DNA of 63,173 nucleotides, filler included, from Octopus bimaculoides (taxonomy: Eukaryota): assembly GCF_001194135.2 (NCBI RefSeq). It is 8 parts of 8 records of this genome, joined end to end, with 100 filler letters (N's around TTAATTAATTAA, not from the genome) between each part and the next. Parts side by side here need not be neighbours in the genome. Positions count along the whole stretch, not along the records: positions 15,357 to 36,899 come from NC_068992.1; 7 more parts are not named here. One strand, given 5' to 3'. A model generated the notes under the pieces. The model worked only from the letters and a program-made list of their open reading frames with translations. It made no database searches and was not told the DNA's origin. Made by a program: the position numbers and the translations under genes. Each line of letters begins with the position of its first letter. The stretch's first letter is position 1. Shown piece by piece: positions 1-63,173 of this stretch.

Positions 1-129
1 TATTTGACATGAGTGTTTTTGTTTCACTTTTGACACGTAATACTTAAATAGTGGAGGAGATATTATGTTGCCGTGTGCTCGAACTCTGCAAGAAGTTAAT
101 AATTTTTTTGACTAAAACACAACTGGAAC

Positions 130-228
130 CCTAAAGCATGTGTAAAATTTGAATGAAATTGGTTGCGTAGTTCTCGAGTTTCAGGGATTCACACAGACAG
201 ACAGACAGACAGACAGACACACATTCTC

Positions 229-245
<17 letters not shown>
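130..245 (+). mobile_element. Terminal fragment of a Helitron/Helentron-like non-autonomous element with an internal (GACA)n microsatellite
   Basis: TGTAAAATTTGAATGAAATTGGTTGCGTAGTTCTCGAGTT-(CAGA)n-CACATTCTCATTTATATATA. This layout resembles the ends of invertebrate DINE-1/Lep1/MINE-type elements. Recognised by pattern only. Confidence 0.5.
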
Positions 246-266
<21 letters not shown>

Positions 267-321
267 GTATATACACATGTATATACACATACACACACAT
301 ATATATGTATATACACATACA

Positions 322-1198
322 TATGTGGTCTGATCAATAAGTATCCGGACTGTTGCGATATTAACGAAGCTAAAGCCCACAGAATAAAGCTGCTCAGCAC
401 AGATTGATCTTGAACCCCTCTGTGCATGCACACTAAGTTTTAACATTCTAGCTTACTTCCGCTGTTTACAGCAATGGTTGGAAGTAACATGTGTAGCTAA
501 GTTCATTGCACTGATTATGACAAAGAAAGTCGAGCAGAGAATCTACAACAAATTTTGCCAAAAGCTTGGTGATACCTGCTCAGAGGCCTGCACAAAGTTT
601 TCAGAAAGTTTTCATTGTTCTCAACACAATCAAGGAGATTTTGTACAAGTCTCATTCTGGTCAGCTAAAAGCAGTTTTGGCACAAACTTGACAGACACAC
701 ATCTCATACCCAAATCTTCAGTGATAATGGACTGAACAGAAGAAGTAAATAATCGGCACATCCTCTGATAACTCACGGATGGTGATTTGACGATTTCCTC
801 TCACAACTGCATGCACATCTGTGATGTTTTTTCTCAGTTCTGCTGGTTGCAGGTCTCCCAGAACATTCATCACTATCAACATTTTTCAGCGATCTTGGAA
901 ACATCTGAACCACTCATACACTTGTGTGCAGCTCATACACTCCTCTCCATACGCTTTCTGCAACTTTGCGCAGGCCTCTGAACAGGTATCGCCATGAAAA
1001 CTTTCTCTGTTATGGTCAATGTGATGATCACATATTACACACGTTACTCAGAAGCACTGCAATAAACAACAGAAGTGAGCTAGAACATTAAAACTTAGTG
1101 CACATGCACAGCAGAGATCAAGGTCAATCATTGCCAAGTGGTTTCATTCTGCGTGCTTTAGCTTCATTGCTACGGCAACAGTCCAGATACTTGTTGAT
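322..1198. mobile_element. Non-autonomous fold-back mariner derivative (two inverted 5' ends of a mariner)
   Basis: Left TIR TA-TGTGGTCTGATCAATAAGTATCCGGACT. 950-1198 is the reverse complement of about 331-610. Both arms encode a decayed mariner transposase N-terminus (MTKKVEQRIYNKFCQKLGDTCSEA; minus-strand YGEECMS..QVYEWF). Confidence 0.85.
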
Positions 1199-1327
1199 GT
1201 GAGTTTGTCTGTGTTAAGTACATCCCAAAGATAGAGCCTTGCCTCTTTGTTGGAAACTGGCTCCCTCCTCAGTGGAAAATTTATAATAATTAAAAAATAG
1301 AAGATATACATACATAAATACATATAT

Positions 1328-1658
1328 GGCTGATGCTGGTATCATGTAACTGGCACCCATGCCAGTGGCACATAAAAAGAACCTTTCAAGTGTTGGGCCT
1401 CATGGAGGCAATGTGGCTGATGCTGGTGTTATGTAACTTAGCACCTGCACCAGTGTTGCATAACTAGAACTTCTGCCAGTGGCACATAAAAAGCACCTTT
1501 GAAGCATTGGGCCTCACAGAGGCAATGATAGATGACCAACACCTTCAGCGATATGGTGTAACTGAGTAAAGTAGAAAACCCAACCAGTCAAGTAAAATCA
1601 TAGTTGTGACAGATACTGGTGTCATGTAACTGGCACCCATGCCAGTGGCACATAAAAA
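1328..1658 (+). mobile_element. Tandem fragments of an RTE-tail/SINE-associated repeat
   Basis: The motif TGGCACCCATGCCAGTGGCACATAAAAA recurs at about 1351, 1475 (partial) and 1631, separated by related ~60-130 bp units. Confidence 0.55.
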
Positions 1659-1659
1659 C

Positions 1660-2172
1660 TTGGCAGACATACATCTCATACCCAAATCTTCAGGGATAAT
1701 GGACTGAACTGAACACTAACTAATTTGCAGATCCTCATGGATGGTGATTCGATGATTTCCCCTCACAGCTACATGCACATCTGAAATATTTTTCTCAGTT
1801 CTGCTGGTTGTGGATCTCCCAGAATGTTTGTCACTATTGACATTTTTTGGGGCCATCTTGGAAACATCTGAACCACTCGTACACTTGTGTGTGGATCATA
1901 CACTCCTCTCCATACTTTTTCTGCAAATATGCATAGGCCTCTTGGCAGATATCACCATGACAATTTTCTCTGTCATGGTCAATGCAACGATCACATTCTA
2001 CACATGTTCCTTCCAAGCACTGCTGTAAACAGCAGAAGTGAATTACAATGTTAAAACTTAGTGCACATGCAGAGCACAGGCCAAGATCAATCTGTGCCAA
2101 GCAGCTTCATTCTGCATACTTTAGCTTCGTTACTATGGCAAAAGTCCAGATACTCATTGATCATAACACATA
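1660..2172 (-). mobile_element. Truncated second copy of the fold-back mariner derivative
   Basis: Colinear with 690-1198. Minus frame reads QKKYGEECMIHTQVYEWFRCFQDG. Ends in TIR ...AGTCCAGATACTCATTGATCATAACACA-TA. Confidence 0.85.
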
Positions 2173-2619
2173 ATGTTTACTTACAAACGTCACATGATGT
2201 TGAGACAAATGTGCAGACAAACCCTCCCCACAAACACACACATGCATATATGAATACATACATACATAATATATGTGTGTGTGTCTGTGTGCATAAAACA
2301 ATAACATGAGACTTGAGTCTACAGTCGACTATGGAATACGTGTCATAAGTGTACCCCTGTGTGACATTGCATACACATTGTGTACTTGGTCAGTACTTGT
2401 GAATGTGCATATAACTGGGGAGACAAATCCATTTTTACTTCAATAAGTACATGTGTGCCTGTATACATTGTTAGTGCACAGGTGTGCTATCCCCTACTCT
2501 GCCTTGGTGCCTTTACTATTTAAATACCTTGACTCTATTGGATCTTGAAAATTTTATATATATGCATACATACATACATATATATACACACATATATATA
2601 TGTGTGTGTGTGTGTGTAA

Positions 2620-2767
2620 TAAATTTTTAGTTTCTGTCAATGAAAACCACTCACGAGCTTTGGTTAACCTGGCGCTATAATGGAAAACATTTGCCCATAG
2701 TATTACGTTGCATGGGACTAAACCCAAAACCACATGGTTAGAAAGCAAGTGCCTTAACCACACAGCC
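2620..2767 (-). mobile_element. tRNA-derived SINE, family B (CORE-like), 5' part
   Basis: Reverse complement GGCTGTGTGGTTAAGGCACTTGCTTTCTAACCATGTGGTTTTGGGTTTAGTCCCA...ATGGGCAAATGTTTTCC. Homologous to the full copy at 19203-19578. Confidence 0.75.
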
Positions 2768-2813
2768 TACTTTATATATGTGTATATATATATACATACA
2801 TACATATATATAT

Positions 2814-5800
2814 TGTTTTCGTTCCAGCACACGATCTCAGATCAGGTCACTTGCTATGCAAGTACATCTCCATAATTCCAAAAGCTTGAGCCAGGCTACC
2901 AAAACTCTGAGAAAAGCCGTTACTTGTTGCTTGAGAAAAATAACAGCTAAGCAACAACTTCATTTCATTAGACACTGCATCTCACTGAAGGTTTACCCGA
3001 AAGGAATTCACAAAACGGTCGAAGCACTAAACCTAAAGAAAGGACAATCGTCGAGACTAAAACATATCTTAATGAAGAACCTGAAATCCAAACTATATAT
3101 ACACCTTGCCACTAAAGAAAAGGAAAAGCGGGAATCCCTCGCTAGATAATCAAGAAATGAAACAATTAAAAGAACTAATCCGTCGCGAATGTAACTCCGT
3201 ATGGAACAGGTGCGTACAACATTTTGAAGAGAAACTAACGTGGACGATACAACTACCTTACAACCACCCAACAACTAAACAATTTAACATGACTGAATCG
3301 ATTGATGGGATCTCCATGAATGACAAAACCGTAGACGATGACCAACTAACAAGAAACGTAAGAGTGTACGGAGGAGTACAACTGGATACAGATGAACTCA
3401 CTGCCCAAGAACTCCCTCCAAAGTTCGCCATATATAATAATGTTAGTAAAATATCAATACTATCAGACATTGAGAAATGCTTCACCAAACTAAGATGGAG
3501 AACACACTTTAACCACAACCTAAATCCTGACATTCATAACATATCTGACAATAACCATCCCATACGTTGTTTCTATGATAAACGCAACATGTCATTTGAC
3601 ATGAAAAGGGTCTGCCCTACCAACTTACCTTTCAACAAAAGAGTATGCATGCCACCCTATGCTGACGCTGCTTTAGAAGCAAAGTTTACCATTACTAAGT
3701 CCAAACTCCTGTCTGCTTTATCTGATTACACCCAAAGGCATAAACAAAAACGAACAAAAAATAAGACCCATGATCTTGACACTAAAATTAAGAAAGGCCT
3801 TAACAAATTAAAATATCGTATCAAAAATAGAGAGATTGTATGCTTTCCGACTGACAAATCAGGTAGAATGTCTGTTGACAACCTATCTAATTATATTCCG
3901 AATATGCAACCACACATCAGTGACATGACAGAAACAACAACACTCGTATACACTGAAAATGAAAAAGTCCTTAATGCACACATGGGGATGTGGAGTATCA
4001 TTCTCCAGTCTGAAAAACGTACGGCCAACAATTTCATAACCACCAACAATGAAATTCCACCCCTCTATGGCTTTCGAAAAGATCATAAAAACTACACAGA
4101 TAATGTACTTGGGCCACCTACCAGGCCTGTTTGTGGTGCCAACAATGCGAACAACCACAAAATATCATTTTTTCTCTCACAATTCCTACGACCCTTAATA
4201 GAATTATCTGCAGATGTATGTGATAGTACTGAAGACCTCCTTAGCAGGATCCGTGAATGCAACAACACATGTGACCTCAGTGACCACATCGTAGGTAGCA
4301 TGGATGTGGTATCACTGTATCCTTCTATTGATGTGGACTTTGCTACCAACAAATGTATAGAAATAATTTGTGAGAGTCATATGGGATCTATTTTAAAACG
4401 GGGGCCACAGTATTTTCTTAACGAAACACTTTGAAACTTGGAACACTGGTAGAATGTGTCATATAAAACATCTTTTTCTTTTAGTCTTCTTAAAAAAAAA
4501 GAAATCCCTAAGTTATTCCATGTTAAAGTTGTCGTNNNNNNNNNNNNNNNNNNNNNNNNNNNNNNNNNNNNNNNNNNNNNNNNNNNNNNNNNNNNNNNNN
4601 NNNNNNNNNNNNNNNNNNNNNNNNNNNNNNNNNNNNNNNNNNNNNNNNNNNNNNNNNNNNNNNNNNNNNNNNNNNNNNNNNNNNNNNNNNNNNNNNNNNN
4701 NNNNNNNNNNNNNNNNNNNNNNNNNNNNNNNNNNNNNNNNNNNNNNNNNNNNNNNNNNNNNNNNNNNNNNNNNNNNNNNNNNNNNNNNNNNNNNNNNNNN
4801 NNNNNNNNNNNNNNNNNNNNNNNNNNNNNNNNNNNNNNNNNNNNNNNNNNNNNNNNNNNNNNNNNNNNNNNNNNNNNNNNNNNNNNNNNNNNNNNNNNNN
4901 NNNNNNNNNNNNNNNNNNNNNNNNNNNNNNNNNNNNNNNNNNNNNNNNNNNNNNNNNNNNNNNNNNNNNNNNNNNNNNNNNNNNNNNNNNNNNNNNNNNN
5001 NNNNNNNNNNNNNNNNNNNNNNNNNNNNNNNNNNNNNNNNNNNNNNNNNNNNNNNNNNNNNNNNNNNNNNNNNNNNNNNNNNNNNNNNNNNNNNNNNNNN
5101 NNNNNNNNNNNNNNNNNNNNNNNNNNNNNNNNNNNNNNNNNNNNNNNNNNNNNNNNNNNNNNNNNNNNNNNNNNNNNNNNNNNNNNNNNNNNNNNNNNNN
5201 NNNNNNNNNNNNNNNNNNNNNNNNNNNNNNNNNNNNNNNNNNNNNNNNNNNNNNNNNNNNNNNNNNNNNNNNNNNNNNNNNNNNNNNNNNNNNNNNNNNN
5301 NNNNNNNNNNNNNNNNNNNNNNNNNNNNNNNNNNNNNNNNNNNNNNNNNNNNNNNNNNNNNNNNNNNNNNNNNNNNNNNNNNNNNNNNNNNNNNNNNNNN
5401 NNNTTTTTTTTAAAGAAGACTAAGAGAAAAAGATGTTTTATATGACACATTCTACCAGTGTTCCAAGTTTCAAAGTGTTTCGTTAATGAAAACTGTGGCC
5501 CCCGTTTTAAAAAAGATCCCAAAATAGATAAGTATACGAAGTTTGAAAGTCTTTCGGTACCAAAAACAGTACGTAAAACATTAATGAAAACTGTGGCCCC
5601 CGTTTTAAAATAGATCCGTGATATGATTTTTAAGAATGTGGATGTATATGAACTAGGCCTCTTCCTGACCCTGACTTGTTCCAATGAATACCTGTCACGG
5701 AATAACCTTGCGTATGCTTGTCCCACCCGCAACAAACGAGGTAGACCACCTACCATTATCTCAGCATACAAAAAGACCCGCTGTGAACGCTGGCATGGCT

Positions 5801-6717
5801 GGACGAAACCAAACCACCCACCTTCAGATGCACACGACATCAGAATTACTATCGCACACGCTATTGGTGTTAGCCTAAGAACCACACTTAAAAATCATAT
5901 TTTTAAGTTCAACAACAAACTGTATAAACAGGAGAAAGGCGGTGCTATTGGAGTAGGGATCGCCGGTGATGTTGCTAACCTCTTCATGGTATGGTGGGAC
6001 AGAAATTTTAAACAGTGCTTAGCGACCCGTAACATCCACTTAGCTATGTACTCTCGATGCGTTGACGACATTAACCTTGTCGTGAAATGTAATAATGATA
6101 CAAATACACATACAGATATGAACACTCCACTAAATGAGGAACAGGTGATGACAGCTATACAACACATAGCTGACTCTATCCATAGCAGTATAAAGGTTAC
6201 CGTAGACTACCCCTCAAAACACCCCAGTAATAGGTTACCAGTCCTAGATACTGAGCTATGGATAGAAAATACTATAATTGATGGAACTGTTAAACACTGT
6301 CTTCTCCACTCACACTACTATAAACCTATGCCTGATCCACTGGTAATCCGTAGTGACTCTGCGATGTCAAGTACTGCCAAGATCAACATCCTCGTAACAG
6401 ACTTAGAGTAATGAGGAATGTATCCCCACTATGCCAACCACAGGAACGACAACAACACATCCAGCACTATATATTCCGAATGCAACGTTCCGGATACATA
6501 CAGCATGATAGAATCAGGGTGTACAATGGAGCAAAAACAAAATTCGAACGCATCCTAAGAGATGATGAAAACGGTACATGCCCCCTATACCGCAACAAGT
6601 TCTGGAAGAGGTTAGAGAGGGACGCCAACAAAAGAAATAAGAACGACACTTGGTATGATAACAAGAAGTTTCACAGTGTAATGTTTGTTGATGCTACACC
6701 TAAGAACATATTAAGTA
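2814..6717 (+). mobile_element. Penelope-like retroelement (Neptune/Poseidon-like RT), frameshifted and interrupted
   Basis: Putative ATG at 2856 (MQVHLHN). RT-region motifs: FPTDKSGRM, PPLYGFRKDHK, PPTRPVCGA, GSMDVVSLYPSID (to 4375); after the insertion, FKFNNKLYKQEKGGAIG, SRCVDD, DYPSKHPSNRLPVLDTELW, HYYKPM, RMQRSGY. Frameshifts near 3140 and 6410. Starts directly after (TA)n. Confidence 0.9.
4384..5617. mobile_element. Non-autonomous DNA transposon with GG...CC TIRs and 8-bp TSD (Merlin-type candidate), inserted in the PLE RT
   Basis: Left end GGATCTATTTTAAAACGGGGGCCACAGT; right end ACTGTGGCCCCCGTTTTAAAATAGATCC. Flanks GTCATATG (4376-4383) and GTGATATG (5618-5625). Removing it restores the RT frame ICES-DMIFKN. 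Interior is mostly N. Confidence 0.8.
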
Positions 6718-6761
6718 NNNNNNNNNNNNNNNNNNNNNNNNNNNNNNNNNNNNNNNNNNNN

Positions 6762-6773
6762 TTAATTAATTAA
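6762..6773. other. Assembly gap linker TTAATTAATTAA (44 N + 12 + 44 N = 100 bp); also at 12446, 15301, 36944, 56176, 58446, 61667
   Basis: The same 12-mer with stops in all six frames is centred in seven gaps; flank sizes were counted as 44 N each at the first. Confidence 0.95.
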
Positions 6774-6817
6774 NNNNNNNNNNNNNNNNNNNNNNNNNNN
6801 NNNNNNNNNNNNNNNNN

Positions 6818-7651
6818 TGGGTTCCACATGCTTTAAGTGACAACAACAAAAATCAACGAGCCACAATCTCCGCTGGTTTGCTTGCTTGTCACCGCTCAAC
6901 TCATGGACACAAGCAACGATTTCTTTACCGAATCGTTACTGGCAATGAAAAATGGTACCTGTACATCAATATGAAGCAGCGTAAGGAATGGCTTAGTCCC
7001 GGTAAACAAGCGACACCACGCGTGAAACAAGATCTTCATCCGCGTAAAACGATGTTGTGCGTATGGTGGGACTGGGATGGGATTATTCATTACGAATTGC
7101 TTGAACGGAACCAAACGGTCAACGCGGAACTCTATCTTCAACAGATGGAACGACTCAACACGGCTATTCAAGAGAAAAGACCTAATCGGCAGCATGGAGT
7201 TCTGCTGCATGACAACGCCCGCCCTCATATCGCCAATATGACCAAAGAAGTCATTCAAGCGCATGGCTGGAAAGTGCTGCCACACCCGCTGTACTCTCCT
7301 GATTTGGCACCAACAAATTTCCACCTCTTTCGATCTCTTTCAAATGCTATGTGCGGAGTTTNNNNNNNNNNTGGCACCAACAAATTTCCACCTCTTTCGA
7401 TCTCTTTCAAATGCTATGTGCGGAGTTTCGTTCAATACTGATGCAGAATTGAGAGCCTGGTTGGATCAATTTTTTGAGCCGAAATCGGGTGATTTCTACC
7501 AACGAGGTATTGAAAATCTTGTTGAATGTTGGGAAGAGGTTGTAAACAACAAGGGTGAATACGTTATTGATTAATTAGTTGTTATTTTTTATTAAACCTT
7601 TTTAAAAAATTTAAATTTAAAAAAACCGCGGGAATTTAGTTGCCGACCCAA
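6818..7651 (+). mobile_element. Mariner (Tc1/mariner DD34D family) transposase C-terminal part plus 3' TIR, inactive
   Basis: WVPHAL at 6818, IVTGNEKW, KTMLCVWWD, LHDNARPH, HPLYSPDLAPTNFHLFRSL, stop at 7574. The 3' end reads GGAATTTAGTTGCCGACCCAA. Confidence 0.92.
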
Positions 7652-7692
7652 CACATCTATGAGCGAAATGTAAACTTTATAACTTACAAGCA

Positions 7693-7803
7693 TGTCACCT
7701 GATGAGGTTTCTTCTGCACTGTGGGGGTGCATTCGATTCCATTATATCATGCCCCACCCACTAGGTAGCTGTGCAGAAGTATGCGGAAACGATCGTTGTG
7801 ATA
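7693..7803 (+). ncRNA. Type I hammerhead ribozyme-like motif in a PLE pseudo-LTR
   Basis: Helix I TGTCAC/GTGATA. Core CTGATGA at 7699-7705. Long helix II with CTTCTGCAC/GTGCAGAAG. GAAAC at 7786-7790, palindromic GATC loop, GTT cleavage triplet, then AATAAA at 7804. The helix II closing pair is imperfect. Confidence 0.7.
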
Positions 7804-7988
7804 AATAAAGTTTCCAGTACATTCTGTGTTCCGTATCAATCATTTAGAATATACTCAGCATGCACAGAGTAATTCCTAACGTAGATCCTACGACCAGACG
7901 ATGACGTCTGGTAGCCGTAAGTGGTGAACGTACTCTACCGACACACTTACTAGGGACATAAGGCTTGGATGCTAAATTTAAATTATAA

Positions 7989-8026
<38 letters not shown>

Positions 8027-8067
8027 NNNNNNNNNNNNNNNNNNNNNNNNNNNNNNNNNNNNNNNNN

Positions 8068-8127
<60 letters not shown>

Positions 8128-8268
8128 CAGAGGCATTAAACTTCAAACTGTCTGAAGAAGACTTGCTGGTTGAAAACTCAAAGACTCTATCACCTTTCTT
8201 ATAAATTCTAATAAAAATGTTCTCAGCTATAAAAAAAAATGAGTAATCCTTCGGTGTAATTTTCAGTT

Positions 8269-8303
<35 letters not shown>

Positions 8304-8434
8304 TATGTGCACACATCATAGTAAAAATATACTGATATCGAATATTTTGAATATTTGGTAAGAAGAAAATATGGTTCCTTTCATATTGATATTGTCTACC
8401 TTAATATCAGTTGTAAAAGTGTACAGTATATTAC

Positions 8435-8565
8435 CTTCCTTGTATTATTTCTATGACATCTTCCTGAATATTAGCTTTAACTCTGCAGTCAATCAATAAA
8501 TTAAACAGAACTGAGATATAGAAGACGGCTTTTATTGATGCTTCTTGCCAACGGATCCGCTTCAT
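8435..8565 (-). CDS. Candidate first coding exon of a secreted or type I membrane protein (exon 8435-8570)
   Basis: Acceptor TTTTTCTCTTAATTTGCAG|GGAAAATG. Open frame MKRIRWQEASIKAVFYISVLFNLLIDCRVKANIQEDVIEIIQG with a phase-2 donor AG|GTAATA. Basic N-region, hydrophobic core and a V-K-A cleavage-like site. Lies in non-repetitive sequence. Confidence 0.55.
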
Positions 8566-10059
8566 TTTCCCTGCAAATTAAGAGAAAAAGATAATTGTTA
8601 GGTTATTTAGCCATGATCAAAACAGTTATAATAATGATCATTTAGTTTTTTTTATTAGCATAACTATGACTACATTATCGATGTCCTACTTTTTCTAAAG
8701 AGAATATGGTGTGAACCAGGTAAGAATTGGTTGCTATTTCTAGCATGTACAACAGCTACATAAAATATTCCTTCTTAAGTCGTTTCCACATATTGGCTGG
8801 GGTAAAAATATTGTAAATCTAATATGTGAACAAATCTACCATATACTGTAGGCATATCCGTGTTCTACTTTAATAAAAATCGGTGGTTATATTTGTAGGA
8901 AACCCCTAAAGAATAAAAAGAAAGACACCATGGTAAAATTGTGTTAATATATATGTGTGCTGAAAGTGAAATGGGTCTATATGGAAATTCTGACTTGTAT
9001 TAAGCGAATAACTAATAAATAATTCCTGAAACGAAGTTCTTTAACATGAATACATCGTAGCTGGAAAGGAATAACGTAAAACCTTTATATAAACCAAGTG
9101 AAAACGTCCAATCTGCCACGAGAATATTTTGCAATGTGTATAGATTTTTTTTATTGACTGAAAATATAACTAAAACATTCACTGAATCATTTCGTTTAAT
9201 ATACCCAAAAGAGCGACATCACAAATATGAGCGTAAAGGTTAATATGTTGGACATTAAAATTGCAGATGACATTTTCTTTTACAGTCTTATATTTTATTT
9301 GCTTTGGTCAGATTGCCAAATGAGAATAGAAACAATCGAATTTTATTTTCTGTGGGATCCCTGATGTTTAATTTTGTGAGAATTAATACATTTATATATC
9401 TATCATGTCTAAGATGGAAACAGTTTCGTCTGCTAGTCATGTTTCAGTTATATTTTCGCCACACGAAAAACTAAATCTGTGTAAAATAATAAAACTAAGC
9501 ACGAAGGATATTATCTTATTCTGTAACTGATTTTAGTAATAGAACTACAAACATTTGGTACACCGCCTTCAATAGTCTTAGTCATTTATATCAAACCCAA
9601 CAGATGGCCTAGCATCGAAATCTATTTGTTGATTGGTTTAGTTCAACTATCGAATTTCTCCAAACTCATCAACCTATCAAAAATCAATTAAACGGAAAAA
9701 AGGTATATACGTGCATGCGTGCATGAGTAAGTATGTGTGTGTTTCTATGTCGTTGTTGTATGATTCTCGAGTTAGCCTTGATCGACACACATGTAGTCGA
9801 CTGAATAACCAGACGTCATCATGCTTCTGCTGATATTATGACCATACTGCATACTTTAACAGTCAGTGATTACTCATACTAGGTTTTGTGTTGTAGCCTG
9901 GATACATATTCCCCACACAGCCCAATCTGTTTCTGAATGCCTGAATATGTATGTATTTTGATTGAACAAACGGATACTGAAAGAAATTTATGCTGAGTTC
10001 TTTGCAGGAAGTTCTTTGCCTTGCTTCAAAGAAAACTAAAGGCAAACAAGTGTAACCCT

Positions 10060-10212
10060 TTGAAATTACATGTACTACTCATTTTTGGCAGCTAAATAGA
10101 CTGGAGCAACGTAAAATAAATTGCTTTGCTCAAGGACACAACGCGCTGCCGGGAATCGAATTCACTTTACGGTCGTTATCCGAATGCCCTAACCACTAAA
10201 CTCCGTGCTTTC
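10060..10212 (-). mobile_element. tRNA-derived SINE (third family), 5' part
   Basis: Reverse complement shows A/B-box-like TAGTGGTTAGGGCATTCGG...GAATTCGATTCCCGG, then CCTTGAGCAAAGCAATTTATTTTACGTTGCTCCAGTC. Confidence 0.65.
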
Positions 10213-10715
10213 ACTATATATATATATACGTATATATATATNNNNNNNNNNNNNNNNNNNNNNNNNNNNNNNNNNNNNNNNNNNNNNNNNNNNNNNNNNN
10301 NNNNNNNNNNNNNNNNNNNNNNNNNNNNNNNNNNNNNNNNNNNNNNNNNNNNNNNNNNNNNNNNNNNNNNNNNNNNNNNNNNNNNNNNNNNNNNNNNNNN
10401 NNNNNNNNNNNNNNNNNNNNNNNNNNNNNNNNNNNNNNNNNNNNNNNNNNNNNNNNNNNNNNNNNNNNNNNNNNNNNNNNNNNNNNNNNNNNNNNNNNNN
10501 NNNNNNNNNNNNNNNNNNNNNNNNNNNNNNNNNNNNNNNNNNNNNNNNNNNNNNNNNNNNNNNNNNNNNNNNNNNNNNNNNNNNNNNNNNNNNNNNNNNN
10601 NNNNNNNNNNNNNNNNNNNNNNNNNNNNNNNNNNNNNNNAGATATATAATTAACCGTATTTTGTGGCATAAATATCTTAATATTTCTGTGTCTGGGTGGT
10701 GGAGTGAAGCGGGGG

Positions 10716-10781
<66 letters not shown>
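10716..10781. repeat. (GAAA)n microsatellite
   Basis: Perfect tetranucleotide run. Confidence 0.95.
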
Positions 10782-10783
<2 letters not shown>

Positions 10784-11377
10784 TGACAGCAGCTATTTGG
10801 TAAGATAATAAAAGAGAGACAGACTGTAAGAAGAGAGCGTATGATCGCCGTGAAATGATATTTTTATGGTTTGATCAGAGGTATAAAGGGGCGGCCCTCA
10901 TGACCTTTTGTAGAACCTTCCCGGCGAGCGGGAAAAATAAAGCAGGAAAGGAGAAAGTTTTCCGCAGATTACAGACCAAACTCGAATGCTCCCAACTGAA
11001 TGGTCTCTGTTTAAAATGACGCCTATGAGTAAAAGGATAATATTGAACTGGGCTGCTAATTACTGCTAACGCATTTGTACAACATTTTTTGCCTATTTGT
11101 GTCAAGAAATAGGTGTTATTGACTGGTTGTTTAAAGAGTGGAAATTGTCACAAACTAAATGCATTTGTAAATTAGTGGGAGATTTTTTTAAGTGAAGGAA
11201 TTAAAGAAAAGAGAGGGGGAAAATGATGTATACAAGTTAAATATTTATAATCGAATTAGTTGAAGATTATCCCGACGATAACCATAAGCGCTATAATCTT
11301 ATGGACCGTATTACTGAACAAAAATGCAATCAGTTGAACAGTTAAACTAGAACAATATCAATATAGAAGTTGTATAA

Positions 11378-11589
11378 GGCGGCGAGCTGGCAGAATCGTT
11401 ACTGCGCCGAGAAAAATGCTTAGCGGCATTTCTTCCGACTTTACGTTCTAAGTTCAAATGCTGCCAGGGTTGGCTTTTCCTGTCATCCTTTCGGAGTCAA
11501 TAAAATAAGTACCAGTTGAGGACTGGGGTCGATTTAATCGACTTAGCTTCTCCTCGAAATTGCTGGCTTTGTGCCAAAGCTTGAAACCA
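11378..11589 (+). mobile_element. tRNA-derived SINE, family A
   Basis: GGCGAGCTGGCAGAATCGTTA head, GTTCAAAT B-box, central TCATCCTTTCGGAGTCAATAAAATAAGTACCAGTT, tail TGTGCCAAAGCTTGAAAC. Confidence 0.85.
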
Positions 11590-12234
11590 GTATAGTTGTA
11601 TATTGACTATTCTACAATATAACTGTTTCGGTGTTAAAACACGAGCTCAAATCATGTTGCTGATCAAAGTTACTGTACATGTATCGGCATAATTAGCACA
11701 CACAAACAATATTAATCAAATATTGAATATGAAGACTCCGTGCAGGGGTGTTTGTATCTGATATTCCTACCGTGTATGCAGACAACACAACCCAGCTAAG
11801 TGAAGATATCCGTTCTTGGTAATTCAGACATGTACTTTTTATAAAAGCACTTCTTTCGTATTTCCGGAGTGAAGATTCCAAGTTAGGTGAACAGAATATA
11901 AATGAGTAACAATATGTACAGGTGTCAATTTATTACGGCCGTTTCAAGCGGCTCTTTTAATTGATTAATGAAAACATTACATTAAATTGAAAGAAACAGT
12001 TCTCGTCAGATGACCGCATAGACTTCAAACATAAGGATACAAACATTTTAAAAAACATATTCACATTAATAATGGAACTCAAAACATTTACATTATTTCT
12101 TTTGTCATATCTGTCAAGCCTACTATAATTTAAAAAGTAACAGAGGAAATAGTAAGGGTCAGAATATATATAATACTGAAATATTAGCACCAAGCAGTAT
12201 CTAGGCAAAAGCGAAGTTGAGGTAAATTAAAATA

Positions 12235-12362
12235 TGTTTGTGACATATTTCAACTGCTAAAAGGCAAATTCACTGCAGTTACCGTAGAGAAAAATTTCTC
12301 TTAAAATAAAAAGGTGTAAAAAGACTACATCTGTTCAGTGTCGCCATCTATCGGGATTTCTT
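12235..12362 (+). mobile_element. Left half of a TA-flanked MITE (same family as 39571-39918)
   Basis: TA-TGTTTGTGACATATTTCAACTGCTAAAAGGCAAATTCACTGCAGTTACCGT matches both TIRs of the 39.6 kb copy. Confidence 0.75.
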
Positions 12363-12367
12363 TGTGT

Positions 12368-12401
<34 letters not shown>

Positions 12402-12930
12402 NNNNNNNNNNNNNNNNNNNNNNNNNNNNNNNNNNNNNNNNNNNNTTAATTAATTAANNNNNNNNNNNNNNNNNNNNNNNNNNNNNNNNNNNNNNNNNNN
12501 NATATACGTATACATCTTACATATCTAGCGACACAGATACCAACATATGACCACCGCACACATTCGCACTTATGTGTGTGCATAAATCTTTGTGTGCGTG
12601 CCTGTGCGCCCGTGCGTACGTGCTAATACTTCAAAAACAAGACTATTTCAGAGACATAAAAAGAGCGAACGTTAAGAGACTGAAGAAGTCAATAGATATA
12701 TAAAGTTTGGTATTTCTTGCAAATTTATCGAGAATGACTTCGTGGCTGTGCAAGGTTTATGGCATATTCAAACTGTCAGATTGAATAGGACATTCACCCG
12801 ATGAAACTTCGAAATTACAGTCATTAAAATTATATGCAGGTACATATGTACATACGCAAACACACACATATATGCGCATATATACATGCACACATATATA
12901 TACGCATATATAGATAGATAGATAGATAGG

Positions 12931-12980
<50 letters not shown>

Positions 12981-13039
12981 CATATATATAGATAGATAGA
13001 TAGATCCAAATAAGACGACAAAGAAAGGCTTTAACACAT

Positions 13040-13312
13040 TCTTTAATCATCAGTTACAATTGTTTCTGTATACCAATTCTGCTTTGAACACCATTTCACG
13101 CAAGATTTCCAAGTGAAAATTTCCGTAATATTTGCGGTTTTAAACATTAGAATGGCTCTTCTTCAGACCCGCAGCAAAGGTGCGCTCCTTTATTGTGCGT
13201 CTACCAATGTTTAAAACTGCTAATATTACATAAATTTTCACTTGAAACTTTTACGTGAACTGGCGTTCAAAGCAAAGTTGGTACAGAAACAGTTGTGGCT
13301 GATCATTAAAGA
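13040..13312. mobile_element. Fold-back/MITE-like palindrome with ~110-bp arms
   Basis: TCTTTAATCATCAGTTACAATTGTTTCTGTA...GTTTTAAACATT versus AATGTTTAAAAC...TACAGAAACAGTTGTGGCTGATCATTAAAGA, with about 45 bp of spacer. Confidence 0.75.
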
Positions 13313-13512
13313 TTTGTTAAAGTCTTTTTTTACTTATTTGGATTATATTTTACTTTACGCTAAACCTACACCGGTTTTACCGCTGTGAAACCTGAATTTT
13401 CTACGCTTGAACAATTTCGATATTAGTCTGGAATCTGACAGTGTTGATAACCTAATGCTTGGAATAAGTGCAGTACTGGAAATACCTTATCTATCTACCC
13501 TTCCAGGCCTTT

Positions 13513-13577
<65 letters not shown>

Positions 13578-14412
13578 AATTTTTCTTTGTTGGCCACACA
13601 GGGCTGAACACAGAGAGGTCAAAATACAAAGTAGAGCTTTTCTTTTTTGGAAGAGAAGGAAAAAAAAAGGAAAGCGGGGGTAGAAATTCAATCAAAAGGG
13701 ATCGTTAAAAAAAAAAACGATCAATAGGGATCGTGTATTACAGAAATGTCATGATTTAAAATGGGGAAACAGATTAGGTTTATCCGTGGAAAGAAAAGCC
13801 TACGGAAAACACCACGATAACCTCGGACAATAATGTCATGCAAAAAAAAAACACGCATTACAGTAAGTGACTCTTTTTTTACCTTTTTTTTTGGTTCATA
13901 GGATTATGCTCAAGGTGGCTTCGTCAATCACACGTGCCATCCTTGCTACATTCACCCATCTTATTTTGAAACATTCACTAGACAAAACTTCCCACTCTAC
14001 TCTCACCTTCCTCTTCAAGTGATGCTTGAAGAAGTTGATGAGAGATTCACCAGAGAGGAAAGTGTTTGTCTCTAGACCTTTCAGACGCGTCCACCATACA
14101 CATTCTTTTGCCATAGCCACAAGTATGATGAAAATTGTTCTTCTTTCCCGTTTCAAGGAAGGAGGTGTGACAATATTCACGATAGACTCGGTTGATAAAC
14201 TGACTTGTCCCACACGCGATAGCAGTCGTTCGATATAGCACCACAGGTCGGAAATGGTTGGACACTGTACGAGCGCGCGCAGAACGGTTTCATCGCTCTG
14301 ACCGCATCTCGGGCAGGTCAGCACCGTGTTTCTCGAGCCATGCCTGTAGAGCTTATCCCGAGCGGGTAGCGCTTCTCGATAGCAATGCCAGGCCAGGTAT
14401 CTCTGGCAGTGC
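13578..14412 (-). mobile_element. 5'-truncated Tx1/L1-clade LINE (ORF2 C-terminal zinc knuckle plus 3' UTR) embedded in (GATA)n
   Basis: Minus frame LTCPRCGQSDETVLRALVQC...LWCYIERLL...IILVAMAKECVWWTR (CCHC-type zf-RVT, H replaced by R), stop at 13896. Pure (GATA)n lies on both flanks. Confidence 0.85.
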
Positions 14413-14425
14413 TATAGATAGATAA

Positions 14426-14494
<69 letters not shown>

Positions 14495-15103
14495 AGCGTA
14501 GGTATGTATATATGTAATGCATATGTTTATATATATGCGTATATGCGTGCACACGTATGTATGCCTACACACACATACACACACTCACACATACACACAC
14601 ACGTTTAATCTATAACCGTGAGTTCAACAAAATAATTCTGTTTTGCCCTTGGGCTTCTCAGAGTCTACTCATAGTATTTGATTAGGCTAGTTACACAGAG
14701 AACCTGAGTAGGAAGACAGATAAACAGACTTACTGTGAGATGGGAGAAAGCCATACCAGTAGCCGGATATTTGAAGAAAGAGGGTTTTGTAAAGGCAATG
14801 ACGTTTATGTTGATGTTGGTGTATACAGGGACAAAGATAGTGTTGGTGGGACTTGTGGGTGTTGTTGATGGTAATCTATGAAAAGTCATGTAGTGTTGAT
14901 GTGTATGGAGGTTATGGTGGAGAAGCTGCCGGTAACAAAGTGAGTAGTGATAAATATGGAAACATGATTGTGCTGACACAATGTAACATTCAGACTTCAA
15001 TTTGGGTCTTCCTTTGATCGAAAGTAATTTCATCATGTCCATATAAGGGTCCCATTTTATACAAACAGAGAAGAGAGATCAGCTGTCAACACCTTTTCTC
15101 CGT

Positions 15104-15147
15104 AAGTTTCCCGAAGAAGGTATCCTTACCTCGAAATGTTGAAATTT
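15104..15147 (+). ncRNA. Degenerate minimal hammerhead-like motif (PLE pLTR remnant)
   Basis: Helix I AAGTTTC/GAAATTT. Core CCGAAGA (U4 replaced by C). Helix II AGGTA/TACCT plus one extra C, then GAAA-TG-TT. Helix III is essentially absent. Confidence 0.4.
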
Positions 15148-15215
15148 CAAGTAATAGTACGAACCACTTTTTTTAATAGTTTGAAGCGTTTTGGCTTTAA
15201 AAACATTTCAAACAT

Positions 15216-15256
<41 letters not shown>

Positions 15257-15356
15257 NNNNNNNNNNNNNNNNNNNNNNNNNNNNNNNNNNNNNNNNNNNN
15301 TTAATTAATTAANNNNNNNNNNNNNNNNNNNNNNNNNNNNNNNNNNNNNNNNNNNN

Positions 15357-15406
<50 letters not shown>

Positions 15407-15747
15407 GTGCATGTAGTGTATATGTGTATACATACTATGCATGAACCGACACTCACACATCTGCGTATGTATGTATATATGTATAGATGAAATGTCTATA
15501 TATGTATGCATATATGCATGTACGTAAGTATGTGTGTGTGTATATATATATATAGAGAGAGAGAGAGGGAGAGAGAGTGAGACACATACACACACACACA
15601 TACATTCATACACTACAATTGTGAAAGGTGGGGATGTTTATACATAAACAACAAGAGATACTTGCTTATCATCCCATAAATGCTATCGTTATCATCATTA
15701 AAGTCGATATCACATAAAAATGATATCACCATCATCATCATGATCGT

Positions 15748-15778
<31 letters not shown>

Positions 15779-16189
15779 AGTAGCAGCAACATCATCATAA
15801 TAATCCTTATGATCATCATCATAAACAAAGTCAATGTTTATAGACATTATCACATAAACGCCAGCCTTATCACACACACCTGCCAGTCGGTGTGTGTGAT
15901 TGTGTACATGCGCGCGCGCGTGTGTGTTTGTGTGTGTGTGTGTGTGTGTCACACTCCTGAAATTGCTATTAAATTTAGACCGGAGGCAGTCGTGATGGCG
16001 GCGTCGACGGTGGGGCTGGTATTGGTGGTCATGGTAGTTGTGGTGCTAACGATGGAAGTGGTGGTGGTGGTGATGGTGCTGGTTTTGGTGATGGAGTTGG
16101 TGGTGGGAATGTATTATGTATTTGCTGTTGTTGTTGTTGTTGCTAATGTTGTTTAACCCCAGGTCAAACGTAATAAAAAAAAAAGGTTT

Positions 16190-16335
16190 CAGATTTTGGT
16201 ACAACGCCAGCAATGTTGGTGGAAGAGATGTGTCGATTTGATCGATGTCAGTGTTCAACTGGTACTTATTTTATCGACCCCGAAAGGATGAAAGGCAAAC
16301 TTGTCCTCGGCGGAATTTGAACGATTTGCAAGCTC
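16190..16335 (-). mobile_element. SINE family A fragment
   Basis: ACTGGTACTTATTTTATCGACCCCGAAAGGATGAAAGGCAAA...CGGCGGAATTTGAAC. Confidence 0.8.
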
Positions 16336-16819
16336 AACGTATTAATAACATCAACATCAACAACGACGATGATGATGATGATGATGATGATAAATATGAT
16401 TAAGATTTCTTTTATTCGCTTCAGAAGCATTAACTGAGAGGCGTATTAGAAAGACAGTTTACAATTCATTTGTGGGGTTAACATTTAAAAAAAAAATGAG
16501 ATGAAGAAAAGAAAAGCAAGAAAAAGTGAGATAAAACTTAAACATAAAATAGAAACAGTGAGAACACTTGATAGATGCAGTTCTTCTGATACAAGAGCAC
16601 CTGATCTCCAAGGGCAGAGGTCCTCGCCTCGTGCTGCCATCTACATGCCTGTACTTAGAGTAAATCCATTCACCCTAGCATTATTTGCCTTCGTCACACA
16701 ACTTTAGACTAATAACGCTGTGTAACAATTATTATTATTATTATTATTATTATTGTCTTTGGTCCGTAAGTGCTATTTTCTATTTGCTTCTACCTAGAAA
16801 TCAAAGGAACTGACTAATA

Positions 16820-17097
16820 TTCCCTTCAAACTTTGATTTTGTGACCTGCGCGTTAATGTTTTGAAACTTACGTATCTTTCATTGCATTTCGGACAGACTC
16901 AGCGCTGAGTTGCTAAAACAGAATTTTCTAGAATTTTCTAGAAGTTTCAAGAACTTTCTAAAGGTTTCGTGAATTTCTAGAACGTTCTGGAAACATATAT
17001 AGTAATATAAATACCGGGACCGTAAGCTGAAACATCTCAGTTTAATTTTAGCTGCCCAAGTGGAGACAAGTTTGGGGAAAGCAAAGTTTGAAGGAAA
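16820..17097. mobile_element. TA-flanked MITE carrying a heat-shock promoter layout
   Basis: 16818-16840 TATTCCCTTCAAACTTTGATTTT versus reverse complement of 17077-17099 TATTTCCTTCAAACTTTGCTTTC (20/23 identical, including terminal TA). Confidence 0.65.
16920..17042 (+). promoter_or_regulatory. Heat-shock element array + TATA box + initiator
   Basis: Eight contiguous alternating nGAAn/nTTCn pentamers at 16920-16959, further units to 16993, TATAAATA at 17006-17013 and TCAGTT at 17037-17042. Confidence 0.6.
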
Positions 17098-17199
17098 TAG
17101 CCATTAAAAAAATTTTTTGCTAAGGATAAGCAAATAAAAAATAATAGCTGCTACCCAAGGACAAAAATCGTGTTGCACAGTGTAATTTTTCTACTTTAT

Positions 17200-17382
17200 G
17201 TTCAAGGACGGCAATTTTAAGGAAAAGGGGTTTGCCGACACCATTCAACACCAGTAAGTACTTGATTGGTACTTTATTTTATCGATCTCAAAAGGAGGAA
17301 CGGCAAAGTTGAACTAGGTAGGTTTTGAACTCAGAGCCGGAGTTCAAATATTGCAAAGTATATTTAGCGGTTCTGTCAAGCC
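17200..17382 (-). mobile_element. Old SINE family A copy
   Basis: GGTACTTTATTTTATCGATCTCAAAAGGAGGAACGGCAAAGTTGAAC...TTTGAACTCAGA. Confidence 0.6.
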
Positions 17383-17629
17383 ACAAAGAAAATAAAAGTC
17401 TAATGTATCACTCAGGTACGAGTTTATTTTGTTTTCTTCATAGGCGGGGAAGAGTTGTGAGTGATTAATTAATTCAATCTCGGTATGTTACTGACACTTT
17501 GTCCTGCCACCTCAGAAACGAACAATCTCACCAGGTGGGATTTAAACCAAGAACTTAGATAGGTAAATCTAGGCATCAAATTTTATCAGTCGGTTATTGG
17601 GTGTAAAAGAATATTCAATGAAGGGCTGT

Positions 17630-17972
17630 GATATATGATATCTTTGTTTCTATCTATAGCAAGAATGATATACCAACAGAGATTACTATCTATAGCGAGA
17701 ATGATATAAAGTACTATATATATCAACATTCATAGCGAGAGCGATATCACAGAAATATGTATGAATACCCATAGCAAGAATATCATTGCAATATATATTG
17801 GAATTTATATCACTGCAGTAGCTGTTGGTAAGAATGATATAACAACAATAGATACTAATAATCATAGAGAGGCTGATGGGATACGATAGTGTTTATAGTA
17901 AAACTGATAACAAATGATAGTATACGTCATTATGCATAGCAAAAGGAAAGTATATAACAAGCGATATGCATG

Positions 17973-18018
<46 letters not shown>

Positions 18019-18098
18019 TATATACTCATGTATATAAATGTTTATATATCTATGAGTTTATATACACTATTGTTCACATCAAATCTGATATCAAACAT

Positions 18099-18144
<46 letters not shown>

Positions 18145-18225
18145 AGTATATATGTGTATGTGTGTATATATATATGCATACATGCATACATACACACATG
18201 CATACATATGAGTATGTACACGCAT

Positions 18226-18290
<65 letters not shown>

Positions 18291-18388
18291 CGCACGCCTT
18301 ATCTATAGCAATACTGGTATCAAACATAATGTGTGTGTGTGTGTGTATGTGCATTATCATCCATAACAAAGCTGATATNNNNNNNNNN

Positions 18389-18427
<39 letters not shown>

Positions 18428-19030
18428 TATATACTCATGTATATAAATGTTTATATATCTATGAGTTTATATACACTATTGTTCACATCAAATCTGATAT
18501 CAAACATTATATATATGTGTGTGTGTATGTGCATTATCATCCATAACAAAGCTGATATCAAACAATGAATGTAACACATATCAAATAGCAATGCAGCAAA
18601 CATTGGTGTTCATAGCAAAAATGCTATCAGTCCATGAGACATCAGTCTTCCTTAGCAAAGCGATATCAGTAATATCTGTAGTGCTTCCATTAAAGAAACG
18701 ATATCAACGCAATCAGAACTGGTGCCAAGAGCCAAAATATATTATCAGAGCCATCTACATTGATATGCAAACAACAAAGAGGTATCAATGCAGCGTTCCT
18801 CGTCATATACAAGCAGAGCAGAATCTATTTCTTTGCATTCTGCACTGTTATTCATGGAACTAAGCACAAACCAAAAAAAAAAAAAAAAATGATATCAGTT
18901 GAATCTGAATTGGTAGAAGAACATGGCGAATATGTGTGCCACAATATTTTCACAGACTTCTATAGTGATATACGCTATCTTTAGAATCTGCTCTGGTGTC
19001 TAAAGTAAAAATGATATCTGTGGCAATGTG
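17630..19030. repeat. Degenerate minisatellite/satellite relic, ~30-45 bp spacing
   Basis: The motif ATAGC(A/G)A(G/A)A..GATAT(C/A) recurs more than a dozen times, interrupted by dinucleotide runs. Confidence 0.5.
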
Positions 19031-19202
19031 TGTTAATATTGACAGCAATTAATTAGTAACGCAAAAAAAAAAAAAAAAAAAAAGATGACAATGAAAAAAT
19101 AACAAAATAATAAAATCTAGATTTCGATTGGGCAGAAAAACACTCAACATGATCATTAGTAACTGGTTGTTGTGTTATTATTATTATTATTTTTTAAAAT
19201 TC

Positions 19203-19578
19203 TTTTCTTTTACTCGTTTCAGTCATTTGACTGCGGCCATGCTGGAGCACCGCCTTTAGTCGAGCGAATCGACCCCAGGACTTATTCTTTGTAAGCCTAG
19301 TACTTATTCTATCGGTCACTAATGCCGAACCGCTAAGTTACGGGTATGTAAACACACCAGCATCGGCTGTCAAGCTATGTTGGGGGTAACAAACACACAC
19401 ACACAGATATATATACGACGGGCATCTTTCAGTTTCCGTCTACCAAATCCACTCACTGAGGCTTTGGTCGGCCCGAAGCTATAGTAGAAGACACTTGCCC
19501 AAGGTGCCACGCAGTGGAACTGAACCCGGAACCATGCGGTTGGTTAGCAAGCTACTTGCAGCACAGCCACTCCTGTGC
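19203..19578 (-). mobile_element. Full-length tRNA-derived SINE, family B (CORE-like domain)
   Basis: Head GCACAGGAGTGGCTGTGC...GGTTCCGGGTTCAGTTCCAC, CACCTTGGGCAAGTGTCTTCT, internal (TG)n, tail GGTGCTCCAGCATGGCCGCAGTCAAATGACTGAAACGAGTAAAAG. Confidence 0.9.
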
Positions 19579-19700
<122 letters not shown>

Positions 19701-20782
19701 AATATATTAACTTATTAAATGTTTCATATCGTATAAGAGTTATTATTATACCAAATATTGCAAGATTACACACACGCACGCACGCACGTACGCACGCACA
19801 CACGCACACACACACACACGCACACACACACACACACGCACACACACACGCACACACACACACACACACACACAAATAGATAGATAGATAGATAGACGTC
19901 GCAACTGTAGACTCACATACAGCAAAGGTTCCAAGCAACATGATATAATTTATTAATTAAAAAGGACATTCTTAAAACCGTTCAGCAGGATGGTGTTTAG
20001 GCTTTAGAATTTCCTGTTTAAATATATGTGATACGAAGAAATAAGTTTCATTAAGTAATTATTATAATACCGTAACAAACCCTATTTTTCTATAATCTCA
20101 CTTAAAATCTAGTTTTGCTTTGGTATTTCAGTTCACGGAGTTCTAAGAACAAATTAAATACAATTGCAATAATTGTTGCCCCAAACTCTGCAGAATCATT
20201 TGTACTAAGTTAGGGACAGAAAACAGGAAAGCTTCGGAGAGAATGTCATGACATTGGATTCAGTCAGCTTGTCGCCAAGTTGACATTTATCAACCAGAAA
20301 TCTTGACTAGTTTAGACGAACTCCAAGGAGTGACGAGAAAATGTGTGTTCTTGGATGACGAACCATCTTGATTCAGGTTGCAGGAGGGAAATTAGATTCC
20401 ATTCAGAACATCACTCACCCATATACAGATATACACACGTTCACATGTACATCCGTATATGTGTGTATTATATGACATGGTGTTCGTACTCATATGTTCC
20501 TTCCACTATTGATAGAATATTTCTAACCACTAGTTTGGAACATTCTCTATGTAATCTTTAACTAAGTTGTAATCTATTAATCTATTTACCTATCTGTCTG
20601 TCTGTCTCTATGTATGTGTGTCTCTCCGTCCGTCCGTTTCTCTGTCTGTTTGTCTATCTATCTGTCTGTCCGTCTATCTATCTGTCTGTCCGTCTATCTA
20701 TTAATCTACCTTCCTGTCTCCCGGTCTAACAATCTCTCAACATATACATATATACATATATAATGTAGATGTATACTATATA

Positions 20783-20819
<37 letters not shown>

Positions 20820-21129
20820 GTACATATACATATATTCATGTATGTATATATATGTGTATGTATGTATGTATGCATATATACGTATATGTACACATAAATA
20901 TGTGCATATATTGATTAACGTGTAACGCGTCTGTATGAAAAACTTAACCTCGAAGGCGCTGACACACAATATAAAAATTTCTTTCCAAAAGGTTTGCGTC
21001 ATTTTGTTTTTCTTTACTGGGGTCAATATAATCGACTAGTCCTCATCCCACAAGTTTGAGGTCTTGTGTCCCCAACAGAAAAGATTATTATCATTATTAT
21101 TATCACTATTATTATCATTATTCAGCAGA

Positions 21130-21357
21130 AAAGGGTAGTGGGTTGGATTAGAAGAATCGTTAGAATGTCAGGTGAAATACTTTCGCGCTATATATTCCGG
21201 TTCTTTAGGATCGTGGTTCAAACCCCTCTGAAGTCGTATTTGTCTTTTATCCTTCATAGTCTATAAAATAAAAAGACTCAGTCAAGTACTGTGGTCGATG
21301 CATCGACTTAACTCCTCACCATGAAACAATGATGGTCACGTGGCTAAAATCAGAAAC
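21130..21357 (+). mobile_element. Old SINE family A copy
   Basis: AGAATCGTTAGAATGTCAGG...GGTTCAAAC...TTTTATCCTTCATAGTCTATAAAATAA...GTGGTCGATGCATCGACTTAA. Confidence 0.6.
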
Positions 21358-21472
21358 AATTATTATTAAATATGTACACCCCCAAAATGTTAGTCTTTGC
21401 AGTGTAATTAAATGTTTTTTTTATTTATTTATGTGGCCCTTGTGGTTAATAAAGTAATAACAAAAACAACAC

Positions 21473-21504
<32 letters not shown>

Positions 21505-22124
21505 TTTTTGATAATCAACATCCTCATCAGCATCATCATCGTTGTCATCATCATCATCGTCTTCGTTTTGGTTGTAGTCTTTGTCATCGTCATCAACAAA
21601 ATCATCGTCATTATTATTAAATGTATTAATAAACCCAGCTTAGTAAAACCAATTAATGCATTCTTAATTATAAACTGAGACATACATTTTATTCTAATGA
21701 GTTATTAATGGTCACTAATGAGTTGTCAATATGTTGCGGTGTTCTTTGATGTTGTTGTTGTTGTTGTTGTTGTTGTGAGATTATTGATAGTGGCTCGATG
21801 ATTTGGTTAAGCAAAGCATGATAATAAAATAACAAAGCACAAAATAATATAAAGTAAAGTAACAAAATTCCTGGTTAATATATAAATCGTTTATGATTTT
21901 CTCCAATGTTCATATGTAGATTTATAAATAAGCGCCTGGAGTAAATGCTGATTATGCGCGCACACATATATGCACACGCATATATATGTACACACATACA
22001 CGCACACACGTATACAAACGTATATATATACACACAAGTTTCCAGCCATTGTCACAGAGTACTTGTAATCAGGACCAGCCTGGATCCAATATCGTGAAGT
22101 CCAATGAATGTACATTGCAATATA

Positions 22125-22299
22125 CGTAGGTTGCTCCTAAATCGTATGGTTCCGGGTTCAGTCCCATTACGTGGTACCTAGGGCAATGTCTTCCACTATA
22201 GCTGCGAGCCGACCAAACCCTTGTGAGTGGGTTTGGTGTATCGAAACTGAAAGAAACCCTTCGTGTATGTATGTATGTATGTGTGTGTGTGTGTGTATG

Positions 22300-22360
<61 letters not shown>

Positions 22361-22600
22361 GTATATATGTGCGTATGTATGTGAATATGTATGTATAGGT
22401 ATATCTATATGTGTGTGTTTGTGTATGTGTTAGTCTACCACCACCGCTAAAGCGGTGTTGATTTGTTTAGGTTCTGTAACTTTAGCGGTTCGAGAAAAGA
22501 GACCATAGAATAAATGAGAGGCATAAAAAGATTAAGCACTCAGTCGATTCGTTCGACTAAACCCTCCAAGTTATTGCCCCCAAGGATAGTGGTACAAATA
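22125..22600 (+). mobile_element. SINE family B, near full length with expanded internal microsatellite
   Basis: ATGGTTCCGGGTTCAGTCCCA...TAGGGCAATGTCTTCCACTATAGC...GAAACTGAAAGAA; tail TTAGCGGTTCGAGAAAAGAGACC. Confidence 0.8.
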
Positions 22601-22619
22601 AAGCACCATGAAGTGACAA

Positions 22620-23160
22620 CTGATGCTGATTGTAGAGAACAAACACCGAAGATGTTACCCACATCTGTCTGAAAATGTCATCACGATTCGGTCAGTTAAT
22701 GAAGTATATGGTAGTTAAAACTCTGTACAGTGAAATCTGCAGATTGGATAGTCTTAGGGTATCGTCAACTATAATATAAATGAATTTTGGTAGAATGTTT
22801 CCGTCAAAATTGAAGCATGACAAACCAGACATAATGATCTGAGACAGAAAATGAAGTATGTTCAGTAGTGGAAATCGGTCGTCTTGCAGATGTTAACACA
22901 ACATTAAAAATAAAAGAAAAATGTAAACTGTGCCAAAACTAATTAGAACTCCGCAAATACTCCAACTGGGTTATAGCTTTAGATTTAAACTGGTGATTAT
23001 TGGGGTACTTCGTTACATAACTGAACTGTCTCTGCAACAATGCTAAGGAGCTGGGTTTCACAAAACCAGAACAGACACGGCTAATTAGAAGATTAGAGCC
23101 AGAAACCATTAAAGGCACCGTGAAAATATGTAAAACATTTTAGAAGTTTAGCCTGTAATA
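22620..23160 (+). mobile_element. 3' end of an R4/Dong-type (RLE) LINE, decayed
   Basis: Broken frames give TEDVTH (zinc knuckle region), KHDKPDIMI*DRK (PD..E nuclease), VIIGVL, LGFTKPE..RLIRRL and GTVKICKTF. Confidence 0.7.
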
Positions 23161-23498
23161 AGTGTATAAACACATGTGGAGACATACAAACATACGTATG
23201 TGTGTGTGCGTGTAAATATATATATATATACGCCCACATATACTCTCACATTCACACATATACATGTACACACGTATTCAAACGTATATACGTACGTACA
23301 TCATTACCTAATTGATACTGTTGAAATTCCAATGAAAAGGCCTTGTTTTTGAGACACTTTCGTGATTGTCAATTTTCAAAAGTAAAATAAGAACACATCC
23401 ATACACATACATTCATATTTACATACACACACACACACATCTTTTTACCTCCATATATAAATATTGATAGATAAATAGATAGATAGATAGATAGAGTG

Positions 23499-23543
<45 letters not shown>

Positions 23544-24331
23544 CACAAAAGATTACTTGCACACTCTTATATGCTCACGTCCATACCCAAACATGTTGAA
23601 TCCATCTATCTATCCATCCATACTACATACAGCTATACATGCATGTATCCATAAATGAATACATACATACATACATACATACATACATACAAACATATAT
23701 CTACAAACCTACATTCAATCAGATCAAAGTATATGAACCAACACACCAATAAACTAAAATGGAGTTAGTAGGTTAAAATTTCTAGAGAGATGCAGATGCG
23801 GTGCTTTTAGTGGTTTTCTGCTGTCTCAGAATAACAGAATAGGGAGTATGTGGTGCAGGAATGCCGTAGAGTAAAAGTTTATATATCGCGTGTTTATATG
23901 CTTTGAATGGCAGCACGGCGATAATTAACCACATAACAAAGACTTAAAAACCATTAGCGTTTACCTACCGAATTTTTCTCAACTTTCTGTGTGCAAATTT
24001 GTTTATGTGTTTGTCTATGAATTGTGTATTTATGCGTGTGGGTGCGAGTGATAGGGCTGTGTATGAGTGTACGTATACACATACATGTGTGTGTGTGTGT
24101 GTCTGTGTGTGTGTGTCTGTGTGTGTGTGTCTGTGTGTGCGTGTGTACGCGCGCGTGTGGGTGGTAGTTGTGTGTGTGTGTGCATATATATATGTATGTA
24201 TGTATATATATATATATTATATACGTATGTATCTATGTACGTATGTACGTATAGGGGGTTGTAATAGATAGATATATAGATAGATAGATAGATGCATACA
24301 TACATACATACATACATACATACATACATAC

Positions 24332-24368
<37 letters not shown>

Positions 24369-25554
24369 NNNNNNNNNNNNNNNNNNNNNNNNNNNNNNNN
24401 NNNNNNNNNNNNNNNNNNNNNNNNNNNNNNNNNNNNNNNNNNNNNNNNNNNNNNNNNNNNNNNNNNNNNNNNNNNNNNNNNNNNNNNNNNNNNNNNNNNN
24501 NNNNNNNNNNNNNNNNNNNNNNNNNNNNNNNNNNNNNNNNNNNNNNNNNNNNNNNNNNNNNNNNNNNNNNNNNNNNNNNNNNNNNNNNNNNTTGTATACG
24601 CAAATTAAATTTAGCCATTGAGGAATGTAGTGGCGGACAAAAAACAAGACAGGAAAACAAACAGAAAAGGCTTTACGGCCAGACGAGAAAAATTATGTGT
24701 GTAAGAACGCGATGAGGCACGGAATATGTATATATACACACACACACACATATGAATATATATACATATACAAATATACAGATGTATGTACATATATATG
24801 TCTATGTGAGTGTGTGCGTGCGTATATGCTTGCTATGTATGTATGTAACCTCTCTCAGTCCGCTTTCCCAGTTCCCGACACGCTCGTTAAAAAGTGCCGC
24901 CAACTCCGACACCACACATGATACTTTTATCATTAAACTCGTCGTTTCAAAGTCATTTCTAATTTTACAACTCACAAAGCGCCTACTTTTTCCATCTCTT
25001 CTTTTTCTTCTAGTTCTTGTAGTTGCTGCTAATGATTTTGAGGCTGTTGTTGTTGTTGTTGTTGTTGTTGTTTCCGCCTGTTTTAAAAAGTAACAACAAC
25101 CAGTTTACTGCTCGCAGTAGGGAGTAAGTACTCTTAGACAGACTCTTGCTGGTTTCTCCTCATAAACTAATCATCATAGACAGAAGAATAAGTCAAAACT
25201 CTTTTAGAAAGATAACTGACGTTCAAGAGTGGTGGAGAAGAAAATGAGCGTCAGGTAGGTTGGCAGGAATTCTTTTTTTATTTTTAACCCGTTGTCTCTT
25301 TTGTCTTCATTTAGTGGTTTTTGAATTTTTAGATAAAATTTTACTAAAAAGCAAAAAGGGAGATAGCTAAAGAACAAACGATTATCTTCTGAACTTCATT
25401 AGCTTACGACTGTTTCTGCTATGATCTGTGGTGGACACATTGTTGAGTGCCTGAGTAACATTTAATAGCTTCATCGGAGCTGCAAATATGAGGTGCAATT
25501 TATTTGGGACAACAAATACATTTAAGCACATATACTGAAAAGCATCATATATAT

Positions 25555-25725
25555 ATATATATACGACGGGCTTCTTCCAGCTTCCGTCGACCAAATCCTA
25601 TCCCCGTGCTTTGGTCAGCCCGAAGCTACAGTAGAAGACACTTGCCCAAGTTGCCTACTGCGTGGGACTGAACCCGGAACCATGCTTTTGGTTTGCAACC
25701 TTCTTAACACACAGCCACGGCTGCG
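25555..25725 (-). mobile_element. SINE family B, 5' part
   Basis: GAAGACACTTGCCCAAG...GGGACTGAACCCGGAACCATG...TAACACACAGCCAC. Confidence 0.85.
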
Positions 25726-26171
25726 TCGTACAACATCGAAAGCAAAATCTTTCATGGACACTGCTGGCCCTATTTTCTCTTGACGAATTGCTAATGTCAA
25801 TGTAGCACATCGAGTTTCTAATCTAGAAGACGTAGGTTTCAACACTAAAAGATATAAAATGATTGTTATGTGTCAATGAGAGCGCGTCTACGTGATCATT
25901 CGTCCAATAAGAAATAATAGCTAGATCTCCCTCAAATTGTACCGGATAGTCTTAGATAATGGCGACTTAGATGCAGTATGTCTGCATCAAGAGGAAATGG
26001 TCATATCAGAAGTATCTCCGAGCATAGATCTGCTCATTGGGAACTAAGCTAAATTACTACATGGGTGTAACAACTCTGAACATAGGTCTTATCGATTTAT
26101 AACCAACCTTAGCTTAAAGAATAAATTGTTCTGTCTATCGTCCCTTATTTTCGCACAAGACTGAAGAATTG

Positions 26172-26203
<32 letters not shown>

Positions 26204-27192
26204 GGTGGTGGTAGAGGTAATAAATCGCATTAGTGTTTGTGGTCGAGACATCATTGAGAGTTTTAGCAGCGTTGCTGATAAGAGCATTGGAGTTGTTGTT
26301 GTTGTTGGTGGTGGTGGTGGTAGCGTTGTTGGTGCTGATACTGGTGCTGGTGTCGGTGGTAGTATTGGTGTTATTTCCGATATTGCTGATGACGGTTGTG
26401 GTGGCAGTGTTGTTGTTGCTGTTGCTGCTGTAGGTGGTGGTAGCAATGGCGGTGATGGGGTGGTGGTGGTGGTGGTGGTGTTAGCGTTAATGTAAGCGTT
26501 TGTGAAGATGAAGTACGGTCGGCATTAATGATATGAAAGAGCAGCAACAGGTTTGTTTATTAGAGGTATACAGGGTGAACGCACCTTTAATGGAAGGTCT
26601 TAAACGGGTGGACAACGTAAAAACCAAAATACATCCATATAATCCAGTACAATAGGATTCACTCGAACGGTTATCGATTACCATTACCACAATTATTATT
26701 ATAACAATTATTATTATTATCAGCATTATTATTATTATTAGTGTTGTTGTTGCTGTTGTTATTATTATCATTTTTTTTTATTATTGTTATTCATCCATTT
26801 TTATGATTGTTCTTTTTTTTTTTTTTTTTTTTTTTGGTCTTTTTTGTTCGGCATACTGATGTTCCTTCTGTTGGTACCAATTATGGGAATTCACAGAATT
26901 CACAAGTGCTGTATTGAAAGTGGAACTATTTTGGAAACGTTGGCATCAGAGATATCAATCTCGCTTGCCCTTCATTCCCTCCTCCTGAACCGCCCACCAT
27001 CCCATCTCTCCTCCTCCTCCTCCTCCCTCCGTATTCCTTTGAAATCGGTTTTAAATGTGTCCCGTTTACTTGTATTCTGCCAACAGATTCACAAAAGAAA
27101 TCAAGAAAAAACATGAAAGAATACAAAAACATCAACATAAATCAAAACCGAAGCAAAAATCCGCCAACAACATATATAACATATAATGTATA

Positions 27193-27225
<33 letters not shown>

Positions 27226-27497
27226 GTAGCTGAAGTAACAGAATGGCCCAAGGTCCGATAGGTTCGTGCGTGTGTTGGCACCTATAAAACTAGTCACAGG
27301 TCAAAGGCCCGGGTTTATATAGTTGTTACTTTTCTGCTAAATATACATTATATTCATATTTTGAGTTCTATTTTTTTCGTGTTTGCCGCAGCCAAATAAC
27401 TGAAACAAGTAAAAACAATAAAAAGAATAAATATATACATACATATATATATATATGGGAGAATGTACGAAAAAAAACAACAGACGAGGACAGGTGG

Positions 27498-27556
<59 letters not shown>

Positions 27557-27828
27557 NNNNNNNNNNNNNNNNNNNNNNNNNNNNNNNNNNNNNNNNNNNN
27601 NNNNNNNNNNNNNNNNNNNNNNNNNNNNNNNNNNNNNNNNNNNNNNNNNNNNNNNNNNNNNNNNNNNNNNNNNNNNNNNNNNNNNNNNNNNNNNNNNNNN
27701 NNNNNNNNNNNNNNNNNNNNNNNNNNNNNNNNNNNNNNNNNNNNNNNNNNNNNNNNNNNNNNNNNNNNNNNNNNNNNNNNNNNNNNNNNNNNNNNNNNNN
27801 NNNNNNNNNNNNNNNNNNAAGGCCAACG

Positions 27829-27975
27829 ACCGTGCTCAAATCCTGTAGAGTTTAATTTTACCTTTCATCTTTTTGAGATCGATAAAAAATAAAGTAGCAG
27901 TCAAATACTAATTGATGTTGTCGATTCTAACCCCCTCTCTCAAGAATTGCTGGCATTGTGCCAAAATTTGAAACT
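27829..27975 (+). mobile_element. SINE family A, 3' part
   Basis: CCTTTCATCTTTTTGAGATCGATAAAAAATAAAGTA...ATTGCTGGCATTGTGCCAAAATTTGAAAC. Confidence 0.7.
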
Positions 27976-27991
27976 TTTGCTGCCACTACTA

Positions 27992-28039
<48 letters not shown>

Positions 28040-30079
28040 ATAATAATAATAATAATAACCCTATTAGTTGTAGTGGTGGTGGTCATGGTGTTTGCGTTGA
28101 TGATAATGATGATGTTCCTTTGGCACAAGGCCACAAGCCGTTAAACTCCAAGCCAGCCAATGCAGGGGAAGAAATCACGTTATGTTCCATCGTATTATCT
28201 GTCCCCTACCTCCATTACAGAGCTGTGTTGTGTTGTATTCTACAAGTCGTTAACTAATCTACAGGCTCCAGTAACGCAGGGATTCTTTAAATAACATGAT
28301 CAGCAAACCGAACGAGAGGGTCATACGATCTAATTGTTAATTAGGCGCCGTGCGGTTTCAGATTGTTTAGATAACTGTATTCACATCTGTTATTTTAGTT
28401 AGAATCATTTCCTGTTCGCCGTTACAGCAGTAGCAGCACTTACTGTGGCAGCGTGTTGCGAATAGCGAATGTCCTGCTTTGCTAAACAAACTCCTCGCAT
28501 TGAATCGACATCCATGACCTGCAACCCATGACCTGCAACCCGTGACCTGTGACCCGTGACCCATGACTTGTATCTCGTGATAAAAGCTTCGTTCGTCAGC
28601 TGCTTTACCGCATCGTTCCTGTTCATAGCGACATTGAGAAACAGATGAAAGCCACAAATGTCTTGCTCTTTTATATTTATTCTTTTTGTTGCTATTTTTT
28701 TTTAACGTTTTTAACCCAAGGATGGACCTGATCAAGCAGACCTATGACGAAGACGCTCCAGCAGTAACCATCCTGTTTTTTTTTTGTTTATCTATAACTA
28801 CTATAAGCCATGTTATAAAAAAGAGGTGAATTTGTAGTTGAGAGAAGTCCGCTTCCTATTTTTGATATGTCGAACGACCTCATATAGGCACTGGTCGATA
28901 ATGTTTACAACACTAGCGCCGCTTCTATTTCATATTTGAATTTATACTTACGTATTCATTGTCCGGACATACTAACACATAGTTTTCACACTTTATGAAT
29001 ATAACCCGTGGATTGTTGGTTCTATTCGCCTCCGATTCGGTTCGGGTACATGATGTTAATAAGCTACAGAAATGGCGAAACATCATCCCTAAATGCGATT
29101 TGGGGTGAGTTGTCTCGCTTGCCCATAACTTCCACACGTTTTAACACCCGGCACTTTGAGAGAGTAATCTCCACCGGGCCAAATCACAGCCTACTGGCAA
29201 ATATACAGTCCATGTACGTTAGGCGTGTACGGTCGATAATGCTAGTGTCCAGAGTTTGATTGCTGGTAATGGCTATTTCACTTAAGTGAGATAATTTCAT
29301 TGAGAAAGGCATGAACATTATAATAACTTAATCTTCTATCTTACCGAAACGCACACAATTGTTCATCCGTTGAAGAATGTCTCTGATCATGGGTGGCCGA
29401 GCAATTAACTCACTGCCGTAGTTGAAACCGTAACAAAGCTCTTGACAAACATGTGTCCCAGATTCGTTTTTCATTCGTAGCTAGTTCACTTAAATATCTT
29501 TATTATGTTTAGTGAAAAGTCATAAGTCTTACAAACTCTAATTATCAGGTATCAAACCAATAACTCATTATTTATATGCTCAACACATTAGGAAAAATGA
29601 CCACAATTCAAGTAAATGAATAATTAGTAATTAATATTTTATGATCAGCTTTTCCTTCGTGAGGTGCGTCTAGAAAAGTGTGAATCGAAACAATAGTAAA
29701 CCGCGTGTGTTACAAACACACAAATTGTTGAAAGGGAGATGATGTTCTCTGATGACGAAAGTCAACAGTGATCAAATATTCACGGTCAAAGCTGCTAGAA
29801 CGTTATAAGAATAAATAGGTCTCGCGAAACTGTTTGCGTTTTTCCTTTTAGTTTGGACGTAGAAGTAATTATTATTGTTTAATGCAACCATAGTGTGGAA
29901 AGAGGAATAGAATTGAAGTTTATGAATCCTGAATAAATTCATATGCTTATATCTAATAACCGAGCATCCTATAGTTAAAGTACAGGGTTTTGTAACTCAA
30001 CGAGGAAAAGCGCATGTCAGCTTATAGTCACGTAACCCTACATGCTAAGTTCGACTCCACTCGATGTAGAAATCATTAT

Positions 30080-30275
30080 ATTAGAGACAGCACGTCGGAC
30101 AAAATGTTTAGCGCCGTTTCTTCCGGTTTTACGATTTGAGTTCAATTTCTGCAGAATCGGCTTTGCCTTTCATCCATTTGGGGTCGGTGAAATAAATACC
30201 AGTTGATCACGACGGTCGATATAATCAACTAACTTCTCCTCGCAAAAGTTCAGGCGTTGGTGCCTCTAGCAGAAT
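30080..30275 (+). mobile_element. SINE family A
   Basis: AAAATGTTTAGCGCC...GAGTTCAATTTC...GCCTTTCATCCATTTGGGGTCGGTGAAATAAATACCAGTTG. Confidence 0.75.
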
Positions 30276-30945
30276 GGTTTATACTAAGGACGGCAGAATC
30301 AGTGAAGTGACAACCAAACGGTGAAGTGACAGACTATTGAGATAGTTTACCTTTTTTTTACATTGCGTGTTCAAATCACGGTAGGGGTTGATTTTGCTTG
30401 TAGCTGATGGCGGTGGGNNNNNNNNNNGGGGGGGGGGCGAAGAAGAACTAAAAGTGGCAAAAAGAGACAGAAATATTAAGACCAAGACAGGACAAGGAAA
30501 AGCAGAGAGAACAGACACGCGGACAAAGCAATAAACGAGAACCATCTGCTGATGTAGAGGCTATGGAGTGTTGGTGAGCGAGGTACTAGCATATGTGATT
30601 ACAAATCTAAATTTTTCTTTACAGCTGATAGTCTAATTGGTTATATAAGTGAAGACAATGTTTAACGCTAGTATTGTTGTTATTCGTAACCACGTAGCGA
30701 TGTCTATTTTACAGAATATTAAATATCTATAGATATGTAATTACTGAACGTGGAATGCTTCAGACTGCAAACCATTGTACCAATGAAATAAAATAACAAC
30801 GCTATAAGAAATTTACTATCAATTGTTAATATTATCATCGTTATTATAACTAGTGGTGTTTTGTACTTGTTGTTGTTGCAACTGTCTCGAGAATAATTGT
30901 TTTCATAACTTTGTATGTTTCCTTCGCACTCTAATATATATTCAT

Positions 30946-30979
<34 letters not shown>

Positions 30980-30994
30980 ATGGTTGTGTGTATG

Positions 30995-31087
<93 letters not shown>

Positions 31088-31116
31088 ACGTATATATATA
31101 TATGTATATATATATA

Positions 31117-31150
<34 letters not shown>

Positions 31151-31671
31151 CACATGCGTAAGTATATATATATATATATATATATATGCATCCACACACA
31201 TCCACATATAATGATTCGTAGTCGTCTTCGTGAGACAAAGTAGTAATGTTAAATGTTGCATTCATAATAATTATTGATTTCACCAACAATAGAAAAACAA
31301 TAATACACATCTATATACATGCATACTTTACATAAATATATATATAAATATATATATATATATTTGTATATGTAAATGTATAGTTTTATAAGTATATAAA
31401 TATATGTATGTAACTGCTCATATACATTTGTACATATATGATTAGTGTGACGGCGTGTGTGTGTGTGTGTGTGTGCTATTCTTTCATAAAATATAATCAA
31501 ACTCAATCACATTTGTTATAAAAGAGTAATTGTTAAAGCAATTTATTCATATCTAAGAGAGAAGAGTCTTGTCAGCATTTGAGATATCAGCAGGTACGGA
31601 AGTCGAAATACGCGCATACATTCATACATGCATACATACGTACATACACACACACACACACACATACATAC

Positions 31672-31706
<35 letters not shown>

Positions 31707-33537
31707 NNNNNNNNNNNNNNNNNNNNNNNNNNNNNNNNNNNNNNNNNNNNNNNNNNNNNNNNNNNNNNNNNNNNNNNNNNNNNNNNNNNNNNNNNNNNNN
31801 NNNNNNNNNNNNNNNNNNNNNNNNNNNNNNNNNNNNNNNNNNNNNNNNNNNNNNNNNNNNNNNNNNNNNNNNNNNNNNNNNNNNNNNNNNNNNNNNNNNN
31901 NNNNNNNNNNNNNNNNNNNNNNNNNNNNNNNNNNNNNNNNNNNNNNNNNNNNNNNNNNNNNNNNNNNNNNNNNNNNNNNNNNNNNNNNNNNNNNNNNNNN
32001 NNNNNNNNNNNNNNNNNNNNNNNNNNNNNNNNNNNNNNNNNNNNNNNNNNNNNNNNNNNNNNNNNNNNNNNNNNNNNNNNNNNNNNNNNNNNNNNNNNNN
32101 NNNNNNNNNNNNNNNNNNNNNNNNNNNNNNNNNNNNNNNNNNNNNNNNNNNNNNNNNNNNNNNNNNNNNNNNNNNNNNNNNNNNNNNNNNNNNNNNNATA
32201 TCTTAAAATATAAAACTAAAATTAAAGCTCACACATAGCACTGGTAAACTCTGTAAAATAAAACAGTAACAAGAAAAATTGCGTCAACAACAGCTAGCTA
32301 CAATAACAACGACAACAATAACAATAACAGTAGACACTACAGCAAGAATAACTACAGCAAGAACAAAACGATATTAAAGTGTAAATACATGAAAATAAGA
32401 CATACACAAAATGTCCACTTCATCTTCTGCTAATGCGAACATTTCCTTCCTTCTATGAGACAGATCGATCTAGAAATCTTTTAATATTTTCCATTATAAA
32501 TTTTATGTAAGAAACAGGACAAAGACTGTTTGTAAAGATATGGTAGTGCTACCAAGGAATTACTAAGTTCATGTCCAAGATTGGTTCTTCAAATGACGCA
32601 ATTTAGATCAAGTGCTGATTTATTTTGCTTTCAAATTCGGAAATTTAAAAGCATTAAAATTTACTAAACCGTATCGCAATGAATTTGCGGGTGGTTTATA
32701 TATTTACTATGTATTTATTATATTTTATTACGAGCATGTTTTACTATCTGTTGCTTATGTTTTCTGCTCTTGCTTTTGTTTCTGTAAACCATTTGGGTTT
32801 TTTTGCTGATTTGTTTTACTTTTTGATCATTTCATTATATGTTTTTGCTCTATATTTATTCTTTGTAAACTTACGAGAATATTAAGTCGGTCTCTGTTGT
32901 TTAGACTCACACATATGCTACAGACACGTGAACATATAAAGACAGACACACATACAAGTGTGTACAGTTATATGCTAACATATAAATATTTGTGTGTATG
33001 TATCTGTGTGGAAACTAAGTCAAATATATGCTATTGTAGGTAAATATTTTCTCCCATATATCGAAATGCACATATAATTATGCGTGTGTGAGTGTATATA
33101 TATACACACATACACTTGCACAATCCACTATGTACACCTTATACACACTCGCATACATTCAGACATGAATACATGTTCGTAATACTGATATACCATTCAT
33201 ATTTTGTATAAATAATTGCAGTTATACCAATATAGAACATACAAACATACACAACATACAAACGTACACAAAGGCTTACATATAATTAAATATATGATGC
33301 TACGACTTTCTATAGAGGAATTTTATTGATATTTTGTCAACACTGTGTATAGACAGATGCATACAGTGTTTGCTTTATTCCACAACTTCGTGAACAGGAA
33401 AATAGATATCAACCGGGCCGGTTTCAATCCTTCCATTCGGATCTCATCAGTGATCGAGTACCCTTTTAAACAGTTTAAACATTGTCTGTCTACGCATATA
33501 ATGTTCATAGCATCAGTTATATATATATATATATGTA

Positions 33538-33601
<64 letters not shown>

Positions 33602-33602
<1 letters not shown>

Positions 33603-33990
33603 GAGGGTAAGTCAAAAATTATCCGCACTTTCACCATAAAATGGCTTTATTTCTGTAACATTGCCTCCTGCTTATGCGTGCTTGTAGTTTGTACTATTGT
33701 GGTCACGTGATCGAAGTTTGAGTCTGATCGCACCCACGCCCGCTCCACTAGCAATGTGCGCCAAAGAAGAACAAAGAACAGTGATCCGATTTCTCTAGTC
33801 GCAAGGTGTGTCAGGTGCTGAAATTCATTAACACATTACGGGGACAGTGTACTACTGTGTAGAAGTGTGTATGAGTGAATCGCGAAGTTTAAAAGTGGTC
33901 AGGTAAACGTGATGCACGAAGGGGTAGCAGGATGCTCGTCAACCTCCACCACTGACAAGAAGATCCAGCTATTCGAGAGATGGTAATGTT
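33602..33990 (+). mobile_element. Mariner 5' end with decayed transposase N-terminus
   Basis: TA-CGAGGGTAAGTCAAAAATTATCCGCAC TIR. Broken frames read MCAKEEQRTVIRFL*SQGVSGAEIH, YGDSV, RSVYE*IAKFKSG. Confidence 0.8.
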
Positions 33991-34487
33991 TAACCGGTTC
34001 ACTATTACCATCTCTCGGACCACTGCTCCTTGTTTTCCTTTGGTGCACATTGCTAGCGAAGTATCCATGCTTACACTGTTAAATTCATATTGTGTCCTTC
34101 CTTTGGCAAGGAAGAGAGGGCAGTGTTCTTTTACCTCGTGGTTATGTATGGCATGATGTACGCAATTGAAAATTTCGAGGGTTGAGTTTTTTTTAACATT
34201 TTCTCTTATCTTTCAGACTGAGCTGTTATTAGCTCCTTCAAGTACTTCTTATTGGGAGAACTGAGTAGAGTGGGTGGTACTGCCCACGAATAAATGTTTT
34301 AAAAGGTAAGTGCGGGATGGAAAATAATCCAGTTAATTTTCGATTGTATGTAGGCAGCAAGAAATAGAAGGTCATTGGTTTTGGTCTGTGAGTGAGGAGT
34401 CTCGGAACTGTTTGGTGCACTATTGTTTTTTTAAAATTCTATTATAATAATAATGATGATGATGATAATAATAATGACAATAATAAC

Positions 34488-34532
<45 letters not shown>

Positions 34533-34565
34533 TCTTATTATGCTTCTTATTATTATTATCATTAA

Positions 34566-34677
34566 GTCGGCGAGCTGGCAGAATCGTTAGCACGCATTTC
34601 GTCCGTCAGCACGCTCTGAGTTCAATTTCCGCCGAAGTCGAATTTACCTTTCATCTTTTCGCGGTGCTTTTAGTAGA

Positions 34678-34719
<42 letters not shown>

Positions 34720-34990
34720 ATTTTGCGGTGTTGATAAACTAAAGTACTAGTTAAGTCGACGTGATCGAGTAATTTCCTCCTTTCTAAAATTGCCGATCTT
34801 ATGACAAGGCTGACAGAATGGTTAGAGCATTGTAGAAAGAAAATAAAAAATGCTTCACCGGATTTGTTCCGACTCATCACATTCTGATCTCACCAAGCTC
34901 AACTTTGCCCTTAATAAGAGCAAGAGTCGATCGTATCGACTAAGCTTTTCACTCTAAATTGCAGTCTTTATACCTAAATCAGAAACCGGT
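34566..34990 (+). mobile_element. Two tandem SINE family A copies; the first is interrupted by a short tail-only insertion
   Basis: GGCGAGCTGGCAGAATCGTTAGCACG head at 34569. Second head GGCTGACAGAATGGTTAG at about 34808. Confidence 0.7.
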
Positions 34991-35037
34991 ATTGTTAATT
35001 TTTTTTTACTGCCGCTACCACCACCACGACGACAACC

Positions 35038-35106
<69 letters not shown>

Positions 35107-35449
35107 GCCATTTTGGAGTGTGTTTCACTTAAAGGGTTTTGACAACATAAGTAACAAGAAAGCAGGGTTAGAACTGCAATAATTTCACTAGAAGCTTCTC
35201 GGTTTCTAGCTGAATATTTAGATGTATGTGTGTGTCTACGTGAGTGTGTGTGTGTGTGCGTATAAATATATATATATATATATGTGTGCTGTGTGTTGTT
35301 GTTGTTGTCAAATTTCTTCTCTATTTATTTATTTATTTTCCAGTTTCCTCTCCTGACTCGATGTTTCACCAAGCGGTAAATTTGTTTCGTAATACATCAA
35401 CTGTTTGTTTGACAGATAGTATATATGTTTATAGGTGTATTTATATACG

Positions 35450-35500
<51 letters not shown>

Positions 35501-36256
35501 ATATATGTATATATATGTATATATGTATATATATGTATATGTATATATATATATGTATATATGTATATATGTATATGTATGTATATATTTGTATGTATGT
35601 ACAGACATATATCAAACAATGCACACACGTATGCATACGTGGGTATATGTATATGTGTACAGGTATGGTTGTAAATGGGTAGATGTAAACGTGTGCGTGA
35701 TTATATGTATGGACGTGTGTGTGCATAAGTTTGTTTTCTTTCTAATTTTTACTTTACGCCAGAGTATTTTACTGTGTGATTCTATTTCGTGTATTCTTAT
35801 ACATCCAGTACCATCTTTATCTAAGTGCGAAGCTGAATACGAAAATTCGGCGTCAGAAACTAGTTTATAACTCAGTAACAGTCTGCTTTCTTCTCTATTG
35901 ATTTAATTAATTAAATTATTTTACTAATTGTCAGCCGTCAATATCAATATGGTACCCAGTCTCTTATTGGATGGCTATCAAGGCAGTGTTCTGGCCCGTT
36001 TCCTTCCAAAATTGTTTATTTATTTATTTATTCCAAGCGGTTGCGTAATGACCCGGATGGATGGGAGAGACATCGTGAACAATTCACCTTTTAAATATCA
36101 GGTCAATTGTATTCTTTTAAAATTGTAGGATGCGATATCTAATCAGTCTGCTGACTACGTAGACCTGTTTGCGATGGCGGCCATCTTGTTATGTAGCCCC
36201 AAGTCAGAACTATAACTTTTGTTTTGGAACAAAGTACTTCGGAGTACATCTTGGTG

Positions 36257-36296
<40 letters not shown>

Positions 36297-36861
36297 GATG
36301 ACACTGGTGATATATGTCTTGTGTTATTCTGAGAAGATTTAAGTGGCCTGACTGGAGACCAGCTCTGGACTGTGTTGCCTAATAGATCGTCAATTGCTAT
36401 AGTATTGGAGAATGACTTCCAATGCCGTTCTTGTTCTTAGTTTTGTTAGTTTTAGTAAGGAAGGATAGTAGCAGTAGAACCTGATGACAATGATGATGAT
36501 GGGTATTCCGAGGAAATGAGGAAGCGGATAGCTGAGCTGCTAAAGGCTCTTGATCGTGGAATAGTTTAATGGTTCATCAATTGTGCTTATATTGAGGAGT
36601 GTTGTTGTTTTATAGTATTCGGTGTGTATTCAGAGCAATGATTAGTAATATTACGAAACCGGTATGCTTTTGAATCTTTCTAACAACTCACAATAATGAC
36701 TTTTATTATCTAGTTCATCTAATTATATATTTCTATCGTTACTTTTCATAAAAAGCCTTTACTTTTTTTTGATTTCCAATGTGCATTTTCGCTTATTTTT
36801 CTGCTTGCTTTCCCCTTACATTTCCACGTGTAGTTTCTATTTTGTTTTTGCAACATATTTC

Positions 36862-36899
<38 letters not shown>

Positions 36900-37499
36900 N
36901 NNNNNNNNNNNNNNNNNNNNNNNNNNNNNNNNNNNNNNNNNNNTTAATTAATTAANNNNNNNNNNNNNNNNNNNNNNNNNNNNNNNNNNNNNNNNNNNNT
37001 ATATATATAATATTCGTAGGATATAATTTATCGTATGGAAATAATCTTTACACTAAGTTTCAGGTTTCTTTGCTTCTTGACACCATGATGTAATCAGAAG
37101 GAGTGACGTTAAGATAATCCGACTGCTAATCCAGTAAACATAATTGACATTGCACCTATCGTATATCTTCAGATTTGTGTCATTTTATCTGCACTACATA
37201 ACCCAAGAGCACATCCTGTTGAACAGATAATGTTAAGGCGCACTCGATGCCCTCGCAGGCTAAATTTGAAATTGTAAAACCTTGTCATCACTGTTGTTGA
37301 ATAAAACCAGCTTTTTTCTAACCAATCCGCTATGATAAAAATATAGTCAGAATAATGAAAATATATACTGCTGAAAAACAAAATCAAATATCAAATATAG
37401 AAAATATAGAAGTGATAAGATGCGTAAAAGGATTGGACTAATTCCACTGGTACGATTATGGATGTTCCTCTTCCCACTGGGAATTCTGCTAGATTGTCT

Positions 37500-37876
37500 G
37501 TTGGCACTCCGTCGCTTACGACGTCGAGGGTTCCAGTTGACCCGATCAACGGAACAGCCTGCTTGTGAAATTAACGTGCAAGTGGCTGAGCACTCCACAG
37601 ACACGTGTACCCTTAACGTAGTTCTCGGGGATATTCAGCGTGACACAGTGTGACAAGGCTGACCCTTTGAAATACAGGCACAACAGAAACAGGAAGTAAA
37701 AGTGAGAGAAAGTTGTGGTGAAAGAGTACAGCAGGGTTCACCACCATCCCCTGCCGGAGCCTCGCAGAGCTTTTAGGTGTTTTCGCTCAATAAACATTCA
37801 CAACGCCCGGTCTGGGAATCGAAACCGCAATCCTATGACCGCGAGTCCGCTGCCCTAACCACTAGGCTATTGCACC
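37500..37876 (-). mobile_element. Full-length tRNA-derived SINE, family D
   Basis: Head GGTGCAATAGCCTAGTGGTTAGGGCAGCGGACTCGCGGTCATAGGATTGCGGTTTCGATTCCC (A and B boxes), with body through GGAACCCTCGACGTCGTAAGCGACGGAGTGCCAA. The same head appears at 63127-63173. Confidence 0.9.
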
Positions 37877-39504
37877 TACACTCTACTAGATTAGGCATGG
37901 AGCAATACATTCTTGAACAGATCTAGGCTCCAGTTTTGACGAAATCGATGTATAAAATGCATTCATCTCCTAAAACTGTTGATTTCCCACGTCTTTTTTG
38001 GTGAAAATACAAATTATGAAAATCAGAAATTGAACTGACAAGAATTACTTACAGAATGAAATAAAGTATGAATTATGTAAAATATTTCGTGAACGTTTTG
38101 GAAATCATAGATGTTATTCAACAAAGTAAAAGTAGAAGGCCATTATTAATAATAATTTCAAATGCCTACTAAGCGTAAATCTTCCTCCTTCATTGCAGAG
38201 ACAAGGTTGTAAAAGCAAGACTGAATAGATGTTTAGAAAATGATTAAAGAAATACAACTCTGTAATTGTCTACACTAATATCTGTACAAACACACACGTA
38301 TGCGTAACTTTCCCTTTGGTAAAATATACGTATATATGATACATAGATATGTATGTGTCTCTCTCTATATATATATAGGAAAGAAATTCATTATATAAGG
38401 TCAACAAAGCTAGAATTAAAATTAGGGTTGCTAACCATTTACATAGCTTTAAACATAGACAAAAAATTAACTCTACCGGATTAACTAAATTCTTCTGGGA
38501 ATTAAATGACAATATATATGAGTTGTGTACCGAAGAGGTATATAAAATTCTTACATCTAGGAACCAATCTACTTAGCCTTAGAATTGTCGTCATTTAGCG
38601 AAATATGTTGTCTCTATGTATAATTAAAAATATACTTATTATAATGTAACATGACACTATATAATATAATATTCATATAATATCCTCTAATATTTACAAG
38701 GCATTTTACCTATTGGCATAATAGATTAGAATTATTTTACCTATTGATATAATAGATTTAGAGTAATATGTACCAATTTATTAGAAGAATCTTCTGAATC
38801 CATTTGACCATAAATTCTGCGAATGTAATACACTTATTCTATATGTATACCTAACTGTATATTATCGATTATTTCTCTTATAATAGATGCTATAATCAAA
38901 CTTATTGCCTTACATTAATAATTAATATTCAAATAAAATTTCAAAACACTAACTAATAATAATTATTAATTAATTTACAGTGGTTAATTGAATCGTTATG
39001 TATCAAATATGTTTCGTGAATATTACTAGAAACATTAATTGAGATGACCCAATGCACAAGATTTCTATCTATAAGTAACGTAATAACATTTTCCCATATT
39101 TCTACATAACTGAATAATATAGAATATTTCTCTTATAATACACCTTATATTCGGCCTACTTATATTATGTTAATATAAACATTAAACAATAGTTAATAAT
39201 ACTTATTAATTAATTAATAGAGATGAAATAATTTTTTATATATCGTGAATATGACATAAATTTTGTCTCAGAACTAATTAGGATGACGTAATGCACCAGA
39301 ACTCTATGTATCACTAATGTAAACAAATAATGTATATCCGTCGTGCTCGTTATATGGGCGATATAAACCAAGGCTTTATGTAAATGTCATTCTGAGTAAA
39401 TGAATCTGATTTCAGCATTAATTTGATTACACTGTAATATAAACAAATACTAACGAATTGAATAATCTAATGCTTATGGCATATGTGTGCACGTATGCCT
39501 TGTG

Positions 39505-39548
<44 letters not shown>

Positions 39549-39570
39549 TATATACATGCACAGATACACA

Positions 39571-39918
39571 TGTTTGTCACATATTTCAACTGCTTAATGC
39601 AAATATACTGCAGTCACCGTGGAGAAAGATCTCTGTTATGGAAAAAAAGGGTGTGAAAACAGCCAGTTCGTTAAGTGTCGCTCTCTCTCGGGAATTTCAG
39701 ACATCGATGTTTCGAGTTTATTGACTCTTGTCGATGAGATGTACTTGATGAGATGTACTTGAACGAACAGAATAAAGCTTATAGTGGTATATATAATTCA
39801 GCGAACATATTGACTGATTTGCGCCAGTAGATCGCACGATCGAGAAAAATATCGGAGATATTTTTTCCACGGTAACTGCAGTGTATTTACCTTTAGCAGT
39901 TGAAATATGTGACAAACC
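39571..39918. mobile_element. MITE with ~60-bp TIRs and CA/TA flanks (Tc1/mariner-type TSD)
   Basis: TGTTTGTCACATATTTCAACTGCTTAATGCAAATATACTGCAGTCACCGTGGA versus TCCACGGTAACTGCAGTGTATTTACCTTTAGCAGTTGAAATATGTGACAAACC-TA. Confidence 0.85.
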
Positions 39919-39956
39919 TATTTTGACTAACCTAAATTGCGATTACACGTACATAT

Positions 39957-40109
<153 letters not shown>

Positions 40110-42609
40110 CAACTCAGAATGTAAAGACAAAGATTACTTTTAATCATCGAAATTACAAGCTATACATAAACGTCTTCCATCTCATTACATTCTTATTTAG
40201 ATTTTTTTTTAAATCTCCCTTGTCAACTTTTTCTGAATCTATGCTTTATTGCTAGAGGCCCTACATTTGATTCTAAGAGCTGCTGCTTTCCTTATATATA
40301 ATTTCTTTATAAAGTATCAACTTTGAAATTGCTAGAGAATCTGTGAAAGCAAGTGAAATATTGTTTCATACACTGTAGGTTTTACTTACGTCTACTGTAA
40401 TTGCATTTGTTGGATGCACTGTTCCCTGCTTATCCAATGCTTATCTAGTGGCACTGACGACTAAAATTTAGTCGCTGTGCCACATTGCATTTTCGAACAG
40501 TTTTGTAAGTGTGCATTCTCTTTTAACAATAAATACTCATTAGCATGTATTAAGTAAATATGCCATTTCACCAGCACAAAACGCTTTCCATATACACGAA
40601 CAGACCTTACAATGATGTCATATATAAGCCTAACTTTAACCATAAACCGAAACCTGAATGTAACTCAATTCCTAAAGCTAATCCAAACCCTAAACCTAAG
40701 CCTAATCATAACAATATCCATAAACCTAACTCTAATATTTTTGGGTGAAATATTTAGCCTCACATACAATAGGTTGTTTTGCATCCTTCCAGAGAGTGGG
40801 AGTCATTAATACTCCACATTGGCTGAATCTGCCCAAAGCAACGTTATGGAGGAGTAGGGACAGTTATAGTATGGTGAGAATATAGAAGAGAATTGAGTGA
40901 CGGAGAAATGCCAGCATTACTGTAAGGAAGAAAGCTTCAAAGGCAAAATGTGATGGCATTGATTATGGTTGAGAGAGACGAAGATGACAGATATATGCAT
41001 TAAGGTGAGTGAGTGAGTAAGAGAGCGGGAGAGAGATGGATAATCGTAGCTCTTTGGTAAGATGGCATGATGGACGTCAGTAGTAAAAACACAACCCATA
41101 GATTATAATGAAAATAATGACTAGATCTTACATGAAGAATATCTTTATGCCAGGATGAAATACCAAACTAGTTTTTAAATTATAGAAAATTGACAAATAT
41201 TTTGACTTCTTTGCAAGTCAGACAAGAATAGAATGCATTTCTGAATGATGTAATTTCGTCGTTTGATATCTTATTATGAACTGTTCAGTTATATTTCAAT
41301 TAACGATACACGCTAGTATTTCTAGCATTGACGATTCAGTGATTTTTAATAACGGGCCGCACAGGTGGAAGTTTCTGCAGAAAGGAATAATACCGCTTAT
41401 TTTTGTTGCTTAATACGATGTGCTCAATTTTGGCAATGCAGTAGAGTAATTAGTGAAGAGGTAACACAATAGAGATTTGGTAGCATAATCTAAGCAATCG
41501 AAGAAGTCTCATGATTCGGAGTAGAAAAGTACAATTCATAAATTTCGATATTCTAGACTTCATTGTAACGTTTTGATTTATATTTAGCACACTCATTCTT
41601 TACTGCTGGGTTAACTCTAAGCAGCAACAATTATGTTGCACTGGTATTGAAGTTATTGAAGGCATACACCCAGGGCATATTTCTTATCAACATAAATCCA
41701 ATTTTACGTTGCGGGGATACACAGCTGTTATATGTATATGGAAGTAAATAAGATATAATTGCTTTTAATTGTGTCAATAAATACATAACGCTAATATGTT
41801 ATAATATGTATTCTCTGCAATTTCACCTTACAATTTGGTGTGGGGCCAAAATGAAAACCTCAATTAATTTGAAAGTGTAACGAAGCCGAAGATATTTTAC
41901 AGAATGGAACCAACTTATAAAGAGTATCGGCATAAATTTCCAACAAGCTTGGCAAGATCAAACGGTGGTTTGCCTTGATGAAATTATATAGTATTTAGTT
42001 ATGCACACAGAATAAAGTACACCTTATCAGAACATAACAGTCAACAGATGAATATTAGAATTGTTTACTTTAAATATCGCATTAGAGAGTGTCGCTAAAT
42101 ATATCGACAGAGAATTGATGAAAGAATAAGTAGTTCGGATATAAAACTACCATAGTAACGAATACAGCGGTTAAATAACCAATTTGTATTTTATCATTTC
42201 ATATTTGAGTTTAGTAAAAAAAAAAACAGTAAATGATGCATATATTCGCTTACATCCATGATTGTGTTTATTCTCACCAAATTATAGTTCAGTATGATAA
42301 CAGATAATATAAACATAATTTTGATTTTCAAAAGAGAAACCGATTTATTTTTTATGTAACAAATCTCTTCTCAAACGCCTAATATCAAATTTTATTCATA
42401 ATATGGCAGTTAATTCAATCATAAATTATATTAATAAATATTAAAGTAATTTCGTACATAATATAGATAGCTAGTAAGGTAAATTAGCGACATCAGGTAT
42501 ACATCAAGATTTTGGTTCATGAAACAGCTATTACGTAGCACATCCTAAGTAAGTAGACTTTGAAGGACACTAAACAATAACATCCATAATATGTACATGT
42601 ATCATATTT

Positions 42610-42830
42610 ATTTCAGTCATTAGACAGCGGCCATGCCGGGGCACTAGTTTTCAGAGATTTAGTGGAACAGATTTCTTTTCTTTAATCATGGTATTTATTC
42701 TATCGCTAAGTAACGGTCATGTAAAAAAAAAAAATACTAAAAAAAATACTAAAAAAAAAAAATACTAAAAAGGACAAAAACGACCTGATTGACAAAATGT
42801 GGTGGGCAACCAGATACACACACATGCGCA
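42610..42830 (-). mobile_element. SINE family B tail, decayed
   Basis: TTTCAGTCATTAGACAGCGGCCATGCCGGGGCAC...GGTATTTATTCTATCGCTAAGTAACGG. Confidence 0.65.
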
Positions 42831-42975
42831 CTCTCTCACACATACAAACACACACTCACACAAATGCACAAACAACTCCCACAAACACACACAAACAAAC
42901 AAATACACACACACAAACATAAGCAAGCAAACACACACACATGCACTAACAAACAAATATTTATATATATACACA

Positions 42976-43882
42976 CGAGGTCTGATTAATAAGTATCCAG
43001 ACATACCGTAGCAACAAAGCTAAAGCACACAGAGTGAAGTCAATTGGCATAGATTGATCTTCAACTTTGCTGTCCCTGCGCACTGAGGTATAATGTTGTA
43101 GCTCACATCTGCTGCTTACAGCAGTGCTTGGAAGGAACGTGTGTTGCGTGTGATCGTCGCATTAACCGTGACAGAGAAAGTTGTCATGGGGATACCTGCT
43201 CAGAGGCCTACACAAAGTTGTAGAAAGTGTATGGAGAGGAGTGTATGAGGCACACGCAAATGTAGGAGTTGTTCACACGTTTCCAAGATGGCCGAAAAAG
43301 ATGTCGATATTTACAAACGTTCTAGGAGGCCCGCAACCAGCAGAACTGAGAAAACATCGCAGATGTGCATGCAGCTGTGATTGGAAATCGTCGATTCACT
43401 TTCCATGAGTTATCAGAGGATGTGCAGATTAGTTACGATTCAGTTCAGTCCATTATCCCTGAAGATGTGGGTATGAGATGCGTGTCAGCCAAGTTTATGT
43501 TAAAACCGCTTTCAGCTGACCAAAAGCTCACTCAGGTTTCGGTTGCACAAGATCTCCTTGATTGTGTCAAGAATGATGAAAACATTTTGAGAACTCTCTG
43601 TGGGCATCTGAGACGGTATCGCCAAGCTTTTGGCATCTGAGTAGGTGTCTGCAGGAAGCTTTCGGCAAAGATTCGTGCAGACTTTCTGCTCTACTTTCTC
43701 TGTCATGGCCAATGCAACAATCACACGCTTTACACGTTCCTTCCAAGAACTGCTGTAAACAACAGGACTAGGCTAAAACGTCAAACTTTAGTGCGCATGC
43801 ACAGCAGAGTTCAATATCAATGTGCTAAGCAACGTTACTTTCCGTTTTTTAGCTTCTTTACAATAGTAGCAGTCCGGGTGCT
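42976..43882. mobile_element. Third copy of the fold-back mariner derivative (opposite orientation to 322-1198)
   Basis: TIR CGAGGTCTGATTAATAAGTATCCAGAC. Long arm encodes decayed transposase (GNRRFTFHELSEDV, MRCVSAKFM, ENIL). Short inverted arm MTEKVEQKVCTNLCRKL ends AGTCCGGGTGCT. Confidence 0.85.
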
Positions 43883-43885
43883 GCC

Positions 43886-43923
<38 letters not shown>

Positions 43924-43984
43924 TATATCTATGTGTGTGTGTGTATATATACCGCTAAGCGTTTCGCCCGGTGTGCTAACATTT

Positions 43985-44200
43985 CCTATTTCTTTATTAC
44001 CTACAAGGGGCTAAACATAGAGGGGACAAACAAGGACAGACAAAGGGATTAAGTCGATTATATCGACCCCGGTGCGTAAGTGGTACTTATTCAATCGACA
44101 CCGAAAGGATGAAAGGTAAAGTCGACCTCGATGGAATTTGAACTCAGAACGTAGCGGCAGACGAAATACCCGGCGTGCTAACGTTTCTGCCAGCTTGTCA
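43985..44200 (-). mobile_element. SINE family A with long, Tx1-LINE-like 3' tail
   Basis: Core GGTACTTATTCAATCGACACCGAAAGGATGAAAGG. Tail TTTCTTTATTACCTACAAGGGGCTAAACATAGAGGGGACAAA resembles 13580-13625. Confidence 0.85.
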
Positions 44201-45254
44201 CCCTTATGCCTGTAAATATTGGAGCACTGGCATATGTAATACACTGCCTAAATACCAATCTTGAGGAATTAGGCTTCTGGTAACCAGAAAGGAGATAACT
44301 GATTCGAAGACTACAGAATAAAAGCCACCTCTGTAAAATCTGGAAAAAAAATCTGTAAAACTTACCTGAAATTTCTCATTTAAGTATACATGAGCATGTC
44401 TAGATATGCAAGTATATGAATGAGAATACATACAGAAACAAAACATATAAATCTGCGCATATACATACAAATATACATGCATACATTCATACAAAATACC
44501 CAGGTGTTGATGAAATATTAATGAAAGGATCTTAGTTCTAGGTTAGAAACCTGCATCTTCTCCATTGGCAGGACAGCTTGAAATAAAGGGGCTTTTTTGT
44601 ATCTTTGTTAGAAACCAGCTACTTCGTTAGAGAAAGAAAAATTTAAATGACTAAGTACAGAAGAGACATACATTCATGAACGTGCACTGCATCACACAAC
44701 GGAGAATAGAAAACTAATTTTAAATATTAGGACGTGGCGCCCTGGGTTAAAAAAAAAAACATAGTGTTTCTATGTTATTCTTGTTCGGAAATAAAAGTGA
44801 ATGTAGTCCCCTGACAGACAATTTCAAAGCTTGTTTACCTCTCCACAGGTAAAAGCTACTCGGCTTCGTACCCCCAAATAATTACATAATTCTGTTCATA
44901 TCTAAATCAGAGATCAATTCTTTCTAACAATCACACACAGACATATATGTGCGAGTTTATATACATACGCACACACATCTACATGCACACACACACACAC
45001 ACAAACGCACGCGCGCACGCTTACATACATACATGCATACATACATACATACGTACGTACATACGTATGTATGTATGTATGTATGTATGTACGTATGTAT
45101 GCATGTATGTATGTATAGGAACCTACCCTTCATAGAATTATCGAAATGATGACAATACATCAGAATATTTTTATTTCAACAAAATTCCTCAACTTAAGTT
45201 CTTCGTCATGTAAATCACCTTCAACGCCGCCACCAGCGACAACAATACAGTAAT

Positions 45255-45258
45255 CATC

Positions 45259-45320
<62 letters not shown>
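45255..45320. repeat. (CAT)n microsatellite
   Basis: Directly visible. Source of the poly-D ORF at 45160-45363. Confidence 0.95.
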
Positions 45321-46926
45321 AGACGATGACCACGATGTAAAAAAAAATCAACCATATCGTCATTGCACTTCATATCAGCTTTACTTTGTCTTTGTATATC
45401 ATGCTATTAGCGTCAGGATTATTTTTCTCATCAATTGTGCCTTCCCCATAATTAGTAAATGCATTTTCATTTTTATCACCATCGTCAGTCAATGTTAGGT
45501 AATGACAAATGCGTGCTGTCGCTTTCAAATCAGGAAATTATATTTCATTACATAAGAATTAACTCAGCGATTGATGCGCATAATCGATTAATCCAGGTGA
45601 CGTAAAAGAATATTTGTCGTCCTATTAGGTTTTGTATATTTTACAATACAAATATATCTATAGAAAGAGCGAAAGAGAGATAGTTTGTAGAGATTGATTC
45701 CTGGCAGTGTTGTATGTACAGAAAAAATTAACCCATTCAACTAATCTTTAAGCAACAACATTGAGTATATCACTACCGATTACTAATTACTCTATCGCAT
45801 TCGTTATATATGGCATGTAATTCCTTTTTGTATGTGTGTTGCATTCGCCATTTAACGGGGGTGGGGTGGAATTGTTAGAGACTGGAAAATACGAAAATGT
45901 TTCGCGACTATAAAATGCTAGAATATCAATGGAGATTTAGTATAATCTGATGTTTATATCACCTAGGAAACATTGATGCTCACATCACACAACGTGATGA
46001 TTGAAACATAAAATGTAAAACTAAACTGCTTTCATCATTTATGAAGGGAATGATTACTTAAGCGTTCGCTATTTTATCTCCAGTCATGATCGTGCACAAC
46101 CGAGAGAGCAACACCTTATTGGGTGTGATCGGAAAGTGTTTAACTATTCAAACACGTGAATTAAATTAAATAATCTTGGGCAACACTGAAATTACCTTCT
46201 ATCAAATTTACTGCCTCACCCTGATTTCTCTAACATGCTTTAATGCGATTATTTGGTCACAGTCTATCCGTGTCTGTGTCGCATTGCATACACCCGCATG
46301 CAAACAAAAATACACACGTAGATAAATATATAAGTATTTGCATACATACATACATACATACATACATACTTCCTATTCAACTAGTTTTTACTCAATTGCC
46401 TAAATAACTGCACAGAAAATCAATCTAATATAGTACGAACAAACACTTAACGATTATATNNNNNNNNNNNNNNNNNNNNNNNNNNNNNNNNNNNNNNNNN
46501 NNNNNNNNNNNNNNNNNNNNNNNNNNNNNNNNNNNNNNNNNNNNNNNNNNNNNNNNNNNNNNNNNNNNNNNNNNNNNNNNNNNNNNNNNNNNNNNNNNNN
46601 NNNNNNNNNNNNNNNNNNNNNNNNNNNNNNNNNNNNNNNNNNNNNNNNNNNNNNNNNNNNNNNNNNNNNNNNNNNNNNNNNNNNNNNNNNNNNNNNNNNN
46701 NNNNNNNNNNNNNNNNNNNNNNNNNNNNNNNNNNNNNNNNNNNNNNNNNNNNNNNNNNNNNNNNNNNNNNNNNNNNNNNNNNNNNNNNNNNNNNNNNNNN
46801 NNNNNNNNNNNNNNNNNNNNNNNNNNNNNNNNNNNNNNNNNNNNNNNNNNNNNNNNNNNNNNNNNNNNNNNNNNNNNNNNNNNNNNNNNNNNNNNNNNNN
46901 NNNNNNNNNNNNNNNNNNNNNNNNNN

Positions 46927-46971
<45 letters not shown>

Positions 46972-47639
46972 CCCACAAACACACACACACACAAATACAC
47001 ACACACACACATACTTGGATCTACAAAGAATGAGGGAAATTTCAGAACGCGAATAACTTACATTACTTTGATCTATTTACATATGGCATAGATTTCTCCA
47101 TGACTCTTCATTTGATTGTATGTGCTGTGTAGTTGGTTTTCAGATCCCATACATGACTACCCAACAGAATCGTTTTATTTTTATCAATATATTGGAAAAA
47201 AAAGGTCGGTAATTTACATAACGGTTCTTTTAAAAATTGCCTTTACATAAAACAACGCACCTTTTCCTTTCCATTGCATTTCCTTGTAGCAATGGTGTAA
47301 CTTCTGTCTCATAAACAGCTGAGTTTATCAAGCCCGCCTGATCGAGCAGGCACGGTTCAGGGTCTCGGCAATTACAACTGGGATTAGTTTATGGGTGTGA
47401 CTTACTGGAAAATATTAAAATACTGACTAGAGATATACGTTCACTAACTTTTAATAATTATTGATAGAATTATGATTCTAGAGTTATGATAATATTCATG
47501 GGTGTTAATGTTGGCTTCATTCCTGAATTCTATAAAAAGCCGACTGGCAATTTTAAAGTCAACCATTTTTGGCCTCAGTATTATATGGAAGTTTAGAGCA
47601 GCGATAAAATACTTATCGGCATTTTGTTCATCTTTATGA

Positions 47640-47825
47640 TCTAGGTTCAAATTCGGCTGAGGTCGACTCCCTTTTGCCTTTCATCCTTCGGAATCGATAA
47701 AATAAGTACCCGTTGAGCACTGGGGTCGTTGTAACCGGCATACTATGGGATTTTAGGGCAGCGAGCTGGCAGATGTTTAATACACCGGTCAAAATGCTTA
47801 GCAGCACCTTGTCCATCTTTGCGTC
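47640..47825 (+). mobile_element. SINE family A body followed by a second head
   Basis: GGTTCAAATTCGGCTGAGGTCGAC...CCTTTCATCCTTCGGAATCGATAAAATAAGTACC, then GGCAGCGAGCTGGCAGA...AAAATGCTTAGC. Confidence 0.75.
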
Positions 47826-47849
47826 TATACCTTGATCTCCCCTGTACGC

Positions 47850-48059
47850 CACCAGCTACAGGTAATAAACGAAACTCGGTTTAATGAGACAAGTATCTTT
47901 TGAAAAGTCACCTGATGAGTCACAACTGCACCGAATGATTCACCACAACCAGGTGTATGGAATCTCACCCAAGATGCACCGACGTACGATATGATTAATA
48001 ATGAGTGATTAATAATGAGTTTCGTGAATTCTATTTTTCTCTTTCTCAGATGTGTCATT

Positions 48060-48062
<3 letters not shown>
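47850..48062 (+). mobile_element. PLE pLTR-like end with decayed hammerhead (same family as 58130-58375)
   Basis: AAAGTCAC-CTGATGA-GTC...GAC with the GAAA core eroded, ATGATT helix I partner, then AATAATGAGTTTCGTGAATTCTATTTTTCT running into (TA)n. Confidence 0.55.
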
Positions 48063-48100
<38 letters not shown>

Positions 48101-48262
48101 NNNNNNNNNNNNNNNNNNNNNNNNNNNNNNNNNNNNNNNNNNNNNNNNNNNNNNNNNNNNNNNNNNNNNNNNNNNNNNNNNNNNNNNNNNNNNNNNNNNN
48201 NNNNNNNNNNNNNNNNNNNNNNNNNNNNNNNNNNNNNNNNNNNNNNNNNNNNNNNNNNNNNN

Positions 48263-48312
<50 letters not shown>

Positions 48313-48863
48313 AAGAGAGAGAGATACACATGGAAAAGGATTATATATATACATATATATACATAGCATATACACATACACACACATAGGCACACACTCA
48401 CTTATAAATATATACACATACGTATATCCTATACATGGATACATGAATAATATATAACGCAATATAAATAAGTGGTGTATCAATATACGTAGAGAGGATG
48501 TGAGAATAGGTAGTGAAGCGAAATATTTTACAACTCGAATAAAATAATAACATAACATAACATAACGAATGTGTCTTTTATATATTTCTTGCTTCAATGC
48601 TCGAAAGACAAGTTGGCTCCAGTCTAACATCCAACAGTTCAAAAGTGACAGCGATTGGATTGATAGGATTAATAGATAGATCTTTGAAACTGAGTCTCTG
48701 CGTTGCTGTTATGTTTGACTTTAGATTTCTAACAAGATATATGATTGTGTGTGTTTGCGAATGCGTATGTATTTGCATATAGAGTGAGGGGCAGAGGAAG
48801 CGAGAGAGAGGGAGAGATATAAAGAGAGGGAGAAACAGGAATGGACTTTCAGAATTGCATGCA

Positions 48864-48908
<45 letters not shown>

Positions 48909-49692
48909 NNNNNNNNNNNNNNNNNNNNNNNNNNNNNNNNNNNNNNNNNNNNNNNNNNNNNNNNNNNNNNNNNNNNNNNNNNNNNNNNNNNNNNNNNNNN
49001 NNNNNNNNNNNNNNNNNNNNNNNNNNNNNNNNNNNNNNNNNNNNNNNNNNNNNNNNNNNNNNNNNNNNNNNNNNNNNNNNNNNNNNNNNNNNNNNNNNNN
49101 NNNNNNNNNNNNNNNNNNNNNNNNNNNNNNNNNNNNNNNNNNNNNNNNNNNNNNNNNNNNNNNNNNNNNNNNNNNNNNNNNNNNNNNNNNNNNNNNNNNN
49201 NNNNNNNNNNNNNNNNNNNNNNNNNNNNNNNNNNNNNNNNNNNNNNNNNNNNNNNNNNNNNNNNNNNNNNNNNNNNNNNNNNNNNNNNNNNNNNNNNNNN
49301 NNNNNNNNNNNNNNNNNNNNNNNNNNNNNNNNNNNNNNNNNNNNNNNNNNNNNNNNNNNNNNNNNNNNNNNNNNNNNNNNNNNNNNNNNNNNNNNNNNNN
49401 NNNNNNNNNNNNNNNNNNNNNNNNNNNNNNNNNNNNNNNNNNNNNNNNNNNNNNNNNNNNNNNNNNNNNNNNNNNNNNNNNNNNNNNNNNNNNNNNNNNN
49501 NNNNNNNNNNNNNNNNNNNNNNNNNNNNNNNNNNNNNNNNNNNNNNNNNNNNNNNNNNNNNNNNNNNNNNNNNNNNNNNNNNNNNNNNNNNNNNNNNNNN
49601 NNNNNNNNNNNNNNNNNNNNNNNNNNNNNNNNNNNNNNNNNNNNNNNNNNNNNNNNNNNNNNNNNNNNNNNNNNNNNNNNNNNNNNNNNNNN

Positions 49693-50100
49693 GAGCACGT
49701 CCCTTGCTGGCTGACGATATGTGCATCTCTGATCATGAGCAGAAGTAGTGGGGGAGCATCATAGCCATGTGTTGAGAGGAATTCTTTGGGGTTTGAATAA
49801 TTCACCTTTGGATACATGGGTGTTTGGCTCAACATCCTTAAACAAACCTTATTCAGAGACCTTTTGAGCGGGATGGGCTACTCGACCTGAAGAAAATTCT
49901 AACTGGGCCCCCACCTACAAGGTCATGCACTGTTTACCTTGATATGAGATCACCATGTCACATACATATGGTTGTGATGCATGTGCCTGGAGTACCCGTA
50001 TCAGACGGGTAGTCATGACGGGTATAATGGGCTTCGTATATTTTACCCCAGTTTCACTTTGATGGATTGCTTTGCTCTCTCACTCAATAATAATATTATT
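49693..50100 (+). mobile_element. Retroposon 3' region ending in a TAA-type tail (probably an R4/Dong-type LINE 3' UTR)
   Basis: Ends GGGCTTCGTATATTTTACCCCAGTTTCACTTTGATGG...CTCTCTCACTCAATAATAATATT. Recognised as a common octopus repeat end; clade assignment is tentative. Confidence 0.45.
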
Positions 50101-50289
50101 ATTTTTATTAACATTACTACTGCAACGACAATTTATCAATAGTGGTAATCCAATAATGCTTTCGTAGTTACAAACACTAACCAAAGTATTTCTGTTGAAT
50201 TATACACTACGAAATATTCTGGGGTGTAGCATTATACTACGGAGATGAAATAGAAACTGCAAAATTTTCACCTACGAAATATATTTATA

Positions 50290-50435
50290 TATTATATTTA
50301 ACACGTCATCGTGGTTTATTTATTTATTTTTTCTCCCTTTATGCACAGACACACTTATAGTCACGGCCATAGCTATATTCATAGCTATGTATCCTATCGT
50401 ATTTCGTCCTGGGAAGGTCTCCTTAAAAACGTAGA
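50290..50435. repeat. Dispersed ~145-bp repeat, second copy at 53030-53165
   Basis: Both copies share TATATTTAACACGTC...ATGCACAGACACACTTATAGTCA..GCCATA.CTATA..CATAGCTA...CGTATTTCGTCCTGGGAAGG...AAAAACGTAG. Confidence 0.8.
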
Positions 50436-52109
50436 ATTTGTTTGCTTGTAACTTAGATCTCGTCTTCTCATACACATTGTTCTGATAGATGTTAATATAT
50501 TTCTTCAGACGATGCAAAAAAAAAAAAAATGCATCTTTGATTAGCAATGACAAGAATTTGAATATAAAACGATTCGAGATGGAGTAAAGAAAAGCACGTT
50601 TTAAAGAAGATATATGAAAAGAACCACGTCAAAATGTTCAACATATGGGCATACGTGCTCGCTTATCAAATAAATGATAAGACTTGAATGACCACTGAAC
50701 TAGTTTGCACTAAATTTCCTCAAGTAATATATAAGGCCTCAATACAACTGCGTTTTTATATTTAGCTCTTTGCCTTCATCTGTCTTAGTAGTATATTTTA
50801 TATTTTGATTTTTATACTCTATTTTATACTTTTATTTATTTATTTATGTTTCTGAAATTCACTATTTATCGATTTTAAGCTCCTCCACATTAGTGAGTCT
50901 GTCTATCAGTGAATCATGCATTCTATCTTTCTTTTATTTTAAGTAGATTTAGTTTTTATAACTATCAATTCGTAGATATGAATCTAAATATAAATGGTTT
51001 TCTCGTTATAAATAATGAATACAAATGTAATGTAACAGAAAGAAATTTATAGCAATATGAGGGAGAAAAAAGAAAAATATAGAATTATTTGCAGAAGCAA
51101 CAAGCATTAACCAAAACAGAGCGTAACTCTCTGTGACAGCAAAAGAGCTTAAATTCCCAGACGTCATTCTAAAGTTGAACAATTTCTATGGTAAATGTAA
51201 AAAGATTGAATGAAAAACGCCCTCTAGTAGTTTTTAAAGTTGTCAGCTCCTGTACATTACACTCTGTTTAAATGTATGGTTTAACTTTCTTCTGCACCTT
51301 CTCTCACTCCAATTGTGTGCGTTTGTGTTTGCAGATGTGTAAAATGTGAAAACGCTTGCGCATATTGCCCTACACACGCACGTGCACGCACACACATGCA
51401 CACGCACACGCACACGTGCGTACAGACACACACGCACATATATACATTCATACATGCGTTCATAAATTTATATACATATATATATATNNNNNNNNNNNNN
51501 NNNNNNNNNNNNNNNNNNNNNNNNNNNNATGTGAGTTCGTGTGTTGAAGCATATTATGTTGTATCTGGGGAGAGTCATTCTCTTTTAGTGCCTTATAATT
51601 TAACACACACACCGGTAAAATTTCCACTCATTTACTTATTTATTTTTCTAAAATTTTCGTTGCGTCTTGTAAACTTTTCAATAGTTGTTGACTCTGTCCG
51701 TTATCCAAGCTGCGTACGTTTTGCTTGTTTGTGCGTTTGTGTGCATGTGTGTATTTTTACGTATGTGTGTGTGTGTGCTTGCATGTGTATCTCCATATGT
51801 GTGAATGTGTGTCTTTGTGTGAAGTGAAGAGTGTGTGTGTATGGTCATGTGTTTCAGTTTTCATTTGCGTATGTATGAATGTGTACTTCTGTGTTCACAT
51901 TACCTATGTACCTTTCTGTCTATCTGTTTACTTTCATGTCCATTTGCCTACATACATGTGCATATATACATATATATAAACTGTGTGAATGGGGGTAGGA
52001 TTACCTGCTACGCANNNNNNNNNNATATATATATATATATATATACACACATACATACATTTACATATATACATATATATAAACTGTGTGAATGGGGGTA
52101 GGATTACCT

Positions 52110-53020
52110 GCTACGCATCTTTCCTATTTAGTAGTGGAGATGTTTTATTTATGAGGGCGTAATCCTGTATTTGCCTGAGGGTTGGGTCTTTTGGATGCTT
52201 GGATAAAATGCCAATGTCAAGTTGACCCAGGTTGCCTCCATATGTTTCCTTGGTATGTTGGTAGAGTATGGAGGGCTATTTTTTGTCGTTATATCGTCTC
52301 AAATGTCTTTCGGCAATGCTCCTAGATGTTTCTCGTATGCATGTTATATCTTTACAAACACCTTCTATGCATCTTATGGTGTAGACTACATTTCTACTGC
52401 TACAGTTAACGCCAAGGTTGATCCTACATACCATGCAGTTATCATTGGTGCATATGGTACTCTCAAAGGGGTACGTCCTACATAGTTGTGATCTGGTGGA
52501 GTTCCCTGGCTTTTCAACAATCTTAATGTTGTGTCTGGTCTCCTTCAGAGGTTTCCTAAATCTACGGTTGAACACGTGACATAAAACCTACAAATATCGA
52601 GGAGTATTGGTGCAGACTAAGTCTCAAGCAACAGGGCAATTTTAAGGTTTAACCATCTCATATCTTTTCACATGTTCTTAGAATTAACCAGAGTGATATG
52701 ACTGTTAGGTACACGGGTGTTTCTGTCTCCATTCATACTTTCCATGTTTTCTCTTCTTTGAATTCGTTGATAAGAAGGTTGAATAGTCGAAACACAGAAG
52801 ACATTTCTTTTAGCGTAAACTTAATACATATTATGGAGATGCAATTGCATAGTAAGTTACCTGATCTGGGATGCAACACGGAATTTTGTCAGTGATCAGG
52901 TCGCGGTCTCAAAGCGACGAAAATATATTGGCAAATTAAATTTAAATGTTGAAGTGAATCTAACAGTTTTTGTTTGTTTTTAAATGGCTTATAAACAACT
53001 TCTACACTGCAATTGTTTAA
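52110..53020 (-). mobile_element. Internally deleted PLE: 5' UTR/ATG joined to a GIY-YIG endonuclease 3' part
   Basis: Minus frame CTNDNCMVCRINLGVNCSSRNVVYTIRC..CKDITCIRETSRSIAER (Cys-rich linker plus GIY-YIG). 52830-52870 matches 2836-2876 at 36/41 nt, including ATGCAA.T.CATCTCCATAAT. Confidence 0.8.
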
Positions 53021-53189
53021 TATATATTGCTTTATATTTAACACGTCTTTATATTTATTTTTCTACCTCTATGCACAGACACACTTATAGTCATAGCCAT
53101 ACCTATATACATAGCTAGTTATCCAGCCGTATTTCGTCCTGGGAAGGCTTCCATAAAAACGTAGTATTATAAAACTACACTTATTAATT

Positions 53190-53285
53190 CAATAGTAGAA
53201 GACACTTGCCCAAGGTGCCTCGCAGTGGGACTGAACCCGGAACCATGCGGTTTGTAAAGAAGCCACTTACCACACAGCCTCTTCT
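53190..53285 (-). mobile_element. SINE family B head
   Basis: GAAGACACTTGCCCAAGGTGCCTCGCAGTGGGACTGAACCCGGAACCATG. Confidence 0.85.
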
Positions 53286-54696
53286 GCATGTATGCAACTA
53301 TGTATATGTTCGCATAAGACTCCAAGCTCCATAAAAAAAAACACTGAAGTGAAGGAAAATACAGACATTGTTAATTCGAATGACCTGAAATATACACGGT
53401 ATTCTCAAACGGCATGAGATTTAACGGCTAATATGCAACAGTACGAGATATTTACATTGTTACCCCAAATTTTGTATTTGAGGCAATATTTCACATCGGT
53501 AAATAAAATTTGAGCTTCCCAAATATTCTTCAGGACAACCATTCGATGAATTGAAGTAACTAAGAAATTAAAAAAAAACACACTCATTCTCGTTTACCTA
53601 CGGAGTGATCCTTTTGAATGTGTTTTTTAACACTCTACGTCTATCATGAGACAATGCCTACGCAAAATTTCGCTGCGAAACGCTTTTAACAGCACATATA
53701 TGTAAAGTAAGTAATATCGATTATGTCTACTTCGTAGAGCTGCTTTTACTACGAACCTGAATTTTATTTTACATCAGCAGATAGATTTGACGGTATCTGT
53801 ATATACTTCAGTCTAGCGATTCGAATTCGTTTCGAAAGTGAATCAAGTATACAGCACCGTATCCATCAGCAGAAATAACCGCATAGTATGTATACCTGCC
53901 GTTTTCGTTCACTCCCGGAGCGATTCATCTCGCTTGGTTTTGTAATATAATGCGCTTCTTAAAATCTAAGTCTCTAAACGACCTCTCTGGACGAGATACC
54001 CGCAGCCTAAATGCGTTTAACAACATACGTATATAAAGCATGTGACAGTTGTAATGTATACATTATAGTACGGTTTCTAACCCGGAATATATATATATGT
54101 ATGTATATGTATATGCATACGCATACAGCACTTGCATGCAAATGTATGCATGTTTGAGTGTGGGTGTGTTTGTTTGTTTATGTGTCTGTAGCTACCAGCA
54201 TGAATAGACATTCTGGAACTTTCTAGCTATAGGAATATTAATATAGGAGAGACTCGCAAGTTCGATAAAGTTCTATTTTCCTAAGAAGTAAGATGTATCA
54301 GCATTTAACAGAAATGGCGTCAAGAGCAATCAGCCATCTTGAAAATACATTATCTTTTGTCTGTGGCCCAATTCTTAATGTAACTTTGAGACGTTGTCTG
54401 TTCGACTTTTCTCGTCCAAGGAGAGTGAAAGCTTGCAAATTTGTTAGTTTACCCAAAAGAAATAGAAACCTTTCAAGATATCATTTTCGAGGTCATAAAA
54501 AATGCTTTAAGAAAGAAAATAGACATTTTCACTACTTTTTCAAGTCATGCTTTTAGCAAATAACATTTACTACCCGTCAAACAACGTGTGTTACAGAGTT
54601 CAACAGTTCCATATTTTCATCAAACTTACAGCTACTAAAGTTATTCGTTTTAGAAATAAATATTTGTGAATTTTATAAATACACACACACACACAC

Positions 54697-54781
<85 letters not shown>

Positions 54782-55670
54782 ACTATATATACATATAAAA
54801 ATAATTGCTTGTATATATGATTTCAGACTCTCTAGTACGTTGTTTTGAAGTGTTACATATAACATTGTAACGCTTGTGTAAAATACATCTATAGAGGAAG
54901 TAAGAGCGAGGGACGGAGAGAATAGATAGAAAGGGACACAAAGAGAAGAATCATACAAACCTGCATGGTCAGCCTCATTTTGGAACATATGTGCTTTCTT
55001 ATTTACTGCTACATACGTACATACATACATACATACATACATACATACATACATACACACATACATACATGTAGCATGTATATGTGTCAGGTCGGAATCG
55101 AGTGCCACAGGTAAAGCGTAACCAAATACATTACCCATGAATTTATTTAGAACAATTCCAATCACTTCTGCTACAACTACAACAGGTTACATTTAGGTCA
55201 CTTGACCATTGAAGAAGATTCCACGAACAGTCTACTACTGTCATACCACTCCCAACTTTTTCTTTTCTTTTTTCTTCTTCCTGCTCTTTTTCTACTCCCT
55301 ATCCTTTTTCTTCCTCTTCTTTTTCTTCGGCGTCTCCTTCCTCGGCTGCTGCTTCTTAAACAATCGAAATCCAGAACCAATATTTCTCTGCACTCTTATT
55401 AACTATTTCTTAAGTATTCCCAAAAGTAAAAGTGTGAGGGACAGAAAAAAGAAAGATGTCTTACCTATTTGAAGACGACGGAAATATTTTTTTTAAATAT
55501 TTCATTTAATTTTTCCACAATTTGTTTTTCATATTTTACTCTACGTTGAAAAGGTCGAAGGGACTGAAACCGGTACTAAAATGTTCTCCTCGATAAAATT
55601 ATTTTAGCATTTTCTAACTTGTGTCATTTTCCTTATACATGTCAACCCGTGTGTTACTTTTCAACCTTCT

Positions 55671-55727
<57 letters not shown>

Positions 55728-55729
<2 letters not shown>

Positions 55730-56090
55730 AATCGACCCCATTACTTATGTTTTTTACCCTAGTACCTATTCTATACGTCTCTTTTGAAAAAAAAAACACT
55801 AATTTACTGGGACGTAAGCACGCCAACACCCGTCGTCAATTGGTGGTGATGGGGACAAACACAGACGCAAAGACACACACAAATAGATATATATATATAC
55901 ACTCACACACACATATACACACACACACACGTATGCGACGGCCGTCTTTGAGTTTCCGTCAGCCAAATCCACTAACAAGGCTTTAATTGGATCCAGGCTA
56001 TGGTAGATGACACTTGTCTAAGGCATCACGTAGAAGGACTGAATTCGGAGCCATGTGATTGTAAAATTAAATTTCTTACCACATTGCCTC
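55728..56090 (-). mobile_element. SINE family B, decayed near-full copy
   Basis: ATCGACCCCA...TAGTACCTATTCTAT...GGGGACAAACACAG...AGTTTCCGTCAGCCAAATCCACTAACAAGGCTTT...ACACTTGTCTAAGGC. Confidence 0.75.
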
Positions 56091-56368
56091 ATATATACAT
56101 ATGCATATATATATATATATATATATATATANNNNNNNNNNNNNNNNNNNNNNNNNNNNNNNNNNNNNNNNNNNNTTAATTAATTAANNNNNNNNNNNNN
56201 NNNNNNNNNNNNNNNNNNNNNNNNNNNNNNNATATATATATGTATATAAATAATTTTGAATGCTTTAATTACTATTTTACTTCATACTTAAAGAAACCAT
56301 ATACAATAATGTAAATAAAAACAATACAATATATATATTTCAAAATAATAAACATAAGGATACCCCCA

Positions 56369-56402
<34 letters not shown>

Positions 56403-56724
56403 ATGTGTATATTTATATATATATACACATGTGAAGATAGTCCAGAATTCAATCAGATATATTAAGTAATGGTATCGCATTAATGCTAGCTAATTTGTTA
56501 AGCTAATTTTTGGAAATAAGTAAAGCAAAGCAATGAGATAACTAAATTATTCCAATATCTTGATTAGATTATTTTGCTATAAAAAGATGATGAATTGATA
56601 TATATTCTATCCCTGTTCTTCATTTACAATGTCTAATTTTGCTGTTGTTGTTTTTGGTGTCTCATCACCATCCCTCACTGACCATCACCATCATCATTGT
56701 CATCATTATCATCACCATCACCGT

Positions 56725-57140
56725 CGTCATTATCATCATCATCATCATCCTTTTAATGACCACTTTTCCATGCTTTCGTGGGCCAGATGGAATTTGTTGA
56801 TGCAGATTTACTCCTGCCACCTGTCCCTCCCCTCAACAACCTGTGCCTATTTCCATGCAAAGTAAATTTTCCCTGTGTCAGAAAAGTTTACATGACACAT
56901 TAGAACTGAAAAACACTGCTTGTATGATGGTGATGTTCGTTTACAACTCTGAAGCAGCATAAGTTCAAGGAGACATTCACAGAATGGTTGGCATTAGGAA
57001 GGGCTTCCAGCTGTAGAAACTCTGCCAGATCAGACTAGAGCCTGGTGCAGCCTCCTGGCTTCCCTGACCCCGGTCAAACCGTCTAACCCATGCTAGCATG
57101 GAAAACGAACGTTAAATGATGATGATGATTATGATGATGA
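56725..57140. mobile_element. Two RTE-type 3' tails head-to-head, with outward (CAT)n and (GAT)n ends
   Basis: Left, minus strand: CATCATCCTTTTAATGACCACTTTTCCATGC. Right, plus strand: GGAAGGGCTTCCAGCTGTAGAAAC...CCATGCTAGCATGGAAAACGAACGTTAAATGATGATG. Confidence 0.65.
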
Positions 57141-57361
57141 TGGTGTATTGAGAAATTCATTGAAACAGAAGACTGGGTGGTCATTTCTGGAATGTAGTTG
57201 ATCATCAGTCTACTCATTTCAGGGACAGTATGGGGATAAACACAAACACAAATGACATCAAAAAAGCTGACAAAGTGAGACTAGTGGTGCTTAATTGACC
57301 TGTTAGAAATAGTTGCCAAAGGTGTAGGTGGCTCATGAGAACATTGCTTCCTAACCACAGT

Positions 57362-58052
57362 CACCAGATAACTTCGGAATCTCCTGCAACCATTCTGAAT
57401 GGTCTTCTTAGTTGAGTTGGTCAATGCTGCCATTATCCTTCCCTTCAGTTCATCTTTGGTGTTAGAAGGAGTTTTTCTGGCCTCTTGCTAAATTGTGCCC
57501 CTGACAATAACCAGAGGAGGTTGCAGTGTTGGGAGTTAGATGGCCAGACGTTGGAGGTGATGTAGGCACAGAAATTGTCTGACAGCCATGACTGGGTTCT
57601 CCTGCTTGTGTGGCATGGGGCAGGGTCCTGCTGCCAATCATAGGGTCTTCCAGCAGCCACTTTCTTGACCCAGGGTAGTACTATCTCCTCCAGGCACTTG
57701 ATATAGGACTCTGTGTTGAGTGTGAGGCCGTGTGGGAAGATGAATGGAGGCATAACACCACCATCACTTGTGATGATGTTCACTGGATGTTTGCTTTTTA
57801 TCACATGGACTGTTATCAGATTGATACCCAAACACTCTGAAATGTTCACATTGGAGCTTCTGGTACAAATGCCAAACAGTAGAGCTGTCATTTCCAAATT
57901 TCTAGCAGAGTGAATTGCGTCATGGTGCTGTTTTTCTCACAGATGGTGCCAAGTGACCCTACTATACTGTGTAGTCAACAAATTCAAAGCAAACAATGCA
58001 TGTATGCAAAAGTAAAAGTAAAAAACCGCAACAATTTACCCATCATGCCCTG
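57362..58052 (-). mobile_element. Internally deleted maT-type (DD37D-like) Tc1/mariner transposon
   Basis: Minus frame ITSDGGVMPPFIFPHG...WQQDPAPCHTSRRTQSWL...VWPSNS..CN.L. 5' TIR CAGGGCATGATGGGTAAATTG. Confidence 0.8.
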
Positions 58053-58220
58053 TGTCTATATATATATAGATATATATTAGTGTATGTGTGTGTGTATTTG
58101 TATGTGCATGCACACACTTGTGTGTGGGTCTTCTAAGGAAGACGGTATATTACACTTACTAAAATGTATTTTAACAGAAATAAGTGAAACAGCAAGTAAA
58201 AAGGAAGGTACTTTTCCAAA

Positions 58221-58327
58221 AGTCACCTGAGGAGATGCATCTGTACCTATGATGCATGCGAATTGTTTGTACAGCATCTCACCTGAAAGCTACAGGTGTA
58301 CGATGAGTTGAAATGATCATAGTAGTT
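58221..58327 (+). ncRNA. Type I hammerhead-like motif with long helix II
   Basis: AGTCAC, core CTGAGGA at 58227-58233, G...T closing pair, GAAA at 58310-58313, T-GATC-A helix III, TA triplet end, GTAGTT helix I partner (one mismatch), AATAAA at 58331. Confidence 0.6.
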
Positions 58328-58365
58328 GTGAATAAAGAGTCTTGTGAATTCCATTTTCTATTTCT

Positions 58366-58401
<36 letters not shown>

Positions 58402-58501
58402 NNNNNNNNNNNNNNNNNNNNNNNNNNNNNNNNNNNNNNNNNNNNTTAATTAATTAANNNNNNNNNNNNNNNNNNNNNNNNNNNNNNNNNNNNNNNNNNN
58501 N

Positions 58502-58864
58502 TAGTCGATTTGGCTAGAGTGTCTGCCGGATTGGTAGGTGACTAGGTGACTGGCATGTTTCCTGAAGTTGGTATTGCAAACCATAAGATCGGTTGCATCA
58601 CAGAACTCCAGCAGTCTGGTTCCCTCCTCGTTGCGGGAACCGAAGCCATAGCCTCCATGTATGCCATGGAAGCCTCCAGCACGACGTCCGACATGACCAT
58701 TGAAGTCACCAGCCACAAAGAGAAGGTCTCTGTCTCTTGTCGACGAGGTAGTTTGCAAGAGGGTGTCATAGAATTGGTCTTTCAGCCCATCCGGGAGCCC
58801 CGGTTGAGGGGCATAGGCTGAGATGACAGTAGCTAGCCTATGATGAAGCACTAGTCTAATCTTA
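58502..58864 (-). mobile_element. RTE-clade LINE AP-endonuclease fragment
   Basis: VISAYAPQPG, VAGDFNGHVG, GGYGFGSRNEEGTRLLEFC, NTNFRK..SHLVTYQSG..SSQID. Confidence 0.9.
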
Positions 58865-59089
58865 AATATATATATGTATACATACAAATTGTAAACTCCT
58901 GCTGATCTCTCAACTTTTCTCCCATTATCCGCATGAGCATTAAACTGGTAGATCCCATTTTTCAACTAGATGCATTACTCAACCCACTCTCTAAACTATG
59001 GACTTACCTGCCTCATGAAGGTCACTGCTAGCTCTCATTGTGCATGCAACTGTATGTTGCCTTCTGTTGGCATACTACAGAACTAGTCC

Positions 59090-61015
59090 GGGAACTTTTT
59101 GATACCACCTCAAGAAAAGAATAGGAAGGTGCAGATGTGACAAAGATTAGAAAATAAGACTTTAAGACAAGATCTGAAAAGAATAGAAGCCTGGAAATAG
59201 GACAAGTCAGGAAACAAGATTTAAATCTTCTCTTGAGAAAAAAAGTACTTGTTAAAGAGAAAGGATTTAGGATAGTCATGGAAGAGCTGAAACAGCATAT
59301 AATAGCAATAGCAGGTAAGCTTTTCAGATATCAGAAAAGATTAAATCAGTATTAACAGAACAGATTGAGACAGACCAGAGGAGATTTTATCACCAAATAA
59401 ATAGTGTAGAAGAAACTACTGGAGATGAGAAGCCTAATGCAGTAGAACCTAAAAAGATGTGGAGTGACATTTGGAATAAGCCAGTCTGGAGATGCAGCAT
59501 GGTTAAAGAAAGTGAGGGAAGAAGTAGCTAGCAAGAAGCAGCCATATCTAAAACTAACTAGTGCATTAATGAGTAAAGTGTTAGGAAGAATGCTGAATTG
59601 GAAGAGCCCAGGACCAGATTTAGTTCAAGGGTACTGGTTAAAGGAATTTAGTAGCTTACAGGAAGACTAAGGGAACAATTTCAGGATTGCCTGAATGGAG
59701 GAGTAATACCAGATTGAATGACAAAAGGGAAAACAGTACTCTTTATGAAAGACAAAAACAAAGGCAATATAGCTAGTAATTTAGATCAATCACTTGCTTA
59801 TCATTGATGTAAAAACTGTTAAGAGAATTTTCCAGGGAGACTTGTTATCCCTTTTAATATTTGTGTTGTTTAATCCCCTTCAGTTTAGAGATGTTAAAGG
59901 AAAAAGTTAACCATTTGCTCAAAAATGGATGATCTGAAGCTTTTCAGTGAGAATCAAAAAAGAGATAAATTCCTTTATACAAACTGTAATACTCTTCAGC
60001 AAAGATGGAATTTAGCATAGATAAGTGCACAATATTAGTCATATAAAAAGGACAGGTAGTTAGCAATGAAAGTATTCCATATGGCCAGACATTAAAATCA
60101 CTAAAAGAAGGAGAAAGTTATAAGTATCTAGGAGTATTAGAAATGAAGGCAAGGATTTAGGAGGAGTACATCAGAAGGGTGAGGAAGTTAATGAAGGCAA
60201 AGATAAATAGCCTGAATCTAGTGAAAGCTGTAAATATTTGGGCAGTCTCGCCACTTAAATATTTAGCAGCTTTTGTAGATTGGACAAAATTTGAATAAGC
60301 AAATCTAGGCAGAACTAGGTAGGAATTCAATATGAATGGAGGACTTCATCCAAGAGCAGTAGTCGCAAGACTATATTTACCTAGGAAAGGAAGGCAGTAG
60401 AGTTAGTTAGAGTAGATATATTCTTTTCTGTAGGTATTATGGGCGAATCCTGAACACCCCCATGTGACTGAAGGTGGGTTAACTGATTACAGTAAATAAG
60501 AACTGAGTGTAACTGTCAAGGGAGTAGTTGACGGACATTAGTTCAATGTATGTTAGTTTGATGGTCAGTAGCTGAACTGTGAATACTGAGTATTGTACCT
60601 ACATTTGAGTAGTACAGAGTATGTTCTGTGTTAACCTATATTTCTGCAATTGGTTGTTCTTAGATAACCACAACCAACTATTTATTTGTGTAATACCATT
60701 TTACACCAGACATGTTTACCCTCGTCATAAGAGTAGGTAATAGTGAGGAAATTTTATTAAGAGCTAACAGTTGGAGATAGGGAAACCAAAAAGCTAAATG
60801 AAGTTAAAAATCAGAAAAAGAAGTAAGAGAAGGCATTGCATGGTAGACTTCCAAAGATAGGGACAGAAAATAGTAATAGAGAGACATGGTTGTGGTTGCA
60901 GAAAGGAAGGCTGAAAAGAGAGACAGAAAGTTTGTTAGTAGCAGCACAAGATCAAGCATTGAGGACTAATTGGCTATAAACCAAGATAGACAAACAAAGT
61001 CAATATGAGAAGTAT
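59090..61015 (+). mobile_element. Decayed R4/Dong-type LINE reverse transcriptase, with an unrelated insert at about 60410-60750
   Basis: Broken frames: RYQKRLNQY.QNRL, NWKSPGPDLVQGYWLK, MTKGKTVL, FQGDLLSPLIF, NHLLKMDDLKLF, ESYKYLGVLE, LVKAVNIWAV, LHPRAVVARLYLPRK, LKRETESLLVAAQDQALRTN. Confidence 0.85.
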
Positions 61016-61722
61016 AGAGAAAATAGCAAAGTACCAAGACCTAGCCATTGAGCTACAGAGGCTATGGAAAGTGTGGGTAAAATGTATCTCTGTAAGCGTT
61101 GATGTCTCTGCAATATATGTTTAAACAGCCTTCTTCAATTCTGTTTCAAAGCCCAAGAATCCAGCATGTTGTGCTGCTTGACTGGTCCCCCCTCTCTCTC
61201 TCTCTATATATATATATATGCCTTTCTCTCGCCATGCCTTCGTCTATTCCACTCTCTCTAAATCAGTCTCTCTCTCTACTCCCCTCTATCGTAGTTTCCT
61301 TAAGGATTCAGGTTCCGGGTATATAAATAAGAAATCCCTTCTAAATTGTCTCAATCTATTCTCCGCTGCCATAACTACGACGAAGTCTCCAAGATTATGC
61401 TGCAGATAAGATAGAGATTTTTATTTATTTACGGCCTCAACATTTTTCTCAAACTTTTTGCGCTTTAGTCTGTTCTCCAGTATCTATCTGTTTCTCTCCA
61501 TGAAATTCAATTGAACTCAGTTTTTGTCTTGAATTCATACTTATTCATTTTCCTTACTTTATTCAAAATCTTATCGCTCCTTCCTTTAAAATTACGATCT
61601 AAGCTTAGCCATCTTTCCTTGTNNNNNNNNNNNNNNNNNNNNNNNNNNNNNNNNNNNNNNNNNNNNTTAATTAATTAANNNNNNNNNNNNNNNNNNNNNN
61701 NNNNNNNNNNNNNNNNNNNNNN

Positions 61723-61764
61723 AAACATTAATGAAAAATGTGGCCCCCGTTTTAAAAAAGATCC
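61723..61764. mobile_element. Right terminus of a second copy of the Merlin-type element
   Basis: AAACATTAATGAAAAATGTGGCCCCCGTTTTAAAAAAGATCC is nearly identical to 5575-5617. The rest is hidden in the gap. Confidence 0.75.
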
Positions 61765-61864
61765 GAAATTCCATTATGCAGCAGCACTCCATGCTACTCC
61801 ACTGTAATTGTAATCAGTAACATCCTCGTCATGTATGCTATCAACCATAATCATCATCAATGAC

Positions 61865-62410
61865 ATGCTTCACATGGTTCTGGGTTCAGTCCCACTGTGC
61901 GGAACCTTGGGCAAGTGTCTTCTGTTGTAACTCTGGGCCGACAAAAGCCCTGAGAGTGGATTTGGTAGATGCATTTTCTAAATGTGCAAGCTCATTCAAA
62001 TTGCAATTGCATCAAACACAATTATTAAACTATCTTCTTGTTTCTACCAGGTTGACAAATGATGAAATAAATTAATATTTTTGTCATGAAACACTGGGTA
62101 GTTTTCAAGGATTTTTGTGGTTTTTATTATAATATTTTTACTCCCTTAACTGACTGAGTGCTATACCATACAGCGTGTGTATGTTGAAAATCATCCCATG
62201 CAGTATGTGCGTGCATCTTTGTTTGTCTCCCATCACTGCTTGATGACAGGTGTTGGTGTGTTTACGTCCCTGTAACTTGGTGGTTTGATAAAAGAGACCA
62301 AAGGAAAAGTATCTGACAAAAAAAAAGTACTGGAGTTGATTCATATGACTAAAAATTCTTCAAGATAATATCCTAGTTTGGCTGCAGTCTAATGACTGAA
62401 ACAAGTAAAG
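61865..62410 (+). mobile_element. SINE family B head (61865-61975) and tail (62220-62410), separated by other sequence
   Basis: GGTTCAGTCCCACTGTGCGGAACCTTGGGCAAGTGTCTTCTG; GGTGTGTTTACGTCCCTGTAACTT...AATGACTGAAACAAGTAAAG. Confidence 0.75.
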
Positions 62411-62454
62411 GATAATGTGAAAAGCAGTTCTCAAATAAATGAGTACCAGTAAGT

Positions 62455-62900
62455 ATTTGAAAGTAGTAGTGGTGGTAATAGTAGTAGTAGTAGTAGTAAA
62501 GGAGGTGGTGGTGTATATCATGATGTTGGTTGTAGTACTGTTATTGATATTGGTGGTGGTGGTGGTGTTGGTGGAGATGTTTATTAGTGATAGTGCCTCA
62601 TATATACCAGTAATGTTCATGGTCATGATATTAGTGCTTACAGTGATGTTAGTAATGGTGGTTATTATAGTATGATGTCATTGGTGTTGATGATAGTAGT
62701 TTTAGAGTTGTTGGTGGTCGTAAGTGTCAGAGGTAGTAGTGGTTATCATCATAATCGAAGTTATAATTGTAGTGTAGGTGGTAGTAGTAGTAGTAACAAT
62801 GACAGATACAGCAGAGCAAGTAGCAATAATAGAAGCAGTGGTCATACAAGTAATAGTTGAAGTAGCAGTAGTACTAGTAGTAGTAGTAAAAAGAGAAAAA
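62455..62900. repeat. Degenerate (TAG/TGG/TGA)n trinucleotide tract
   Basis: Low-complexity triplet mosaic. Source of the poly-V/T ORFs. Confidence 0.85.
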
Positions 62901-63126
62901 TAGTTATATAGTTGCTGGCAGCATAAGCAAAACTTTACAAACGTAAAAATTTCTCCATTCAGTTTTTCAGATATTAAAGATACAGTAACTTTTGTTGTCC
63001 TTTCAGGAAATGATCCATAAGTTTAAAATGGCTCTTGTTTTGAGCAATTTTCTTCTTAACTTTGAATACACAAATGTATAAACCTATTCCATGTTTATGT
63101 ATTTGTGTGTGTACACACACATACGG

Positions 63127-63173
63127 AGGTGCAATGGCCCAGTGGTTAGGGCAGCGGACTCGTGGTCATAGGA
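63127..63173 (+). mobile_element. SINE family D head, cut by the window edge
   Basis: GGTGCAATGGCCCAGTGGTTAGGGCAGCGGACTCGTGGTCATAGGA. Confidence 0.85.

What the first reader, a model, noticed from the sequence alone, without database searches (positions are those of the whole stretch)
16818..17099. MITE carrying a complete heat-shock promoter (HSE array, TATA, Inr)
Seen: within 23-bp TA-ended inverted repeats lie a perfect 14-bp palindrome (ACTCAGCGCTGAGT, 16897-16910), eight contiguous alternating nGAAn units plus about six more, TATAAATA 13 bp after the last unit, and TCAGTT with its A 33 bp after the TATA start. Known: three units bind one HSF trimer; HSE-TATA-Inr is the hsp70-type layout; Helitrons spread HSEs in Caenorhabditis. 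Inference: a mobile, stress-inducible promoter cassette that could wire loci into the HSF regulon or drive stress-induced transcripts, here antisense to the candidate minus-strand gene. I am not aware of this being described for a cephalopod MITE, but could not search.
Basis: partly seen in the sequence, partly recalled or inferred. Interest (0 to 1): 0.8.

Follow-up and report, generated by a model that had tools for sequence, protein, structure and literature searches.

The report
Heat-shock promoter inside octopus transposon-like repeat
A non-coding stretch of an octopus-type genome holds a textbook heat-shock promoter sitting exactly in the middle of a 467-base transposon-like inverted repeat; whether the unit has ever moved or multiplied could not be tested, so it is a good candidate, not yet a proven case, of a mobile stress-inducible promoter.

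Summary
These are a 15-unit nGAAn/nTTCn array with 14 good units, TATAAATA 13 nt after it, TCAGTT with its A 33 nt from the TATA start, and a perfect 14-nt palindrome.

Within the array the GAA/TTC cores barely vary (2 of 45 positions), while the free "n" positions vary a lot (12 of 31; p=2e-4). That is the pattern expected of HSF sites, not of a neutrally drifting minisatellite.

The proposed MITE borders are wrong. The 22-nt inverted repeat is only the best-kept inner part of arms about 104 nt long (16716-16839 and 17078-17182, 75% identical). These arms end sharply at CGCTGTG.../...CACAGTG, are flanked by TAA on both sides, and abut a SINE. The unit is therefore 467 bp and does not look like a TA-flanked Tc1/mariner MITE.

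The window is Octopus-type DNA, because it shares SINEs with O. vulgaris and O. bimaculoides loci. No second copy of the unit could be found, because no cephalopod genome was searchable, so mobility and copy number remain untested. No HSP gene or any recognisable coding sequence lies in the 21.5-kb piece.

Verdict: a real heat-shock-type promoter in a transposon-like frame. The closest precedents are TE-borne HSEs in Caenorhabditis Helitrons and plant ONSEN.

The parts
16713..16715 (.). Left flanking TAA, a candidate 3-bp target-site duplication
   Evidence: The same trinucleotide flanks the right end at 17183-17185. The chance of a 3-nt identity is about 0.02, so this is weak on its own.
16716..16839 (+). 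Left arm of the long inverted repeat; terminal sequence CGCTGTGTAACA
   Evidence: A gapped alignment to the reverse complement of 17078-17182 gives 73 of 97 identical once the microsatellite is removed. The two best inverted segments out of 3200 diagonals share one register. Shuffle z-scores are 12 for the whole arms and 7 for the middle part. The flanks outside the arms give z=-0.2.
16728..16754 (.). (ATT)9 microsatellite that expanded inside the left arm
   Evidence: TRF reports 9 perfect copies. It accounts for the only large gap (19 nt) between the two arms.
16818..16839 (+).
   Evidence: It is 20 of 22 complementary to 17078-17099.
16897..16910 (.). Perfect 14-nt palindrome ACTCAGCGCTGAGT, 10 nt upstream of the HSE array
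   Evidence: There are 7 such palindromes in the piece, so its significance is modest and its function is unknown.
16920..16959 (.). Distal HSE block of eight contiguous perfect alternating nGAAn/nTTCn units
16960..16974 (.). Middle of the array: one defective unit (AAAGG), then TTTCG and TGAAT
16975..16992 (.). Proximal HSE block TTCtaGAAcgTTCtgGAA (four units), shifted 1 nt out of phase with the distal block
17006..17013 (+). TATA box TATAAATA
   Evidence: It belongs to the only TATAAA-to-TCAGTY pair in the 21.5 kb, on either strand.
17037..17042 (+). Initiator-like TCAGTT; the predicted start is the A at 17039 and transcription would run rightwards
   Evidence: The start site is inferred, not measured.
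17078..17182 (+). Right arm of the long inverted repeat; terminal sequence TGTTGCACAGTG. Any transcript from 17039 would contain it
   Evidence: The terminal 12-mer pairs 10 of 12 with 16716-16727, and 2 of 500 shuffles do as well.
17183..17185 (.). Right flanking TAA, a candidate target-site duplication that is also the first bases of the adjoining SINE end

Best explanation
The interval is the core of a 467-bp non-autonomous DNA-transposon-like unit (16716-17182) in an Octopus-type genome.

Structure: two imperfect arms of about 104 nt enclose a 238-nt centre. The arms end in CGCTGTG.../...CACAGTG and are flanked by TAA/TAA. The centre is a complete RNA polymerase II heat-shock promoter. It has an array of 14 usable nGAAn units (room for about 4 HSF trimers), a TATA box 13 nt downstream, and an initiator 33 nt further on.

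Proposed mechanism: on proteotoxic stress, HSF1 trimers bind the array cooperatively and drive initiation near 17039. The transcript runs rightwards through the right arm and out into the flanking DNA, which here is a SINE with no recognisable gene. At this locus the product would therefore be a stress-induced non-coding read-out RNA, or the array would act as an HSF-dependent enhancer.

The promoter is most simply the internal promoter of a once-autonomous element that survived an internal deletion (left arm, promoter, deleted ORF, right arm).

Shown by sequence: the motifs, their spacing, the constraint pattern in the array, the extent and sharp ends of the arms, and the host lineage. Inferred: HSF binding, heat inducibility, the start site, and past mobility.
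For: - The HSE array is far above chance: 8 matches against 0.17 expected.
- Differences between the 10-nt units fall at the free positions (12 of 31) and spare the GAA/TTC cores (2 of 45). Fisher p=2e-4; binomial 7.5e-4.
- It holds the only TATA-to-Inr pair at promoter spacing in the 21.5 kb on either strand. The joint chance next to the array is about 5e-4.
- If the arms were identical at insertion, their 25% divergence predicts about 7 changes in the 59 motif positions. Two are seen, p about 0.02.
- The inverted arms are in one register and significant in each part. Similarity ends abruptly at 16716 and 17182, with TAA flanks.
- The unit has no coding capacity.
- As single-stranded DNA it folds better than all 100 shuffles, z=-4.4.
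- The right end abuts the simple-repeat end of a SINE family that is shared with O. vulgaris and O. bimaculoides. An AT-rich tail of this kind is a plausible insertion target.
- Precedent exists. Caenorhabditis Helitrons carry HSE arrays, are bound by HSF-1, and have a heat-induced transposase mRNA (PMC6927752, PMC6765114). Extended HSEs bind HSF-1 DNA-binding domains cooperatively and mark dedicated heat-shock promoters (PMC9148306).
Against: - No second copy was found. There is none in the 21.5-kb piece and none in 48 kb of Octopus DNA or 21 kb of another cephalopod. Metagenome, viral and prokaryote scans gave only chance hits. Translated-ORF searches found nothing. No cephalopod genome could be searched as a whole, so this absence says little.
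- The candidate target-site duplication is only 3 nt in AT-rich DNA (p about 0.02).
- The arms are only 75% identical, so the unit is old and surely immobile now.
- Nothing recognisable lies downstream to be driven.
- AATAAA/ATTAAA signals lie 64 and 94 nt after the predicted start.
- There are no binding or expression data.
- The first two units are identical, so replication slippage has contributed to the array.
Confidence: 0.5

Rival explanations
1. This is a fixed host regulatory element rather than a mobile one. It would be the heat-inducible promoter or enhancer of an unannotated gene or long non-coding RNA whose first exon starts near 17039. The flanking inverted repeat would come from a local inverted duplication.
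For: - The promoter architecture is complete and looks constrained.
- No other copy was found anywhere.
- A consensus splice donor GTAAGT lies at 17254, 215 nt after the predicted start.
- Octopus genes have long introns, so a coding exon could lie outside the piece (my own knowledge).
Against: - The arms stop sharply and symmetrically with matching TAA flanks, right at a SINE end. That is what an insertion looks like.
- There is no HSP or other recognisable coding sequence in about 20 kb downstream.
- Polyadenylation signals lie 64-94 nt after the start.
Confidence: 0.2
2. A younger 282-bp TA-flanked Tc1/mariner-type MITE (16818-17099, TIRs 20 of 22) carries the promoter and landed in the exact centre of an older palindromic element of about 185 bp (16716-16817 plus 17100-17182).
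For: - The inner 22 nt are much better matched (91%) than the rest of the arms (about 70%).
- TA dinucleotides sit at both inner borders.
- A poorly matching patch of about 17 nt separates the inner and outer blocks.
Against: - The outer and inner blocks lie on exactly the same diagonal (i+j=33917). The insertion would therefore have had to hit the precise centre of symmetry of the older element.
- With small gaps the 17-nt patch is partly alignable, so the arms look continuous.
- The TA dinucleotides are themselves part of the inverted repeat.
Confidence: 0.15
3. This is a non-functional look-alike. A 10-bp palindromic minisatellite (TTCTAGAA-type) expanded by slippage in the centre of a palindromic repeat, and the TATA and Inr matches are incidental in AT-rich DNA.
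For: - TRF calls a period-10 array of 6.4 copies with 74% matches.
- The first two units are identical.
- The piece is extremely rich in microsatellites.
- TATAAA occurs 50 times in the piece.
Against: - Unit-to-unit differences avoid the six HSF-contact positions (p=2e-4). Neutral slippage and decay do not predict that.
- The TATA-Inr pair at canonical spacing is unique in 43 kb of strand and sits on the array.
- The array survives a 1-nt phase slip with a complete 4-unit HSE proximal to the TATA.
Confidence: 0.12

Closest known systems
HSE-bearing Helitrons of Caenorhabditis (Helitron1_CE, HelitronY classes; PMC6927752, PMC6765114)
   Same: A DNA transposon family carries arrays of heat-shock elements, in some copies more than 100. 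HSF-1 binds them on heat shock. The element's own transcript is heat-induced, and non-autonomous copies confer inducibility on neighbours.
   Different: Helitrons have no terminal inverted repeats and make no target-site duplication. This unit has arms of about 104 nt and TAA flanks. Here a TATA and initiator accompany the HSEs, so the unit carries a whole core promoter. Copy number and HSF binding are unknown here.
hsp70-type heat-shock promoters (Drosophila hsp70 as the reference; my own knowledge)
   Same: Both have contiguous inverted nGAAn units directly upstream of a TATA box at about -30, with a TCAGTY initiator. The proximal HSE is centred about 55 nt upstream of the start.
   Different: No chaperone gene follows. 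The array is unusually long, at 15 units in one run. The whole promoter is framed by an inverted repeat.
ONSEN/ATCOPIA78 LTR retrotransposon of Brassicaceae (my own knowledge; reviewed in PMC7329337)
   Same: A mobile element has a promoter containing HSEs, so that heat activates the element and can make neighbouring genes heat-responsive.
   Different: ONSEN is a class I LTR element that encodes its own proteins and lives in plants. This unit is a small non-coding class II-like unit in a mollusc.
Stress-responsive MITEs such as rice mPing (my own knowledge; PMC5056178 reviews the field)
   Same: A small non-autonomous TIR element carries cis-elements that can render adjacent genes stress-inducible.
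   Different: As far as I know, mPing supplies enhancer-like motifs and not a full TATA/Inr promoter with a long HSE array. It has hundreds of copies with documented mobility. None of that is shown here.
Drosophila 87C alpha-beta / alpha-gamma heat-shock repeats (my own knowledge)
   Same: Duplicated hsp70-type promoter segments drive heat-induced non-coding transcripts from repeated DNA.
   Different: Those arose by local tandem duplication of an hsp70 5' region next to hsp70 genes. Here no HSP gene is nearby and the frame is an inverted repeat.

Membership tests
HSF-dependent (hsp70-type) heat-shock promoter | At least three contiguous inverted nGAAn units | tested here: met
   There are 8 contiguous perfect units, and 14 good units of 15 in all. 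The 8 pattern matches compare with 0.17 expected.
HSF-dependent (hsp70-type) heat-shock promoter | TATA box about 30 nt upstream of an initiator, with the HSE immediately upstream of the TATA | tested here: met
   TATAAATA lies at 17006 and the TCAGTT A at 17039 (33 nt). The last HSE unit ends 13 nt before the TATA. This is the only such pair in the piece.
HSF-dependent (hsp70-type) heat-shock promoter | HSF binding and heat-induced initiation | not testable with these tools
   No expression, ChIP or binding data are available.
HSF-dependent (hsp70-type) heat-shock promoter | Drives a chaperone or other stress gene | tested here: not met
The best ORFs hit no Pfam domain.
MITE / non-autonomous class II transposon | Terminal inverted repeats with defined ends | tested here: met
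   The arms are 16716-16839 and 17078-17182, 73 of 97 identical. The flanks beyond them give z=-0.2.
MITE / non-autonomous class II transposon | Target-site duplication | tested here: inconclusive
   TAA lies on both sides (16713-16715 and 17183-17185). It is only 3 nt, with a chance of about 0.02.
MITE / non-autonomous class II transposon | Small size and no coding capacity | tested here: met
   The unit is 467 bp. The longest stop-free stretch is 74 aa and has no homologue.
MITE / non-autonomous class II transposon | Many dispersed copies in the genome | tested here: inconclusive
   There is one copy in the 21.5 kb and none in 69 kb of other cephalopod DNA. Whole cephalopod genomes were not searchable, so the sample is far too small to decide.
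Tc1/mariner (Stowaway-like) MITE, as implied by 'TA-ended' TIRs | The inverted repeat ends at a duplicated TA | tested here: not met
   Inverted-repeat similarity continues about 80 nt outside the TA dinucleotides, in the same register.
Helitron | No TIRs, 5'-TC...CTRR-3' ends with a 3' hairpin, insertion between A and T | tested here: not met
   The unit has long inverted arms and CRCTGTG/CACAGTG ends.
CACTA/Chapaev (CMC) or PIF/Harbinger superfamily | 3-bp target-site duplication (TWA for PIF/Harbinger) and CACT(A/G)-type termini (CMC) | tested here: inconclusive
   The TAA flanks and the CACTGTG-type terminus fit. However, no transposase-bearing relative is available, and the feature definitions come from memory.
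Neutral 10-bp minisatellite | Head-to-tail copies whose differences are spread evenly over the unit | tested here: not met
   The array is tandem, with period 10 and 6.4 copies. But 12 of the 14 differences fall in the 4 free positions (p=2e-4).

The most novel reading that the evidence does not exclude
Octopus genomes may harbour a family of TIR transposons that carry a complete HSF-driven promoter. That would mean one of two things. Either an autonomous DNA transposon in cephalopods has its transposase switched on by heat stress, or its short derivatives have scattered ready-made stress-inducible start sites that wire new loci into the heat-shock regulon. The intact HSE cores, TATA and Inr in an old copy with 25% arm divergence would then mark this copy as co-opted by the host.
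Probability: 0.25. Interest if true: 0.65.

Novelty: new member of a known kind. Interest (0 to 1): 0.42.

Why it matters
If the unit proves multi-copy, it would be an animal TIR-transposon counterpart, from outside the nematodes, of the Helitron and ONSEN stories. In those, a mobile element distributes heat-shock regulation. Here the unit would carry a whole core promoter and not just binding sites.

Cephalopod genomes are transposon-rich, and their regulatory evolution is poorly understood. A ready-made inducible promoter of about 120 bp from an octopus would also be a practical candidate for heat-inducible transgenes in cephalopods.

If it is single-copy, it is simply an unannotated heat-responsive promoter or enhancer, which is of local interest only.

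Tried and rejected
1. Other copies in the piece. The TIR core with up to 3 mismatches finds only the two arms, and BLAST of 16600-17300 against the piece finds only itself and SINE matches.

2. Public DNA scans.
- The 16-mer TIR pattern in metagenome and viral contigs gave more than 100 single hits each. All were chance, and BLAST of the element against every fetched locus gave only (ATT)n and seed-length matches.
- A paired-TIR pattern in prokaryote genomes gave 3 hits against about 2 expected. None had HSEs or any similarity to the element.

3. Protein-index route. The 74-aa stop-free frame across the array and a 76-aa SINE-derived ORF found nothing. Exact look-ups of two window ORFs found nothing. 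Octopus non-coding DNA is evidently not in that index.

4. Octopus DNA by way of rhodopsin. This gave O. vulgaris, O. bimaculoides and one other cephalopod locus. That was useful for placing the lineage, but the 69 kb held no copy of the element.

5. An early idea that the arms run on to about 16662 and 17233 was rejected. The outer similarity is confined to the terminal 12-mer, the right flank from 17183 is a SINE, and the flanks alone give z=-0.2.

6. The idea of a bidirectional promoter was rejected. There is no TATA on the minus strand left of the array, and the minus-strand TCAGTT at 16806-16811 has no TATA about 30 nt upstream.

7. An A-rich or ATG-free leader as support for a heat-shock 5'UTR did not hold up. 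A content is 37% against 32% background, and an ATG-free run of 159 nt has p=0.12. Neither is significant.

8. Rfam at gathering thresholds found nothing in the piece.

9. Literature searches found no paper on HSE-bearing transposons in cephalopods or molluscs in the held library.

10. An exact 12-mer match of the right terminus occurs in O. vulgaris (L235:16429) and O. bimaculoides (L237:16548). The surrounding sequence shows no further similarity and there is no partner terminus.

Full report
**What is there**

- The perfect palindrome ACTCAGCGCTGAGT lies at 16897-16910.
- From 16920 there are eight contiguous perfect alternating units: AGAAT TTTCT AGAAT TTTCT AGAAG TTTCA AGAAC TTTCT.
- Then come one defective unit (AAAGG), TTTCG and TGAAT, a 1-nt phase slip, and a clean four-unit block TTCtaGAAcgTTCtgGAA (16975-16992).
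- TATAAATA lies at 17006, 13 nt after the last unit.
- TCAGTT lies at 17037, with its A at 17039, 33 nt from the TATA start.

The three-unit pattern GAANNTTCNNGAA occurs 8 times in the window. All 8 are in this array, against 0.17 expected from shuffles. It occurs nowhere in 24 kb of Octopus vulgaris DNA.

TATAAA followed by TCAGTY at promoter spacing occurs once on either strand of the 21.5-kb piece, and that one occurrence is here. A rough joint chance of such a pair next to the array is 5e-4.

The 14-nt palindrome is real but not remarkable on its own. There are seven of that quality in the piece.

**Binding-site array or minisatellite?**

TRF reports a period-10 repeat of 6.4 copies, and the first two units are identical. 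Slippage has therefore certainly played a part. An HSE array is by definition a 10-nt tandem repeat, so the two descriptions do not exclude each other.

What separates them is where the units differ. Of 14 differences from the unit consensus AGAATTTTCT, 12 fall in the four free positions (12 of 31 sites) and 2 fall in the six GAA/TTC positions (2 of 45 sites). Both core changes are in the one defective unit. Fisher p is 2e-4. Neutral decay of a minisatellite would spread the changes evenly, whereas constraint on HSF contacts predicts what is seen.

This test was made after the region had been picked for looking like HSEs. It is therefore supportive evidence, not a genome-wide significance level.

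**The frame: not the MITE as drawn**

The 22-nt inverted repeat (16818-16839 and 17078-17099, 20 of 22 complementary; the 23rd position is a mismatch) is real.
- Among 3200 diagonals, the best and second-best inverted segments lie on the same diagonal (i+j=33917), and so does a further one.
- A gapped alignment extends the arms outward.
- The only large gap between the arms is an (ATT)9 microsatellite that expanded in the left arm.
- I first thought the arms ran on to about 16662 and 17233. That was wrong. From 17183 the right flank is a copy of a SINE family, and the flanks outside 16712 and 17186 show no inverted similarity (z=-0.2).

The repeat therefore ends sharply at 16716 (CGCTGTGTAACA...) and 17182 (...TGTTGCACAGTG). 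The terminal 12-mers pair at 10 of 12 positions, and 2 of 500 shuffles do as well. With the microsatellite removed the arms are 73 of 97 identical, and TAA lies immediately outside both ends.

The unit is thus 467 bp with arms of about 104 nt. It cannot be a TA-flanked Tc1/mariner-type MITE unless a young 282-bp element landed in the exact centre of symmetry of an older palindromic one. I keep that nested reading as a rival at low probability. From memory of superfamily features, a 3-bp TAA duplication with CACTG-type ends fits CACTA/Chapaev or PIF/Harbinger better, but I could not test this.

The centre of symmetry of the arms (16958.5) falls within 2 nt of the centre of the HSE array. By position alone that has a chance of about 3% (my arithmetic). 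I note it without building on it.

**Surroundings and host**

The piece is non-coding and packed with microsatellites, SINE copies and assembly gaps. The ten best ORFs hit no Pfam family at a meaningful level, and Rfam finds nothing. tblastn with HSP70, HSP27, DNAJ, ubiquitin, HSP90 and HSP10 queries gives only noise. There is thus no chaperone gene downstream and no evidence for the 'candidate minus-strand gene'.

To place the host, I fetched the rhodopsin loci of O. vulgaris and O. bimaculoides and a third cephalopod contig. The piece shares several interspersed repeats with the two Octopus loci at 72-83% identity over 100-400 nt, but only microsatellites with the third.

**Is it mobile and multi-copy?**

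I could not answer this question, and the finding turns on it. No cephalopod genome was searchable as a whole.
- There is one copy in the piece.
- There is none in the 69 kb of cephalopod DNA I could fetch.
- Metagenome, viral and prokaryote scans gave only chance hits.
- Translated-ORF searches found nothing.

The evidence for a past insertion is structural. It consists of sharp symmetric ends, the TAA/TAA flanks (chance about 0.02), and a position at the simple-repeat end of a SINE, where the joined flanks read like that SINE's end. This is suggestive, not proof.

**How it most likely works**

By sequence this is an hsp70-type promoter. It has room for roughly four HSF trimers on one face-to-face array. 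A proximal four-unit HSE is centred about 55 nt upstream of the predicted start, and TATA sits at -33 with a consensus initiator. Extended HSEs bind HSF-1 DNA-binding domains cooperatively and characterise dedicated heat-shock promoters in C. elegans (PMC9148306).

Transcription would start near 17039 and run rightwards through the right arm into the flank. Polyadenylation signals lie at 17103 and 17133, the first ATG at 17198 opens only 19 codons, and a GTAAGT lies at 17254. At this locus the product is therefore probably a short or read-out non-coding RNA, or the array works as an HSF-dependent enhancer.

The order of parts (left arm, promoter, 39 nt, right arm) is what an internal deletion of an autonomous element with an HSF-driven transposase gene would leave.

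If the arms were identical at insertion, their 25% divergence predicts about 7 changes in the 59 core, TATA and Inr positions. Two are seen, p about 0.02. This is a hint that the promoter has been kept by selection since insertion, but it rests on that assumption.

**Comparison with what is known**

TE-borne heat-shock elements are established. Caenorhabditis Helitrons hold most of the genome's HSEs, some copies carry more than 100, HSF-1 binds them, the Helitron transposase mRNA is heat-induced, and neighbouring genes gain inducibility (PMC6927752, PMC6765114). Plant ONSEN and MITEs such as mPing are further examples (PMC7329337, PMC5056178, and my own knowledge).

This unit works like those but is not a Helitron, because it has TIRs, and not an LTR element. 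It differs in carrying a full TATA/Inr core promoter. I found no paper on anything similar in cephalopods or molluscs in the held library.

**Verdict**

- The heat-shock-promoter reading is well supported by sequence.
- The MITE reading is supported in kind, as a transposon-like inverted-repeat frame, but wrong in its borders and implied superfamily, and untested for copy number.
- The antisense-to-a-gene remark is unsupported.
- Novelty is a new member of a known kind. Interest is moderate, and it would rise if a genome-wide search shows a family.

Noticed in passing
window 19199-19557, 22128-22314, 25547-25714, 16198-16322, 17183-about 17385, 27836-27920, 30157-30286: These are copies of SINE-like interspersed repeats shared at 72-83% identity with the rhodopsin loci of Octopus vulgaris (L235) and O. 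bimaculoides (L237). They are absent from a third cephalopod contig (L236). This places the window in an Octopus-type genome.
   Followed up: partly
window 17980-18122 and 18389-18531 (also 18043-18106 and 18452-18515): Two 143-nt stretches are 99-100% identical and lie about 409 nt apart on either side of a short run of N. This looks like a gap-flanking assembly duplication rather than biology.
   Followed up: no
window 16897-16910, minus strand: Read on the minus strand, the palindrome contains GCTGAGTC. That is one mismatch from an AP-1/Maf-type antioxidant-response core (GCTGAGTCA, from memory). It could be a second stress-responsive site next to the HSEs, or it could be chance.
   Followed up: no
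window 16806-16811, minus strand: A second TCAGTT initiator match lies just outside the inner block of the left arm, facing leftwards, but with no TATA about 30 nt upstream.
   Followed up: partly
window 16767-16781 and 17092-17106: There is an off-register inverted match (15 nt, 80%) of a motif around GCTATTTYCT. Weaker copies lie at the mirrored positions, so each arm may hold two related sites. That would resemble the inner and outer binding sites of IR/DR-type transposon ends.
   Followed up: no
L235:16429-16440 and L237:16548-16559: The right terminus 12-mer TGTTGCACAGTG matches exactly downstream of the rhodopsin gene in O. vulgaris and at the orthologous place in O. bimaculoides, next to a long (TA)n tract. 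There is no further similarity and no partner terminus. It could be a relic end or chance.
   Followed up: partly
window 17103, 17133, 17198-17257, 17254-17259: Downstream of the predicted start lie ATTAAA and AATAAA signals at +64 and +94. The first ATG, at +159, opens a 19-codon ORF (MFKDGNFKEKGFADTIQHQ) whose end overlaps a consensus GTAAGT splice donor. That part lies inside the flanking SINE.
   Followed up: no
window 16958-16959: The centre of symmetry of the long arms (16958.5) falls within 2 nt of the centre of the HSE array. Before the 1-nt deletion in the array, the arms and the array's own dyad would have shared one register. The whole unit may have begun as a single palindrome centred on an HSE.
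   Followed up: partly
L236 (ENA ERZ21867824, contig ctg122970l): A 450-kb contig filed under a metagenome assembly carries a cephalopod rhodopsin (78% identical to the octopus protein), and short ORFs are called on its non-coding DNA. Host genome sequence is therefore present in that 'metagenome' record.
   Followed up: no
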